Positions 1 through 64,000 of a stretch of 64,000 nucleotides of DNA are shown here, one piece after another (positions within the stretch are counted from its first letter, which is position 1; every line of letters begins with the position of its first letter). The notes under the pieces are model-generated. The model was not told the origin of the DNA, ran no database searches, and saw only the letters and a program-made list of their open reading frames with translations. The position numbers and the translations under genes are program-made. The stretch comes from Syntrophales bacterium (GTDB lineage Bacteria > Desulfobacterota > Syntrophia > Syntrophales > UBA2210): assembly GCA_963662405.2 (NCBI GenBank), contig CAXXKT010000001.1, positions 768,001-832,000 of the forward strand, in the 5' to 3' direction.

Positions 1-882
1 TTCCACCATCACCTTTTCCAGGTCATCAGGGTGAACGATCCGAGCATATGTAATCTTACCGGAGGTGAACTCATCCGCTTCATAGCCAAACAACCGTTTT
101 ACATTGTTTGATGCAAATTCTATGGGCCACCCTTTGACATTCTTCCACAGAAAGGCAACCACCGGGCTCCTGTTGATGATCGTATGGGCCTCTTTGGCTG
201 CTTCTTCCGCTTCTTCTCTCGCCGCCATTTCCCTCCGGAGGCTCAAATTGGATTCTTCGAGATTCCGTGTCTTGTCTTCAAGGAGGGAAAGAGATTCCTT
301 GAGACGGTCGAGAAACATCTGAGGGATGAAGACGAATCCGACCGCCATCATGGCAAAAAATGTCCCGGAAGTGGCCCAAGCAAGCGCTGATGTTGAATTC
401 AGCATATCTTTCTCGTGAATGGGCAAGATCCCCGAGATCAAACAAAAGGCCACGCAGGTGATTACCACGATGCTGACCCCGACGATGACAAGAGCGGTCC
501 TGACTCCCCAGAATACCGCCGACAGCAGACAGACCAACATCACGATTTCGACACCGATTCCACTGAGACCGATCCGCATCAGGACCGTGACAGAGGCCAG
601 ATAGAGTCCGCCAACAAGAACCCAGGCACGGACGGGAAAAGGAATCTGACGATCCAGGATGAAGGCCATACAGACTATGCCGTACAGACCGAGATAGACG
701 GCGGCAAACAAGAACCTGCCCTGCAGAGAGGCCTGTATGGCTCCTAAGAATACGGCGAGAAACCCCATGGTAAATATGGGCCATTTCAACTTCATGAGGA
801 GCCTGTTCCGCTCCTCTAGGATCTCCGGCCGGTCAGGTGCCGCATGGGTACGATCAGAAATGTATGGTCTTGAATCTGTCAT
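1..882 (-). CDS. Membrane-bound PAS-domain sensor protein (N-terminal part; runs off the window edge)
   Basis: Not in the ORF track. Manual translation from ATG at 882 stays open to base 1: several hydrophobic helices, a coiled-coil, then PAS-like 'IINRSPVVAFLWKNVKGWPIEFASNNVKRLFGY...IVHPDDLEKV'. Confidence 0.85.
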   Translation of the reverse strand, partial: MTDSRPYISDRTHAAPDRPEILEERNRLLMKLKWPIFTMGFLAVFLGAIQASLQGRFLFAAVYLGLYGIVCMAFILDRQIPFPVRAWVLVGGLYLASVTVLMRIGLSGIGVEIVMLVCLLSAVFWGVRTALVIVGVSIVVITCVAFCLISGILPIHEKDMLNSTSALAWATSGTFFAMMAVGFVFIPQMFLDRLKESLSLLEDKTRNLEESNLSLRREMAAREEAEEAAKEAHTIINRSPVVAFLWKNVKGWPIEFASNNVKRLFGYEADEFTSGKITYARIVHPDDLEKVMVE

Positions 883-1140
883 AACACTCTTCTCCTCAAT
901 ACGCATGAACAGAGCAATGCGTTGCGAGTACTTGGCAAGAAATTCTTTTGTCGGGTAGGGATGAGGTCTGGTCTGCTAAGAACTTCTTCTTCGAAAAAAA
1001 GATGGATCTGGGAAAAATCATTGCTTCACATAGTGGCTAACATAAAAAAAATGGCTTTGCCAGTCAAAAAATGATTATACGATCGGAAGGCCCGGCCGGT
1101 GCGGATTGTTGGGTTGTATTACCCATGTTGTCGTTTTGCC

Positions 1141-1169
1141 TTGACAATGGAGCGCTCCTCCGGTATGAT
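1141..1169 (+). promoter_or_regulatory. sigma70-type promoter
   Basis: TTGACA (1141-1146), 17-nt spacer, TATGAT (1164-1169). Confidence 0.75.
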
Positions 1170-1174
1170 ATTTA

Positions 1175-1254
1175 TCTGAAATTGAAGTTGGTTTCAGAGT
1201 TATTATACTGAGTGATTTTACCGGAAAGCAGGGTGCCTATAGCCCTGCTTTTTT
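1175..1254 (+). ncRNA. Candidate small RNA or attenuated leader (~80 nt)
   Basis: Lies between a near-consensus promoter and an intrinsic terminator; 5' hairpin TCTGAAA/TTTCAGA followed by an AU-rich linker. Confidence 0.45.
1225..1254 (+). terminator. Rho-independent terminator
   Basis: AAAGCAGGG-loop-CCCTGCTTT followed by a T-run. Confidence 0.75.
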
Positions 1255-1302
1255 GTCTGACCCGTTCCGGGAAATCCCTTCTCCCGCACATAAAGGATTA
1301 TC

Positions 1303-1746
1303 ATGACACAAGACAAAGACAGGACCCCCGTCGCACAGGATATTACCACCCTCTGCACGAAGTGCAAAATGGAGCTCAATCACACCGTTATTGCCCACAC
1401 CGAGGACGGAATCGTCGCACGGGTTCAGTGCCGCACCTGCGGAAGTGAGCACAAATATCACCCCGAAAAGAAAAAGGGTTCTCGGAAAGCCGCATCAGCC
1501 ACCGGGAAAACTCCCCGGCAGAAGGCGGCGGGCAGAAAGACGTCCACCGTGCCCGACCTTGCGAAGCTTTTGGAAAAGGTGAAGGACAAAACAACGGTCC
1601 CCTACAGCATGTCGGGAACGTTCCGGGTGAATGACGTTATCGACCATGCAACCTTCGGGGTTGGACTCGTGATGAAAACATCTCGTCAGAGAATTAATGT
1701 CTTATTTTCCGATGCCCTTCGGACTCTGGTGTGCGGCGGGGAATGA
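1303..1746 (+). CDS. Zinc-ribbon protein (CxxC...CxxC) with basic linker and a small C-terminal beta domain
   Basis: CTKC and CRTC pairs; RBS AAGGA; C-terminal 'FRVNDVIDHATFGVGLV' resembles a Tudor/CarD-like 'V.H..FG.G.V' motif. Confidence 0.75.
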   Translation: MTQDKDRTPVAQDITTLCTKCKMELNHTVIAHTEDGIVARVQCRTCGSEHKYHPEKKKGSRKAASATGKTPRQKAAGRKTSTVPDLAKLLEKVKDKTTVPYSMSGTFRVNDVIDHATFGVGLVMKTSRQRINVLFSDALRTLVCGGE

Positions 1747-1828
1747 TTTCAACTCACCCGTCGGTTTGGAGCCAAACACCCCCTTCCACCCCTTGCTCTT
1801 TCCTTACAAATCCTGTATTTGTCAAGTC

Positions 1829-3247
1829 ATGAGGCTGAAAACGACGGAGACCGCAAGGACATACCGGGGCAAGGCGTTGATTGCCGATCCGATATATCAG
1901 TATATCCTGTTTACCGTACCCTCACCCGAACTTCCGCCGGAAGCAACGGAGCAGGATCTGATCGACTCCCCCTGGCTTCAACGGCTCAGAAGGATCTATC
2001 AGCTCCAGAGTGCGCGCTGGGTATACCCCTCGGCGGAGCATACCCGGTTTCAGCACTCCCTGGGGACGATGCACATGGCCGGTGAGTTTGGCAGGCATCT
2101 TTACCCCGGACTCAAAGAGGTCTTTCCCGATCTGCCCTCTATTCACTTCATGGAGGAACTCCTCCGCGTGGGGGGACTCCTCCATGATGTCGGTCACGGA
2201 CCGTACGGGCACTTCTTCGACGATCATTTCCTCAGCCGGTACAACCTGACCCACGAGGTGATGGGACAACGGATCATCACGGAGCGACTGGGAGAGTTGA
2301 TCGGCCGGATACGGCGGAGCCCCTCGGGTTTTTTCGATGAAGGGGAGCAGCTTGATGCCGAACAGGTCGCCTTCCTGATCAAGAAGCCGGGAGATGAAGG
2401 CGGGGCGCAACCCGGATGGCTCTCCTTTCTCCGCCAGCTCTTCTCCGGGGTCTACACCGTGGACAATCTCGACTACGTCCAGCGGGACGCCTACATGACC
2501 GGTTTTTCCATGGATATCGTCGATACCCAGCGCCTCCGCTTCTATACCTTCTTCACGGAGAAGGGGCTCACTCTCCACCGGGCGGGGATCTCGGCCCTCA
2601 GCCGGTTCCTGAACGCCCGGCTGAATCTCTATTCCAACGTCTACTTTCACCGGACGACGCGGGCCCTGGACCTTCATCTCCAGGAGTTTTTTCAGGAATC
2701 CATAGACATCATCCTCCCCGGTAACCCGGCTGAAAGCCTGGACGCGTACCTTGCATGCGACGACTGGACCCTCTTCAGCGAGGTCAACCGGTGGCCGGGA
2801 GCGGAAGACGAGAGGAAACGGGAGCTGGGGAAACAGTGGGAGAAACTCCATAGGAGGCAGGTACAATGGAAGATGTCCTATTCGGCGGAGTTTTTCATCG
2901 AGCGGGTCCAGAAGGGAATCCGCTTCGCCGGCGTTGATGAATATGAACGGCAGATCCGCGACACCCTCCCGGCTGACCTGAAGGATCTGGCCTTCCGCGT
3001 GGACCTCGCGACGCAGGACCCGCGACCGATCAATCCGATGGCGGAGGGAGACAAAAAGATCAATATCTACAATCCCTCAACCGAGACCATATCCCTCGAA
3101 CCGATCAATGATATCTACCGTTTTATCCCGGCACGGGTCATGCATTTCCGGGTCTTTTCCCTCGACCACCGCCACGACGAGGCCCTGACCGTCGCGACGG
3201 AGGCGGTACTCGGGTCGCTCGGTGAGATTATCACCACGAATGTCTGA
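1829..3247 (+). CDS. HD-domain phosphohydrolase, SAMHD1/dNTP-triphosphohydrolase-like
   Basis: QRLRRIYQL, HTRFQHSLG, LLHDVGHGPYGH, DNLDYVQRD, VYFHRT motifs; start moved to ATG 1829. Confidence 0.9.
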   Translation: MRLKTTETARTYRGKALIADPIYQYILFTVPSPELPPEATEQDLIDSPWLQRLRRIYQLQSARWVYPSAEHTRFQHSLGTMHMAGEFGRHLYPGLKEVFPDLPSIHFMEELLRVGGLLHDVGHGPYGHFFDDHFLSRYNLTHEVMGQRIITERLGELIGRIRRSPSGFFDEGEQLDAEQVAFLIKKPGDEGGAQPGWLSFLRQLFSGVYTVDNLDYVQRDAYMTGFSMDIVDTQRLRFYTFFTEKGLTLHRAGISALSRFLNARLNLYSNVYFHRTTRALDLHLQEFFQESIDIILPGNPAESLDAYLACDDWTLFSEVNRWPGAEDERKRELGKQWEKLHRRQVQWKMSYSAEFFIERVQKGIRFAGVDEYERQIRDTLPADLKDLAFRVDLATQDPRPINPMAEGDKKINIYNPSTETISLEPINDIYRFIPARVMHFRVFSLDHRHDEALTVATEAVLGSLGEIITTNV

Positions 3248-3409
3248 ACGGGGAGGACCCTCCCGTTGTTTGCAAAGGACAGCAAGCCGGTCCGTCATTG
3301 ACGGTAGCTCACTCATGTTATCATCGGACTGCTCAACCGAGTACGGTCAGGGTGCCCCACCGCTGTGAGCTGTTGCAACCGCGTTGCACTGATGCCCGGT
3401 TCTCTCTCA

Positions 3410-4927
3410 TCAGGTGATAAAGAGGTTCTTCGTGGCAAAATTCGGATCACTCGTCAAATTGACCCCCAGACGCCGCAACCCCGCCTCGTCTCCCGGCGTG
3501 GGGATATGCGTCATATGGACCTCACAACCCCTGAGTTCCTTGAGCTTCTCGATGGCGAGCTGAGCCGCCGGGTTCGTCGTCGCGCTGATTCCCAGCGCGA
3601 TCAGTGATTCGTTCAAATCGAGGCTGACCGCGACCTCGCCGAGGATCTCCGTCTTCAGCGCTCGGACCGAATCGGTGATGTTCGGAGGGAGCAGTTTGAT
3701 TTTCTCCGGCACCCCCGCCAGGTATTTAATCGCATGAATAACGAGGCTGGATGCCGCGTGCATGAGGGGAGAATTGTTTCCGGTGATGACGGTCCCGTTC
3801 GCCAGTTCCATGGCGGCCCCGCAGTAAATTCCCTCGTTCCCCTTGTTCCGTTCCTGCGCCAGAGTGGCGGCATCGCGCGCTGGTTGGACGACCCTCCTGC
3901 TCTCCGGTTCGAGCCGAAAATCCTTGACGAAAAGCTCGACCCGCTGGACGGTTTCCTTGTCCGCAAGCCCGACGGCATACTCGCACCGATACCTGAAATA
4001 GCGCCGGATCACCTCCTGTTTGGCCGCCTCCTGTGTGGCCTCGTCGTCGACGATGGCAAGGCCGCAACAGTTGACGCCCATGTCGGTGGGCGATTTGTAA
4101 AATGCCTCCCCTCCGGTGATCTTTTCGAGGATCCTGCGGAGAACGGGAAATGCCTCCACATCACGGTTATAATTTACCGCCTTGCGCTCGTAAGATTCGA
4201 GATGGAAGGGATCGATCAGGTTGATATCACCAAGATCCGCCGCCGCCGCCTCATAGGCGATATTGACCGGATGTTTCAGGGGTATATTCCATATCGGGAA
4301 AGTCTCGAACTTCGCATACCCCGCCTTGATCCCCCTTCGATAGTCGTGGTACAGCTGTGAAAGGCAGGTTGCCAGTTTGCCGCTACCGGGACCGGGGCCG
4401 GTCACGATAACAAGGGGTCTGTCCGTCTCGACATAAGAATTCGCCCCATACCCCTCATCGCTGACGATGGTATCCACTTCCGTAGGATATCCCCGCGCGA
4501 ACCGGTGCGTGTAAACCCGTACCCCTCTCCGCTCCAGTTTATTCTTGAAGAGAATCGCCGCCGGTTGATTTTCGAAACGGGTGATCACAACGCCCAAGAC
4601 TTCGAGTCCCCATTCTTTCAGATTGTCTATCAGCTTCATGGCGTCCGAGTCGTAGGTGATCCCGAAGTCCGCCCGCATTTTCTTCCGCTCGATATCTCCG
4701 GCATAGATGCACAGGAGGATCGCCGCCTTGCCGCTCAGTTCCTTCAGGAGCCTGACCTTGACATTCGGATCGTACCCGGGGAGAACCCGCGCGGCATGGT
4801 AATCGTAAAGGAGTTTCCCTCCGAACTCCAGATATAAACGATGGTCGAAACGCTCCACCCGTTTTAGGATAGCAGTTGTCTGTTCCCGGAGATATTTCTC
4901 GTTGTCAAAGGCAATCGTTCCCGTCAT
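3410..4927 (-). CDS. DUF1846 / UPF0371 family protein
   Basis: LYLEFGGKL, HAARVLPG, GPGSGKLATCLSQLYH, KFETFPIWN, YNRDVEAFP, SPTDMGVN signatures. Confidence 0.9.
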   Translation of the reverse strand: MTGTIAFDNEKYLREQTTAILKRVERFDHRLYLEFGGKLLYDYHAARVLPGYDPNVKVRLLKELSGKAAILLCIYAGDIERKKMRADFGITYDSDAMKLIDNLKEWGLEVLGVVITRFENQPAAILFKNKLERRGVRVYTHRFARGYPTEVDTIVSDEGYGANSYVETDRPLVIVTGPGPGSGKLATCLSQLYHDYRRGIKAGYAKFETFPIWNIPLKHPVNIAYEAAAADLGDINLIDPFHLESYERKAVNYNRDVEAFPVLRRILEKITGGEAFYKSPTDMGVNCCGLAIVDDEATQEAAKQEVIRRYFRYRCEYAVGLADKETVQRVELFVKDFRLEPESRRVVQPARDAATLAQERNKGNEGIYCGAAMELANGTVITGNNSPLMHAASSLVIHAIKYLAGVPEKIKLLPPNITDSVRALKTEILGEVAVSLDLNESLIALGISATTNPAAQLAIEKLKELRGCEVHMTHIPTPGDEAGLRRLGVNLTSDPNFATKNLFIT

Positions 4928-5102
4928 ATTCTTCCCTCTCCTGTTCAGAATAAAAGGTGTCAGGTGTAATATGGCTATCCCGAGCGCAACAAGACCTCAC
5001 GATGCGGGCGGAGCACACTATTTCGCTCATCGGACGGTTTCTCTTTTGGTGATCGAAGTTTCTTCCTGATACGTATGTGTGGGAGTCGATTTGCTACCCG
5101 CT

Positions 5103-5915
5103 TCAGTTGGTATCTTTTTCTTTATCCTGTCCCCGCTTGAGTGCGATACCAGCGGCAAACCGCGCCTGGAGCTTCCGCATCCCCTTGAGCCACCGGTCGT
5201 AATCAGAGGTCTTCCTTTGCATGTAGGTTTCGACCTCGGGGTGGGGAAGAATCAGGAAGGTATCCGCCTTGAATCCCTGTATCACCGCATCGGCGAGCTG
5301 CTCGGGTTCCATCAGCCCGTCAACCCCCGCCACGCCGCCGCCCTCATGAGCACGTGTCATCTCGGAACGCACGGCCTGAGGACAGAGGGCAAAGACCTTG
5401 ATCCCCTGATCTCCGTATGTGATATCGATATTTTCCGCCAGCCCGACCGCCGCGTGCTTGGTCACCGAGTAGGGGGCGGATCCGATCTGGCTGAGAAGTC
5501 CCGCAGCCGAAGCCGTCATGAGCAGCGCCCCGCCGCCCCGCTCGATCATGCGGGGGATAATCGCCCGCGCCACATAGACGTGGGACAGGACATTGATCTC
5601 CCAGATACGCTGCCAGGCATCGTTGGGGGCCTCTACCCCTCCCTGAACCAGGATCCCGGCATTTGAACAGAAAAGATCGATCGGGCCGACTCGTTCCTCC
5701 GTGGATTCGATCAGATGTACTACATCTTCTTCCCTGCTGACATCACAGGGTACAGCGATCCCCTTGATTTCTCGGGCAACGGTCTTCGCACCTTCTTCAT
5801 TCAAATCGGCAACGACCACCGCCTTCGCGCCTTCCCGGGCAAACCGCTGACAGAGGGCCCGGCCGATACCGCTGGCACCCCCTGTCACCACAATAATCTT
5901 CCCCGCAATTTCCAT
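5103..5915 (-). CDS. Short-chain dehydrogenase/reductase
   Basis: TGGASGIG, NAG, YSVTK motifs; start at MEIAGK after AGGAG. Confidence 0.9.
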   Translation of the reverse strand: MEIAGKIIVVTGGASGIGRALCQRFAREGAKAVVVADLNEEGAKTVAREIKGIAVPCDVSREEDVVHLIESTEERVGPIDLFCSNAGILVQGGVEAPNDAWQRIWEINVLSHVYVARAIIPRMIERGGGALLMTASAAGLLSQIGSAPYSVTKHAAVGLAENIDITYGDQGIKVFALCPQAVRSEMTRAHEGGGVAGVDGLMEPEQLADAVIQGFKADTFLILPHPEVETYMQRKTSDYDRWLKGMRKLQARFAAGIALKRGQDKEKDTN

Positions 5916-6034
5916 GGATCTTCCTCTCCTGAAGTGATTTAGGAGCGATGCCCCACCGGAGTGATTATTGTTTCTTTTCGATAAAATCAAGGACAAAGAA
6001 TCGGAGAGAGGGCTTCGTCGACAAAAAGTGAGCG

Positions 6035-7114
6035 CTATTCAAACAGTTTTAGATACTTGCCATATCCCTCCTTTTCCATCTCTTCCCGGGGGATAAAGCG
6101 CAGGGCGGCTGAATTGATGCAGTACCGCAGACCGGGCGGGTCGGGTCCGTCGTCAAAGAGGTGCCCGAGATGCGAATCGGCGTGTCGGCTCCGCACCTCC
6201 GTCCTGACCTCGGACAGTTTCCGGTCTTCTCTCTTCACGAGTGCATCGGGGCTGATCGGTCTTGTGAAGCTCGGCCAGCCGGAATGGGAATCGTATTTGT
6301 CGCGCGAGCTGAAGAGGGGCTCTCCGGATACCACATCGACGTAGATCCCTTCCCGTTTGTTATCCCAGTACAAGTTGTCGTAGGGACGCTCCGTCCCCTC
6401 CTCTTGCGTCACCTCGTACTGAAGGGGGGTCAGCGTCTCGAATATCTCGTCGGCAGGGGGTTTTCGGAAGGTGCACACGGGGGGCTTTTTCGTGTCGTGC
6501 CACACCTCTCCGAGGTACCGCTCACGTCCCGACCCCACCCGGTACGCCTCGTACCGCGCGGGATTTTTGCGGGCGTTATCCTGGTGATACTCCTCCGCCG
6601 GGTAGAAACCGGAATAAGGAATGATCTCGGTGACGATGGAACGGTTGTACCGTCCCGAGGCGCTCAGCCCCCCCTTCGATGCCTCTGCCAACCGTTTCTG
6701 TTCATCAGTATGGTAGAAGATGACGGACCGGTACTGAGGGCCCCGGTCGGCGAAGGAACCTCCGGGGTCCGTCGGATCGACGTTTCGCCAGTAGATATCG
6801 AGGATCTGCCCGTACGTTGCCCGGGTCGGGTCATAGGTGATCTGAACCGCCTCATAGTGACCGGTAAGTCCGGAAGAGATCTTCTCATAGGTCGCGTCTT
6901 CTTCGGAACCACCCGCGTACCCCGCTACCACCTTGATAACGCCATCAAGCTCTTCGAAAGGATGTTCCATACACCAGAAACACCCCCCGGCGAAGGTGGC
7001 CTGCTCAGTCTTCTCTTCCGTACCCATGGCAATGCCCCCCCTGAAATGATCCGCAACACCACACACGATCAACAGACAGACTATCGTCACGAACGCCCGA
7101 GATATCCTTTTCAT
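6035..7114 (-). CDS. msrAB: Fused peptide-methionine sulfoxide reductase MsrA/MsrB with N-terminal signal/anchor
   Basis: GGCFWC and AEEYHQ (MsrA); GWPSF, HLGHLF, RYCINS (MsrB); hydrophobic N-terminus. Confidence 0.93.
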
Positions 7115-7143
7115 GATACCTCCTCACCACATGATGCATCCGC

Positions 7144-7704
7144 TTACGCGCGTCTGCCGGGGAGTTTCCACGCCACGACCCCGATGATGACGGCGACGAT
7201 CAGGGCGGGAATAAGCCCCGGGACACCCCCGAGCAGTGCCGGATAGGACGGATCAGGCGTCTGGGCCAGGGTGACTTTCCCGCCCAGGATATTCTCCAGG
7301 AGGCCGGTGCCCTGGATGCGCGCGTACGCGAGCATATACAGATACGCCCCTACCAGCCCGCCGAGGAGGAAAAAGATCGCATCTTTCCGGCCGTCCCCGA
7401 GGGCTGCCGTACTGGTGCTGGGGCAGTACCCGGTGAAGGGCCAGGCAAGACCCATGATGATCCCGCCGATCAGGACCCCCCAGTAGCTGGCCTTGACATC
7501 CAGGTGCCCCGGATCGATCACACCGAGGGTAAAACCCACGAAGAGCAAGGCACTGGCGATCGCGATGCCGAAGAGGATCGCCTTCATCAGATGGAGGTCG
7601 GCCAATCGGAGCATGTTAATGATATTGTGGGGGTTGGATGCGCCGATACGGTGAAGGACAAACCCGAATGCCGCGCCGAGTATGATCGCTAACAATATAG
7701 ACAT
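7144..7704 (-). CDS. YeeE/YedE-family sulfur-transport membrane protein (half-size)
   Basis: GAAFGFVL...GG.I.G.....GYCP.T pattern; multiple TM helices. Confidence 0.8.
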   Translation of the reverse strand: MSILLAIILGAAFGFVLHRIGASNPHNIINMLRLADLHLMKAILFGIAIASALLFVGFTLGVIDPGHLDVKASYWGVLIGGIIMGLAWPFTGYCPSTSTAALGDGRKDAIFFLLGGLVGAYLYMLAYARIQGTGLLENILGGKVTLAQTPDPSYPALLGGVPGLIPALIVAVIIGVVAWKLPGRRA

Positions 7705-7719
7705 AATACACCTCCTTTC

Positions 7720-8283
7720 TTATCGCCGGTACAGCAGGATGGCAAGGGGAATCGCCGTCAGGAAGACCCCGATGGCAAAGAGATAACCGCTGATCGAAGT
7801 CTGCATCATACCACTCATCGTGTGTCCGCTCATACAGCCCCCGGCCAGTCTGGCACCGAACAGTATCAGCACGCCACCGACAAATGAGACAATGTATCGT
7901 TTCGGGCCCTCGTTGCCGAACCGGGACCGCCATACCTCAGGTGCAACACGGTCTTCCGCGGTCGGTCGCGGCCCCCCGGTCAGTGCCGACAGAAAGGCAC
8001 CAAGGATCATGCTCAACACAAAGATAAAGCTGTAGTTGAATGGTTTGACGATGTTCTTCGCGTACTTCCCGCCGCTCTTGTTCAGATAGGCATTTGTGCT
8101 GGCATACCCCGATTTTGCATCCGGATTTTTGATAATCACATCATCGGAAAGGGCATTCCAGACAATCCCATCGAAAATCACAAACTGGGTCGATACGCCG
8201 ATGGGCTTGACCAGTAAAACCGCGAAGAAAAAGACCAAGCCGAGGGCGATTCCACCCCTGAACCAGTTCCACTGCCCTTTCAT
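7720..8283 (-). CDS. YeeE/YedE-family sulfur-transport membrane protein (half-size)
   Basis: KPIGVST and FGARLAGGCMSGH motifs. Confidence 0.85.
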   Translation of the reverse strand: MKGQWNWFRGGIALGLVFFFAVLLVKPIGVSTQFVIFDGIVWNALSDDVIIKNPDAKSGYASTNAYLNKSGGKYAKNIVKPFNYSFIFVLSMILGAFLSALTGGPRPTAEDRVAPEVWRSRFGNEGPKRYIVSFVGGVLILFGARLAGGCMSGHTMSGMMQTSISGYLFAIGVFLTAIPLAILLYRR

Positions 8284-8650
8284 AACATTCCCTCCTTGTT
8301 GTTATGCGTGGGTTATCAAACGGTCAGGAACGAACGAGGCACGAAACATCAAACGGCATCGTCCGGCCTGCAACCCTTTGCACATCCTAGCCGCATGCTG
8401 ACACCATACCATCGTGTTTGCAATGTGGAATAAACCAATAATATGAAAAGTATACGGCTTACACTGGGTGAAAATTATGCCATAAACCATGCAAAACGTA
8501 AAGGATATTTATAGGGGCATACAGTTGTTGATTTTCGACTCGAAGCCATAGTTACGGGTTGCCACTGAGGAAATAAATGGTATAGGATCTCTTCATTGAG
8601 TTGACTCCTCGGGCATTGCTGCCGTGCATTAACCATAAGGAGAAACGTTT

Positions 8651-9412
8651 ATGCGTATCATCGATCTGTCGGCTACCATCGAACACAGCCCTGACGGGGT
8701 ACCGGATTTTCTGAGAACGGAAATCGCATATCACTGCCATGCCGACGGGGCGGCGGGCATTGAGGCCCTCTTCAAGGTTCCCCCCGCCCTTTTGCGTGAC
8801 GGTGAGGGGTGGGCGACAGAGACGATTGCCCATCTGGGTACCCACAGCTCGACCCATGTCGATGCCCCCTGGCACTACAACAGCCGTATCCGGGGTGAAC
8901 GGGCTCCCACGATAGACGAATTGCCCCTCGAGTGGTTCTTCGGCGACGGGGTCAAACTCGACATGACCGCTAAGGAGGAGGGAGATCCGGTTACCGATGC
9001 GGACATTACACGGGAGTTGGCCCGGATCGGGTACACACTCAAACCATTTGACATCGTCCTGATCAACACCGGGCGGGATGTCTATTACGGGCAACCCGAT
9101 TATATCTTCAAGGGGTGTGGGGTGACGCAGTGCGCTACCCGGTGGCTCTACGACCGGGGGATCAAGGTCATGGGGATCGACGCCTGGGGGTGGGATTCCC
9201 CGCTGGACCGCCAGGCCCGGCAGGCCCTCGAAGCGGGTGAGCAGGGAATCTTTTGGGAAGCACACCAGGCCGATCTCCCCTATTCGCACATCGAACGGCT
9301 GGTCAACCTGGGAGGACTTCCCCCCTTCGGGTTCTCCGTCTCCTGCTTTCCCCTCAAAATCAAGGGCGGCAGCGCGGGACCGGCGCGGGTGGTGGCGATC
9401 CTCCCGGAATAA
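8651..9412 (+). CDS. Cyclase-family (kynurenine formamidase KynB-like) metal hydrolase
   Basis: HSSTHVDAPWH motif, GID, HIERL, PLKIKGGSAGPARVVA. Confidence 0.9.
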   Translation: MRIIDLSATIEHSPDGVPDFLRTEIAYHCHADGAAGIEALFKVPPALLRDGEGWATETIAHLGTHSSTHVDAPWHYNSRIRGERAPTIDELPLEWFFGDGVKLDMTAKEEGDPVTDADITRELARIGYTLKPFDIVLINTGRDVYYGQPDYIFKGCGVTQCATRWLYDRGIKVMGIDAWGWDSPLDRQARQALEAGEQGIFWEAHQADLPYSHIERLVNLGGLPPFGFSVSCFPLKIKGGSAGPARVVAILPE

Positions 9413-9436
9413 TGCACAACAGAAAGGAGCTTTTTT

Positions 9437-10273
9437 ATGCCCTTTGAACTGATAAACGACGTGAGCCTCCACTACGAGGAGGCAGGTGAGGGAGCGGCGA
9501 TCCTCTTTCTGCATGGGTACACGGGGAGCACCAAGGACTGGGCTTATCAGGTGGCCCTCCTCTCTTCCCGGTACCGGGTTATAGCACTCGACCACCGCGG
9601 GCACGGCATGTCCAGCGGCCCTCATGAGGAAGAAGAATACTCGATCCCCATTTCAAGCAACGATGTATATGAACTGTTACGTCTGCTCGGCGTGGATCGG
9701 TGTTGTCTGGTCGGGCATTCGATGGGCGGATTCATCGCGCTCCAGTTTGCCCTCGATCATCCCGACATGGTGAAGGCATTGGTCCTGGTGGATACGTCGA
9801 GTGGGGCCTTTGAGGTCGCACCGGGATACCCCGAGATGCGGGCGAAAATGGACGCACTGGCGCGTGAGGAAGGGACCGAGGCGGCCTTTGAATACGAGGC
9901 CGCACACAACCCCATCAGGATTGAACGATTCAGACGGCACCCGGAATGGCGGGAGGTGGCCCGGCGCAAGGCCCTCGGCACCTCGGTGGACGCATATATC
10001 TATGTGGGGCGATCCTTCGGGAAATGGCGACCGGTCACGAACCGCCTCGGGGAGATACGGGTCCCAACCCTGATCTTCAGGGGTGAGGAAGACACCCCCT
10101 TTGTGGGAGCGACGGAAACGCTCAAGGAATTGATCGCCGGATCCGAGCTGGCGATTATTCCCGGTGCCGGGCATTCTCCCCACGAGGAGAAACCCGGTAT
10201 ATTTAATGAAATGCTGGATGCCTTTCTCGCCGCGGTGTATCGAGCCCGAGGGGAGGATCGAGATAAAGACTGA
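9437..10273 (+). CDS. Alpha/beta-fold hydrolase
   Basis: FLHG, DHRGHG, GHSMGG, GEED, GAGH. Confidence 0.9.
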   Translation: MPFELINDVSLHYEEAGEGAAILFLHGYTGSTKDWAYQVALLSSRYRVIALDHRGHGMSSGPHEEEEYSIPISSNDVYELLRLLGVDRCCLVGHSMGGFIALQFALDHPDMVKALVLVDTSSGAFEVAPGYPEMRAKMDALAREEGTEAAFEYEAAHNPIRIERFRRHPEWREVARRKALGTSVDAYIYVGRSFGKWRPVTNRLGEIRVPTLIFRGEEDTPFVGATETLKELIAGSELAIIPGAGHSPHEEKPGIFNEMLDAFLAAVYRARGEDRDKD

Positions 10274-10359
10274 AATAAAGGCTTGATAAATCAAATCGTA
10301 TATCCTAGAGTGGGCAGTGAGCGGGTGCTGGATAACCTTTTATAAACAAGGAGTGTTCC

Positions 10360-10794
10360 ATGTTTAGAAAAATTTTATACCCTACCGATTTTTCAGATGT
10401 ATCGAAGAAGGCTCTCGCCGCTATTGAGGATCTTCGGACAACCGAAGATCAAGAGGTGGTCGTCATCCATGTAATCGACAGCCGAAACCTCGACGCCATG
10501 GCCCAGTATGTACCGGCCGATCTCGTGAAGACCCAGCAGGCACTTGAAAAGCTTGCGTGGGAAGAGGCACAGGCGATTACCGATCACCTCGAAAAAAAGG
10601 GGTTCACAGTCAAGGTCCGTATCGAGGAGGGGATTCCCTCACGGAATATCCTGGAAGCGGAAATCGACGAAGGCGTTTCCTGTATCGTTATCGGGTCTCA
10701 CGGAGTGAGCAACATCAAGGAGATGTTCCTTGGATCCGTTTCGGAAAAGGTCGTCAGGAAGGCCACGAATCCCGTCATTGTGATAAAACGCTAA
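10360..10794 (+). CDS. Universal stress protein
   Basis: KILYPTDFS, IVIGSHG, FLGSVSEKVVR. Confidence 0.92.
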   Translation: MFRKILYPTDFSDVSKKALAAIEDLRTTEDQEVVVIHVIDSRNLDAMAQYVPADLVKTQQALEKLAWEEAQAITDHLEKKGFTVKVRIEEGIPSRNILEAEIDEGVSCIVIGSHGVSNIKEMFLGSVSEKVVRKATNPVIVIKR

Positions 10795-10899
10795 GGTTAA
10801 TGATATATATAATACACATTCCCCGTTTCAGAACTGCCGTATCGACACTCAAGTGAACCTGGTTGAACGATTTGAGCGTTGAGCTCTGCATATCGAAGG

Positions 10900-11365
10900 A
10901 TGGAGAAAGTGTATATGGTGCCATTCACATGTCGCGACTCACAACGGATACCGACCCCCTGCCCGAAGATTGCACTCTCATCCCAAGACGATGTCGATTC
11001 CGACAAGATTCCCTTGGCCGGTCCCCCACGTCTCAGAGAGACGGCCAGTAAACGAATGGGGATTTTCAGATTTATACCTTCGGTACACCGCTGGTGCTCT
11101 CCAATGTGAACATGGAGGGAAACAGGCCCGCCGAGTGGAATCCTTCGGGGCGGCGCGAGGAGTTTCGAAGACTCAAAGGAGACGCTATCAGGTACAACCT
11201 CCGGGAGGGCGATGGCACGATGCGCGACCGCATGCCGGGGTGCCGCCATCCAGTGCTCGATCATTTATAACGGCTCCGACAAGGATCTCTCATGGACGCT
11301 GAAACGCTGGACAAACCTGGAGGAGGACCTGTCGCGGATCGTCTTCGAGGCATCGAAGGGCGTGG
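10900..11365 (+). pseudogene. Degraded remnant, possibly of a DUF362 Fe-S protein
   Basis: Fragments in three frames: MEKVY..., GIFRFIPS, EHGGKQ..VES, a ferredoxin-like ARCATACRGAAIQ, W...IVFEASKGV; no continuous ORF. Confidence 0.3.
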
Positions 11366-11504
11366 GCAATATCGTCGGTAATCCCATTCCCCTCAAGGGA
11401 CTCCACTCTCTGGCATTGCTGAAGGGATTTTATTTACGAAATCAACGAGACACTCAGGGTACGCTCTCGGGTAACAGGACATGGGATCGTTTTAACAGAA
11501 AGTG

Positions 11505-12539
11505 TCAGGGTGAAACACCTTTTGCTTCCATCCCCGAGTCATGGGCAACACGGGCGCGTCCCTTCCGTTTTGCCTGATACATCAGGTTGTCAATCCGTGT
11601 AAGGAGGGCGTCGGTACTCTCACCTCTCCGGTATTGGGTGACGCCGAAGCTTGCCGTCAGTTCTCCGATCTCGGGAAAGGGGAAATCCCGCATCTGTTTC
11701 AGGAGGGCCTCTCCCAGCGGTATCGCCTGTGAAAGGTGGGTATTGGCAAGCAAGATCAGAAACTCCTCTCCTCCCCACCGGGCCAGGATATCCGACGCAC
11801 GGATACGATCCCGGATCGATTTAACCAGCCCTTCCAGCACCCGATCCCCCGTTTCATGACCGAAACGATCGTTGACGACCTTAAAGTGATCGATGTCCAG
11901 CATGATGAGGGAAAGCGGGACGTCATACCGATCGCTCCGTCCCATCTCCCGATGTAATTCTTCCATGAAATGACGGCGGTTAAAGGCACCGGTCAGAGGG
12001 TCCGTCACCGCCAGTTTGCGAAGCTCCTCGTGGAGACGTTTGCGCTCCGTCACATCCCGACTGACTCCGAGGATTGCCACGGGACGACCATTATCGTCCC
12101 GCAGGAAGGACAGGACATTTTCGATCCAGACAATCGAGCGGTCCTGACGGTATTCTTCGATCTCGATTGTGCGCGTGCGCTGTAAATCGGTGCCGCTTGC
12201 TTCACGGTTCAACTCTTCATCAAGGATTTTCGTCACCATTGCCAGGGAATGGGGAGGCATGACCTCGTCGATTCCCTGCGCCATCGTTTCTTCCGGTGTG
12301 GATCCATAGAGCTGCATGACCGACGGGCTAACATAGGTAAAACGGAGGGTTTCCAGGTCCATTATCCAGAGACAATCGCCGGAATGATCGGCGATTGAAC
12401 GGTATTTCTGCTCGTTCTCACGGAGTTCCCTATTGATTTCGTGGAGTACCGAGAGCTCCGCTTCCAGTTCTGCTACTCGACGACGCACCGGTTCCACTTC
12501 CTGATCCCCTTGTGCGGGATTGTCGCTGTGCTTGATCAT
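11505..12539 (-). CDS. PAS-GGDEF diguanylate cyclase
   Basis: PAS/PAC, TDPLTG, DIDHFK, GGEEF active site with RASD inhibitory site; start MIKHSD. Confidence 0.92.
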   Translation of the reverse strand: MIKHSDNPAQGDQEVEPVRRRVAELEAELSVLHEINRELRENEQKYRSIADHSGDCLWIMDLETLRFTYVSPSVMQLYGSTPEETMAQGIDEVMPPHSLAMVTKILDEELNREASGTDLQRTRTIEIEEYRQDRSIVWIENVLSFLRDDNGRPVAILGVSRDVTERKRLHEELRKLAVTDPLTGAFNRRHFMEELHREMGRSDRYDVPLSLIMLDIDHFKVVNDRFGHETGDRVLEGLVKSIRDRIRASDILARWGGEEFLILLANTHLSQAIPLGEALLKQMRDFPFPEIGELTASFGVTQYRRGESTDALLTRIDNLMYQAKRKGRARVAHDSGMEAKGVSP

Positions 12540-12869
12540 AGAGATAAATCCTCTCCCCCTTCTCAGTCGCAAACCACCCCATGCCGGGCGCCTCTGCCAT
12601 GATCCTGCCGGTAATTGCAAGGTTCGTTCTTTTGTTCTGTTGGTCCCTGACAGAGAGATATGGACACCGGAAAAGCAACGCAATGTTCACAAAAGAACAA
12701 ACACACAAGATGCCGCATGTCAACGAAAATTTACGGGGCGCTGAAAATCCCTTCGGGGGGCCACCTGGATTTGAATACCATAATATTCGTGAATATCTAT
12801 AAATAACTTATGCACGAAAAGAATATACCGAATAGACATGCCGCCCCATTTGGCGGCTGTTATGAAGCA

Positions 12870-13094
12870 TTATACCGGGCATTTTTGCCACTCTTGCGGG
12901 GAAGACAAACATCGTGAGAGACAATCGGCGTATTTCGTCCGGTCTATCGTGGCATTCTCCGGGATAAGCGCTGCCTCGACCCACCGCTCCGGGGGGACAA
13001 TGCCGCGGTATGCCTCTGCGGTGTTATTGATGACCTCATAGACCATCTTGAAACCGGACCCCCTCCACGGCCTGACACCAGCCATTGCCGTCAT
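12870..13094 (-). pseudogene. GNAT acetyltransferase fragment
   Basis: 'VYEVINNTAEAYRGIVPPERW' resembles the N-terminus of a common GNAT family (IINDAA.AY.GVIP.DRW); the acetyl-CoA-binding core is missing. Confidence 0.5.
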
Positions 13095-13138
13095 GCGGTG
13101 TCATGATCTTCCCGTACGTTTCGGTGGACGGCGGCCTC

Positions 13139-13582
13139 TCAGATCCTGAGGAGCTGGAATCCCAGATCCGGGTCCAGGACACGCGCACCGGCCGTGTCTG
13201 TCAGTTCGAAGAGGACAACTTCCAAGATCTGCCAGACCCTGATGCCGTTACGGATACATCCCGTGATCGTATGATTTCCCCTCCCGCATGCCAGGTGTAT
13301 ATGTACCATTGGGTTGCCCTCTTCATCCGGAAAGAGCGTCCCGGTCCCCGCAACCTCATGCACATCCCCCAGGATATACGTTGCCGGTCTGACGGGGCGA
13401 GCATCTGCCCGCTCGGGACCGACAACAACCCGGCTGCCTCCGGCTGCCCCGCCGACGATGATCAACGCGCCAGCGGTTATTCCCTTTTCGCGGGCGAACC
13501 GTTCGATCTCTTCGTGAATCACCTCCCCGTCCTCCAGTCTGAGCACAAAGGTTCGGCCCTGCCATGCCTGTGAATATTGCAT
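13139..13582 (-). CDS. PPC/DUF296-domain protein
   Basis: FVLRLEDGE, EVAGTGT, HIHLACG, ITGC, LEVVL; RBS AGGAGG. Confidence 0.88.
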   Translation of the reverse strand: MQYSQAWQGRTFVLRLEDGEVIHEEIERFAREKGITAGALIIVGGAAGGSRVVVGPERADARPVRPATYILGDVHEVAGTGTLFPDEEGNPMVHIHLACGRGNHTITGCIRNGIRVWQILEVVLFELTDTAGARVLDPDLGFQLLRI

Positions 13583-13631
13583 CGTCCGTGTACCTCCTAT
13601 GGACATTTTGCTTGAGCACACTCGCTGCACT

Positions 13632-15146
13632 TCAAGCGCGACGGCTCCGTTCTCTCAGTTCCTTTTTCAATACCTTCCCCACCAGGCTCTTGGGGAGGGC
13701 ATCCAGAAACTCGATCTCCTTGGGCGATTTAAAGTGCTTCAACCGCTCCACACAGTCAGAAACAATCTCTTCCGGTTCGGCACTCACTCCGGGCATCAGG
13801 ACTACAAAAGCCTTAATATCATCGGCATAGACGGAATCATCTATGCCGATGACTGCGGCCTCCGAAACCTTCGGGTGCGAAAAGATGACCTCCTCGATCT
13901 CGCGCGGGGCGATATTCTCACCTCCCTTGATGATAATATCCTTTTTGCGTTCGGTAATAAAGAAATATCCGTTCTCGTCGCGGTAGCCGAGATCTCCCGT
14001 GTAGAGCCACCCGTCTTTCAGCGCCTCGGCCGTCTCATCGGGTTTATTCCAGTACCCCATCATCAGCATGGGACCTGAAAAAATAATCTCCCCTTCCTGC
14101 CCCGGGGGGGGAGTTCAGTCCTTTGAAAATCAACTATTTTCATCAGGGTCCCCTTCATCGGCCGTCCAATGGACCCGATCTTTTTTGCCCTATCCAGGGG
14201 ATTGGTGGCGTTGTTGGCGCCGGCTTCGGTCAGCCCCCACCCTTCCGTGATCTCATACCCAAAGGCCTCCTTGAATCTGTTCCAGGTGTCGAGGGTGAGT
14301 GGCGCCGAACCACACGACCAGCATTGCATTGAGCTGATGTCATATTTCCGGAGTTCGGGTATGAGCAGCATGTAGACATACATCGTCGGGACCCCCGCCA
14401 TGATATTGGCCCGGTATTGTTCAATAGCGGCAAAGACCCGAACGGGATCGAATGCATTCAAGAGAACCGCCCTGCCTCCCCCGAGAAAAGCGCGGTAATT
14501 CATGCTGGCAATCCCATATGAATGACAAAGAGGGAGGACCCCTATAGCGACCGGGCGGCAGATTGATGGTTTCATGTTGCATCCTGGCGTTGTGATAGAG
14601 ACTGGCATGGGTGTGCATGACCCCCTTGGGGACCCCCGTGGTTCCCGCCGTATAGATCAGCGCAGCAAGATCATCATCGTCGGTCTCTTCGATCACAAGA
14701 ACATCTCCACTCTTATCAACAAGATCCTTGAAGGAGAGCATCTGCGAGGGCACCTCGTCGCCGATCAGAATGACATTTTTGAGAGCCGGGGCGCGAGTAC
14801 GGCAGGTCTCGATCTTTGAAAGAAACTCCGGGGTGCTGATGATCGTCTCCGCCCCCGTATCCTGATAGATGTAGGCGGTTTCCATATCCCCAACCAGAAA
14901 GTTGATAGGAACGCCCACGGCACCGATCGCGTACACCGCCTGAAAGGCCTGCGCCACTTCGGGGCAGTTGGGCATCTGTATGATAACCCGGTCTCCCCGG
15001 TGGACCCTCAGTTCTTTCAGGGCATTTCCGAGGCGTGACGCGGCCCGCAGCATCTCTGCATTGGTGAACTCGCGATCCTCGAATATCAGGGATACATGTT
15101 TACCGAATTGTTCAAACTCCTTGTTTGCCAGTTCAGCAATATTCAT
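13632..15146 (-). pseudogene. Long-chain acyl-CoA ligase (ANL family), split by two frameshifts
   Basis: Three consecutive ORFs give YTAGTTGVPKG / VLPLCHSYG...EGWGLTE / TGDLG...KSLVGK; shifts at ~14553 and in a G8 run at 14104-14111. Confidence 0.88.
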
Positions 15147-15247
15147 TCTCCCCTCCTTGTTCCGATACCGAGATGGTCTGACGTGATCTACATCCGTGAG
15201 AAAGGCGGATGCGGTGCCCCCCGATACCGCACCCATCTCACCGCCGG

Positions 15248-16063
15248 TTACCCGTCAAAGAAACCGTTGAGGAATGCGCCAACGCGTTCAAATGCCTCCC
15301 GATCCTGAAGAAAAAACAGGTGTCCCCCTTCGAATAGTTCAAGGCGTGCCTGTAAAATCCTCCCCCGTATCGCCTCGAGGTTGGCGGGAGGGGCAATCCC
15401 GTCATAGCGGCCCCCGCAGATAAAGACCGGCATCCGGAGGGAAAAAAGGCGGTCGAAGGTGTCGTGTCCCTTCCGCGCCTCGATCTGACTCCGGGCACCC
15501 ATTTCCCGCCCCGGGTCATTTCCCCCCACCGTCATGGACTGCTCGGCCTGATCCACGAGTTTTTCAAGTCGTTGAGGGTGGGCCGCCTGCCAGGCGGCGT
15601 CACGACGCGTATCACCAAGGAGAACCATGTGCAGGGCCCGTTCCCGCACCGACAGTGCCTCCATCTCATGAAGTGGATACGAGTCACCCCCGGCGCCGCC
15701 GGAGCTGGTGCATGCCAGCACGAGCCGCTCGACCCGGTGCGGGAACCGAAGGGCAAATTCCTGGGCCACCATGCCCCCGAACGATACCCCCATGACAAGG
15801 CATTGGCCCCACCCCACCGCTGCCAGCAGGGCGTCGGCATCAATGGCATAGTCCGCCATGGTATACGGTGCGGCCGGTTTGTCGGTTTGACCAAGACCGC
15901 GCTGGTCATAGGCGAGGATCTCGAACCTGGTTGCGAGAGGAGAGTCGAAGATAGAGGGTCGCTGCCGCAGATCACCCCCGCTTCCGCCGATGTAAAGCAA
16001 GCGCCGTCCCGTACCATGGATTTCATAGTACATCCGTATGTCACGAACAACTGCGAAGGGCAT
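15248..16063 (-). CDS. Alpha/beta-fold hydrolase
   Basis: DQRGLG, GVSFGG nucleophile elbow, GRYD, GGH. Confidence 0.9.
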   Translation of the reverse strand: MPFAVVRDIRMYYEIHGTGRRLLYIGGSGGDLRQRPSIFDSPLATRFEILAYDQRGLGQTDKPAAPYTMADYAIDADALLAAVGWGQCLVMGVSFGGMVAQEFALRFPHRVERLVLACTSSGGAGGDSYPLHEMEALSVRERALHMVLLGDTRRDAAWQAAHPQRLEKLVDQAEQSMTVGGNDPGREMGARSQIEARKGHDTFDRLFSLRMPVFICGGRYDGIAPPANLEAIRGRILQARLELFEGGHLFFLQDREAFERVGAFLNGFFDG

Positions 16064-16392
16064 GGAGATCCCCTCCCATAGTGCCCATTGTACCGGTGTG
16101 CCGCGGTTCGTTCACCGTTGAGGATAAATCGTTGCGGTTGATTCACATAGGCTGGCTGTGTCTGAAGATGGTAAACGATTCCCCCCTGTTCAGTAACCCG
16201 CGGCCATCTTTACTGTAACAGGGCACCGAGGAAGGTGTCAACAGGAAACGGCCAGTGTAAACAAGCGGTATAAGAACGGTATGCAGGATATCAGCCCGGA
16301 ACATTCCCTACGCAGGCGCTCCGCCGCGCTCAACGGGTGCAGGCACGTCTCAAGGTCCATGGTGACACGTTGAGTCTTCTAATCCTCTGTCG

Positions 16393-16418
16393 GGATCCAT
16401 TTTTGGATCCATTTTTGG
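16393..16418. repeat. Tandem 12-bp direct repeat (GGATCCATTTTT x2) abutting the -35 box
   Basis: ggatccattttt ggatccattttt gg. Confidence 0.8.
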
Positions 16419-16419
16419 C

Positions 16420-16448
16420 TTGACAACAGGGAAAAGCTGTGTTTCTAT
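16420..16448 (+). promoter_or_regulatory. Probable sigma70 promoter of trpL-trpB2
   Basis: TTGACA 16420-16425, 17-nt spacer, weak -10 TTCTAT preceded by TG. Confidence 0.5.
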
Positions 16449-16475
16449 GAGCAGAAACAGGGCGGCAGGATTAAC

Positions 16476-16544
16476 ATGGCATACGGAACTGAAGATTCTC
16501 GGTTTTTCTGGTGGTGGCGGGTCTGCATCGATCTGTCCACATAG
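16476..16544 (+). CDS. trpL: Tryptophan attenuator leader peptide (MAYGTEDSRFFWWWRVCIDLST)
   Basis: 22 codons with TGG TGG TGG at 16509-16517; RBS GCAGGA; followed by antiterminator/terminator hairpins and a trpB-family gene. Confidence 0.88.
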   Translation: MAYGTEDSRFFWWWRVCIDLST

Positions 16545-16562
16545 ATGCCGGAGCATGTGTCG

Positions 16563-16593
16563 GCCGTGGGCGGAGAGTCCCACGGCTTTTTTT
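16563..16593 (+). terminator. Attenuator terminator 1
   Basis: GCCGTGGG-cggagagt-CCCACGGC + T7. Confidence 0.88.
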
Positions 16594-16603
16594 ATTCGTA
16601 TGA

Positions 16604-16638
16604 AACGCCATGGGATCTTCTCATGGCGTTATTTTTTT
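16604..16638 (+). terminator. Attenuator terminator-like hairpin 2
   Basis: AACGCCATGGGA-tct-TCTCATGGCGTT + A + T7. Confidence 0.7.
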
Positions 16639-16661
16639 ATTGAATCAAAGGAGGGAATAAT

Positions 16662-18023
16662 ATGAGGCAGGTAAAGGTGTTTTTGAATGAGGAGGAGATC
16701 CCCAGGCAATGGTACAATATCATGGCTGATATGCCGACCCCGATGAGCCCGCCCCTTCACCCGGGAACGGGGCAACCGCTGAAGCCTGAAGATATGGCCC
16801 CGATCTTCCCCATGAACCTGATCGAGCAGGAGATGAGTACTGACCGGTGGATCGATATCCCCGAAGAGGTCCTTGAGAAGTATATGCTCTGGCGGCCGAC
16901 CCCGCTCTACCGGGCATACAATCTGGAAAAGCTCCTCGATGCCCCGGTGAAGATCTACTATAAACATGAAGGGGTCAGCCCCGCCGGTTCACACAAGCCG
17001 AATACCGCCGTCGCCCAGGCGTATTATAACAAGGCCTTCGGGATCAAAAAGATCTCGACGGAGACCGGCGCCGGCCAGTGGGGGAGCGCTCTGAGCATGG
17101 CCTGCAACATGTTCGGCCTGGAATGCCGGGTCTTCATGGTTCGGGTCAGCTACGACCAGAAGCCGTACCGCCGCCTGATGATGCAGACATGGGGGGCCAA
17201 GTGCTTTCCCAGTCCGAGCGACCTGACCGAGACGGGGCGCAAGATCCTCGCCGAGAACCCCGATTCACCGGGTAGTCTGGGGATCGCCATCAGTGAGGCG
17301 ATTGAAGACGGCGTCGGAAAAGAAGATTCGCGCTATTCCCTGGGGAGCGTCCTGAATCACGTCATGCTCCACCAGACGATTATCGGGCTCGAGGCCCAGA
17401 AACAATTCGACAAGATCGGCGAATATCCGGATGTCGTGATCGGGTGTGCCGGCGGTGGAAGCAATTTCGCCGGGGCGGCCCTGCCCTTCGCACGGGACAA
17501 GATACACGGCAGGGACATAGCGATCATCGCGGCGGAGCCGTCATCCTGTCCGACCCTTACGAGGGCACCCTATGGGTACGATTTCGGGGACCTGGCAATG
17601 ACGACACCCCTCCTCGCCATGTACTCACTCGGGCACGATTTCGTCCCGGCCCCGATCCACGCCGGAGGGCTCCGATACCACGGGATGGCACCGATTGTCA
17701 GTCACCTTGTGAAGGAGCGGGTCATCGAGGCTCGATCGTACCACCAACTCGAGACCTTCGACGCGGGGATCAAGTGGGCACGGTCCGAGGCATTCATCCC
17801 CGCTCCCGAGACGAACCACGCCATTGCGGCAGTGATTCAGGAGGCCCAGCGGGCAAAGGAAGAAGGAAAAGAAAAGGTCATCTTCTTCAACTGGAGCGGA
17901 CACGGGCTGATTGACCTTGCATCATACGACGCCTACCTGTCCGGTAAACTGACCGATTATCAGCTTCCGGACGACGAGATCGAGCGGGCGAAGAAGACCA
18001 TCGGGCAATTTCCCACACCGTAA
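16662..18023 (+). CDS. trpB2: Tryptophan synthase beta chain 2 (TrpB2, PLP-dependent)
   Basis: GSHKPN (PLP Lys), [27 protein letters not shown]; long N-terminus (WYNI) typical of TrpB2; no trpA adjacent. Confidence 0.95.
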
Positions 18024-18083
18024 GGTGTCTGTTGATGGACTGCGGCGCGGGACGGATCACCGTGTCCGGTCAGAGGAATCGTC

Positions 18084-18344
18084 ATGGATCGATTTGATCA
18101 TCTGGTGCTGCGCTGTCCCCGGCTGGGAGGGGAGGTCACCTTTGCCTACTGCAGGCGCGAACAGGGTGTTCTCCCCTGCCGGATGATACTCCGGTGCTGG
18201 GAGGAATTGATACCGGCGGAGCAACATCTGAGAAGATATCTCTCCGATGAGGAGTGGAACCGCTCGTTCAATGTCCCCCCCAAGGACAAGATGGCTACCA
18301 TCATTGAGATAGCGGATGCCGTACAAAAGCGGAAGGGGATGTAG
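18084..18344 (+). CDS. Small Cys-rich hypothetical protein
   Basis: RCPRLGG..F.YC....LPC..IL.CW; RBS GAGGA; co-directional with trpB2 and rarA. Confidence 0.7.
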   Translation: MDRFDHLVLRCPRLGGEVTFAYCRREQGVLPCRMILRCWEELIPAEQHLRRYLSDEEWNRSFNVPPKDKMATIIEIADAVQKRKGM

Positions 18345-18427
18345 AATCATCCCGAAGTATGGTATGGTGTCCCGGTTCCTGATGGGTAGGCGGAACCGGA
18401 ATGAATCCTTGCGGGGCACGACAGCAT

Positions 18428-19777
18428 ATGGATCTCTTTGAGGAGCACGACAGAAAGGCGGCGGTGATGGTCCCCCCCCTGGCGGAGAGGATGCGGCCTG
18501 AAACCCTTGATGATTTTCAGGGACAGACCGGCATTCTCGGTCCGGACAGTCTGCTCCGCCGTGCCATCGCCGATGACAAGCTCTTCTCGGTCATCTTCTG
18601 GGGCCCCCCCGGCTCCGGGAAGACGACCCTGGCTCGTATCATTGCCCATGAAACGAAGTCCCATTTTGAGACGATCTCCGCCGTCCTCGCCGGGGTCAAG
18701 GATATCAAGGCAATTATCGCCGAGGCACAGGTGCAGCTCCGGCATCATAAGAAGACGATCCTGTTTGTCGATGAGATCCACCGCTTTAACAAGGCACAGC
18801 AGGACGCTTTTCTCCCCCATGTCGAAAGCGGTCTGATAACCCTGATCGGCGCCACCACGGAAAATCCTTCATTTGAGGTCATTGCTCCCCTCCTGTCCCG
18901 GGCGCGGGTCATGGTCCTCGAGCCCTATTCACCGAAAGACCTGACCGCTATCCTGAAGCAGGCGCTGGAGGAGAAGGAACGCGGGCTCGGTTCCCTCTCG
19001 CTGTCGGTGGCTGACGAGGCCCTCGAACACATGGTATGGACGGCGGACGGAGATGCCCGCACCGCACTCAACAACCTGGAGGTCGCGGCATCACTGGTCG
19101 GAGAGGGCGGACAGATCACTCTCCGGATGGTGGAGGAGGCTCTGCAGCGAAAGGCCCTGCAGTACGATAAAAAAGGGGAGGAACACTACAATCTCATATC
19201 GGCCCTCCACAAGAGTCTCAGGGGAAGCGATCCGGATGCCGCGCTCTACTGGTTGGGACGGATGCTCGAGGCGGGTGAAGACCCCCTCTTTATCCTCCGG
19301 AGGATGATCCGTTTTGCCTCCGAAGATGTGGGAAACGCCGATCCCACCGCGCTGAGTGTTGCCGTATCGGCACTCCAAGCGTTTCAGTGTATCGGGCTCC
19401 CCGAGGGGGAGCTTGCCCTGGCACAGACGGCGGTCTATCTCGCGACCGCACCGAAGAGTAATGCCCTCTATACCGGTTTCAGTGCGGTGAAGAAAGAGAT
19501 ACGCCGGACCGGCGCGCTTCCCGTTCCTCTCCACATTCGTAATGCGCCGACACGTCTGATGAAGGACCTGGGCTACGGGAAAGGATATCAATATGCCCAT
19601 AACTTCCCCGATGCACACGTCCCCCAGGAATATCTGCCCGAGAAGCTCCGCGGTCGTGCCTATTATTCGCCGACTAACAGGGGATATGAAAAGATTATCC
19701 GGGACAGGCTTCAAAAATGGTACGAGATCCGGAGGAAACTCCGCGCCGGCACGAAAGACGATACGGCAGAGCGTTGA
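18428..19777 (+). CDS. rarA: Replication-associated recombination protein A (AAA+ ATPase)
   Basis: [54 protein letters not shown]. Confidence 0.95.
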
Positions 19778-19830
19778 AGGGAACCTCCGTTCCCCTCGGA
19801 TTCCGCCTGATCAAGGGTGAGAGGAGCACC

Positions 19831-20211
19831 TTATTTTCTAAGTTTATAGATCCTGTTGTTGGAACGCTTCAGGAGTCTCGGCATAAAGCCCGATCCTAAT
19901 TGAGCGTGATTCTCGGTGATGCCGTTTCCCTGGTTCCCTCCCCCTGGTTCGATCTCGCCCCGGAGTTCCCCGTCTTCGTCTATCAGTAACTTGGGTTTTT
20001 TCTGTGTGGGGGCACCTGTGGCCAGCGCTGCCGTTTTACTGAAACTCAGGAGGGCCTGCTCCATAATGGCGGAATAGCTCCCTCCGGATACCGCCTGCTC
20101 CTGGAGCAAAATATCCTTTGCTTCCCGTGAGAGCATAACGGTAAAGGATTGCTTCCCCGCCGCCCGATTCCGTTCCCGCCACCGCCTCAGTCGCTCTTTC
20201 CCCGTTGCCAT
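19831..20211 (-). CDS. Hypothetical protein with possible ribbon-helix-helix N-terminus
   Basis: KERLRRWRERNRAAGKQSFTVML pattern; fills the gap between rarA and the ACT gene. Confidence 0.55.
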   Translation of the reverse strand: MATGKERLRRWRERNRAAGKQSFTVMLSREAKDILLQEQAVSGGSYSAIMEQALLSFSKTAALATGAPTQKKPKLLIDEDGELRGEIEPGGGNQGNGITENHAQLGSGFMPRLLKRSNNRIYKLRK

Positions 20212-20347
20212 CCCCACCCCCCGCAGCTGCATATAACAACGACACATCCCGCCCCTATCATCAAAAGGGCCCGATGTCAATAAGGCTTCCCGAATACCTG
20301 CCAGACCGTGTTGCGGGATGGAGTGCTCGGCAATTCCCTTTCAGCAC

Positions 20348-20779
20348 CTAGAGACGGTAGACCTTTTCCCCCGGAAGAACGGTAAATCCATTTTTCAGAA
20401 GAACATTTATCCCTGCATCGATATCATCAAATCTGAAAATAATGATAGCATTTTCACCGCTCCGCTCTACAAATGCATAGGCATACTCGACATTGACATT
20501 TTCCCCCGCCAGGACCTTCGATATGCTGTGCATCCCGCCCGGGCGATCCGGGATCTCCACGGCCGCGACATGGGTGCGTCTGACTGTGAAGCCTTCGTTC
20601 TGAAGGGCCTTCTCCGCCGTATCTATGTCGTTCAGGATAAGTCGCAGGATACCGAAATCCGAGGTGTCAGCGAGAGAGAGCGCCCTGATGTTGATGCCTG
20701 CCTCCGCCAGGACTCGGGTTACATGTTCGAGCCTGCCAGGTTTGTTCTCCACAAATACCGATATTTGCTCTAGCTTCAT
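20348..20779 (-). CDS. Tandem ACT-domain protein (paaK-associated)
   Basis: QISVFVENKPGRL, INIRALSLADT, DRPGG, NVEYAY. Confidence 0.9.
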   Translation of the reverse strand: MKLEQISVFVENKPGRLEHVTRVLAEAGINIRALSLADTSDFGILRLILNDIDTAEKALQNEGFTVRRTHVAAVEIPDRPGGMHSISKVLAGENVNVEYAYAFVERSGENAIIIFRFDDIDAGINVLLKNGFTVLPGEKVYRL

Positions 20780-20800
20780 GATTGACACTCCTTCCTGCCG

Positions 20801-22102
20801 TTAAAGTGCTCTTCTGTCCACGACCCGCCGGGCCTTCCCTTCGGATCGTTCAAGGGTCTTGGACCCGACCAGTTTTACCTTCGCGGTGACACCGAGATAA
20901 TCCTTTATGTCTTTCGTGATACGCCTCTCGATATTCTGGAGGGTCTTGATCTCGTCGGAGAAGAGACCCTCGCTCATCTCGACCTGGATCTCCAGGGTGT
21001 CCAAGGTACCCTCCCGATCAACGATCAGCTGATAGTGAGGATCGAGTCCTTCGATGGAGAGGAGGACACTCTCGATCTGCGAGGGGAAGACATTCACTCC
21101 CCGTATGACAAGCATATCGTCGCTGCGTCCCGACACGCGGGCCATCCGGACATGGGTCCTCCCGCACTTGCACGGTTCCTTCATCAAACGGGACAGATCT
21201 CTCGTCCGATACCTGATGAGGGGAAATGCCTCCTTGGTGAGGGTGGTAAAGACCAACTCTCCCGGTTCTCCGTAAGGAACAGGCTCGCCTGTTTCGGGAT
21301 TGATTGTCTCCACAATGAAATGGTCTTCAAAGACGTGCAGGCCGTTACGCCCTTCGATACATTCCATCGCCACGCCGGGGCCGATGATCTCGGAGAGACC
21401 GTAGATGTCCAGAGCCGTGACCCCCAGTCGTTCTTCGACTTCCCGGCGCATCTTTTCACTCCAAGGTTCAGCCCCGAGGATCCCCACCCGCAGGCGGAGG
21501 GATCGCATATCCACGCCCATCTCTTCGCCTTGCTCAGCGAGGTAGAGGGCATAAGAGGGGGTGCAGCAGATGGCCGTCGGTCCAAAGTCCTGCAGAAGCA
21601 TAATTTGTTTTTTCGTGCTCCCCCCCGACATGGGGATCACGCTTGCCCCGAGCCGCTCCGCCCCGTAATGGACCCCCAGCCCGCCGGTAAAGAGACCGTA
21701 TCCGTATGCGTTGTGTATGATGTCATTGCTGGTCAGTCCCGCCGCCACGAATGATCGCGCGATCAGATTCGACCATGTCTCGATATCTCGGCGGGTGTAT
21801 GCCACGACGGTCGGTTTCCCGGTGGTACCGGACGATGCGTGGAGTCTCACGATATTGCTCATGGGAACCGTAAAAAGCCCGAAGGGGTAGTTGTCCCTGA
21901 GATCCTGTTTGACCGTAAAGGGGAGCCTCCTGATGTCATCTAGGGACTTGATGTCATCGGGGGTCACTCCCGCCTCGTCGAACGTCCGCTTATAGAAACC
22001 GACCGTATGGTACACACGGCTGACAACCTGCTGGAGCCTTTTGAGCTGCAGGGCCTCCAATGCCTCTCGGGGCAGTGTTTCAAATTCTTCATTAAAGATC
22101 AT
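20801..22102 (-). CDS. paaK: Phenylacetate--CoA ligase family protein
   Basis: [44 protein letters not shown]. Confidence 0.92.
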
Positions 22103-22114
22103 GAATTCTCCTCC

Positions 22115-23914
22115 TCATCGTGTATAAAGTGCCTCGATCACTTCCCGGTATTGATCCAATACGATCCCCCTTTTGACCTTCATCGTCTGCGTGAGGGTAC
22201 CGTTTTCCAGAGAGAAGTGTCCAATCAAATAGAGAAATCTCTTTGGTATTTCGTACTGAGCATATCGTCCCCGGAGGGATTCGGTAATTTCCTGATTGAT
22301 CCGTTCCTGCACCTCCGGCCTTTGAATGAGCTGTTCCGGAGTTTCGTTACGTCCCTGCTCGGTCCCATATCGCTTCACCATCAGGAGATCAGGGGAGATG
22401 AGACAAACCGTATGAGGTTTCCCTTCTCCCAAGATCATCGCATGTTCGACAAATGGGTTGAGGCAGATATCTTCCTCCAATGCTGCCGGGAAGACAAACT
22501 TTCCGTTTTCCAACTTGAACTGATCCTTGATTCGTCCTGTGATGTGCAGAAACCCATCGCCGTCCAGCCTGCCGCGATCACCCGTGCGCAAGCCACCATC
22601 TTCCGTCATGACGGCTCGAGTCTCTTGTGGTTTATTATGGTACCCCTTCATCACGTTGGGGCCGTATATACATATTTCACCGTCGCCAAGCGACGGATCA
22701 CCACGCGAAGGATCGATAACAACTTGTACGTGTTCAAGCGGTTTACCGACCGTCCCCAGCTTGTAGTCGACGGATGAGTTAACGGAGACGGCAGGAGATG
22801 CCTCCGTCATACCGTAACAGTCGTACAGGGGGATCCCAATGTCAAAGAAGAATTGAGAGATCTCCGGGTTCATCGTGGCACTCGCGGTCATTGCACCCAT
22901 GAGACGCCCCCCCAGTTTGTTGCGTATTGTTCGAAAAACGGTCAGATCCGCGATTCGAAATTTAAGGTTTGTCATGTACTCCGTTTTCCTCTTGCGAGCC
23001 AGCTCACGCCGCCGCTGCGCACTCTTCACCCCCATGGTAAACAGGAGTTTGGCAATGCCACCTTTCTCTTTCACCTTTGCCCAGAGTCCGTCATAGATCC
23101 GGTTGAATACGCGGGGAACCGCCAAGAGCCACGTCGGTTTTACCTGTACCATATCATCAGGGAGGGTCTTCACGCTTTCCATCAGGCCGATTGCACCGCC
23201 GAGATGTATGACGGTGTAGAGTTCTCCCGTTTGGCCGTATGAATGCGCCCATGGGAGAATAGCGAGGGTGATAACGTGGTTCTTCTGCAGCTCGGGATAC
23301 ATCTTTCGCCCTGCGTGGGAATTGCTCGTGATATTACCGTGCGAGAGCAGAACCCCCTTGGGATCTCCCGTCGTTCCGGAGGTATATATCAAAACCGCTA
23401 TATCATCAGGATCCGGTTTGATTGAGGGCACGGGTTTTTCTTCTCCCCTGCGTTCCAAGCCGACCATACTGTTTGAACCGTCCCCCTCTACCAAGATAAC
23501 TTCCTTCAAGGTGGGGGTGGTATCCGCCAGAGCCCTGACCTGTTCGTAGATCGCCGGTGTTGAGACAAAGAGCACCTTGACGGCACTGTCCCGAATGATA
23601 TGGCGCCATACTTTCAGCAATTCCGCCTCGTACATGGGCACCCAGCGAGCCCCGAGGCCAAAGGAGGCAAAGGCACCGATAGCCCACTCCTCTCGGTTGT
23701 TCGCGATAATACCGACTGCGTCACCTTTGCTCACGCCGAGACCGGCAAGTCCCGCCCGCAGGTTGTCCACGCGCCTGCCGACCTGCGCGTAGGTGACCCA
23801 TTCGTATACCCCCTGAGCGTTTTTTGTTCCGAACAGCGATCGATTCGGATACCGTACTACCGATCTTTCCAAAAATTCAAGCAGGTTGTCCGGTTCATAC
23901 AACGGGACCGCCAT
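22115..23914 (-). CDS. Long-chain fatty-acid--CoA ligase
   Basis: YTSGTTGDPKG, YGMTE, RTGD, TGRIKD, LTQTMKVKR; start MAVPLY after GGAG. Confidence 0.92.
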   Translation of the reverse strand: MAVPLYEPDNLLEFLERSVVRYPNRSLFGTKNAQGVYEWVTYAQVGRRVDNLRAGLAGLGVSKGDAVGIIANNREEWAIGAFASFGLGARWVPMYEAELLKVWRHIIRDSAVKVLFVSTPAIYEQVRALADTTPTLKEVILVEGDGSNSMVGLERRGEEKPVPSIKPDPDDIAVLIYTSGTTGDPKGVLLSHGNITSNSHAGRKMYPELQKNHVITLAILPWAHSYGQTGELYTVIHLGGAIGLMESVKTLPDDMVQVKPTWLLAVPRVFNRIYDGLWAKVKEKGGIAKLLFTMGVKSAQRRRELARKRKTEYMTNLKFRIADLTVFRTIRNKLGGRLMGAMTASATMNPEISQFFFDIGIPLYDCYGMTEASPAVSVNSSVDYKLGTVGKPLEHVQVVIDPSRGDPSLGDGEICIYGPNVMKGYHNKPQETRAVMTEDGGLRTGDRGRLDGDGFLHITGRIKDQFKLENGKFVFPAALEEDICLNPFVEHAMILGEGKPHTVCLISPDLLMVKRYGTEQGRNETPEQLIQRPEVQERINQEITESLRGRYAQYEIPKRFLYLIGHFSLENGTLTQTMKVKRGIVLDQYREVIEALYTR

Positions 23915-24073
23915 AATGGTTCTTCTCCAATCCACCATTGCACTTTGGGCTGCATCTGGAGCCGAAGCGCTGCTGATCATTTTATACTGTATTTCTCTTG
24001 TCCTGTCATCAGAAATACAAGGTGATACCGGATCCCCTCGATTGCACATCAGAGATCAACGCCTTTGGTCGCC

Positions 24074-24751
24074 TTAGAGACGGGTGTGCCGGGTCCAGCT
24101 CGTGCTGTCCCATGTAGCATCAACCAGAGATGGCGACGGTTCATCGATAGAGGGCGATAGGCCACACTTCAGGGCAAAGTAGCGATGGAAGGCGAGGGAC
24201 GGAGTCAACTCCGGGTGAAAAATCGTCACCAAGACAGCAGCGTTTTCCGCTGCCGCTATATATCCGTCTTGCTCCATCAAAACATCGACATCCTTGCCGA
24301 CGCGGGTAATCTTCGGGGCACGGATGAAGGTGAGGGGAATCGATTCCGGTGCGACACGAGGGATCAGCGCCTCGGCAACAAAGCTGTCCAACTGGCTGCC
24401 AAAGGCGTTCCTGCGGATCTCGATATCGATGAGGGAAAGGAATGTTTCTTCACCGACAACCTTGTCGGCAAGGAGAATCGCCCCCGCGCAGGTCCCCCAT
24501 AGCTTCATACCGCACCGAAAGTTTTGAAGTATCAAAGTCTTGAGGCCAAAGATATCCAAGAGCCGCGCGAGACAGGTGCTCTCGCCCCCGGGAATGATCA
24601 ATCCTGCGAGGTGTGCAAGATCCGAGGATTCCTTTACCCGAATGGTGGCAATGCCAAGGCGTTCCAAGTGGTCGAGATGCTCGACAACATCCCCCTGGAG
24701 ATCGAGCACACCGATCGTATCTCGCCCCGCCAGTGCCACGCCATCTACCAT
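24074..24751 (-). CDS. pdxT: PLP synthase glutaminase subunit
   Basis: GVLDLQG, IPGGEST, GTCAG, RNAFG, FIRAP, FHPEL. Confidence 0.95.
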
Positions 24752-25626
24752 CCACGTGTTGCCAAGATTTGAGTCTCAGGGATATCGGAAATCTCGATTC
24801 CCGGCATGGCACCCCCTAATTCCATCGACGCTTCCAAGACCTTTGCCGGGTCACTGTAGTATGCTGTTGCCTTGACGATTGCCGCAGCGCGTTTCACCGG
24901 GTTCTCCGATTTGAATATCCCTGATCCGACAAATATCCCGTCGCAGCCGAGTTGCATCATCAGGGCCGCATCCGCCGGGGTCGCAATACCCCCGGCCGCG
25001 AAATTGACGACGGGGAGCCGCCCTAACTCCCGCACCTGCAATGCCAGTTCATACGGAAACCCGTTGGCCTTTGCAAAACCGGTCACTTCCTCGACCGGCA
25101 TATGGATGAGTTGTCTGATTTCTCTGTTCACTGTCCGGATATGGCGGACCGCTTCAACGACGTTGCCGGTCCCCGCTTCGCCTTTCGTCCGAATCATGGC
25201 GGCCCCTTCGGCTATACGCCGCAGGCCCTCTCCCAGGTTGCGCGCCCCGCATACAAAGGGAATCGCAAATCGGGTCTTGTCTATGTGACACTCCTCATCT
25301 GCGGGGGTCAAGACCTCGCTCTCGTCGATATAATCAATCTTCAGTGTTTCAAGAATTTGCGCTTCCACAAAATGACCGATACGTGCCTTGGCCATGACGG
25401 GTATCGAAACCGCCTCCTTGATCCGCGCAATGAGTGCGGGGTCCGACATGCGGGCGACACCGCCCTCCTTGCGAATGTCCGCGGGGACACGCTCGAGAGC
25501 CATAACCGCAACGGCCCCGGCCTCTTCGGCAATCCGTGCGTGATCGACGCTGACAACATCCATGATAACGCCCCCCTTCAGCATCTGGGCCAACTGGACA
25601 TTCAATTCATATCTTGTTTTATCCAC
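24745..25626 (-). CDS. pdxS: PLP synthase lyase subunit
   Basis: [42 protein letters not shown] start at 25626 after AGGAGG. Confidence 0.97.
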
Positions 25627-25890
25627 TTCTGTATACCTCCTGCGATTCTCCGCCACAGAAACAATGATACTCGTGCGAAGCTACTTTTATGTATGTTAGT
25701 GAAAACCTCTCCGAGCGTCAAGAATAATGTTGCTCTTCCCAACACATCTCCGGTTTTCCGCCCCCGTGAGCGAAGAGCGGCAGAGCTTGAACCGGCAGGG
25801 CATCGCATGTAAAGGGACGTTTCGGGAAGGGGGCGTCACAATGCCCTGTTCTTTGCCACCTCGGCATACCACCCACCGGTGTGTACCATC

Positions 25891-25926
25891 AAAAAGGCAG
25901 GCCCCTGTCGTGCACGGGGCCTGCCT
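25891..25926 (-). terminator. Rho-independent terminator after the SBP gene
   Basis: 11-bp stem AGGCAGGCCCC/GGGGCCTGCCT + T-run on the minus strand. Confidence 0.85.
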
Positions 25927-25954
25927 CGATAGTTACCTGTTATGCGCGAGACCG

Positions 25955-27319
25955 CTATTTATTCCGTTTTCTCAACTCAGCCGGGAAAACAAGATTTTCC
26001 GGTTTACCCATGCCGACCTTCTCTCCCAGGGCTTCGTTTTCCTTGCAGGAACCGCCGAGATAGACGACCTTACCGTCGTTCTGGAACTGACCTATCGGCT
26101 GGATGAACACACCGGGGTAGGTCTCATAGGGGCTGTTCGGTTTGACCCTGACCTTTGAGTGGAAGTAAGGCTTCTTCTTTGTGGTCTCATAGGCCATCTT
26201 CCCGAGGGAATAGGTGGTCTCCGTCGTCTCCATCGCCTTGATCAGCTTGTCGATGTCATCGACGCCACCCGCGGTCTCGATCACCTTCTTGATGAAATAG
26301 ATATCCGCGTAGGCAAGATGAACGTGCTGCTGGGCCGGGATGTTGTGTGCCCGCATCTTTTTGACGAGGGGGAGGTTCTTCTCCGTCAGGGGAAGCTCCG
26401 CCTCCGCAAAACTGCTGAAGAGGCTGAGGCATTTTCCACCCGTCAGCTTCCAGAAATCATACGTCTGCGATACCCCGCCATAGAGAGATGTGGGGATATC
26501 ACGCGCGGCTGAATCGGACCACTGTTTGGCGAAGGTCTCCACATCGGTGAACCAGGAGGTGACGTACAGAACGAAATCGACCCGCTTCATGGCGATCTGC
26601 TGAAGGATCGGCAGATACATCGTCCCCCGCGGTTTGACGTTTTTGCTGTAGGCGATTTTATATCCACCGTCCTCGATCATATCTTCCCAGGCGGGCATGT
26701 TCAGGGAGGGGATTCCCTCGCGGAACGATTTGGTCCACTCGAGGTCTTCCCACAGCATGGCGACCGTTTTCATCTTCGGCATCATCCTCTTGTACTGAGA
26801 AGCGAAGAAGTATTTCATCATGGCGTACTGGGCGGGCTCCGGATCCCAGTCACGGAAACAGAACTTGTACTTTTCATAATTATCCAGGACCCGGTCGGTC
26901 AACTCCATCCCCATGGGGCCGTTGAAGACCATGATGTGCGGATAGTCCGAGAACATGGACGCCCCGTTCTCCTGAGCGGCGAGGCAGATCTCCGTCCGTC
27001 CCTCGACGAAGATGAACTTCGCCTTCTCTTCCATCAACAGACGGCGCGTTCCCTCGACCGTCAGTGAAGTTGCACCCTTATTGTCGGCGATGACGTATTT
27101 CAGGGGACGTCCGAGGACGCCGCCGGCATCGTTGATCTCCTGGATCGCCAGCTTCTGAATGGCCATGCAGGGTCTTGTCCCCGGTGAGAGCACCATCCCC
27201 GCATACCCGATGACGATCGGCTCTCCCGTGGGAGCGGCACTCGCCCCCGTAGACGCAAAGCAGAACGTCAAAGCCAGTAACGCAACAACACACAACCGCA
27301 ATCTGAATCTTCTTGCCAT
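25955..27319 (-). CDS. ABC substrate-binding protein, LivJ/K-like fold (copy 2)
   Basis: Signal peptide; PIVIG...LAIQEINDAGGVLGRPL...D; paralog of the next gene. Confidence 0.85.
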   Translation of the reverse strand: MARRFRLRLCVVALLALTFCFASTGASAAPTGEPIVIGYAGMVLSPGTRPCMAIQKLAIQEINDAGGVLGRPLKYVIADNKGATSLTVEGTRRLLMEEKAKFIFVEGRTEICLAAQENGASMFSDYPHIMVFNGPMGMELTDRVLDNYEKYKFCFRDWDPEPAQYAMMKYFFASQYKRMMPKMKTVAMLWEDLEWTKSFREGIPSLNMPAWEDMIEDGGYKIAYSKNVKPRGTMYLPILQQIAMKRVDFVLYVTSWFTDVETFAKQWSDSAARDIPTSLYGGVSQTYDFWKLTGGKCLSLFSSFAEAELPLTEKNLPLVKKMRAHNIPAQQHVHLAYADIYFIKKVIETAGGVDDIDKLIKAMETTETTYSLGKMAYETTKKKPYFHSKVRVKPNSPYETYPGVFIQPIGQFQNDGKVVYLGGSCKENEALGEKVGMGKPENLVFPAELRKRNK

Positions 27320-27400
27320 GACTTTTCTCTCCTTTTGTGATGTAGTTTGTACTCCTGTGCAAACAATCTTTTATTTTCCCCTCATGACATATTGTAACAT

Positions 27401-27443
27401 AAAAGGAAGATGGGATATCCGTTTTCGAGATATCCCATCTCCT
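27401..27443 (-). terminator. Hairpin/terminator between the two SBP genes
   Basis: AGATGGGATATC/GATATCCCATCT inverted repeat followed by TCCTTTT on the minus strand. Confidence 0.6.
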
Positions 27444-27566
27444 CGTTTATCATACCGGTCTCATAAACAGGCGGCAACATCGGCCCGACAAAGCGCCTTT
27501 ATATGTAATTTGCTGTCTATGCCGATACCAGACCATCAAGGCACCCTTTCTTGTCTTGACTCCTGC

Positions 27567-28934
27567 TTACTTCGCCATCTTTCTCAACTCGCCCGGAATG
27601 ACATGGTCTTCCGGTTTTCCCATCCCGATTTTTTTGCCAAGCTCTTCGTTCTCCTTGCAAGATCCTCCCACATAAGCGATCTTCCCATCGTTTTGCCACT
27701 GAACGAGCGGCTGGATAAACACACCGGGGTAGGTCTCATAGGGGCTGTTCGGGTTGACCCTGATCTTTGAGTGGAAGTATGGCTTCTTCTTTGTGGTCTC
27801 ATAGGCCATCTTCCCGAGGGAATAGGTGGTCTCCGTCGTCTCCATCGCCTTGATCAGCTTGTCGATATCATCGACGCCACCCGCGGTCTCGATCGCTTTC
27901 TTGATGAAATAGATATCCGCATAGGCGAGGTGGACGTGCTGCTGGGTCGGGATGTTGTGAGCCTGCATCTTCTTGACCATGGGGATGTTCTGTTCGGTCA
28001 GAGGAATCATGCACTCGCTGTAACTACCAAAAATACCCATGCATTTACCGCCTGTCAGCTTCCAGAAATCTTTGGTCTGCGAGATGCCGCCGTAGACGCT
28101 GCATGAGAGATTACGGGAAGCTGAATCGGCCCACTGCTTGGCGAAAGACTCGGTGTCGGTGAACCAGGAGCTGACGTACACGATAAGATCGGTCTTCTTC
28201 ATGGCAATCTGTTGTAAGAGGGGCAGGTACATGGTTCCCCGCGGTTTGACGTTTTTGCTGTAGACGACGTCATACCCAAACTCCTTCTCCATCATCTCTT
28301 CCCAAGGGGCGAGCCCGAGGGAGGCGATCCCTTCGCGATACGACTTGGTCCACTCGAGATCTTCCCAGAGCATGGCTATTTTTTTGATCCCCGGAACCAT
28401 CTTATGATATGAGGACCCCCAGAAGTATCTCATCTGGGCGTACTGTGACGGCTCCGGATCCCAGTCGCGGAAGCAGAACTTGTATTTTTCGTACTCGTCC
28501 AGGACCCGGTCGGTCAACTCCATCCCCATGGGTCCGTTGAAAATCATGATGTGCGGGTAGTCCTTGAACATGGCCGCCCCGTTCTCCTGAGCGGCGAGAC
28601 AGATCTCCGTTCGTCCCTCGACAAAGATGAACTTCGCTTTATTCTCCATCAGCAGACGCCGTGTCCCCTCGACCGTCAGTGAGGTTGCGCCCTTATTGTC
28701 GGCGATGACGTATTCTAGGGGACGTCCGAGGACGCCACCGGCATCGTTGATCTCTTGGACCGCCAGTTTCTGGATGGCCATACAGGGCCTTGTTCCCGGT
28801 GAGAGTACCATCCCCGCATACCCGATGACAATCGGCTCTCCCGCGGGAGCGGCACTCATTCCCGTAGACGCAAAGCAGAACGTCAGGGCCAGTGCTGCAA
28901 TAATCAAAATACTAAATCTGCATCTTTTTACCAT
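27567..28934 (-). CDS. ABC substrate-binding protein, LivJ/K-like fold (copy 1)
   Basis: Signal peptide; EINDAGGVLGRPL; start MVKRCR after AAGGA. Confidence 0.85.
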   Translation of the reverse strand: MVKRCRFSILIIAALALTFCFASTGMSAAPAGEPIVIGYAGMVLSPGTRPCMAIQKLAVQEINDAGGVLGRPLEYVIADNKGATSLTVEGTRRLLMENKAKFIFVEGRTEICLAAQENGAAMFKDYPHIMIFNGPMGMELTDRVLDEYEKYKFCFRDWDPEPSQYAQMRYFWGSSYHKMVPGIKKIAMLWEDLEWTKSYREGIASLGLAPWEEMMEKEFGYDVVYSKNVKPRGTMYLPLLQQIAMKKTDLIVYVSSWFTDTESFAKQWADSASRNLSCSVYGGISQTKDFWKLTGGKCMGIFGSYSECMIPLTEQNIPMVKKMQAHNIPTQQHVHLAYADIYFIKKAIETAGGVDDIDKLIKAMETTETTYSLGKMAYETTKKKPYFHSKIRVNPNSPYETYPGVFIQPLVQWQNDGKIAYVGGSCKENEELGKKIGMGKPEDHVIPGELRKMAK

Positions 28935-29010
28935 TTCCTTCTCTCCTTTCAAACTGCATTATCCTCTCTCTTTATACGCCCCGACCCCTTCGTGGTGGGA
29001 CGTATTTCTC

Positions 29011-29796
29011 CTACAACGACATGGAGGTAAATACCCCCACGGGATCCACCTGTGTACGCAAGATATGGAGCACGTCTGGTGAGATCATCGGGGTTTCGGG
29101 AATCTCCCCCACCGGTCTGAGTAGCTCAAATCCTGCCGATTGTTGGGCTATATCGAAGGGAATCCCGGGTGTGAGCGACTTCACACGCATCCGCTTCGTC
29201 ACGGGTTCAAAGTCATAAATCCCCCACTGGCTGATAACTGCCAGGGGGCCATTGCCGATCAGACCCGCCTCTTCGCGTGAATTACCTCCTTCGAGATACC
29301 CTACTGATGTTATGAAATCGACTCGTTCGGGGAATCGTTCCGGTGTCTGGAGTCCGACAAGAATCATGTTCTCCGTGAGCGAAGACAGGTCGTTATTCCC
29401 CCCCGACCCCGTGAGTCGTGTCTTCGGATGGGTTAGATCTTTCCCGATCTGGTGTGTATTCACATTCCCATACATGTCGACCTGGGCAAACCCGAGAAAC
29501 GCAATATCGACATACCCATTGGCGGCCTGGCCGAAAGAGTAGGCCATCTCTTGCACGACGGCGGCCTTTCGCCAGGTGAAGGGATCTCCTACCGACCACG
29601 GCATAGCACCCTCGATGGGATCTTGACCTCCGGATTCGTACACCATGGTAATATGCGGGGCGTGGGTCTTTCGAGCCAGTATGGCCGCCACCATCGGGAG
29701 ACCCGTTCCCACATATACAACCGTGGAATCCTGTATCTGTAAAGATATGAAATATGCCAGCATCTCAAGTGGATTGGCTGGTGCCGTTGTGTCCAT
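29011..29796 (-). CDS. Family I CoA-transferase beta subunit (glutaconate CoA-transferase GctB-like)
   Basis: VGTGLP, YESG (catalytic Glu), AQVDMYGNVN, GSGGNND, VDFITS. Confidence 0.88.
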   Translation of the reverse strand: MDTTAPANPLEMLAYFISLQIQDSTVVYVGTGLPMVAAILARKTHAPHITMVYESGGQDPIEGAMPWSVGDPFTWRKAAVVQEMAYSFGQAANGYVDIAFLGFAQVDMYGNVNTHQIGKDLTHPKTRLTGSGGNNDLSSLTENMILVGLQTPERFPERVDFITSVGYLEGGNSREEAGLIGNGPLAVISQWGIYDFEPVTKRMRVKSLTPGIPFDIAQQSAGFELLRPVGEIPETPMISPDVLHILRTQVDPVGVFTSMSL

Positions 29797-29824
29797 ATCC
29801 GTTTCCTCGTATACGGGAAATCCG

Positions 29825-30937
29825 TCAGTAGTAGCGCCCCGTATCATTATCGGGTGTGTACTCCTGGTAGCTGAAATCAATATCCTCGTTCTCACCCTCG
29901 GCGGCCTTTGTCTGGCGGCGTGCCTCGGCGATCCACTTCGCCCCGCCAAGCTTTTCGACGAATGCAAACTGATCCTCGATGTTCATAATCCATTCATCGT
30001 AAAATTCCCGGAACCGCTCTTCGGTCGTACTGCCGTAACGGAGGAGTTTTTCCCACCATTGCCGCGCCCAGTAATAGCACCCCGGCATGTTTCCCGGCAC
30101 GGCCCCGAACGGGAGTTCGACCACGGCATCTGCGTAGATGAAGGGGATGACGACACCCCCCTTATTGTACCGCAGGGTGATCTCCGGAACGATTTCCTCC
30201 GCCGTGATGATCACTTTCCGGGAGACCGCTGCTACGGCGGCGTCATTGACCACCGGTCCGTAGATATAGGCGTTTCCGTATTTATCAGCGGCGTGGACGT
30301 GGATGAATACCACGTCAGGATAAAGGGCGGGGATGAACAACACCGGATCAGGATCATCTCTCATCGGGTTTTGCATCACCTTGGTGTAGGGATTGTACTT
30401 CACGATATCCGAGCCGAGCATCTGCTTGCTGTAAAGACCGGGAGCACCGAGCTGGGCCGCCTTGAGGCCCTGCGCGACACCGCCGTGGCTCCACTCCGAA
30501 AGGATTGTTACCTTTCCTTCTTGCAACTGGCGCGAGTAGTTCCGGTCCGTTCCGCGCATCTCCGCCCCTATATAGGAGTTGTGGGAGAATGTGACCGAAC
30601 CGAAGTTGATCATATAGCTCTGGTTGGTGTTGGGAGCCCCGAGTGCCTGCAGCCCCCTTTTCCCCTGCCTCATGATCTCGAAATAGGCCTGATGGCAGGT
30701 CCGGACATAAGCAAATCCCGAATCGTACAGGATGTCGCCATCACTCACGAACTCAGCTACTGCTTCTCTGAGAGATGTTCGCTTGTCGATCTTGTTCCGT
30801 GACTTTTTGAGGTGGGCCATTCGTGCCGACTCACCATCAATCAAACGATCCAAAAGTGCCGCATCGTCGATATGGAGATTTTTCAATGCCTCCTGGTTGT
30901 AGCTAAACACGCCCACTTCTTGCCCCCCTCGCATCAC
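29825..30937 (-). CDS. Family I CoA-transferase alpha subunit (GctA-like)
   Basis: SLREAVAEFVSDGD, EWSH, PALYPDV.FIHV..AD..GN, VIITAEEIV, AVVE.PFGA.P; exact start uncertain. Confidence 0.88.
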   Translation of the reverse strand: MMRGGQEVGVFSYNQEALKNLHIDDAALLDRLIDGESARMAHLKKSRNKIDKRTSLREAVAEFVSDGDILYDSGFAYVRTCHQAYFEIMRQGKRGLQALGAPNTNQSYMINFGSVTFSHNSYIGAEMRGTDRNYSRQLQEGKVTILSEWSHGGVAQGLKAAQLGAPGLYSKQMLGSDIVKYNPYTKVMQNPMRDDPDPVLFIPALYPDVVFIHVHAADKYGNAYIYGPVVNDAAVAAVSRKVIITAEEIVPEITLRYNKGGVVIPFIYADAVVELPFGAVPGNMPGCYYWARQWWEKLLRYGSTTEERFREFYDEWIMNIEDQFAFVEKLGGAKWIAEARRQTKAAEGENEDIDFSYQEYTPDNDTGRYY

Positions 30938-31117
30938 GCACGGATCAGCGGATATGCCGTAGAGTAGAGTATGGTAAGCCTACGGAGCCGAAACTTTGTT
31001 GTTATGAAAAATTCGTTTTGAGCCTTTGGATGATACGTTCCCTTCTTCTCTCTTGAGGCGTTTGCCGCAAACTGTCACCACGTGCGGGTTTGGCTTAAGA
31101 CCCAACCGTTTACTCAA

Positions 31118-31133
31118 TGCAACAAAGGTGCCA
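31118..31133 (-). promoter_or_regulatory. sigma54 (-24/-12) promoter
   Basis: Minus strand TGGCAC-CTTTG-TTGCA, a match to the TGGCAC-N5-TTGC(A/T) consensus, ~180 bp upstream of the CoA-transferase. Confidence 0.85.
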
Positions 31134-31324
31134 TGGCCAGGCCAAGGACAGACCGTTCTCAATTATCTCAACGATTCAAATTTGTTGCGCCGAATAAAAT
31201 TTACGGGTTTCTTGGAAAGAATAGTGCTACCAGCAGCCGAGGGGCGATTTGAGGAAAAACCCTCCGAGAAACGTTCGATATTGGCACTAAAGCGGGGAAT
31301 CACTGCAAAAAGGGAAACATAATA

Positions 31325-31377
31325 CGCACAAAACGGTGCGCATTGCGAACGATATGTTCTGATTTCGAACGAACATA
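31325..31377. promoter_or_regulatory. Candidate enhancer (UAS) palindromes for a sigma54 activator
   Basis: CGCAC-N6-GTGCG, GAAC-N5-GTTC and TATGTTC-N11-GAACATA about 200-250 bp upstream of the -24/-12 box. Confidence 0.45.
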
Positions 31378-31410
31378 GCACATGTTGCCTGCGTCAATTC
31401 CATGACTGCC

Positions 31411-32622
31411 CTACATTACCTCTTGTTGGCTCAGGTCTACCGCGCGATCAATCTCCGCCTTGAGAGGACCGGGCAGACCAGGGATATCGATGCTCAGGAA
31501 TCCCCTGACGATCGTTGCCGTCGCCTCTTCTTCCGTCAGGCCCCGTGACATCAGGTAGAGGATTTCTTCCTGGGCAATCTTACCGACCGCCGCCTCGTGT
31601 GACAGCTCAACGCCGTCGGCCATGCCGTTCAGTTCGGGAATCGCGTGCATGATTCCCCCGTTGAGGATCAAACCGTGACACTCAAGGTGACCGCGTACCC
31701 CTTCTACTTCGCCGATGATGTCACCGCGGGAGATAATGTTTCCCCCGTTGGTGATGGCCCGTGAGATGATCTCCGCACGCGTGTCCTTTGCCCTGAGATA
31801 GATACGCCCACCCACATCAAGCTCCGACCCGGGACTCCCCACGAGAAGGCTATAGGACCGGGCCACGGCCCCCTTCCCCACAAGATATACGGTCGGGTAC
31901 GACTGGACTGACTTGACCGGTTTCATCGATATGTAGTTGCTGAGGAAGAGCCCCCCTTTTTCGACGATTCCCACCGATCGAGGTCGTACTACCACGTTCT
32001 CCGCCCAATGATGAATCATGGAAAAGCTCAGCTTGGCGTTCTTCTTTACATAAAACTCCGAAACCCCCACGTGAAGCCCCTGTGTCACATGCGAAGCGCT
32101 GGCACACCCGGAGATGATGTGCAGTTCCGATTCTTCCTCGGCGATGATAATATTGTGCACATTCTGGTTGAACCCCTCCTTTTCGAGGTAGAGGCATGCC
32201 TGTGCGGGGAGGGTGATCTTCTTACCGGGAAGGGCGCGGATCACGTAGCCATTCTGGAGATCAAGGCGAGCGCGCGCCGTGTATTTGTCCGTATCCACCG
32301 ACGCCATCTTCCAATAATAATCCTTGATCCAGTCCAGTTCCGCGAGGGCCTTCTTGATCGGAATAATCTCCAAGCCATCGTGCCGTGAGCCGGAGTGAAT
32401 AGAGATGCCGTCCTTCTGGATATATGTACCGGCACGTTCTTTCTCGTCGATATCCAGACCCGCCAAGGCCATCCGTTCGCCGTCTTCTTGAGAGAGCACC
32501 TTCAGAGTTTTAATATCTGCATGCCGGGGAGACTCGAGAGAATAAGCGTTCAGATCGATATCCGGTCCGATCGCCGCCTCTTTATCCTTTGCCTCCCGGG
32601 CTTTATCGTCTAAGCTGCGCAT
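31411..32622 (-). CDS. SufB/SufD-family Fe-S scaffold protein (SmsB-like)
   Basis: QNVHNIII, GVSEFY, RGHLECHGL, AIPEL, LSHEAAVGKI, YLMSRGL. Confidence 0.9.
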   Translation of the reverse strand: MRSLDDKAREAKDKEAAIGPDIDLNAYSLESPRHADIKTLKVLSQEDGERMALAGLDIDEKERAGTYIQKDGISIHSGSRHDGLEIIPIKKALAELDWIKDYYWKMASVDTDKYTARARLDLQNGYVIRALPGKKITLPAQACLYLEKEGFNQNVHNIIIAEEESELHIISGCASASHVTQGLHVGVSEFYVKKNAKLSFSMIHHWAENVVVRPRSVGIVEKGGLFLSNYISMKPVKSVQSYPTVYLVGKGAVARSYSLLVGSPGSELDVGGRIYLRAKDTRAEIISRAITNGGNIISRGDIIGEVEGVRGHLECHGLILNGGIMHAIPELNGMADGVELSHEAAVGKIAQEEILYLMSRGLTEEEATATIVRGFLSIDIPGLPGPLKAEIDRAVDLSQQEVM

Positions 32623-33446
32623 CGTGCACACTCCTTGTAGCCCACCTTCCTGATCTGTTTGAATATCTCCACGGGGTGGCCCTTCCCCGCCACCACGCCA
32701 TTGTAGAGGACCAATCCCTTGTCGGCAGTCACATAGTCGAGGATGAATCCCGTGTGGGTAATGATCAGGCCCATCTTCGATCTGCTCTCGACCGATTGCT
32801 GTACCGTTTTGAAGGGTGCGGATGCGCTCGCCTGCTCACACGATTGTACCGTTTTGCATGAACCAGCCGCTTCGCAGTGTTTCGTGGTCTTGCACGATCG
32901 GTCTTCGGGGTTCCGCTGAAGGAGGCTGTTGATCGTATTCCCTATCAGGGAGATATTCTCAAGGTCGACACCTGATTCCGGTTCATCAAAGAGCGCCAAA
33001 TCGGCATTCTGGGCCATCAGCTGCAAGAGTTCCGAGCGTTTGATCTCTCCCCCCGAGAACCCCACATTAATATCACGATCAAGGAAATCCGTGAAATTGA
33101 GGCTCGCGGCGAGTGCGTCAACATCGGCGTGATCACGCGAACAGGCCTCAACCATCTTCCGCGTCGTCAGGCCTTGAATACTGGGCGGCCGCTGGTAGGA
33201 CATCCCGATGCCGAGCCGGGCGCGATCATCGACCGTCATGTAGGTAATGTCTTCTCCCTTGAAGGTGATCTTCCCACCGGTGACCTTGTACTGCGGGTAC
33301 CCCATTATCGTCATCAGGAGAGAGGTTTTCCCCGATCCGTTGGGTCCGAACAGGATATGGGTCTCTCCGGGGTAAATCTCCAGATCTACGTTCTTGAGGA
33401 TCTTCTTGTTCCCCAGCTTGACCTGCAGGTCTTCTATCACGAGCAT
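32610..33446 (-). CDS. sufC: SufC-type ABC ATPase (SmsC-like)
   Basis: GPNGSGKT, INVGFSGGEIKR, DEPESGVD, IITH; C-terminal GYKECARC; overlaps the sufB-like start. Confidence 0.88.
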   Translation of the reverse strand: MLVIEDLQVKLGNKKILKNVDLEIYPGETHILFGPNGSGKTSLLMTIMGYPQYKVTGGKITFKGEDITYMTVDDRARLGIGMSYQRPPSIQGLTTRKMVEACSRDHADVDALAASLNFTDFLDRDINVGFSGGEIKRSELLQLMAQNADLALFDEPESGVDLENISLIGNTINSLLQRNPEDRSCKTTKHCEAAGSCKTVQSCEQASASAPFKTVQQSVESRSKMGLIITHTGFILDYVTADKGLVLYNGVVAGKGHPVEIFKQIRKVGYKECARCAA

Positions 33447-33662
33447 ATCATCCTCTCCTTCACATCAATCCAATTATGGTGCTTCTATTCAATCTCTCTT
33501 CTAAAAAGTCAACACATTTTTTTTAATCGAACAACGCGAAACATGATAGTCGATTCTAAAAGACCATTTATCATTATGATATTAGTGAATGATTGTTACC
33601 TTTTGTGCTATATGGATTGTACGATTCTGGTCAAACCTCAATAAAAAACGTGCACGTTTTTC

Positions 33663-34145
33663 ATGATACCAAAGCCATCGAGATCGGCAACAGGATCTCG
33701 TTCGTTTGAAACTTCATCAGATAGTCGATCTTCGTGATCTGTTGGTCAGGTTGTCCCATGCGGTAAGGCGGGATCGTCTCGACGAGTTTTTGGCACGACC
33801 TTCTGCCCGGATCAGGGACGTCCGGCGATCAGCACCCGGATGATGACCTCCCGCTACTCCCTGCAGTGCACCCAAAACCTTTAAAAGAGACCATGGAAGC
33901 GGGCTTGAAACTCACGGCAATCAAGAAGTCCCCACTCAAACGGGTCAATGTTGATACCACGGTGCAGGAGATCGAAGCAGGGGGCAAGTCGGCAGAGCCG
34001 CTCTGCCCATGCCCATCAGATGAAAAGGGCGAAGGGGATCATAATTCAGGAGCGAAGCGATAAGAACAAGCTCTACAGTGTTCACGCGCCCATGGCGGCG
34101 ACCAAGCGCGGTGGCTGGTTCGCGGGTGCCAGGGCACTCCAGGGA
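33663..34145 (+). mobile_element. IS5-family transposase remnant (internally deleted, frameshifted)
   Basis: Ordered fragments: DL.RLKLHQIVDLR.LLVRL, QGRPAISTRMM, KRVNVDTTVQE, DKNKLYSVHAP, GGWFAGARALQG. Confidence 0.8.
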
Positions 34146-34510
34146 TTCCGCGATGTTGAGCGGGTGCGATACCGCACCGACGGCAGTTTCCCGAATGTGT
34201 CCATATTCGGGGACTTGATCTCATGCCCAGGTCGGATATCTGTTGTTAAAAGAGGCCGATTTCCCCTGGCCTATCGCCGATATCGTCGAGGCGATGGCGT
34301 CACACCGCCCCTCCCGGCCTTCACTGGGGATCAAAGGCGGGTCCGGGAAGATTGATGATGAGTTGGGAGTGCAGGCATGTCATGCTCTCTTTCGAGAAGA
34401 ACAATTCGATTTCAACGCCGCGGGCGTTGCGGCGAAGGCATAAAGAGCGCGGGGTGTATCAGCCCCTTTGTTTGACCTCTCCGGAGGAACCGCCCTGCTA
34501 TCAAGCCGGT
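34145..34510 (-). pseudogene. Possible RsmD-like methyltransferase remnant
   Basis: Fragments in different frames in RsmD order: LIAGRF.RR, LRRNA, IFPDPP, HE...DTFGKL. Confidence 0.25.
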
Positions 34511-34579
34511 CCAGTAGACTCCGTCAGCGGTGATAGGGACAGGTTCCGTTCGGGGAAGAATCTACGGGCAACATTGATC

Positions 34580-34613
34580 GGGACTCCGTGCCACCGGTGT
34601 TGCACGGAGTCTC
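34580..34613. other. Strong inverted repeat downstream of rimO
   Basis: GACTCCGTGC-N10-GCACGGAGTC, no T-run. Confidence 0.6.
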
Positions 34614-34700
34614 TCGCGAATACCGGGGCGGGTGCACGCGACGGGCATCAGCAAGGTCACGCTCTATGGGTATCCCGGAGGTTTCCGCGGCTCCGTTTTT

Positions 34701-36050
34701 TCACGAGTGGGGGTTGTCTGCCTCGGCAAAGAGATCATACTCGTCTGCACCAGTGATGGTACAGGTCATGGCATCTCCGATCGATCCTTCTCGTGTCTTC
34801 AGGTACGTGATCCCGTCGATGTCCGGGGCCTGTCGCTCAACACGTCCGATGTAGTCATACCCTTCGATATCCGAAGGCTCTTCCAGGATGATCCGGGTGG
34901 TCAAGCCGATCAATGATTGATTGATCTGACGGGAAATTTCCGCTTGTTCCTCCATGATGGTCTCTCTCCGAAGTCGTTTGATCTCATCAGGGAGGTGATG
35001 GGGGAGGGTCGCTGCTCGGGTTCCCTCTTCCTTTGAGTATTCAAAAACCCCGACGTGATCGAGGCGTGTCTCTTGCACAAAGGCGAGGAGCCGTTCAAAG
35101 GCCTCCTCAGTTTCGCCGGGAGATCCCACGATCAGCGATGTCCTCAAGGCGACGCCGGGAATGATCTTCCGGGCGTGTGCTATCATCTTCCGTATGAGGG
35201 CGCTGCCGCCCCTCCGGTTCATTGACCGGAGGATCCCATCGTCAATGTGCTGGACGGGGAGGTCGATATAACGGCACACCTTGTCGAGGTCCTCAATCGT
35301 CTGGAAGAGTTCGTCGTCAAGACTTGCCGGATGGGTGTAGAGGAGCCTGATCCACTCGATCTCTTCAATCGATGCCATCTCCCGCAGGAGGACTGATAGG
35401 CGAGGTTTTGTACCGAGGTCGTACCCGTACCGGGTGGTTTCTTGAGCGGTCAGGATGATCTCTTTTACACCCCCTTTGGCCAGTCTCTTCGCTTCCCTGA
35501 GGACATCGTCTATTTCCCGGCTTTGAAAAGGCCCCCGGACCGAGGGGATGATACAATAGGAACAGTTATTATCACACCCCTCCGCTATCTTGAGGTAGGC
35601 GCTGTGGCTGGGGGTGGCCAGGATGCGCGGATGGGAGGCGTTCATCAGAAAATCGGGAGGACCTATATAAGAACGACGCATCGGTTCCGTGTCGCCTCGG
35701 AGGGCGGCGATGCGGGCGGCGATGCGGGGGACTTCTCCCGTTCCCAGAAAGAGATCGACCTCGGGGATCTCCTCCTCGAGGAGGGTTCCGTATCGCTGGG
35801 GGAGGCATCCCGTGACCACCAGATATCGGCACGCCCCCTCCCGCTTCATTTCCGCCATTCGAAAGATCTCTTCAATCGATTCTTCCCGTGCCGGAAGAAT
35901 GAAGGCACAGGTGTTGATCACTATGATCTGTGCGTTTTCGGGGGAAAGGACCAGATCAAAGCCGCTTTCGGCAAGAGTGGCGGCCATCACTTCCGAATCG
36001 ATCAGGTTCTTCGGGCATCCCAGGCTGATGATATGGACTGTATCCTTCAT
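34701..36050 (-). CDS. rimO: Ribosomal protein S12 methylthiotransferase
   Basis: SLGCPKN.IDSE, NTCAFI, GCLPQRY, KIAEGCDNNCSYC, APDIDG TRAM domain. Confidence 0.95.
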   Translation of the reverse strand: MKDTVHIISLGCPKNLIDSEVMAATLAESGFDLVLSPENAQIIVINTCAFILPAREESIEEIFRMAEMKREGACRYLVVTGCLPQRYGTLLEEEIPEVDLFLGTGEVPRIAARIAALRGDTEPMRRSYIGPPDFLMNASHPRILATPSHSAYLKIAEGCDNNCSYCIIPSVRGPFQSREIDDVLREAKRLAKGGVKEIILTAQETTRYGYDLGTKPRLSVLLREMASIEEIEWIRLLYTHPASLDDELFQTIEDLDKVCRYIDLPVQHIDDGILRSMNRRGGSALIRKMIAHARKIIPGVALRTSLIVGSPGETEEAFERLLAFVQETRLDHVGVFEYSKEEGTRAATLPHHLPDEIKRLRRETIMEEQAEISRQINQSLIGLTTRIILEEPSDIEGYDYIGRVERQAPDIDGITYLKTREGSIGDAMTCTITGADEYDLFAEADNPHS

Positions 36051-36051
36051 A

Positions 36052-38274
36052 TTATCGGGGGAGTTTTCCGGCCAGGATCTTTCGTGGTTTGGCGCCGTCG
36101 GATGGACCCACGACACCTTCGGCCTCCATCCGTTCCACAATGCGGGCGGCCCGGTTGTAGCCGATTTTCAGGTACCGCTGAACGAGGGATATCGAGGCAT
36201 GCCCCAGGTCGGTCACCAGTTCAACCGCCTCGTCGTACTTCTCATCGAACTCGTCATTTCCCCCGTCTTCCTTTGCATCCGGGTTGTAGGCGGATATCGA
36301 TTCGTCGTACTGGGGGAGGCGCTGCCCCTTCAGGAAACTGACAAGCTTCGAGATTTCGCTGTCGGAAACGAAGGCACCGTGGATGCGCACCAGTTTTGAG
36401 GTCCCCGGCGGGACAAACAGCATGTCCCCCGCCCCGAGCAGTTTTTCTGCCCCCAATTCGTCGAGTATCGTCCGTGAGTCCACCCGTGACGACACCTGAA
36501 ACGATATCCGGGTGGGGAAGTTGGCCTTGATGATCCCGGTGATGACGTCGACCGATGGCCGCTGGGTTGCCAGGATGAGGTGTATCCCAGCGGCCCTGGC
36601 CATCTGTGCCAGGCGTGCAAGGGATGACTCCACGTTTCTCTGTGCCACCATCATCAGATCGGCCAGTTCGTCGATGATCACGATGATGTAGGGAAGTCTT
36701 TCCGGGGCCGTCTCCCCCCCTTCTCCGGAACGGGGGGCTGCAGGGTTGTCCGACAGTTTTTTTCCGAGGGCATCGGCTTGCTTCTCCAACAGGCGATTAT
36801 ATCGCTCGATGCTCTTGACGCCCGCTGCGGCAATGATGGCGTAGCGCCGTTCCATTTCAACGACGGCCCACTTGAGTGCCTGAGATGCCTCCTTGGGATC
36901 AACTACCACAGGGTGGAGGAGATGGGGAACGCCTTCATAGCCGGAGAGCTCGAGTCTTTTCGGGTCAATCATGATAAACTTGACATCATCCGGTGTGGCC
37001 TTGAACATGATGCTGCATATCATGGCGTTGAGAGAGACACTCTTGCCAGATCCGGTGGTCCCCGCGATCAGGAGATGAGGCATCGCGGCAAGATCCGCAA
37101 TCATTGTTTGTCCCGTAATATTTTTCCCCAGCGCGATCGGCAATCGGTATTTTGACTCCAGAAACTCCTCGCTGTCGAGGACATCTCGCAAGTAGACGGA
37201 ATCTCTCCCCTGATTGGGAATTTCAATGCCGATAGCCGCCTTTCCGGGAATGGGCGCCACGATCCTGATGCTCTGAGCCTTCAGCGCGAGGGCGAGGTCG
37301 TCGGAGAGATTCGTGATTTTGTTGATTTTGACCCCTGCCGCCGGTTCCAACTCGTACATGGTAACCACGGGCCCCGGTTTGACTTCCGTCACCGTCCCCT
37401 CGACACCGAAATCGGCCAGTTTCTTTTCGAGAATACGCGAATTCATGAGGAGACTCTCACGCTTCATCCGCGTGTTCCTGACTTCAACCTTGTTGAGAAG
37501 ATCGACGGGAGGAAGTCTGAAGGCCCCTTCCGGTTCCAAAAACCCGAAAGAGACCTGCTCGTCCTTTCGGGGCTCTTCCTTCTGCATGACCACGGCAGGG
37601 ATGATCGGCTCTTGTTTCGTGATCCGGGGTTTTCGCCTGGTGGCGATCTTCTTTCTCTTCACCCGCCCCATCCCGACTACCACAAAGGTGTTCAGCCGAA
37701 GGAAGGTACCGGCCAAGCCGATGACGGTCCTCCTGACCACCGTTACGATCGAGGTGTCAAGCGTCACCATTACCGAGATGACGAGGATGACAACCAGAAC
37801 GATATCGGTCCCTATCTGGTTCAGACCGGAATAGAGTAGCGTAAGCGTCCATGTGCCGAGGAGTCCCCCCGGGCTCAGATCAACACCGGAAACGGTTATT
37901 GGTCCGTGCCGCTCCGCCAGGAAAGCGGATGCGACGAAGACGAGACCGATGCTCCCCATAAGGGAGGAAAGGATCGATATACCGAACCTGCCGCCGATGA
38001 AGAGCCTGCAAGAGAAAAGGGCGAGAAACACCGGGAAGAGATACGATGTCATCCCGAAGATTCGCAAAAGGGCATCAGAGAGATACGAACCGACCAGACC
38101 GCCGTAATTGACGATCCGAACCTTCCCCGCTACAAAGTGCGTCAGTGAGGGATCATGAGGACTGTAGGAAAAGAGACACAAGAAGATAAAGACCGCAAAG
38201 GCGATGGATATGACCCCCCCTATCTCCTTCATGCGTACCGCTTCTCGGCCGGATCGTTGTTTCTTCACGTCCAC
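36052..38274 (-). CDS. ftsK: DNA translocase FtsK
   Basis: N-terminal TM domain, PHLLIAGTTGSGKS, IDELADLM, ATQRPS, IGYNRAAR gamma domain. Confidence 0.97.
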   Translation of the reverse strand: MDVKKQRSGREAVRMKEIGGVISIAFAVFIFLCLFSYSPHDPSLTHFVAGKVRIVNYGGLVGSYLSDALLRIFGMTSYLFPVFLALFSCRLFIGGRFGISILSSLMGSIGLVFVASAFLAERHGPITVSGVDLSPGGLLGTWTLTLLYSGLNQIGTDIVLVVILVISVMVTLDTSIVTVVRRTVIGLAGTFLRLNTFVVVGMGRVKRKKIATRRKPRITKQEPIIPAVVMQKEEPRKDEQVSFGFLEPEGAFRLPPVDLLNKVEVRNTRMKRESLLMNSRILEKKLADFGVEGTVTEVKPGPVVTMYELEPAAGVKINKITNLSDDLALALKAQSIRIVAPIPGKAAIGIEIPNQGRDSVYLRDVLDSEEFLESKYRLPIALGKNITGQTMIADLAAMPHLLIAGTTGSGKSVSLNAMICSIMFKATPDDVKFIMIDPKRLELSGYEGVPHLLHPVVVDPKEASQALKWAVVEMERRYAIIAAAGVKSIERYNRLLEKQADALGKKLSDNPAAPRSGEGGETAPERLPYIIVIIDELADLMMVAQRNVESSLARLAQMARAAGIHLILATQRPSVDVITGIIKANFPTRISFQVSSRVDSRTILDELGAEKLLGAGDMLFVPPGTSKLVRIHGAFVSDSEISKLVSFLKGQRLPQYDESISAYNPDAKEDGGNDEFDEKYDEAVELVTDLGHASISLVQRYLKIGYNRAARIVERMEAEGVVGPSDGAKPRKILAGKLPR

Positions 38275-38280
38275 ATCCCC

Positions 38281-39111
38281 CTACCAAGAAAGGTTAGATG
38301 ATATCGCTTGAATAATCAATGTACAAATTCCAAGCGTCCAGCAATAGTAAGCAAATATGCTCAGTTTCCGTTTCCTTATGATGAAGAGCAATAGACCGAG
38401 GGTCAAAAAGCCCGTCACGGCGGCAGCAACCATCCCGGCGAGGTATGTACCGATGTCACAGGGAGCAATCCCTTCCAGATATCTCATTTCAAAAAGCAAC
38501 GCCCCTAAGACGGCGGGGACGGAGATAAGAAAGGAGAATCGGGCTGCCGCGGCTCCGTCCAGCCCCCTGAAGATGCCGAATGCTATCGTGGCTCCGGAGC
38601 GTGATATTCCCGGAATCAGGGCCATTCCCTGCACAATTCCGATGACGAGACTGTCGGTGATGTTCATATCCGGTTTCCTCCTCCCGGAAAACCGATCGGA
38701 TAGAAACAACAGGATCCCGGTAATGAGAAGCGTGAATGAAACCATTTGTGGCGACGTAAAAAGATGGTGAATCTTTTGATCGAACAGGAGACCGATAACC
38801 CCGGTACATGCCGTGGCGACAACGACATACAACCCCGTCTTTCGAGCGGCTCGCGCATGAGCGTCATTGCGGTTCCGCGGAGACCACCGTGAAGGGAGCA
38901 GAGAGGTCATGATCTCCAGGATTTCTCTCCGGAGAAAGAAAAGGACCGCCAGGAGGGTCCCCACGTGGAGCATGACATCGAACAGGACTCCCGGCTGATG
39001 GAACCCCGGCAGGTATTGCTGTATGATAACGAGGTGACCGGAACTGCTCACGGGGAGAAATTCCGTCAGTCCTTGGACGATACCAAGGAGGATGCCTTCC
39101 CATACATTCAC
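38281..39111 (-). CDS. uppP: Undecaprenyl-diphosphate phosphatase
   Basis: QGLTEFLPVSSSGH, PGISRSG, ARFSFL. Confidence 0.96.
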   Translation of the reverse strand: MNVWEGILLGIVQGLTEFLPVSSSGHLVIIQQYLPGFHQPGVLFDVMLHVGTLLAVLFFLRREILEIMTSLLPSRWSPRNRNDAHARAARKTGLYVVVATACTGVIGLLFDQKIHHLFTSPQMVSFTLLITGILLFLSDRFSGRRKPDMNITDSLVIGIVQGMALIPGISRSGATIAFGIFRGLDGAAAARFSFLISVPAVLGALLFEMRYLEGIAPCDIGTYLAGMVAAAVTGFLTLGLLLFIIRKRKLSIFAYYCWTLGICTLIIQAISSNLSW

Positions 39112-39326
39112 AGACAGCCCCTTTCCCTTCTCAAACGTGATACGGATAATCGCGGCACGATGGCATTCGGATACGATACATATGACGGATACGCGCGTTT
39201 TTTGTACTGAATACTATCGCTGAAGTCAATGGAAAACATTGAATCTTTGCCCCGGCGATATAATTCATTTGACAGTGCCGCACATTATGCATTAGGGTAC
39301 TGTCATACATCGATAGGGGGAAGAGA

Positions 39327-39734
39327 ATGGTTAATAAGGTAATACTGATCGGGCGATTGGGCGCGGATCCTGAGGTTCGGTACACGCAGGATGGGACCAT
39401 GGTCACCAACTTCAACCTGGCAACCGATGAGCAATGGAAAGATAAAAACGGTGAGCGCACGCAGAAGACGGAGTGGCACCGTGTCGTTACGTTCAGAAAA
39501 CTGGCCGAGATATGCGGCAACTATCTGGCCAAAGGGAGACTGGTCTACATAGAGGGTCGTCTGCAGACGAGGGCTTGGGATGACAAAGACGGGAATAAAC
39601 GGTACACCACGGAGATCGTCGCCTCTAACATGCAAATGCTGGAACGCAAGGAACAAGGTCCCCCTCAATCGGGAGGATTCGGCGGGGGTATGCCTCCTAG
39701 CGCGGGCATACCTGATGACGACGTTCCCTTTTAG
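39327..39734 (+). CDS. ssb: Single-stranded DNA-binding protein
   Basis: [19 protein letters not shown]-terminal DDDVPF. Confidence 0.97.
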
Positions 39735-39786
39735 CACGGATGCTGTCCTCGTCATGCCGCAGACGGAGACATGCCGGATCGGCGCG

Positions 39787-39820
39787 ACGCCCCTCAGCCT
39801 GTCTGTGGGGCGTTTATTTT
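39787..39820 (+). terminator. Probable terminator between convergent ssb and tatA
   Basis: ACGCCCC...GGGGCGT + TTATTTT. Confidence 0.5.
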
Positions 39821-40005
39821 TCCTCTTTATTGATCTTCTTGGGATCCTCGGCGCCATTCACCTCATCGGGTTCTTGAAAAGATTTCTTGAAGTTTCTGAT
39901 CCCTTTACCGATAGCTCCCCCTATCTCGGGAAGTTTCCCGGCACCAAAGATGATCAGGATAATGACCAGTATGATCACCAGCTCGGGCATACCTATTCCA
40001 AACAT
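39814..40005 (-). CDS. tatA: Twin-arginine translocase TatA/E
   Basis: FGIGMPEL...[11 protein letters not shown]...GIRNFK. Confidence 0.95.
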
Positions 40006-40059
40006 ATTCGATTCACCTCTCAGGTTCTCTTGATCAGGTATAGTGCAATTCTCTCCGTG

Positions 40060-41076
40060 TTACCCTCGTGGAGGCAGCGTCAGATGGATGACCTCCCCGT
40101 GCCCTCCCAGGGGACCCAGCGTCTTTCCCTGAAACCGGATATCCACCCCCCCGGCATTACCGATAAGGAGGCCCAATCGTTCTGAGGCCCTCTCCGTGAT
40201 CCGATCTCCCGGTCTGAGCATAATCTCGAAGGGAGGCTCTCCGTCTCGGTCGATCTGAATCCAGGTCAGTTCGGACGCCTCAATGACGAGGGTATACGAT
40301 CCTTCCGCGGCAACAATGGCATCAGGCACAACCGATTCTTCCGGCTTTTGATCTTCAGACATACCATGCTCGCTCACGGGTAACGACGGTGCGAGTTGTG
40401 CCGTCGACTCCACTCCTTCCGCGGCCATTCGATCCACCCTCTCGGGGAGATCCTCAGTCGAGATGTCCACGGGCGGTTTCTCCTCCATCTCCGGCGATGC
40501 ACTCTGTTCTCCGGCGATAGTAGGGTGGTATGTTTCCGGTGCGGGGTCCTCTTCGGAGGCACCCTGAGTCTCGCTGATGGAGTTCTCTTGTGCCGCAGGG
40601 GAGCTATTCTCTGTGGTGATGGTGATCTGTTGATCACCTCCCCCCCACTGGTACAGTGAAAAGAAACCTGCCAGGATAAACATTATGGACATCGCCATCA
40701 CCCATATCCACACTTCCCGATGACGTTTTTTTACGATCAACCCGTTCAGAAACCCGTGAGAATCGTGCACGGGTTCGAGATTGCGGCGGTACTGCTCATA
40801 GAGCAAACGAATCTGTTCACCGTCGACATCAAGGGCCCGTGCATACATGTCGATAAAGGCCCGTGCATATATCGGTTCCGGAAGTAGTTCAAAGCGCTGC
40901 TCCTCAATGGCCTTGAGATTCTGAGGACTGATCCGCGTTGAAGAAGCAAGGTCTACCAGAGTGAGGCCCCTGGCCAGTCTGATAGCCCTCAGGTCAAGGG
41001 CGACCTCCTCACACGACTGCTCAGAATCCATCGGCGCGTCATCCCCTACGATGTCTTGTCCTTTTCCACCAATCAC
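40060..41076 (-). CDS. RodZ-like protein (HTH, TM, acidic linker, DUF4115)
   Basis: LRAIR..RGLTL..LA..TRI....LKAIE, YARAF, one TM, C-terminal IGNAGGV; start may be 41031. Confidence 0.85.
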   Translation of the reverse strand: MIGGKGQDIVGDDAPMDSEQSCEEVALDLRAIRLARGLTLVDLASSTRISPQNLKAIEEQRFELLPEPIYARAFIDMYARALDVDGEQIRLLYEQYRRNLEPVHDSHGFLNGLIVKKRHREVWIWVMAMSIMFILAGFFSLYQWGGGDQQITITTENSSPAAQENSISETQGASEEDPAPETYHPTIAGEQSASPEMEEKPPVDISTEDLPERVDRMAAEGVESTAQLAPSLPVSEHGMSEDQKPEESVVPDAIVAAEGSYTLVIEASELTWIQIDRDGEPPFEIMLRPGDRITERASERLGLLIGNAGGVDIRFQGKTLGPLGGHGEVIHLTLPPRG

Positions 41077-41209
41077 GACTAAAAATCCTCAATACTTACT
41101 AACCGTTGAAATATCTATCACTAATCAACCGGTGAAGCAACAGAAATTCTTTCAACAATCTCATGAAATCGTGTTACAACAACTTCGTAGAAATACAAGG
41201 GAGGAAGGA

Positions 41210-42007
41210 ATGCCGGAACACGGAGAATTCGCTATATCGATCGCCAGGAGAGCGGGTTCGCTTCTGAAAGATCGTTTCACGAAGAAACACCGAGTCGATT
41301 ATAAGGGGGAGATCGACATCGTAACGGAGGCCGACAGAATGTCGGAGCAGTTATTGATAACTGAGATAGGCACACAGTTTCCCGAACACGGGATCTTGTC
41401 CGAAGAGACGGCTGAGATTGAACGTCCGTCCCGGTATCGGTGGGTCATCGACCCTCTTGACGGAACGACCAATTATGCCCATGGTTTCCCCGTATTCTGC
41501 GTATCCATCGCCCTGGAGAAAGACGGGCACATCATCACCGGCGTCATCTATAACCCCGTCTCGGAAGAGCTGTTCGTTGCCGGCAAGGGTCAGGGGGCGT
41601 TCCTCAATGGCTCCCCTCTCTCGGTTTCCGGGATCGGAGAGGTCGCGAAGAGTCTCTTAGCCACCGGTTTCCCATACGACATACGAAAAGATCCAAACAA
41701 TAACATCGGGTATTTTTCTGAAATGGCCCTGAAGGCCCAATCTATTCGCCGTGCCGGCTCCGCGGCGCTCGATCTCGCATACACCGCTGCGGGGCGTTTC
41801 GACGGTTTCTGGGAACTGAAGCTGCACCCGTGGGATACGGCGGCCGGGTGGCTCCTGGTCAGTGAGGCGGGGGGCGTTGTGACTGATATCACCGGCGACG
41901 GATACCGCCTCGATGCCCCTACCATACTCGCATCGAACGGGAAGATACATGATCGCCTGATCAGGATACTGAACGGCGCCAAGCCGTTAGACCAAAGATT
42001 GATGTGA
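41210..42007 (+). CDS. suhB: Inositol monophosphatase family protein
   Basis: VTEAD, WVIDPLDGTTN, RRAGSAALD, WDTAAG; RBS GGAGG. Confidence 0.92.
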   Translation: MPEHGEFAISIARRAGSLLKDRFTKKHRVDYKGEIDIVTEADRMSEQLLITEIGTQFPEHGILSEETAEIERPSRYRWVIDPLDGTTNYAHGFPVFCVSIALEKDGHIITGVIYNPVSEELFVAGKGQGAFLNGSPLSVSGIGEVAKSLLATGFPYDIRKDPNNNIGYFSEMALKAQSIRRAGSAALDLAYTAAGRFDGFWELKLHPWDTAAGWLLVSEAGGVVTDITGDGYRLDAPTILASNGKIHDRLIRILNGAKPLDQRLM

Positions 42008-42069
42008 ACGCCCGGAACAGAGAATGTGCGGAAAAGGATTGAAACCCGGAGAGCTCTCTGAGGGTATCG

Positions 42070-42357
42070 TCACAACTTCAGCTTCTTGATCTTTCCGTGG
42101 AGGGTGTTTCTGTTGATCCCGAGAAAATCGGCGGCGGCGGTTTTGACATTATTGGAACGTTTCATGGCAATCTTGATCAGCCCTCGTTCAACCATCGTAA
42201 GGATTTCGTCATATAACCCTTCTCTCCCGTTCCTTTCGCAGCCGAGAATCGTGACGACCTCATCAAGCCGTTTTTCAAAGATCTCTTCCATGAGGGGGAA
42301 GGATGGTTCTTGCATCTCCTCTTCCATCATCGCCCGAATCCGCTCCTGTTTTCCCAT
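42070..42357 (-). CDS. Stand-alone Fis-family HTH protein
   Basis: LYDEIL..VE..LI..A....N...[23 protein letters not shown]. Confidence 0.85.
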
Positions 42358-42404
42358 CTGACACTCCTTAAAGGGTAGCATATGGAGTAAAAGAAATAAC
42401 AATA

Positions 42405-42920
42405 CTAAACCACAAGCTTCAGGATAATGACTCCCAGGAGGATCAGGGAAGCAATCCACGAAGACACCACATCCGAGATCCTGACTACCGGGTGCTCGAT
42501 CAGATCACGGACACCCTCTTCAACCTTTTCGTGATCGACATGCCTGACGATGTCTCGAACAAGAGAAGAGAAATTCCCGTGAGAGTTTGCCAACACGTAG
42601 AATCCTTTTGTGGTGGTCAGTAGGAGATACGCCTTTTTACGCACGGCCAAAATGTCTATGTTGGTAATCTCCCGCCACCGGAGATGTTTTTCTTTGAAAA
42701 GTGTTCTCACCGTGACGCCATCGGGACCGATGGTCGTTCGGCGCCGAAGAGCCTGCAGGAGGAAATACACGGTGGGAACAAAAATGATCGTGAGGATAAC
42801 GATTTCCGGCTGAAAGCTCCTGTCAAACAGGGAGACGATAAGCAGGACAAAGAGAAAGAAGGATACCAAGGAAAAAGGGTACAAAAATTCCCGCCTGGTT
42901 GTATATGTTGTTGTTTCCAT
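42405..42920 (-). CDS. Membrane protein with bacterial PH-like domain
   Basis: Two N-terminal TMs, '[13 protein letters not shown]...LRWREI', C-terminal TM. Confidence 0.7.
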
Positions 42921-42923
42921 CGG

Positions 42924-43400
42924 TTACTCTTTTCTCACAAAGGTACCGCTCTTCCCACCGCTTTTCTGCAACAGCCGTATATCGGACAGCCTGATCTCCC
43001 GATCCGCCGACTTGCACATGTCGTAAATAGTGAGCGCCGCCACGCTTACCGCCGTCAGGGCCTCCATCTCCACCCCTGTTCGCCCCAGGGTCTTGACACG
43101 CGCGGTAATAGTAATCTCCCCCTTCCCCGGATCACTCGAAAAATCAACATCGATTCCGGTCAGTTCGAGGGGGTGACACATCGGGATGATACCGCTCGTC
43201 TGTTTGGCAGCCATGATACCTGCAATCTTTGCGGTTGCATAGACGTTGCCCTTGAGAATCCCCCCCGATTCAATGGCCTCCACGGTATCGGGCCTCATCA
43301 CTACCCTCCCGCCGGCGACAGCCTCCCTCAGGCTGGACGCCTTACCGCTAACATCCACCATCCGGGGCCTGTTTTTTTCGTCCAAGTGTGAAAATTCCAT
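42924..43400 (-). CDS. moaC: Cyclic pyranopterin monophosphate synthase
   Basis: SHLD...MVDVSGK, IPMCHP, TGVEMEAL, YDMCK, KSGGKSG. Confidence 0.96.
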   Translation of the reverse strand: MEFSHLDEKNRPRMVDVSGKASSLREAVAGGRVVMRPDTVEAIESGGILKGNVYATAKIAGIMAAKQTSGIIPMCHPLELTGIDVDFSSDPGKGEITITARVKTLGRTGVEMEALTAVSVAALTIYDMCKSADREIRLSDIRLLQKSGGKSGTFVRKE

Positions 43401-43488
43401 CAAGGCTTCTCCGTGCAGCGTCAGGAACGGTAACACAGGCTTATCATTCAGTCAAGCGAGTTCAGAAAACACAGCGGATATCTGACGA

Positions 43489-44574
43489 TCAAAACCCGAC
43501 TATCTTGCCTATATGTGTCGGTTTGAGCCGACGATACAACCATCCGTTGGCATAGAAAAATCGTGTCACCCACCCGGTCCGGCTGAGGAGCCTACGGGCA
43601 ATTGCCTGGACCGCCTTCTGCTGTCCCACCTTTCGATCCGACAGATAGATGGCAAACAGGCCACGATTAACCATCCGATGAAAGCGTGGTTCGGGCAAAC
43701 CGGATGTGCTCTTGTCTGCCTGGCGGAAAAAATATTGCAAGCGGCGGAGCATCTCCTCGTTGTTCGGGTAATACGCACAGAAATTCAGATCTCCGCCGAT
43801 GCGGTCTTCCTCCTGATCGATAAAATAATCTAAAAGAATATGGAGTCCCTGTACCCAGGGGAAGTACGCCTCCTTGATGCGTTCCGCCAAGTCCGGTGAA
43901 CAGCGATCATGAAAAGCAGAGGAAACCAGGCAGAAGATACCGAGCGTCGAGCCGCAGGATGCCGCAAATTCAAACCAGCTCATCTCGGGAAGGCCCGGCT
44001 GGTGAGCTTCGAACCACTTCTTGAGGCGCGGGACACGCTCCTCCTGCGTGACATGCTTGTGTACCTGCAGGTCACAATACCGATGCGCCAATTCGTCGAG
44101 CGCCGGGGCAATTGCGCCGTATGCGTGAATGCCCCCCAGGACCTCTTGACAGGTCTCGACGAGCGCTTCCAGATAGCCGTCATCGTCTTTCTCGCCGTGA
44201 AACCGATAATAATCCCCACTATCGGCGCCAGGGGTCAATGCATGAAACATCGCCTCGTGGAGGGCGCGGAAATCATGTGGATCCGCTGAAGTGCTGCGAT
44301 CGCAGAGGTTGTCAAGATAGTCGCTGATCGTCTGGTACGCGACGATGAATCGGATCGCCTCGGGGCATTCCGTTCCCGCCAGCAACCCATAGGCGCCCCC
44401 TCCCTCACAGTGAAAGGTCTTGGTTCGCATGCTGAGGAGCGCTTGTCGCCGGAGTTCGGGGTCCGGGATCCGCGCTGCACGTCTCCGCCATCCATCGAGG
44501 CAACGATGGACATGGGGGAGAATGGTCAGATAACCCCGCGCCATTATGGTATGCGGGGATGAGGGAATTACCAC
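43489..44574 (-). CDS. Tetraprenyl-beta-curcumene synthase family (YtpB/DUF2600) class IB terpene synthase
   Basis: KTFHCEGG, YQTISDYLDNLCD, LQVHKH, GSTLG, LHILLDYFIDQEED, DLNF; GTG start after AAGGAG. Confidence 0.88.
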   Translation of the reverse strand: MVIPSSPHTIMARGYLTILPHVHRCLDGWRRRAARIPDPELRRQALLSMRTKTFHCEGGGAYGLLAGTECPEAIRFIVAYQTISDYLDNLCDRSTSADPHDFRALHEAMFHALTPGADSGDYYRFHGEKDDDGYLEALVETCQEVLGGIHAYGAIAPALDELAHRYCDLQVHKHVTQEERVPRLKKWFEAHQPGLPEMSWFEFAASCGSTLGIFCLVSSAFHDRCSPDLAERIKEAYFPWVQGLHILLDYFIDQEEDRIGGDLNFCAYYPNNEEMLRRLQYFFRQADKSTSGLPEPRFHRMVNRGLFAIYLSDRKVGQQKAVQAIARRLLSRTGWVTRFFYANGWLYRRLKPTHIGKIVGF

Positions 44575-44758
44575 CGGTATCAGCTCCTTCAATACGAGAG
44601 GAAAATCCTTTGATATAGGAAACAAGGGATGGGTGTCAAGAGAAAGAGGACACACATCGGCCAGAGGTCTCTTCTCATCGAAAGAGATTGCTTTGTGCGC
44701 CGTATTCTGGTAATGCCACCTCGCGCTGTGTGGCACGAAAAACAGGGGGTGGTGGATC

Positions 44759-45637
44759 ATGAGATACGAAGGGAATATATTCAGACCCTTCAGTGAGGCA
44801 AACAGCTATCTCCTGCAGTGCACCATCGGCTGTTCGCACAACCGGTGCACTTTCTGCGGGATGTACAAGGACAAAAAGTACCGCGTCCGCGGTCTCGATG
44901 AGATCCGGGCCGATATCCGGATGGCGCGGGATTACTATGGAGATCGGGAGAAGGTATTTCTTTGTGACGGAGACGCTATCGCCATCGAGACCGACACCCT
45001 CCTGGGGATCCTGCGTGAATTGTACGACACCTTTCCCTCACTGCGCCACGTGGGGACTTATGTGGGGCCCCAAAGCACACTGAAGAAAAGCATGCCGGAG
45101 CTGATCTCCCTCCGCTCCGCCGGACTTACCAAGGCCTATCTCGGTGTGGAAACGGGCGACGACCGGCTCCTGGCAGAGGTCGGGAAAGGAGTGGGAGCCG
45201 ATGAGATGCTCCGGGCCGGGAAAAACCTGGTCGACGCCGGGATCAACCTTTCCTCCATGGTCCTCCTGGGCCTTGCCGGGAAGGGAAAACCATCGTACGA
45301 GCATGCTATTGCCACCGCCCGGATCACCAACGAGATGGGACCTCAGTACCTGGCGGCGCTGACGGTCACCCCCGTCCCCGGCACGGTCCTCTACCGGCAC
45401 GTCGAGGAAGGGAGGTTCGAGGTTATGGATCCCTTTGAGACCCTTGAAGAGATGAAGCTCCTCTTTGAGAATATCACCCTTGATAACCTGAGATTCGTGG
45501 GGGTCCACGCCTCCAACTACCTCCCCATCAACGGGACCCTCCAACGGGACAAGCAAGAGATCCTTGCAACCATCGATCGAATCCTGGGAACGAAAGACCG
45601 AAGGATGCTGCGGAGCGAGCGGACGCGTGGTCTTTAA
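44759..45637 (+). CDS. Radical SAM protein of unknown function
   Basis: RP.SEA.S..LQ.TIGCSHNRCTFCGMY, FLCDGDA, HASNYL. Confidence 0.9.
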   Translation: MRYEGNIFRPFSEANSYLLQCTIGCSHNRCTFCGMYKDKKYRVRGLDEIRADIRMARDYYGDREKVFLCDGDAIAIETDTLLGILRELYDTFPSLRHVGTYVGPQSTLKKSMPELISLRSAGLTKAYLGVETGDDRLLAEVGKGVGADEMLRAGKNLVDAGINLSSMVLLGLAGKGKPSYEHAIATARITNEMGPQYLAALTVTPVPGTVLYRHVEEGRFEVMDPFETLEEMKLLFENITLDNLRFVGVHASNYLPINGTLQRDKQEILATIDRILGTKDRRMLRSERTRGL

Positions 45638-45768
45638 AGGTTCCTTCGTCATACCTTCCTCATTTTGGTTTCATTCCCACGCGGATTCTGATAAGGGTCG
45701 GGAGGGAGTTGATCGATAATCGAAGGAAGAGTCCGGTTGCACGGCCTCACAATACAGGGAAATCATTT

Positions 45769-46071
45769 ATGGAAGAGGTCGTCATCGTATCCGCTTGTCG
45801 AGTCGCGATCGGACGGGTGCAGGAAGATCTGAAAGCAGCGCGGTCGCGGCACCCGACCCTGACCGCGAGGTATGAGGCTGTCAGGAGAGCGGGAATCGCT
45901 GCAGACGGTGTCGATGAGATCGCGATGGGGCAGTGTCTCTCCACGGTGCAGGGATCACCGCCAGCGGGGCAGGGGGGAATAGAGATTGTGCTTCCTTTAT
46001 GAGTCGGGGAGGCATCGTTGTGCGTCGGAGGCGGTCCCGCTCTGGTGTCGCTCCGAACGCAAAATATATAA
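45769..46071 (+). pseudogene. Thiolase (acetyl-CoA acetyltransferase) remnant: N- and C-termini only
   Basis: MEEVVIVSACRVAIG...EAVRRAGI...VDEIAMGQ, then TGA, then in the same frame ASLCVGGGPA...TAA. Confidence 0.8.
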
Positions 46072-46109
46072 GAGATGGAAGATACTATGAAACGGAAGGG
46101 TTACATATA

Positions 46110-46958
46110 ATGATCCACAATGATTTTTACCGGTTCCGGGGCGCCGATAAGTACGTCCTGGATGAAGAACTCGCCGAGATCGTGAATGTCTCGATGGCCC
46201 TGGAAATGCCGCTTCTCCTCAAAGGGGAGCCGGGGACGGGGAAGACGATGCTGGCCTACGCCATCGCTGAGAGCCTCGGGATGCCCCTGATCGTCCTTAA
46301 TGTCAAGTCGAGCATGAAGCTGGTGGAAGCCCTCTACCAGTACGACACCCTGACAAGACTGAACGACAGCCGCTTCGCCGACTCGAAACGGGATGTCAGC
46401 AATATCGAAGAATATATCAAAATGGGGAAGATCGGGCAGGCCTTCGTCGCGGACGGGAGGGTCGTTCTCCTGATTGACGAGATCGACAAGGCCGACACGG
46501 ACTTCCAGGATGACATGCTGGATGTCCTGGACCAGATGGAATTCGATATCATTGAGGTGGACAAGACCATTTCAGCGAAACACCGGCCCGTCATCATCAT
46601 CACCTCCAATGCGAAGAAAGATCTGTCCGATCCTTTCTTGGGACGTTGCAACTTCCACCATATAGCCTTCCCGGGGGAGGACACGATGCGCCGGATTATC
46701 GGGGTCCACTTTCCCGACCTGGGGCGTGACATCACGGATGCCTGCCTCAAGACCTTCTACAATCTGCGGAAGTTGGATGGGGTCGAGAAAAAACCCGCCA
46801 CCCGAGAATTGATCAACTGGATCAGGGCGTTGAAAGCCGACCCCGACTTCAAGATTTCGCTCCTCGAACGGGGAGATGTCCCCTATCTGGGGGTCCTGTA
46901 CAAGAAAAGCCCGGATCTGAAGATTGCGAGCAGCGCCATCGGCCGGAACCGCCGATAA
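46110..46958 (+). CDS. MoxR-family AAA+ ATPase
   Basis: PLLLKGEPGTGKT, LIDEIDKAD, ITSN, KKPATRE. Confidence 0.9.
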   Translation: MIHNDFYRFRGADKYVLDEELAEIVNVSMALEMPLLLKGEPGTGKTMLAYAIAESLGMPLIVLNVKSSMKLVEALYQYDTLTRLNDSRFADSKRDVSNIEEYIKMGKIGQAFVADGRVVLLIDEIDKADTDFQDDMLDVLDQMEFDIIEVDKTISAKHRPVIIITSNAKKDLSDPFLGRCNFHHIAFPGEDTMRRIIGVHFPDLGRDITDACLKTFYNLRKLDGVEKKPATRELINWIRALKADPDFKISLLERGDVPYLGVLYKKSPDLKIASSAIGRNRR

Positions 46959-46982
46959 AAAAGATTCACAGGAGCGCATGCG

Positions 46983-48176
46983 GTGTTTATCAGTTTCTTC
47001 TATAACCTCAGAGATCGGGGCATCCCGGTCACGCCGACCTCTTTCCTCAGGCTGCAGCGTGCCCTGCGACTGGGGACCGTGCGGTCCCTGAACAACTTCT
47101 ATGTCGTTGCCCGTACTCTCTTAGTCAAAAGCGAACGGTACTTCGACATATATGACCAGGTCTTCGCGCACCACTTCGAAGGGGTAGACCTTCCCGACCT
47201 TGATGAAATCGAACTCGGCGAGATGGCAAAGCTCCTTCTCGATGAATGGCTGAAAAATCCGGAGGGAGTCGCCGCCGCCCTCGGTGTCAACGAGGAAGAC
47301 CTGCAGAAGCTGACCCCCGAGGAACTGGAACGGTACTTCCTCGATCGCCTCAAGGACCAGACGGAGGCCCATCATGGGGGAAACAAGTGGATCGGAACCG
47401 GCGGCACCTCACCGGTGGGACACTCCGGTTTTCACCCCGGGGGGATGCGGGTGGGAGGAACCTCGCAGAACAAATCGGCGACCAAGGTAGCCCTTGATCG
47501 GCGTTATCGTGATTACTCGCAGGAAGGTCCCCTGACCCAGTCACAGATGGGAGAAGCGCTCAAGAAGCTCCGCCGGATGGTTCCCGCCGGGCCGCTGGAT
47601 GTAGTGAACGTGGACAAAACGATCTACCAGACGATGAAGAATGCCGGAGAAATCGAGATCATCTTTGACCGCCGCCTCATGGACCGACTGAAGGTTATCC
47701 TGATGATCGATAACGGCGGCTGGTCGATGGATCCCTATATACCCCTGGTGCAGACCCTGTTCGATTACGCCCGCAACCAGTTCAAGGACCTCAAGACCTA
47801 CTTCTTTCACAATACCATCTACGACCGGGTCTGGGCCGATGCCGCGCGATACCGAAAATCGGAGTTGATCACTGATTTAGTCAAGAAAGATCCCGATACG
47901 CGGATCGTCATTGTGGGAGATGCCAGCATGGCACCCTACGAGTTGATGAACGGGGGAGGATCGATCTACTTCGGGGAGCGGACGCGGACGGCCAGCATCG
48001 AAAACCTGCATTTCCTCTCCCAGACCTTTCGCCATACGGTCTGGCTGAATCCGGTTTCCCGATACGAGTGGTCGGGGACCTGGACCATCGACCAGATCCG
48101 ACGTGTCTTCCCCATGTTCGAACTGACGCTCGACGGGCTGGATGGGGCCGTCAGCCACCTCATGTCACGCAACTGA
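46983..48176 (+). CDS. VWA/CoxE-like partner of the MoxR ATPase
   Basis: HHGGNKWIGTGGTSP, MIDAS-like DNGGWSM, FFHN, VGDASMAPYEL, WLNP. Confidence 0.85.
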   Translation: MFISFFYNLRDRGIPVTPTSFLRLQRALRLGTVRSLNNFYVVARTLLVKSERYFDIYDQVFAHHFEGVDLPDLDEIELGEMAKLLLDEWLKNPEGVAAALGVNEEDLQKLTPEELERYFLDRLKDQTEAHHGGNKWIGTGGTSPVGHSGFHPGGMRVGGTSQNKSATKVALDRRYRDYSQEGPLTQSQMGEALKKLRRMVPAGPLDVVNVDKTIYQTMKNAGEIEIIFDRRLMDRLKVILMIDNGGWSMDPYIPLVQTLFDYARNQFKDLKTYFFHNTIYDRVWADAARYRKSELITDLVKKDPDTRIVIVGDASMAPYELMNGGGSIYFGERTRTASIENLHFLSQTFRHTVWLNPVSRYEWSGTWTIDQIRRVFPMFELTLDGLDGAVSHLMSRN

Positions 48177-48197
48177 TGTGATGACTCATCCGAAAGA

Positions 48198-48944
48198 CTA
48201 TAGGATCTGGTTGAGAAACAGCTTGGTTCGTTCCTGGATGGGATTCGTGAAGAAGTGTTCGGGGGTTCCCTCCTCGATGATCGTCCCGTAATCCATAAAG
48301 ATGACCCGGTCCGCCACCTCACGGGCAAAGCCCATCTCATGCGTAACGACGATCATTGTCATCCCCTCTTTCGCCAGCTTGGTCATGACATCGAGGACCT
48401 CCCCGATCATCTCGGGATCCAGCGCCGATGTGGGCTCGTCAAAGAGCATGATCTTGGGTTTCATCGCCAGGGCCCGCGCGATGGCAACTCGTTGCTGCTG
48501 TCCCCCGGAGAGCTTGTCGGGATACTCATCCACCTTATCGATAATCCCCACCTTACCCAAGAGTTCGCGTGATATCTCCGAGGCCTCTTTCTTGGAGCGT
48601 TTGCGAACAACGAGCTGTGCAAGGTTGACGTTGTCCAAAACGGTCTTGTGGGGAAAGACATTGAAGGACTGGAAAACCATCCCGATCTCCTCGCGAACCT
48701 TGTTGATGTCTGTCCCCGGATCACCGATATCGATCCCGTCGACGACGATACGGCCGTGATCGATCCGCTCAAGCTGGTTGATCGAGCGGAGCAGCGTGCT
48801 CTTGCCGGAGCCGCTCGGCCCGATGAGGACCAGCTTTTCGCCGTCGAGGACATCCAGCGAGACGTTGTCCAAGGCCTTCAACTGACCGAAAAACTTGTAC
48901 ACCTCCCGCATCTCGACCATGACCGCGTTGTTATCTGTTGACAC
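48198..48944 (-). CDS. Polar amino-acid ABC transporter ATPase
   Basis: [42 protein letters not shown]. Confidence 0.95.
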
Positions 48945-49740
48945 CGACCTTGTCCTCCATGATGCTGACCAGTTTCGATAAAAAGAGCGTAATGATCAGG
49001 TAGACGAGAGCGACCATCGTATAGGTCTCGAAGTAGTTGAACGATTCCGCTGCGAATTCGCGTCCCCTCCGCAAGAGGTCGGACACGGCGAGGATCGAGA
49101 CCAGGGAGGAGTCCTTCAGGAGAGCTACGAACTCGTTGCCGATGGGGGGGAGGATGGTCTTGACCGCTTGCGGGAGGATCACATGACGCATTGCCTGTGA
49201 CGAGTTCATCCCGAGGGACCGGGCTGCCTCCATCTGCCCGCCGGAGATAGATTCGATCCCGGCCCGAAAGATCTCACCCATATACGCCCCGTAGCAGACG
49301 GCCATCGCGATGATCGCGCTGGCCGTAGCGGGGACATTGATAATACGACCCAAGGCGAAGTAAATGTAGAACAGCTGAACGAGAAGGGGAATCCCCCGGA
49401 TGATCTCCACATACAGCGACGCGATCCCGCTCAGTATCCGGTTCTTCGATATCCTCCCGAGACCGGTAAAGAGCCCGATGATCAGGGCGAGGACGATTGC
49501 TGCTATGGTGACCTGAAAGGTGACCAGGATCCCATCCGGAAGAAATTTCAATATCCTCCAGTAGGGATCCGGGCTCGTAATAACCAGATAGGCAACGATG
49601 GTAATGGCGCCTATGAACGAAACCCTCCACGCCGTAAAGAGTCCCAAATCTCCCTTCGTGGGAATTGCCGCACCATCACTCACCGCTATGACCGGCCGCG
49701 AAGAATCTTCTCCCTTTGTGGTATTTTTTATCTCAGCCAC
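48931..49740 (-). CDS. Polar amino-acid ABC transporter permease
   Basis: [35 protein letters not shown]. Confidence 0.95.
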
Positions 49741-50483
49741 TTCTTTTCCAACTGCTTGTCGATACCCTTTGCCTGGACGGCCTTGATGCCTTCGTTGATC
49801 AGATTAAGCAATTTCTTGTCGTCCTTCTGTACCACGATGCCGTAGTATTCAGTTGTCAGGATATCACCGACGATCTTGAACTTCGCCTTGTACTCCTCCT
49901 GCTGGAGGGCGTACTGCGCGGCCACCGGGGTGTCGCAGACAACGCCGGCGATGCGCCCCGTCGCCATATCTTCAAAGGCCAGGCCAATCTCGTCGTAGCT
50001 TTTGAGTTCGACGCCTGCCACCTTGCTGATCTCACGGGCACCCGTCGTGCCGATCTGGGCGCCTGCACTTTTCCCCTTCAGGTCGGCAATCATGACGGCA
50101 TCTGATTCCTTGGGGACGATTAGAACCTGCCCCGCATTGATGTAGGGCTCGGAAAAACTCATCGTCTTTTTCCGCTCTTCGGTAATGGTAACGGAGGAGA
50201 TAATGGCATCATACTTACCGACGGCTATACCGGCAAAGATCCCGTCCCACGCAGTGTTCTTGAACTCCACCGTGAACCCCGCCTCCTTTGCCACGGCATT
50301 CATAAAGTCGATATCGAAACCGACAATGTTCTTGTTCGCGTCCACCATCTCCATCGGAGGCCAGGTAGCGTCCGTAGCGCAGGTAATGGAGGTGGTATCC
50401 GCTCCGCACTGACTCCCGCCTATCGAAAACGCAACGAATCCGGCTATTACTAATAAACTTAGTATTATACTACGATTTCTCAT
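49728..50483 (-). CDS. Polar amino-acid ABC transporter substrate-binding protein
   Basis: Signal peptide, DATWPPME, GFDID, WDGI, ITEERKK..FSEPY. Confidence 0.93.
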   Translation of the reverse strand: MRNRSIILSLLVIAGFVAFSIGGSQCGADTTSITCATDATWPPMEMVDANKNIVGFDIDFMNAVAKEAGFTVEFKNTAWDGIFAGIAVGKYDAIISSVTITEERKKTMSFSEPYINAGQVLIVPKESDAVMIADLKGKSAGAQIGTTGAREISKVAGVELKSYDEIGLAFEDMATGRIAGVVCDTPVAAQYALQQEEYKAKFKIVGDILTTEYYGIVVQKDDKKLLNLINEGIKAVQAKGIDKQLEKKWLR

Positions 50484-50634
50484 GTCATCCTCCTTCGCTC
50501 AGAAGCTCGCTATCGTTGGCAGTAGTTACTATTGGGGGGGGGTATTGTCAAGATAAAAACCGGGGCATATTGAGGGTTGCTTTTTAAAAAACCAAGGGAT
50601 ATAAGCCGATTCTGCCTCAAGGAGGGCAAGGGGT

Positions 50635-51543
50635 ATGGTATACATGCCGAGGGAAATACACAGACTGGGAGCGGATCTCCTCCTCCTCATTACCACCTTG
50701 TTCTGGGGCGTGACCTTTGTCGTGGTCAAACAGGCCGTGGAGCAGGTGGGAGTGTTTCTCTTCCTGGCGCAACGGTTCGGCCTGGCCTTTCTGATTCTCT
50801 TGGTGATCTGTCTGATCGCGAGACGTCCCTTCGGGAAAGGGTGCCTCGCGAGAAGCGCCTTTCTCGGGATCCTGCTCTTCGGGGCCTTCGCCTTTCAGAC
50901 CATGGCCCTTGTATATACCACCGCCTCGAACACCGCCTTCTTGACGGGGCTCAATGTCGTCCTCGTTCCGGTCATGGGGGCCCTCTTGTTCGGGCATTCC
51001 GTGGGGGGTAACCTCAAGCTGGGTGTGGCCCTGGCCACTGCGGGACTGTTTCTCCTCTGCACCAACGGCGACTGGAGCTTTAACCGGGGCGACATCCTCG
51101 GGATCTCTTGTGCGGTCTGTGTTGCACTCCATCTCGTTTTCACCGGTAGGTACGCACGGGAAAGCGATGTCTACTGGTTGACGACGATACAGATCGGGAT
51201 CGTGGCCCTCTTGAGTTCCTTGGTCGTGTGGGGCACTGGGGGTACAGTCCGGGCCTGGCATCCTGAGATACTGCAGGCACTCGTGATCTGTGTTCTTTTT
51301 GCGACGATCTTCGCCTACCTGGTCCAGACCTCTATGCAACGCTTCGCCACACCCACACACACGGCATTGATCTTCTGCATGGAGCCGGTATTCGCGGCGC
51401 TCTACGCCTACTGGGCTATCGGTGAACGGTTCGGCGCACGGGGACTGATCGGCGCTGCCTGCATCCTTGCCGGGATGATTATCTCCGAGGTCTCTTTCCC
51501 GGGTCAATTCTTCAGGAAGGGACGCGCCGGTGAATTAGACTAG
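50635..51543 (+). CDS. EamA/DMT-family transporter
   Basis: FWGVTFVVVK, TTASNTAFLTG, GD, EPVFA; about 10 TMs. Confidence 0.9.
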   Translation: MVYMPREIHRLGADLLLLITTLFWGVTFVVVKQAVEQVGVFLFLAQRFGLAFLILLVICLIARRPFGKGCLARSAFLGILLFGAFAFQTMALVYTTASNTAFLTGLNVVLVPVMGALLFGHSVGGNLKLGVALATAGLFLLCTNGDWSFNRGDILGISCAVCVALHLVFTGRYARESDVYWLTTIQIGIVALLSSLVVWGTGGTVRAWHPEILQALVICVLFATIFAYLVQTSMQRFATPTHTALIFCMEPVFAALYAYWAIGERFGARGLIGAACILAGMIISEVSFPGQFFRKGRAGELD

Positions 51544-52329
51544 GGGCACGTTTCTCTCTAAGGTAATCGCGTAAAGAATAATGCCGGCGGCGATCGACAG
51601 ATTGAGAGACTCGACCTTCCCCCGCCCCGGGATCGTTATCAATTGGTCAGCACCGCGCTCCAACTCCTCCGAAAGACCGCCCGCTTCCTGTCCCAACATC
51701 ACAATCGTTCTGTCGACCTTTTGCAACGCATCCGGTGAATCGCCCCCCCGCGGGACCATTGCCACCATTCGGAACCCCATATCCCCGGCAAACCGTTGGA
51801 TCTGTTCGAAATCGACAGAGCGGTACACCTTCGTTTTGAAGATTGCCCCCGCGGACGCCCGTATTGCCTTCGTATTGAAGGGATCTACACAAGAGGGACT
51901 CAGGATCAGCTGTTCGATCCCGAACCAGGCGGCTGTGCGGATAATCGTCCCCAGGTTTCCCGGGTCGGAGATACGGTCGAGGTACAGCAGGGTAGCGGAA
52001 GCTGCTTTCACCGAGCCCTCAAAATCAAAGCCTCCCCGACGACAGACCATGACAATCCCTTGCGGTGTCTTCTCCGTGGAGAGCTCCTTCAGGACACTAT
52101 CGGAGCATTCGTAAACGGGAAAGGCACCGGGGAGAAGAGCGGCAGCCATCTCCCGGTGAGTGCGATCCGTCATGACCTCAACGATGGGATGGACGGTCGT
52201 TTCAACGGCCGCTTCAAGGGCATTGAACCCCTCGGCGATGAAGACCCCTTCCTTCTCCCGAACACTTTTGTGGTGCAGGCTCCGAATCCACTTCCGGTGA
52301 CGGGTTGACAGCGGCGCTTCTTTTCCCAT
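51535..52329 (-). CDS. TrmH/SpoU-family RNA methyltransferase
   Basis: DPGNLGTIIRTA, RASAG, GQEAGG, ESLNLSIA. Confidence 0.92.
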   Translation of the reverse strand: MGKEAPLSTRHRKWIRSLHHKSVREKEGVFIAEGFNALEAAVETTVHPIVEVMTDRTHREMAAALLPGAFPVYECSDSVLKELSTEKTPQGIVMVCRRGGFDFEGSVKAASATLLYLDRISDPGNLGTIIRTAAWFGIEQLILSPSCVDPFNTKAIRASAGAIFKTKVYRSVDFEQIQRFAGDMGFRMVAMVPRGGDSPDALQKVDRTIVMLGQEAGGLSEELERGADQLITIPGRGKVESLNLSIAAGIILYAITLERNVPLV

Positions 52330-52422
52330 TATTCTCTCCCTCTCACGCACGGTCCGGCCCGGAACACACTCCTAAAAACCCTTGGGGCGCCGGGATAACC
52401 GGTAAGATATCGCGTCATGCTC

Positions 52423-52932
52423 TTATCGCATCCTCTCGGGGGGCCAGCGTTCTCTTTTTTCGTACGTATGAAGCTCCGGTGTCGCGACCACAATAGTGTG
52501 GTTACCCGTCATCCGGAACCAGGTTGTCGCGGAAAGAATCGAATACCAGACCCCGATCCGGTCACCGGCATGATTGAGGAGGACAAACCCGTGTATGATC
52601 GGGGCCTCAATCTTCATGTGGGTAACGAGGTCCCGAAGGACCCGGGGCGTCATTTCAATCCTCTTCCACAGGGTGGATTCCAAGATATAGTCCTTGTTGA
52701 TTCCCAGGATGGCATTCGGTTGCGCGTCCGAGCCGCTGATATAGTAATTGAAATCGGGATCAGGTTGATAGGACTCAAAGGTCTGCTGAACCCCTCCATC
52801 AGGAACAATCCTTCCATAATCACCGTCATGCAGACCACCACACCCCACCGGCAGGCAAAGCAGCAGAAGGGATAAGAGATACAGCGGCGGTCGCCGGATG
52901 GTCCGTCCCGCTCCGTTTCTTCCCCGCATCAT
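52423..52932 (-). CDS. Hypothetical lipoprotein
   Basis: Basic N-terminus, hydrophobic stretch, lipobox-like LPVGC; YYISGS...PNAILG, GDRIGVWYS. Confidence 0.65.
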   Translation of the reverse strand: MMRGRNGAGRTIRRPPLYLLSLLLLCLPVGCGGLHDGDYGRIVPDGGVQQTFESYQPDPDFNYYISGSDAQPNAILGINKDYILESTLWKRIEMTPRVLRDLVTHMKIEAPIIHGFVLLNHAGDRIGVWYSILSATTWFRMTGNHTIVVATPELHTYEKRERWPPERMR

Positions 52933-53388
52933 GTATTCCTCTCTCTCATCTGGCATTAGCCCTGTGCCATATCTCCCACAGTTGCGAGTAGTATAGAAGA
53001 GGGATCTATCGCTGTCAATGGAGAAGCATCGGTCGCTATCCGACTCGGAGAGAGACTATGCCAGAGTGACATGGCTGTGTCAGAGTGGCATTACAGGGGG
53101 GAATCTCCGAAGCACCATGCACGGGACAACCCGTTCGCCCTTACTGATATGTCATCCAGACATAAGGGTTTGCTCAAGCGCTCTTCCTGTCTCCGGGCGT
53201 TATCTCCCTCATTATATGAGCAATAGAGGGATATCGAAGACTTGCCGGTGCTGGCATGATTTGTGTTACATTGAGGAGGGTGAAGAGGCGTTCCAATGAT
53301 ATTGACGCAGTGAATGAACTGTTTTCCCGGGAAGGTGTTCTCCGTTGGTCTTGCCGCTTCCTCCTATATCCGAACGAGGATCCGTCAA

Positions 53389-54315
53389 ATGATGACTCCG
53401 GAACAATATAGAAAAAGCCTGGATGATCTCAATCTGAATCTCTACATCCGGGGCGTGAGGAAGTCCCACCCGTATGATTATCCAGCTGCCTGTCGTTCTC
53501 GTGATGCGGTGGCCGGTACATACGAAATGGCCGGAATGCCGGAGTACGAACAGGTCATGATCGCGAAATCCCACATTACGGGTGCCAGAATCAATCGGTT
53601 TAACCACATCAGCCAGACCATCGATGATGTAATCAAACAGGTGCGGCTAAACAGCCTCTTTCATCACGATAATAGAGATTGCTTCCAGCGAACACGGGGA
53701 ATGAATGCCCTTCACGCCCTTTCCATTACAACCGGCGACATCGATGCCGCAGAGGGGACAAATCATCACGGACGGTTTCTCAACTACCTTCAGTACATTC
53801 AGGAAAACGACCTCACCTGCGATGGTTCGCTTATCGATCCGTGGACGAGCGAAATCGGATATATTCCCCCTCACCGGAATCCGAACGCTGATTCCCTGCT
53901 GCACACGGTGGGGGAAACGCCGAACGGCGCCGTGCTCTGTGGGATGAAGGCATGCGGGGTGGGTGTCTTAAGTTCTCATGAACTTATTGTGCTCCCAACC
54001 ATGGCCATGAGGAAACAAGACGAGCGGTACGCCCTTTCTTTTGCACTGCCGAGCGACACCGAAGGGCTCACCTTTATCATCGCTCCCGAAGGTCATGGAG
54101 ACATGAGCGGGAGAGACGACATCGGTACCCGGACTATGGGAGCAATCCGAGATCATGAGATACTGTGTGTCTTTGATAACGTCATCGTTCCCTGGGAACG
54201 GATCTTTCTGTACCGGGCATTTGAATCCCCCGAGCAGATGGGGAATCTGCTCGGGCTCTCGTTTTGTTTCGGAGCAGACAGTACAGACATACAGATCGGG
54301 GCCAAGGGGAAGTGA
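53389..54315 (+). pseudogene. Truncated/degenerate 4-hydroxybutyryl-CoA dehydratase (AbfD/HpaB family) homolog
   Basis: MTPEQYRKSL, INRFNH, CFQR, QENDL, HELIVLPT, VFDNVIVPWERIF; ends after ~308 aa, C-terminal domain missing. Confidence 0.7.
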
Positions 54316-54660
54316 TGGGTCAAATCTTCATGCATTCATACCCTCATAATCGATTATGCGTTGAACAGAACGAAGATTTGGCTCCTCCTCCCTGAGCCCC
54401 CCGGTTCACTTCTATACTCCTCCCCATAAAAAGCGGCAGGGGATTTGTGTATCCCGGCAATCGACGGGAGTCGAAACGGAGCTTCACACTGTCTCCGGGT
54501 TGAGCATTCAACTGCACAAATATCTTGACAAAAAGAACTGATAATGTAATGCTTCCCCGGTGTTCATGGGGGAGAGGGCGTTTCAGATTGGATGGCAATG
54601 CGCAGCATTGAACGAAGAGGTGGGCTTGGCTCTCTTTTTCGGAAATCAAAGGAGGAAGGA

Positions 54661-55056
54661 ATGAAAATAGTTGTCGGGTACAAAGAGTCGAAAATGTCCA
54701 AGTCGATCCTGGATCTGGTCAAGCAGCATGCAAAGGCATTTGATGCAAAGGTCTACCTCGTCTCGTCTCTCGAAGGTGGTGTCGGTGAAAAGATAGAAGA
54801 AATCGACGTTGCCAACGGGGAATTGAGTTATGCGGAAGGGGTCCTGAAAGAAGCAGGGATCGATGCCGAGACGGAGTTACTGATCCGCGGTCTTTCCCCC
54901 GGTGAGGACATCATCGAATTTGCAAAGGACAAAGAGGCCGACGAGATCATCGTCGGTGTCAAAATGAGATCGAAGGTGGGTAAATTCATACTCGGCTCAA
55001 CCGCCCAGTATGTTATTCTCAACGCGGATTGCCCCGTTGTGAGCATCAAAGCGTAA
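54661..55056 (+). CDS. Universal stress protein
   Basis: KIVVGY, PGEDII, IIVG..RSKVGKFILGSTAQYVIL.A.CPV. Confidence 0.92.
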   Translation: MKIVVGYKESKMSKSILDLVKQHAKAFDAKVYLVSSLEGGVGEKIEEIDVANGELSYAEGVLKEAGIDAETELLIRGLSPGEDIIEFAKDKEADEIIVGVKMRSKVGKFILGSTAQYVILNADCPVVSIKA

Positions 55057-55140
55057 CAGGGACCGATCAGGGGAAATCTGTCCAGCACGCGAAGAGCGGT
55101 CTGAAGATTTCCCCTTTCCATGCAGCTATCACCGGTGTAG

Positions 55141-55171
55141 GATACCCTCTCCGGTCTTCGGAGAGGGTATC
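55141..55171. terminator. Strong hairpin after the usp gene
   Basis: GATACCCTCTCC/GGAGAGGGTATC 12-bp stem; a second stem AGGGGAAATCT/AGATTTCCCCT lies at ~55068-55114. Confidence 0.55.
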
Positions 55172-55252
55172 TTCACGGATACAGTCGTGACTCGAACAGT
55201 CGCCGTTTTTCTCTTTGCCTGTGTGTTACGCAAGGGCATTGAAGGGGCGCCT

Positions 55253-56584
55253 ATGCATCAATACCGTGTGTTGATTATCGGATCGGGTCCCGCAGGACTT
55301 TTCGCCGCCCTCTGGCTTGAACGGGCGGGGATTGATAGGATCGGAATCGTCGATCGTCGCTCCTATCCCGCCGGGGGATTGCTCAATGACGGCAAACTGA
55401 ATTTTGACTACCGGATCGGGATCGATCTCGGTGAACTGCAGATCGATCGCGCCACGGCTGATGTCCTGATGGAAGATGTCAAGCGGGTTTTCACGGGCTT
55501 TCCCCGCTGCCAGCAGGTGACTTTTACCGATCATACCGAACAGATCCAGGGATTGCGGGACATCGCGGAGGAACACAGCGCCCGGTTCATCGCCACGGAA
55601 CAGTGGCACTGGGGAACCGATAACGGGAGGGCGGTGGTCGATTATCTAAGAAGCCTCCTCAAGAAAACGGATTTTCTGCTGGGAACGGAGGTGCTCACCA
55701 TCGAACAGGATGATGACGATTGTTTCCGTCTCACCGGAAGCTGCGAAGGAGAATCGATATGTTATACCGCCGGGTGTGTCCTCGCCGCCCCCGGACGGAG
55801 CGGCGCCTACTGGTTCAGGGATGTGTCGGGAAAGATCGGTGTCGAGCACAACTTCGGCCCCATTGATGTGGGAATCCGACTCGAATTGAACAGAAGATTT
55901 TATAATCCTGTTACCGATATCGTCTACGATCCCAAATTCATATTCCGTACCGCAAGACACGACGACACGGTCAGGACCTTTTGCACAAATCCCGGCGGAC
56001 GGGTCCGGGTGGAGGACTATCTGCAGTTTAAACTGATCAACGGTGACGCCCTTTCCGATCGAAAGACGGCAAATACGAATTTTGCTTTGATCAACACCAT
56101 TGCTCTCACCAAGCCCTTTTCCGACACGACGGGATTCGGTCAAATGATCGCCAAACAGTTTTTCCTTCTGGGAGGAGGGAAACCGGTTGTTCAAAGGATC
56201 GGGGACTTTCGGGAGGGGAGACGGAGCGCCGCGGCGACCTTTAACAGTTCCGCTCGCCGGTTCGCTGAATGTGAGGCTACCTGCAACGCCACCCCCGGGG
56301 ATATCACGCTGGGGATGCCCGCCCGTATCATGGACAATCTCTGGGAATCTCTCAAGAAACTCGACAAGATCGCTCCCGGTATCCTGCACCCCTCCACCCT
56401 CATGTATGCGCCGGAGATCAAGTTTTTTGACACGCACTTCCCGACGGACCGGCACCTCGAAACGAACGTGCCTGGGATCTTTGTCGCCGGTGACGGGACG
56501 GGCAAGAGCCGCGGTATCGTGGGAGCAGGGGTTTCGGGGATTATCGCGGCGAAGGGAATAATCGAAAAACACTTTGCATCTTAA
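55253..56584 (+). CDS. FAD-dependent oxidoreductase (uncharacterised)
   Basis: IIGSGPAG, DGKLN, APGRSG, VRTFCTNPGG, YAPEIKF, AGDG.G.SRG. Confidence 0.88.
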   Translation: MHQYRVLIIGSGPAGLFAALWLERAGIDRIGIVDRRSYPAGGLLNDGKLNFDYRIGIDLGELQIDRATADVLMEDVKRVFTGFPRCQQVTFTDHTEQIQGLRDIAEEHSARFIATEQWHWGTDNGRAVVDYLRSLLKKTDFLLGTEVLTIEQDDDDCFRLTGSCEGESICYTAGCVLAAPGRSGAYWFRDVSGKIGVEHNFGPIDVGIRLELNRRFYNPVTDIVYDPKFIFRTARHDDTVRTFCTNPGGRVRVEDYLQFKLINGDALSDRKTANTNFALINTIALTKPFSDTTGFGQMIAKQFFLLGGGKPVVQRIGDFREGRRSAAATFNSSARRFAECEATCNATPGDITLGMPARIMDNLWESLKKLDKIAPGILHPSTLMYAPEIKFFDTHFPTDRHLETNVPGIFVAGDGTGKSRGIVGAGVSGIIAAKGIIEKHFAS

Positions 56585-56694
56585 GGGGATACCTTCGACG
56601 GTCAGGGACGATCGCAATATAGCGGAGCCGAAAAGGACTTGTCATTTCACCTGCAGATGCGTATGGCCTGTTCCCGGGTAGAGATGGAGGCAAA

Positions 56695-56985
56695 ATGAAA
56701 CAACGCGATGATATCATAACGACACTCGCTCAAATATCCGATATTGAGGAGATGAAATCATTCATTGACGAGATCCTTACGCCCAGAGAAATCCAGGATC
56801 TTTTTCTTCGTTGGACGTTGCTGCAGGAACTCGACAGGGGGAAAACACAGAGAAGCATTGCGGCCAACTATGGCATCAGCCTCTGCAAGATCACCCGGGG
56901 ATCGAAGATATTGAAAAAAGATCGGTCCGTTGTTAAGAAATATCTACGGAAGGGAAACCCGCGGGACACCAGCGATTCTCCGTGA
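56695..56985 (+). CDS. Trp repressor (TrpR/YerC) family regulator
   Basis: ILTPRE...LRW.LL.EL..G.TQR.IA...GISLCKITRGS..LK. Confidence 0.85.
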   Translation: MKQRDDIITTLAQISDIEEMKSFIDEILTPREIQDLFLRWTLLQELDRGKTQRSIAANYGISLCKITRGSKILKKDRSVVKKYLRKGNPRDTSDSP

Positions 56986-57038
56986 GACCCGATACCCGGG
57001 AGCGAGAACCGCCTTCGTATCTGGTGGTCCATACCCTC

Positions 57039-59132
57039 CTATGAATAGTGCTTCGTCTGATTGGCATGTTCAGACGACACGTTGGAGCGCACGGGTCTTT
57101 TTGCCAATTTTTCCTGGTACATGCGTTTGTCCGCCCTGTTTCGGACACCGGAGAGAGACATCCCTTTGTGCCCTGTCGCTACGCCGATGGAAAGGCTGAG
57201 TAAAAATGGGGGGTGATCCTTATTGTGGATCACCAAGGCATCCCGTACGCGCCTGATGATTTCCTCGGTGACCCGGGCGTTCGTCCCGGGAAGGATCACG
57301 GCGAATTCATCTCCCCCGATCCGAGCCACCGTATCCTCTGTGCGAAAGGATTCGCGCAACACCTGCGCCGTCCGTTTCAACAGCTCGTCTCCCGCTTGAT
57401 GTCCCTGAGAATCGTTTACTTCTTTTAATCCATCCAGATCCATCATCACAATACTCACCGGGAATTCTCTCCCCCGTTCGAGACGGGCAATTTCTTCCTC
57501 GAAATAGATTCTATTATATAAATTCGTCAGACCGTCGTGGGTCCCCATATACCGGAGACGGTCCTCAATCCCTTTTCGTGCGGTAATATCGATCAGAGAG
57601 ACCACACTCTGGCCGGTTTCCGGGATTAAGGACAGGGTGAGGTAGACATCCACCGGCCGACCGTTACGCCGCACTAAGCTGAATTCATACTGTGACGGGG
57701 CGGCATCCGGGTCTCTCCTTCGTATCTCGTTATATTCCTTCATGCGGGCGATATCCTTCTGCGCCACAAATTCCGTCCATTTCTTTTTCCTCTCGACCTC
57801 ACCGGCCGAATACCCGACCATCTCCTCCAGTCCGCTGTTTACCATCGATATCGTTGTGTCCTTTTCCAGGATCATCATGGCGGTTCCGCTGTTCTCGATG
57901 ATAGTCCGGTAGCGTATCTCCGATGCGCGCAGTTCCTCTTCCATCCTCTTCCGGTCCGTAATATCCATGGAACTTCCCAGGGTCGCCGATTCCCCTTCGA
58001 ACATAATGGGGGTAACGGTCTCGATGATCCAGCGGATTGCACCCGTCTTTGTCACCATGCGATACTCATAGAAGGATATTCGCTCACCTTTCAGCATCTC
58101 TCTGGCGTATCGTCGTAACGCCTCACGGTCGTCGGGATGGACGATACCCATGGGATCTTTCCCCATCAACTCCTCCGGTGTATGATCGGTATACCCCGCG
58201 GCCCGGGCGTTGATATAGAGGAATTTTCCCTTCCGGATGACGTAGATGCCGGCAAATGACTGTTCCGCAACGACCTGATACAACCTTTGCGCCCGTCTCT
58301 TCTCCGTCAGGTCGCGGGTAATGCCGCAAAAACCGGTAGGAGCGCCTGCCCTGTCCCTCATCAGCGTCGCCGAGGCACTGACAACCCTCCTCGTACCATC
58401 GGGGCGTATAATCTCATAGTCCGCCAGCTCTCCCGGCTTTCCCGTCCGGTAGATATCGCGGTAGATCTCATACAACTTTTTTGCCGTCTCCGGCGTGAGG
58501 TATTCGCGATTGTTCACTCCGATCAGATCTTCGTATGGGGTATCGGCAATCTTGCAGATGGCATCGTTGCAGAAGGTGAAATTTCCGGCGAGATCTACTT
58601 CGTAGTAGCCGTCCTCGATCGTGTCGAGGATCGTACGGTATCGCGCTTCGCTTTCTCGGAGGGCTTCCTCCATCTGCACCCGGGCGGTTACATCACGCTC
58701 AAGACCGTAGAAACCTGAAGGATTTCCCTCCGCATCACGCATCAGATAGGCCGAGATGTCCACGACCCTCCTCCCGCCGTTTTTGAGAGAAAGCTCATAT
58801 TCCGTCACCCGTGCCGGCTGCCCCGTCCGGTAGACTTCATTGAAGATCCGATAGATGTGTCGGGAGGTTTCCGGGCTGTTATATTCCCTGTTGCTCATCC
58901 CGATCAACTCGTCGAATGAATGATCCAGGATCTTGCACATCGCATCATTAACAAAGGTAAATTTTCCTGCAAGATCGGTTTCGAAATATCCTTCGGTGAG
59001 ATTTTTTGCCAGGGCTCGGGGATATGATCGGCTGTCAGGCAGGGTATTTGATTGTTCTGATGAAGAAATCCGCTGCCGGAGGGTATGCAGTTCCTGGATC
59101 AATTCCTGTTTTGTTTTTTGTTCATCATTCAT
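57039..59132 (-). CDS. Diguanylate cyclase with four PAS domains
   Basis: Four PAS/PAC repeats, HDGLTNLYNR, DLDGLK, RTED I-site, GGDEF. Confidence 0.93.
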   Translation of the reverse strand: MNDEQKTKQELIQELHTLRQRISSSEQSNTLPDSRSYPRALAKNLTEGYFETDLAGKFTFVNDAMCKILDHSFDELIGMSNREYNSPETSRHIYRIFNEVYRTGQPARVTEYELSLKNGGRRVVDISAYLMRDAEGNPSGFYGLERDVTARVQMEEALRESEARYRTILDTIEDGYYEVDLAGNFTFCNDAICKIADTPYEDLIGVNNREYLTPETAKKLYEIYRDIYRTGKPGELADYEIIRPDGTRRVVSASATLMRDRAGAPTGFCGITRDLTEKRRAQRLYQVVAEQSFAGIYVIRKGKFLYINARAAGYTDHTPEELMGKDPMGIVHPDDREALRRYAREMLKGERISFYEYRMVTKTGAIRWIIETVTPIMFEGESATLGSSMDITDRKRMEEELRASEIRYRTIIENSGTAMMILEKDTTISMVNSGLEEMVGYSAGEVERKKKWTEFVAQKDIARMKEYNEIRRRDPDAAPSQYEFSLVRRNGRPVDVYLTLSLIPETGQSVVSLIDITARKGIEDRLRYMGTHDGLTNLYNRIYFEEEIARLERGREFPVSIVMMDLDGLKEVNDSQGHQAGDELLKRTAQVLRESFRTEDTVARIGGDEFAVILPGTNARVTEEIIRRVRDALVIHNKDHPPFLLSLSIGVATGHKGMSLSGVRNRADKRMYQEKLAKRPVRSNVSSEHANQTKHYS

Positions 59133-59325
59133 CTCTTCGCCCCCGATACAAAGAGCAATGAATCACAACAGCGGATAATCCATACGGATAGGAGAGGCGA
59201 GTGGAAAAGCCACACCGCCTACCTCTTAGTACCGATTTTTGGAAAAATTGCAAGAGAAATATGTCATTCCCTACAGGACGGAAAGATTCCCGATCGCCGC
59301 TCGGTCGCTGGTTTTTTCGATATCA

Positions 59326-60273
59326 TCACTCAATCGGCGATAAGAATTTCCCCTGCCAGGAATCTCTCCGTTCCAGTTCGTCATCGATCGCGTTGATGAC
59401 CGACATCTTGTTGGTCCCCCATGCGGGGGCCAGGTAGATATCCCGGTAGCCATCGGCGGTGAGTCGTTGGATCACCACCTCGGGAGGAAGGATTTCGAGG
59501 ATGTCGCAGACGGTGGCGACGTACTCCTCCCGGGATATCATCCGGATCTCTCCCCTTTGGTAGAGATCGCCGAGGGGGGTGCCGGCGAGGGCGAGAAGGA
59601 GGTGGATCTTGATCCCCTGGATGGGCAGAGACGCCAGTACCCGTGCCGTCTGCAGCATGTCCTCCCGGGTCTCCCCCGGGAGACCGACGATGATATGGAC
59701 ACAGATATTGACACCGCGTCCCGCGGTTCGCTCCACTGCGTCGAGAAAGATGTCGGCGTGGTGCCCCCGGTTGATCAGTTCGAGGGTCCGGTCATGGATC
59801 GACTGGAGACCGTATTCCAGCCACACGTGCCGGTCCTCGGCATATGCCTCGAAGAGATCAAGGACCTCTCCGGGGACGCAGTCGGGACGCGTTCCGACGG
59901 ATATGCCGACGATATCGTCCGGGGACAGGGCCTCGTCATAGAGGGGTTTGAGCTGCTCCACGGGGGCATAGGTATTGGTGGCGGTCTGAAAATAGGCGAT
60001 GAACTTCTGGGCCCCGCGCTTCCCCCGGTAGAAAGTCTTTCCCGTTTCGATCTGTTCGGTCACCGTCGGGAGTGGGGTTCCCTGTTGCCGCAACCGCGAG
60101 AAGCGACCATCGCAATAAATACACCCGCCGCGCCCCACCGTCCCGTCACGGTTGGGACAGGTGAATCCGGCGTCGATCTGCAGCTTGTAGACCTTGCACC
60201 CGAACCGGTTGACGAAGAAGGACTTCAGGTCATAGTATCGCTTCGAATTGTTCCAGAATGGTGGCTTCGGCAT
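59326..60273 (-). CDS. TIGR01212-family radical SAM protein (YhcC/YtqA-like)
   Basis: DAGFTCPNRDG...GGCIYC, IAYFQ..TNTY, GTRPDC, GLQS, INRGH, GIKIH. Confidence 0.92.
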   Translation of the reverse strand: MPKPPFWNNSKRYYDLKSFFVNRFGCKVYKLQIDAGFTCPNRDGTVGRGGCIYCDGRFSRLRQQGTPLPTVTEQIETGKTFYRGKRGAQKFIAYFQTATNTYAPVEQLKPLYDEALSPDDIVGISVGTRPDCVPGEVLDLFEAYAEDRHVWLEYGLQSIHDRTLELINRGHHADIFLDAVERTAGRGVNICVHIIVGLPGETREDMLQTARVLASLPIQGIKIHLLLALAGTPLGDLYQRGEIRMISREEYVATVCDILEILPPEVVIQRLTADGYRDIYLAPAWGTNKMSVINAIDDELERRDSWQGKFLSPIE

Positions 60274-60369
60274 GACGGTCCCCGTGGCGCCTTATTTTTT
60301 TATTGTCTTTTCCCGGGCAATGCTATTAGACTGACACCATTAATTCAAGCTATTATCTACGGTGGAGAA

Positions 60370-62265
60370 ATGAGCTTTCCGAAACGGTTTGATGTGATCG
60401 TCGTCGGTGCCGGACATGCCGGTTGTGAGGCGGCACTGGCTGCGGCCCGGATGGGGTGCCGGACGCTTCTCTTCAACATCAATCTCGATTCGATCGCGCT
60501 GATGTCCTGCAACCCCGCCATCGGGGGACTTGCCAAGGGGCAGTTGGTGAAGGAGATCGACGCCCTCGGCGGTGAGATGGGAAGGATCGCCGACCGGACG
60601 GCCTGTCACTTCAGGGTCCTGAACCGGTCCAAGGGACCCGCCGTCCAGTCCTCACGCGTCCAGTGCGACAAACAGCTCTATCGGCTCGCCATGAAGGAAG
60701 TGGTGGAGCGACAACCCCATCTGTATATCAGACAGGCCCTGGTGGAAAAAATCGTCGTCGAGGGAGGGACGGTCACCGGCGTCCTCGACAACACCGGATT
60801 CTTCTTCGGGGGAGAGACGGTGGTTATCACCACCGGGACCTTTCTCAACGGCCTCGTCCATATCGGTACGTCGCGACAGTCTGCCGGGCGTGCGGGTGAG
60901 ATCGCCTCCATCGGACTGGCCGACTCTCTCAAGGACTTGGGATTCGATATCGGACGGATGAAGACGGGGACCCCGCCGCGTCTGCGCGCCTCGTCGATCG
61001 ACTTCTCGGTCATGGAACGGCAGGACAGCGACCCGGATCCGCGTCCCTTTTCCTTTACCACCGAGCGGTTGCGGGAAGAGCGATTGCCCTCTTATTTCGC
61101 CGCCACCACCCCCGCAACGCACCGGCTGATCCGGGACAACATCCAACAATCTCCCCTCTATTCCGGCGCCATCACGGGGGTCAGTGCGCGCTACTGCCCC
61201 TCGCTGGAAGACAAGGTGATGCGCTTTGCCGACAAGGAGAGCCATCCGGTGGTCCTGGAATTCGAAGGTCTCGAGACGGAGGAGATCTACGCGAAGGGGC
61301 TGGGGAACAGCCTCCCCCTGGGGCTCCAGGATGACCTGGTTCACTCCGTCCCCGGGCTCGAACAGGCGGAGATCATGCGGAGCGCCTACGCCATCGAGTA
61401 CGACTTCGTCCAACCTACACAACTGACGCAGACCCTCGAGACAAAGCTCGTACAGGGGCTGTACCTCGCCGGACAGATCAACGGGACATCCGGATACGAG
61501 GAGGCGGCGGCCCAAGGGATGTGGGCCGGGATCAACGCCGCCCTCGCGGTGCGGAAACGCCCCCCCTTCATCCTCGATCGTTCCGAGGCGTATATGGGAG
61601 TCCTGGTGGATGACCTGATCACGCGAGGGGTCGACGAGCCCTATCGAATGTTCACCTCCCGGGCGGAATACCGACTGATCCTGAGGGAGGACAACGCGAC
61701 CATCCGCCTCATGGGGAGGGGGTGCGACCTGGGACTCATTGCGCGCGATCGATACCATGATCTGCAGGAACAGGTGCGTGAAATCGAGCGCCTGACGCTG
61801 GGTCTTACCGCCAGAAGGGTGTTTCCCTCCGCCGAGGTGAACACGGTCCTGGAAGGGATCCCGACTCCCACCATCAGGACCCCCGTCACCTTCGCTCACC
61901 TTTTAAAGCGACCGGAAATCGCATACGATAACCTGAAGGTTCTGGACGGGTGGGAGGAAATCCCGGACCGGGACGTGAAACGGCAGGTGGAAATAGCGAT
62001 CAAATACGAGGGGTACATCAAACGGCAACTCGAGTCGGTGGAACGCTTCAAGGGAATGGAGAAAAAAAAGATTCCCCCCGGATTCGATTACGGGATCGTC
62101 CCCGGTCTCTCAAATGAGCTCAGGAAAAAGTTGTCATCCATACAGCCGGCCTCCATCGGTCAGGCGCAGCGGATATCAGGGATGACCCAGGCGGCCCTGA
62201 CCGCCGTTCTCGTCTCGCTGAAAAAGGCCGAGGCGGGCGGCGGGAAACAGGCCCAGAACAATTGA
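60370..62265 (+). CDS. mnmG: tRNA uridine-5-carboxymethylaminomethyl modification enzyme
   Basis: VGAGHAGCEAA, MSCNPAIGG, KTGTPPR, RYCPSLEDK, GQINGTSGYEEAA, YRMFTSRAEYRL; true start ATG 60370. Confidence 0.97.
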   Translation: MSFPKRFDVIVVGAGHAGCEAALAAARMGCRTLLFNINLDSIALMSCNPAIGGLAKGQLVKEIDALGGEMGRIADRTACHFRVLNRSKGPAVQSSRVQCDKQLYRLAMKEVVERQPHLYIRQALVEKIVVEGGTVTGVLDNTGFFFGGETVVITTGTFLNGLVHIGTSRQSAGRAGEIASIGLADSLKDLGFDIGRMKTGTPPRLRASSIDFSVMERQDSDPDPRPFSFTTERLREERLPSYFAATTPATHRLIRDNIQQSPLYSGAITGVSARYCPSLEDKVMRFADKESHPVVLEFEGLETEEIYAKGLGNSLPLGLQDDLVHSVPGLEQAEIMRSAYAIEYDFVQPTQLTQTLETKLVQGLYLAGQINGTSGYEEAAAQGMWAGINAALAVRKRPPFILDRSEAYMGVLVDDLITRGVDEPYRMFTSRAEYRLILREDNATIRLMGRGCDLGLIARDRYHDLQEQVREIERLTLGLTARRVFPSAEVNTVLEGIPTPTIRTPVTFAHLLKRPEIAYDNLKVLDGWEEIPDRDVKRQVEIAIKYEGYIKRQLESVERFKGMEKKKIPPGFDYGIVPGLSNELRKKLSSIQPASIGQAQRISGMTQAALTAVLVSLKKAEAGGGKQAQNN

Positions 62266-62275
62266 GGGGGATGCG

Positions 62276-63532
62276 ATGGGTGGGGAACATCAAATGCCGG
62301 ACAAGGTAAAACAATTGATGGAGAAGGGGGTTACCATCCCCAATCCTTCCTCGGTGAAAATCGGCGACGAGGTGGTGATGGAACGGATATCGGGGAGCGG
62401 GATCGTCCTGTACGGGGGGACAAAGCTGTACGGTGCCACGACACTGATCTGCGCGGGGACCGAATTGGGGTACGAGGCCCCGGTGACGGTTGTTGACTGC
62501 ACGATCGGGCGGGATGTCCGGTTGGCGGGAGGTTTTTTCAAGGGGTCGACCGTACTGGACGGTGTGCAGGTGACATCCGGTGCGCATGTCCGGGAGGGGT
62601 GTCTCCTCGAAGAGAACGTGCGGATCGGTCACACGGTCGGCCTGAAACAGACTATCCTCTTCCCCTTCGTTACCCTGGGGAGTCTGATCAATCTCTGCGA
62701 CTGTCTGATGTCCGGTGGGACGGGCAGGAAGAATCACAGCGAAGTGGGGAGTTCCTACATCCATTTCAACTACACGCCGAATCAGGACAAGGCCACCGCG
62801 TCCCTGATCGGGGATGTGCCGACCGGGGTGATGCTCGACCAGCCCCCGATCTTCCTGGGGGGACAGGGCGGATTGGTAGGACCGGTCCGGATCGGCCACG
62901 GGACCGTCATCGCGGCGGGGACCGTCTCCGGCACGGATTGTCCCGAAGGCGGGAAACTTCTCAAAAGGCGGAACGCCACCGCCTTTGAAACGGATTTCCA
63001 TCGGGGGCTGTATCGCGATGTCGACAGAAAAGTACGTAATAATATTTTTTACATCGCGCATCTCCTTGCCCTGAAACAGTGGTACATTCATGTCAGGACT
63101 CCGTTTTTCCAGGAATGGAAAAACGGGCGTGAATTGGTTGATGGGGCAATCAAGACACTGGAGGCGGCAATCTGGGAACGGGTGAAGCAGTTCGGCGCCT
63201 TTGCGGGGAAGCTGACGGAATCCGCGCGAATCGGAAGGAGTGCTCCGGGTATGGAGAAACACGACAGGGTCATCGCGCTGGAAGAGGGGATATCGGATGT
63301 CTGGCCATCGCTCGAGGCCGCCCTGACGCAGGGGCTGGAAGAATCCGTGGCCCTGGATGAGCGAGACCGCTTCCTGGTCTCGCTCAGGCATCAGCGGATC
63401 ACCGACGCGGGGTATCTGGAAACCATGCAGGCGCTGGACGAGCAAACCCGGGCTCTCGGAAGGACGTGGCTTCAGGAGATCGTCGACGAGATCTCGGAAG
63501 AGGCCTTCGCCATCGTGCCCCTGTGCCGGTGA
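62276..63532 (+). CDS. GlmU C-terminal-like left-handed beta-helix protein with helical extension
   Basis: LMEKGVTI, hexapeptide repeats, GAHVREG, HTVGLK; no nucleotidyltransferase domain. Confidence 0.7.
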   Translation: MGGEHQMPDKVKQLMEKGVTIPNPSSVKIGDEVVMERISGSGIVLYGGTKLYGATTLICAGTELGYEAPVTVVDCTIGRDVRLAGGFFKGSTVLDGVQVTSGAHVREGCLLEENVRIGHTVGLKQTILFPFVTLGSLINLCDCLMSGGTGRKNHSEVGSSYIHFNYTPNQDKATASLIGDVPTGVMLDQPPIFLGGQGGLVGPVRIGHGTVIAAGTVSGTDCPEGGKLLKRRNATAFETDFHRGLYRDVDRKVRNNIFYIAHLLALKQWYIHVRTPFFQEWKNGRELVDGAIKTLEAAIWERVKQFGAFAGKLTESARIGRSAPGMEKHDRVIALEEGISDVWPSLEAALTQGLEESVALDERDRFLVSLRHQRITDAGYLETMQALDEQTRALGRTWLQEIVDEISEEAFAIVPLCR

Positions 63533-63541
63533 CGGCGTTTA

Positions 63542-64000
63542 TTACGGGGCGTACGCCCCCGCCGGTACCCGGAGTTCAAACTGCACCGTTTCAAACGGGG
63601 CGGGGCCTGTATTGAATAATCGCTCAATAAATCTGACGGTTCCTTCATGATCAACGAGGATGACCGTAGACGAACGGGTTCCATATATGTCGCTCCGGAT
63701 GAAAACGGACGAGAGGAGCCGCTCCCATTCAATACCGATACCCGTATCCGGCAGCTCCCGGTCGTCGGGATGGGTCGTGTCCCCGAGGATGTCAAATATC
63801 TCGTCGGAAGACGGGTCCTGGCTTGACAACACACCGTCGAGGCGTGACCTCCCGCGCTCTACCTTCGGCCAGGGAGTGTCCAGCAGGTGGTTGCTGATCC
63901 CGTGTGTCCCCGGGAGTATCTCGCTGAAGACACCGGTCTTGTTCGAAAAATGAAAGAGCCCCTTCCCATCGCCCATCAGCAGGTTGAACCCGTTATACCG
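63542..64000 (-). CDS. NRDE/TANGO2-family protein (C-terminal part; start outside the window)
   Basis: YNGFNLL.GD, GISNHLLDTPWPK, LPDTG, YGTRSST. Confidence 0.9.
   Translation of the reverse strand, partial: RYNGFNLLMGDGKGLFHFSNKTGVFSEILPGTHGISNHLLDTPWPKVERGRSRLDGVLSSQDPSSDEIFDILGDTTHPDDRELPDTGIGIEWERLLSSVFIRSDIYGTRSSTVILVDHEGTVRFIERLFNTGPAPFETVQFELRVPAGAYAP

Follow-up and report, generated by a model that had tools for sequence, protein, structure and literature searches.

In the E. coli trpL attenuator (RF00513), a short ORF carries adjacent Trp codons that overlap segment 1 of an RNA able to fold as helix 1:2, as 2:3, or as 3:4 followed by a U-tract, and a stalled ribosome leads to read-through. 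The his attenuator of Salmonella and E. coli contains six segments, and a stall flips its three hairpins into two shifted ones, thereby removing the distal terminator. The general mechanism of attenuation is described in PMC10065794. Beyond the enterobacteria, the Bacteroid-trp leader (RF01692; Weinberg 2010, PMC2864571) encodes a Trp-containing peptide, with one member of the published alignment carrying three consecutive Trp codons, and the actinobacterial trp and trpS attenuators (PMC1262725) have Trp-codon leaders in which antiterminator and terminator use one conserved GCC triple; one of these attenuators is found ahead of trpB2A, a C. diphtheriae operon. The 5' leader known as rimP-leader (PMC2965389) contains two tandem terminators and may form an antiterminator. 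Control of trpB2 by a Trp-pathway regulator is known from Methanothermobacter, where the regulator is TrpY (Karr 2008, cited in PMC3729527). The TrpB2 proteins of Thermotoga and Thermococcus are stand-alone enzymes with high indole affinity that have been connected to Trp synthesis and indole salvage.

We analyzed a 64,000-nt stretch of DNA from a Syntrophales bacterium (hereafter, the window) that contains a stand-alone trpB2 gene behind a leader of its own. This leader has in common with trpL the short ORF, the overlap of its Trp codons with segment 1, the three alternative helices and predicted read-through upon stalling; it differs in having three Trp codons, two extra segments, a second terminator and a lone trpB2 as its target. 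With the his attenuator it would share the relay logic, and 22 orthologous leaders lacking a U-tract after 3:4 would be his-like, whereas the trpB2 leader senses Trp, and in the window 3:4 and 5:6 are both U-tailed and built on one shared core. The C. diphtheriae trpB2A genes resemble this locus by name, but there the gene shares its operon with trpA; the accessible part of PMC1262725 describes no tandem terminators. In the rimP-leader the two motifs are inverse, whereas here they have the same core, and the corresponding part of PMC2965389 describes no amino acid leader peptide. TrpY is a protein that acts in an archaeon, in contrast to the ribosome-read RNA switch predicted here in a bacterium.

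Neither of the two Rfam Trp-leader families matches the trpB2 leader, even though it works like trpL. Up to E 5, the RF00513 model (threshold 41 bits) did not match the leader, its only match in the genome being one of 19 bits elsewhere, and RF01692 (threshold 49 bits) had no genome matches at E ≤1. No T-box riboswitch was matched up to E 5 over positions 16050-16750, and the Rfam matches for the leader were at chance level only. In literature on trpB2, attenuation, Deltaproteobacteria, Syntrophus, indolepyruvate oxidoreductase (IOR), aryl acids and tandem terminators, we did not find this leader described; that search reached few subscription papers and did not extend to the comparative surveys of attenuators, and the leader may already be in print.

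Architecture of the trpB2 leader

Every element that an earlier, sequence-only reading had listed for this leader was present at its coordinates (Table 1): the leader ORF with its TAG stop (16542-16544), the run of three TGG codons, the pause helix formed by segments 1 and 2 (-13.4 kcal/mol in isolation), the antiterminator 16532-16540/16566-16574 with its inner helix 16547-16551/16560-16564 (-18.1 kcal/mol), and the terminator 16563-16586 with its T7 tract (-17.2 kcal/mol). The description of trpB2 as stand-alone also held, as it is divergent from the upstream gene (15248-16063, minus strand) and separated from the trp operon by 1.3 Mb. What that reading missed was a second terminator-like hairpin between terminator 1 and trpB2 (16604-16630; 12 bp, -18.1 kcal/mol), which is followed by T7 at 16632-16638. 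Segments 4 and 5 can pair as helix 4:5 (16577-16586/16607-16616; -15.7 kcal/mol), with one C.A mismatch. The 211-nt leader as a whole had a more stable fold than its shuffles (z = -2.78; 1/200 shuffles).

Table 1. Features of the trpB2 leader and the genes that follow it (positions in the window).
Feature	Position	Strand	Basis or remark
Predicted sigma-70-type promoter	16420-16448	+	TTGACA at 16420-16425; after a 17-nt spacer, TG and a weak -10 hexamer (16440-16448)
AGGA, Shine-Dalgarno-like, of leader ORF	16467-16470	+	Sequence; putative function
Leader ORF, 22 aa (MAYGTEDSRFFWWWRVCIDLST)	16476-16544	+	ORF reading; Trp-run uORF in 54/69 loci; frame test
Three consecutive Trp codons (putative sensor)	16509-16517	+	Nearly invariant in 34-sequence alignment
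Segment 1	16514-16523	+	With 2, predicted pause hairpin
Segment 2	16530-16540	+	Pairs with 1 or 3
Segment 3	16562-16574	+	With 2, antiterminator; with 4, terminator 1
Segment 4 with the terminator 1 U-tract	16577-16593	+	T7 spans 16587-16593; segment 4 can alternatively pair with segment 5
Segment 5	16604-16616	+	With 4, predicted relay antiterminator; or with 6
Segment 6 with the terminator 2 U-tract	16619-16638	+	Second hairpin present in 36/38 leaders
Shine-Dalgarno GGAGG of trpB2	16650-16654	+	Outside all six segments
Stand-alone trpB2, 453 aa	16662-18023	+	TrpB2 family models
86-aa Cys-containing ORF	18084-18344	+	Likely co-transcribed with trpB2

The predicted promoter was absent from the list of a consensus scan, and its -10 hexamer matches at 3/6 positions; a TTG[A/C]C hexamer and TG in the same arrangement were found upstream in 18/38 leaders, mostly about 90 nt 5' of the Trp run. 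Just 5' of the -35 box, a tandem GGATCCATTTTT repeat at window positions 16393-16419 forms a small hairpin.

Three other candidate explanations were rejected. An ordinary terminator of the upstream gene does not fit because that gene is divergent, and translational attenuation was dismissed, the Shine-Dalgarno sequence of trpB2 lying outside every helix. A second uORF (16545-16643) was discarded as a part of the mechanism, its start being ATG in 1/8 close leaders (GTG in 3, non-start codons in 4).

Conservation of the Trp codons and of the two hairpins

We compared 69 trpB2 loci from the same order, comprising the best 30 of 41 genomes, 19 loci from a 121-genome sample (in which TrpB2 was found in 105 genomes), and 20 further loci selected so that trpA-negative genomes and families missing from the earlier groups were represented. 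The comparison of upstream regions bore out the proposed leader: a uORF with at least two adjacent Trp codons preceded trpB2 in 38/49 loci of the first two groups (window included) and in 16/20 of the third, or 54/69 overall, and 15/69 had no leader. Two leaders from genus g4 (L016 and L017, in genomes G010 and G024) are decayed, with the Trp run down to one codon, and at L018 and L117 a hairpin-U remnant is kept without a leader ORF.

A GTDB-wide motif scan gave 96 matches, among them 55 before trpB2, 5 before trpE, and 36 without a match to five queries, many of these 36 being chance matches in coding DNA. The 80 matches shown with titles came mainly from Syntrophales, Syntrophaceae and Syntrophobacterales, with some from Aquificota. 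The two-hairpin motif was also seen before trpE in records of Aquificota and Deferribacteres (L135, L153, L177, L183, L196), and two records (L189, L198) have a leader with three Trp codons before an ABC-permease-like ORF.

For 38 leaders picked by RNA motif, 44/49 upstream ATGs were in frame with the Trp run, and in-frame nearby stop triplets numbered 0/34. This contrast between in-frame starts and out-of-frame stops argues that the Trp run is read as codons. It speaks against a reading in which the TGG run is conserved as RNA, the element being a protein- or ligand-sensing switch or encoding a TnaC-like, Trp-induced arrest peptide. Such a reading can point to segment 1, which overlaps the last two Trp codons and is paired in 97% of alignment cells. 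The first TGG, however, lies outside the helix, and in other leaders of the genome that have the same core, the codons suit the pathway of the gene behind them (Tyr/Trp/Phe for DAHP synthase, Val/Leu for ilvB). For an arrest peptide in particular, arrest at the stop would favor termination, and the flanks of the peptide are not conserved. We consider this explanation highly improbable, and we are very confident that the trpB2 leader is a genuine Trp attenuator.

Two hairpins with a common core were present in 36/38 leaders (34 parsed automatically and two set by hand) and, as read by eye, in 14/16 of the second set. The common core of 3:4 and 5:6 probably reflects a duplication. In 22 of the 36 leaders only the second hairpin has a U-tract; both have one in the remaining 14, including the window. 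With a U-tract on the second hairpin only, a relay would be needed to link the Trp codons to the terminator, and these 22 leaders provide the strongest argument that such a relay operates.

In an alignment of 34 leaders, helix 1:2 was paired in 97.4% of cases (with both-side changes at 3/8 pairs), 3:4 in 94.5%, 5:6 in 100% and 2:3 in 92.8%, as compared to 86.6% for the core of 4:5, which had zero both-side changes and whose alignment position 104-140 was unpaired in 12/34. The terminating set (1:2, 3:4 and 5:6) was 96.9% paired, had both-side changes in 8/24 pairs, and beat all 500 shuffles on all five measures (0/500). The antiterminating set (2:3 and 4:5) was 87.2% paired; its covariation score was reached by 3/500 shuffles and its number of pairs with a double change by 160/500. 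As the aligned sequences are kin, these shuffle counts are not probabilities.

These data bear on whether the second hairpin is switched at all. The leader could be a classical four-segment attenuator in which the second hairpin is an unswitched, leaky constitutive terminator or a duplicated RNA-stability element. In keeping with that, 4:5 is interrupted by the C.A mismatch in the window and by two mismatches in each of L007, L008 and L011, its core is free of both-side changes, and leaders L010 and L012, those of G041 and G060, and the iorA leaders make do with a single hairpin. Shuffled second hairpins supported 4:5 in only 6/300 cases, a result we discount, since exchanging hairpins with the same core is a fairer test; when other same-core hairpins of the genome were swapped in, 4:5 formed in 10/21, pairing equally well, which indicates that the complementarity is largely a by-product of the shared core. 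On the other hand, the first hairpin has no U-tract in the 22 leaders above, a hairpin of the stability seen in the window followed by T7 is unlikely to sit passively before a gene, and the sequence of the second hairpin is conserved across families beyond its pairing. On balance, an unswitched second hairpin appears improbable to us, and we favor the relay.

Predicted switching at the two terminators

Folding with mimicked ribosome positions gave a switch at terminator 2. For window RNA cut at terminator 2 with a ribosome on a Trp codon, the probability of pairing was 0.89-0.99 for 2:3, 0.92-1.0 for 4:5 and ≤0.08 for 5:6; with the ribosome at the stop, it was 0.91-0.96 for 3:4 and 0.91 for 5:6. 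At terminator 1 the switch in the window was marginal (stalled: 2:3 = 0.51-0.67 vs 3:4 = 0.32-0.47; 0.22 vs 0.75 with a wider ribosome footprint), a near-balance that arises because segment 2 is able to fold on itself. In full-length window RNA both terminators were folded in every ribosome state, and read-through would thus depend on folding order, with 2:3 and 4:5 forming first.

Across the 36 two-hairpin leaders, the mean probability of 2:3 was 0.89 when stalled and that of 3:4 was 0.89-0.98 at the stop, and 4:5 changed from 0.56-0.69 when stalled to 0.04-0.20 at the stop. In 9/36 orthologs, 5:6 remained dominant (P ≥0.7) even when stalled, such that terminator 2 was not released at equilibrium, and the diverged two-hairpin leader of G046 showed no switching in the folding model.

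The four-segment stall/stop model proposed earlier is thus retained for its trpL-type switching but leaves the second strong terminator unopposed, and 4:5 is both needed and predicted. We propose that when Trp-tRNA is ample, the ribosome would reach the stop and cover segment 2, so that terminator 3:4, backed by 5:6, ends transcription. When Trp-tRNA is scarce, the ribosome would stall on the three Trp codons, 2:3 would pair, and the freed segment 4 would pair with segment 5, leaving neither terminator. TrpB2 would thereby be induced by Trp starvation. Overall, the trpB2 leader is likely a two-terminator relay of this type. Conservation, reading frame, pair counts and constrained folding all uphold the earlier claim of a trpL-type, Trp-codon-sensing attenuator on a TrpB2-class gene; to call this genetic evidence that TrpB2 supplies Trp, as the earlier reading did, is an overstatement, the evidence being comparative and computational.

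TrpB2 and the tryptophan supply of the genome

The trpB2 product is assigned to its class by family models, scoring 655 bits against TIGR01415 (cut-off 518.85) and 746 against PRK12391 (366), compared to 146 against the TrpB1 model TIGR00263 (392). Its best PDB matches are 6hul_B, 4qys_B and 6hte_B. Aligned to 6hul_B, the protein has its PLP lysine at K112 and an arginine, R338, at a position that is Asp in TrpB1, including both TrpB1 proteins of this genome. We take the arginine at this position to be linked to the use of O-phosphoserine. The 86-aa ORF that follows has a homolog after trpB2 in 39/48 loci; it had no NCBIfam or Pfam match, and a terminator scan found no terminator-like site on the plus strand between it and trpB2. 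A gene pair 6 kb downstream of the PLP-dependent TrpB2 (window positions 24074-25656) resembles pdxS/pdxT (PLP synthase) by eye.

The role of TrpB2, which the sequence-only reading had called debated, is less open than this implied: Trp synthesis and indole salvage by TrpB2 are on record (Busch 2014 and Hiyama 2014, as cited in PMC11917138 and PMC11085991), PMC2700814 calls the enzyme indole-scavenging, and PMC1854888 treats TrpB2 classes and the idea, considered weak, of a serine deaminase. Still to be weighed is the source of the indole. The attenuator may be real and relay-like while TrpB2 serves the internal pathway as a partner or back-up of TrpA that catches leaked indole, and the leader alone cannot separate outside indole from indole leaked by TrpA. 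The genome has trpA and two trpB1 genes, induction together with trpE would suit an internal back-up equally well, and we found no full-length tryptophanase-like match that could be another internal indole source (best 43 bits, partial).

Relatives of this bacterium favor an outside source. In the 121-genome sample, 20 genomes had no match to TrpA and none to TrpC (three of them inferred from absence in match tables), absences that rest on incomplete, related assemblies, the window genome itself having TrpA. Of these 20, 18 have trpB2, and 16/18 keep its Trp leader, including all three members of family f8 (96-100% complete). Without TrpA there would be no internal pathway indole, which favors scavenging from outside. 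Furthermore, a Bacteroides TrpB2 studied in cross-feeding aided an E. coli trpA mutant only if it was cross-fed by the wild type (PMC11535334). A purely internal role thus appears the less likely reading, although it carries appreciable weight, and from these comparisons TrpB2 here probably salvages indole, in which case it would condense the scavenged indole with a serine donor.

The genome also encodes a complete trpEGDCFBA operon, likewise behind a leader with three Trp codons. Another TrpB1-type gene, which stands alone and has no Trp leader upstream (C1:2472239-2473456), brings the number of TrpB genes to three. Seven short ORFs with an ATG start and three consecutive Trp codons were found in the genome, and four of them lie before terminators with the same core, upstream of trpB2, trpE, a PaaK-like ligase and iorA. 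The trpE leader (C1:2089076-2089284, L032) contains three Trp codons and two U-tailed hairpins, with a 4:5 fold of -22.5 kcal/mol. A leader with two adjacent Trp codons preceded trpE in 23/23 loci with enough upstream DNA (7/30 were dropped), and 18/23 had a second U-tailed hairpin.

The other two leaders fall in one cluster (C1:2013132-2020030, L031), where one precedes a PaaK-like aryl-acid CoA ligase and the other iorA-iorB-dctPQM (TRAP); the ligase and IorA of this cluster score below equivalog cut-offs. The iorA clade occurred in 18/121 genomes, each of which also has the ligase clade, and a leader with two adjacent Trp codons and one terminator preceded iorA in 17/18. A separate Trp leader precedes the ligase gene in 3/21 loci, as compared to 0/9 for generic paralogs. 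In another genome (G088:C27:253-3400), a long IorA-like ORF (49%; 1197-codon open frame) comes immediately after a divergent trpB2 (62%), with no Trp-Trp leader in the 246 nt available. IOR is otherwise read as fermentative (PMC5817080), and an aryl-acid biosynthetic route is on record for Methanococcus maripaludis (Porat 2004, as cited in PMC4162585). Induction of the iorAB cluster on Trp shortage would fit the biosynthetic direction, making it a candidate for which substrate and direction are predicted.

Double hairpins are not confined to Trp leaders. Five other leaders have them (trpE, DAHP synthase, ilvB, pyruvate:ferredoxin oxidoreductase and a gene behind a Phe leader), with 4:5 folds of -14 to -22.5 kcal/mol, or -14 to -17 kcal/mol for the four non-Trp members. 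In a crude stall model with the ribosome at the last cognate codon, these four showed no switching. The leader before DAHP synthase (C1:2127065, minus strand, L248) is rich in Tyr, Trp and Phe and possibly senses all three aromatics. Near-identical double hairpins follow Val/Leu-rich leaders before acetolactate synthase (C1:1338516, L250) and pyruvate:ferredoxin oxidoreductase (C1:2550651, minus strand, L251). The Phe-rich leader with tandem terminators (C1:2712870-2712940, L249) precedes a secreted protein that resembles an ABC binding protein by eye and had no NCBIfam match at 1e-40. Two more leaders have single terminators with the same core. One is rich in Leu and precedes the gamma subunit of a 2-oxoacid:ferredoxin oxidoreductase (C1:1294263, minus strand, L253), an enzyme that may take part in branched-chain synthesis through reductive carboxylation; the other contains Lys and precedes dapA (C1:499251, minus strand, L252).

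We propose that matching leaders would govern three routes of Trp supply in this bacterium: de novo synthesis by trpEGDCFBA, trpB2, and a ligase-iorAB-TRAP route rebuilding Trp from indole-3-acetate. As a whole, it is quite likely that a relay attenuator precedes trpB2, inducing it on Trp starvation for indole salvage as one of these three routes. We regard as evenly poised the broader proposal that Syntrophales-type anaerobes possess uncatalogued double-hairpin relay attenuators derived from one duplicated core, in at least six leaders of this genome with varied codons, whose Trp members form a three-route regulon of de novo synthesis, indole salvage by TrpB2 with its small partner, and imported indole-3-acetate carboxylated reductively through a CoA ligase and an IOR working in reverse.

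Since the basic attenuation mechanism is textbook knowledge and TrpB2 chemistry is known, the surprise in these findings is limited. A natural two-terminator relay could nonetheless widen the dynamic range of an attenuator, and a Trp leader annotates function, in that the iorAB cluster, usually read as degradative, is likely Trp-making. For the order as a whole, the leader would tie a bacterial stand-alone TrpB2 to Trp starvation, including in lineages apparently without TrpA and TrpC, where its presence points to indole cross-feeding in anaerobic consortia.
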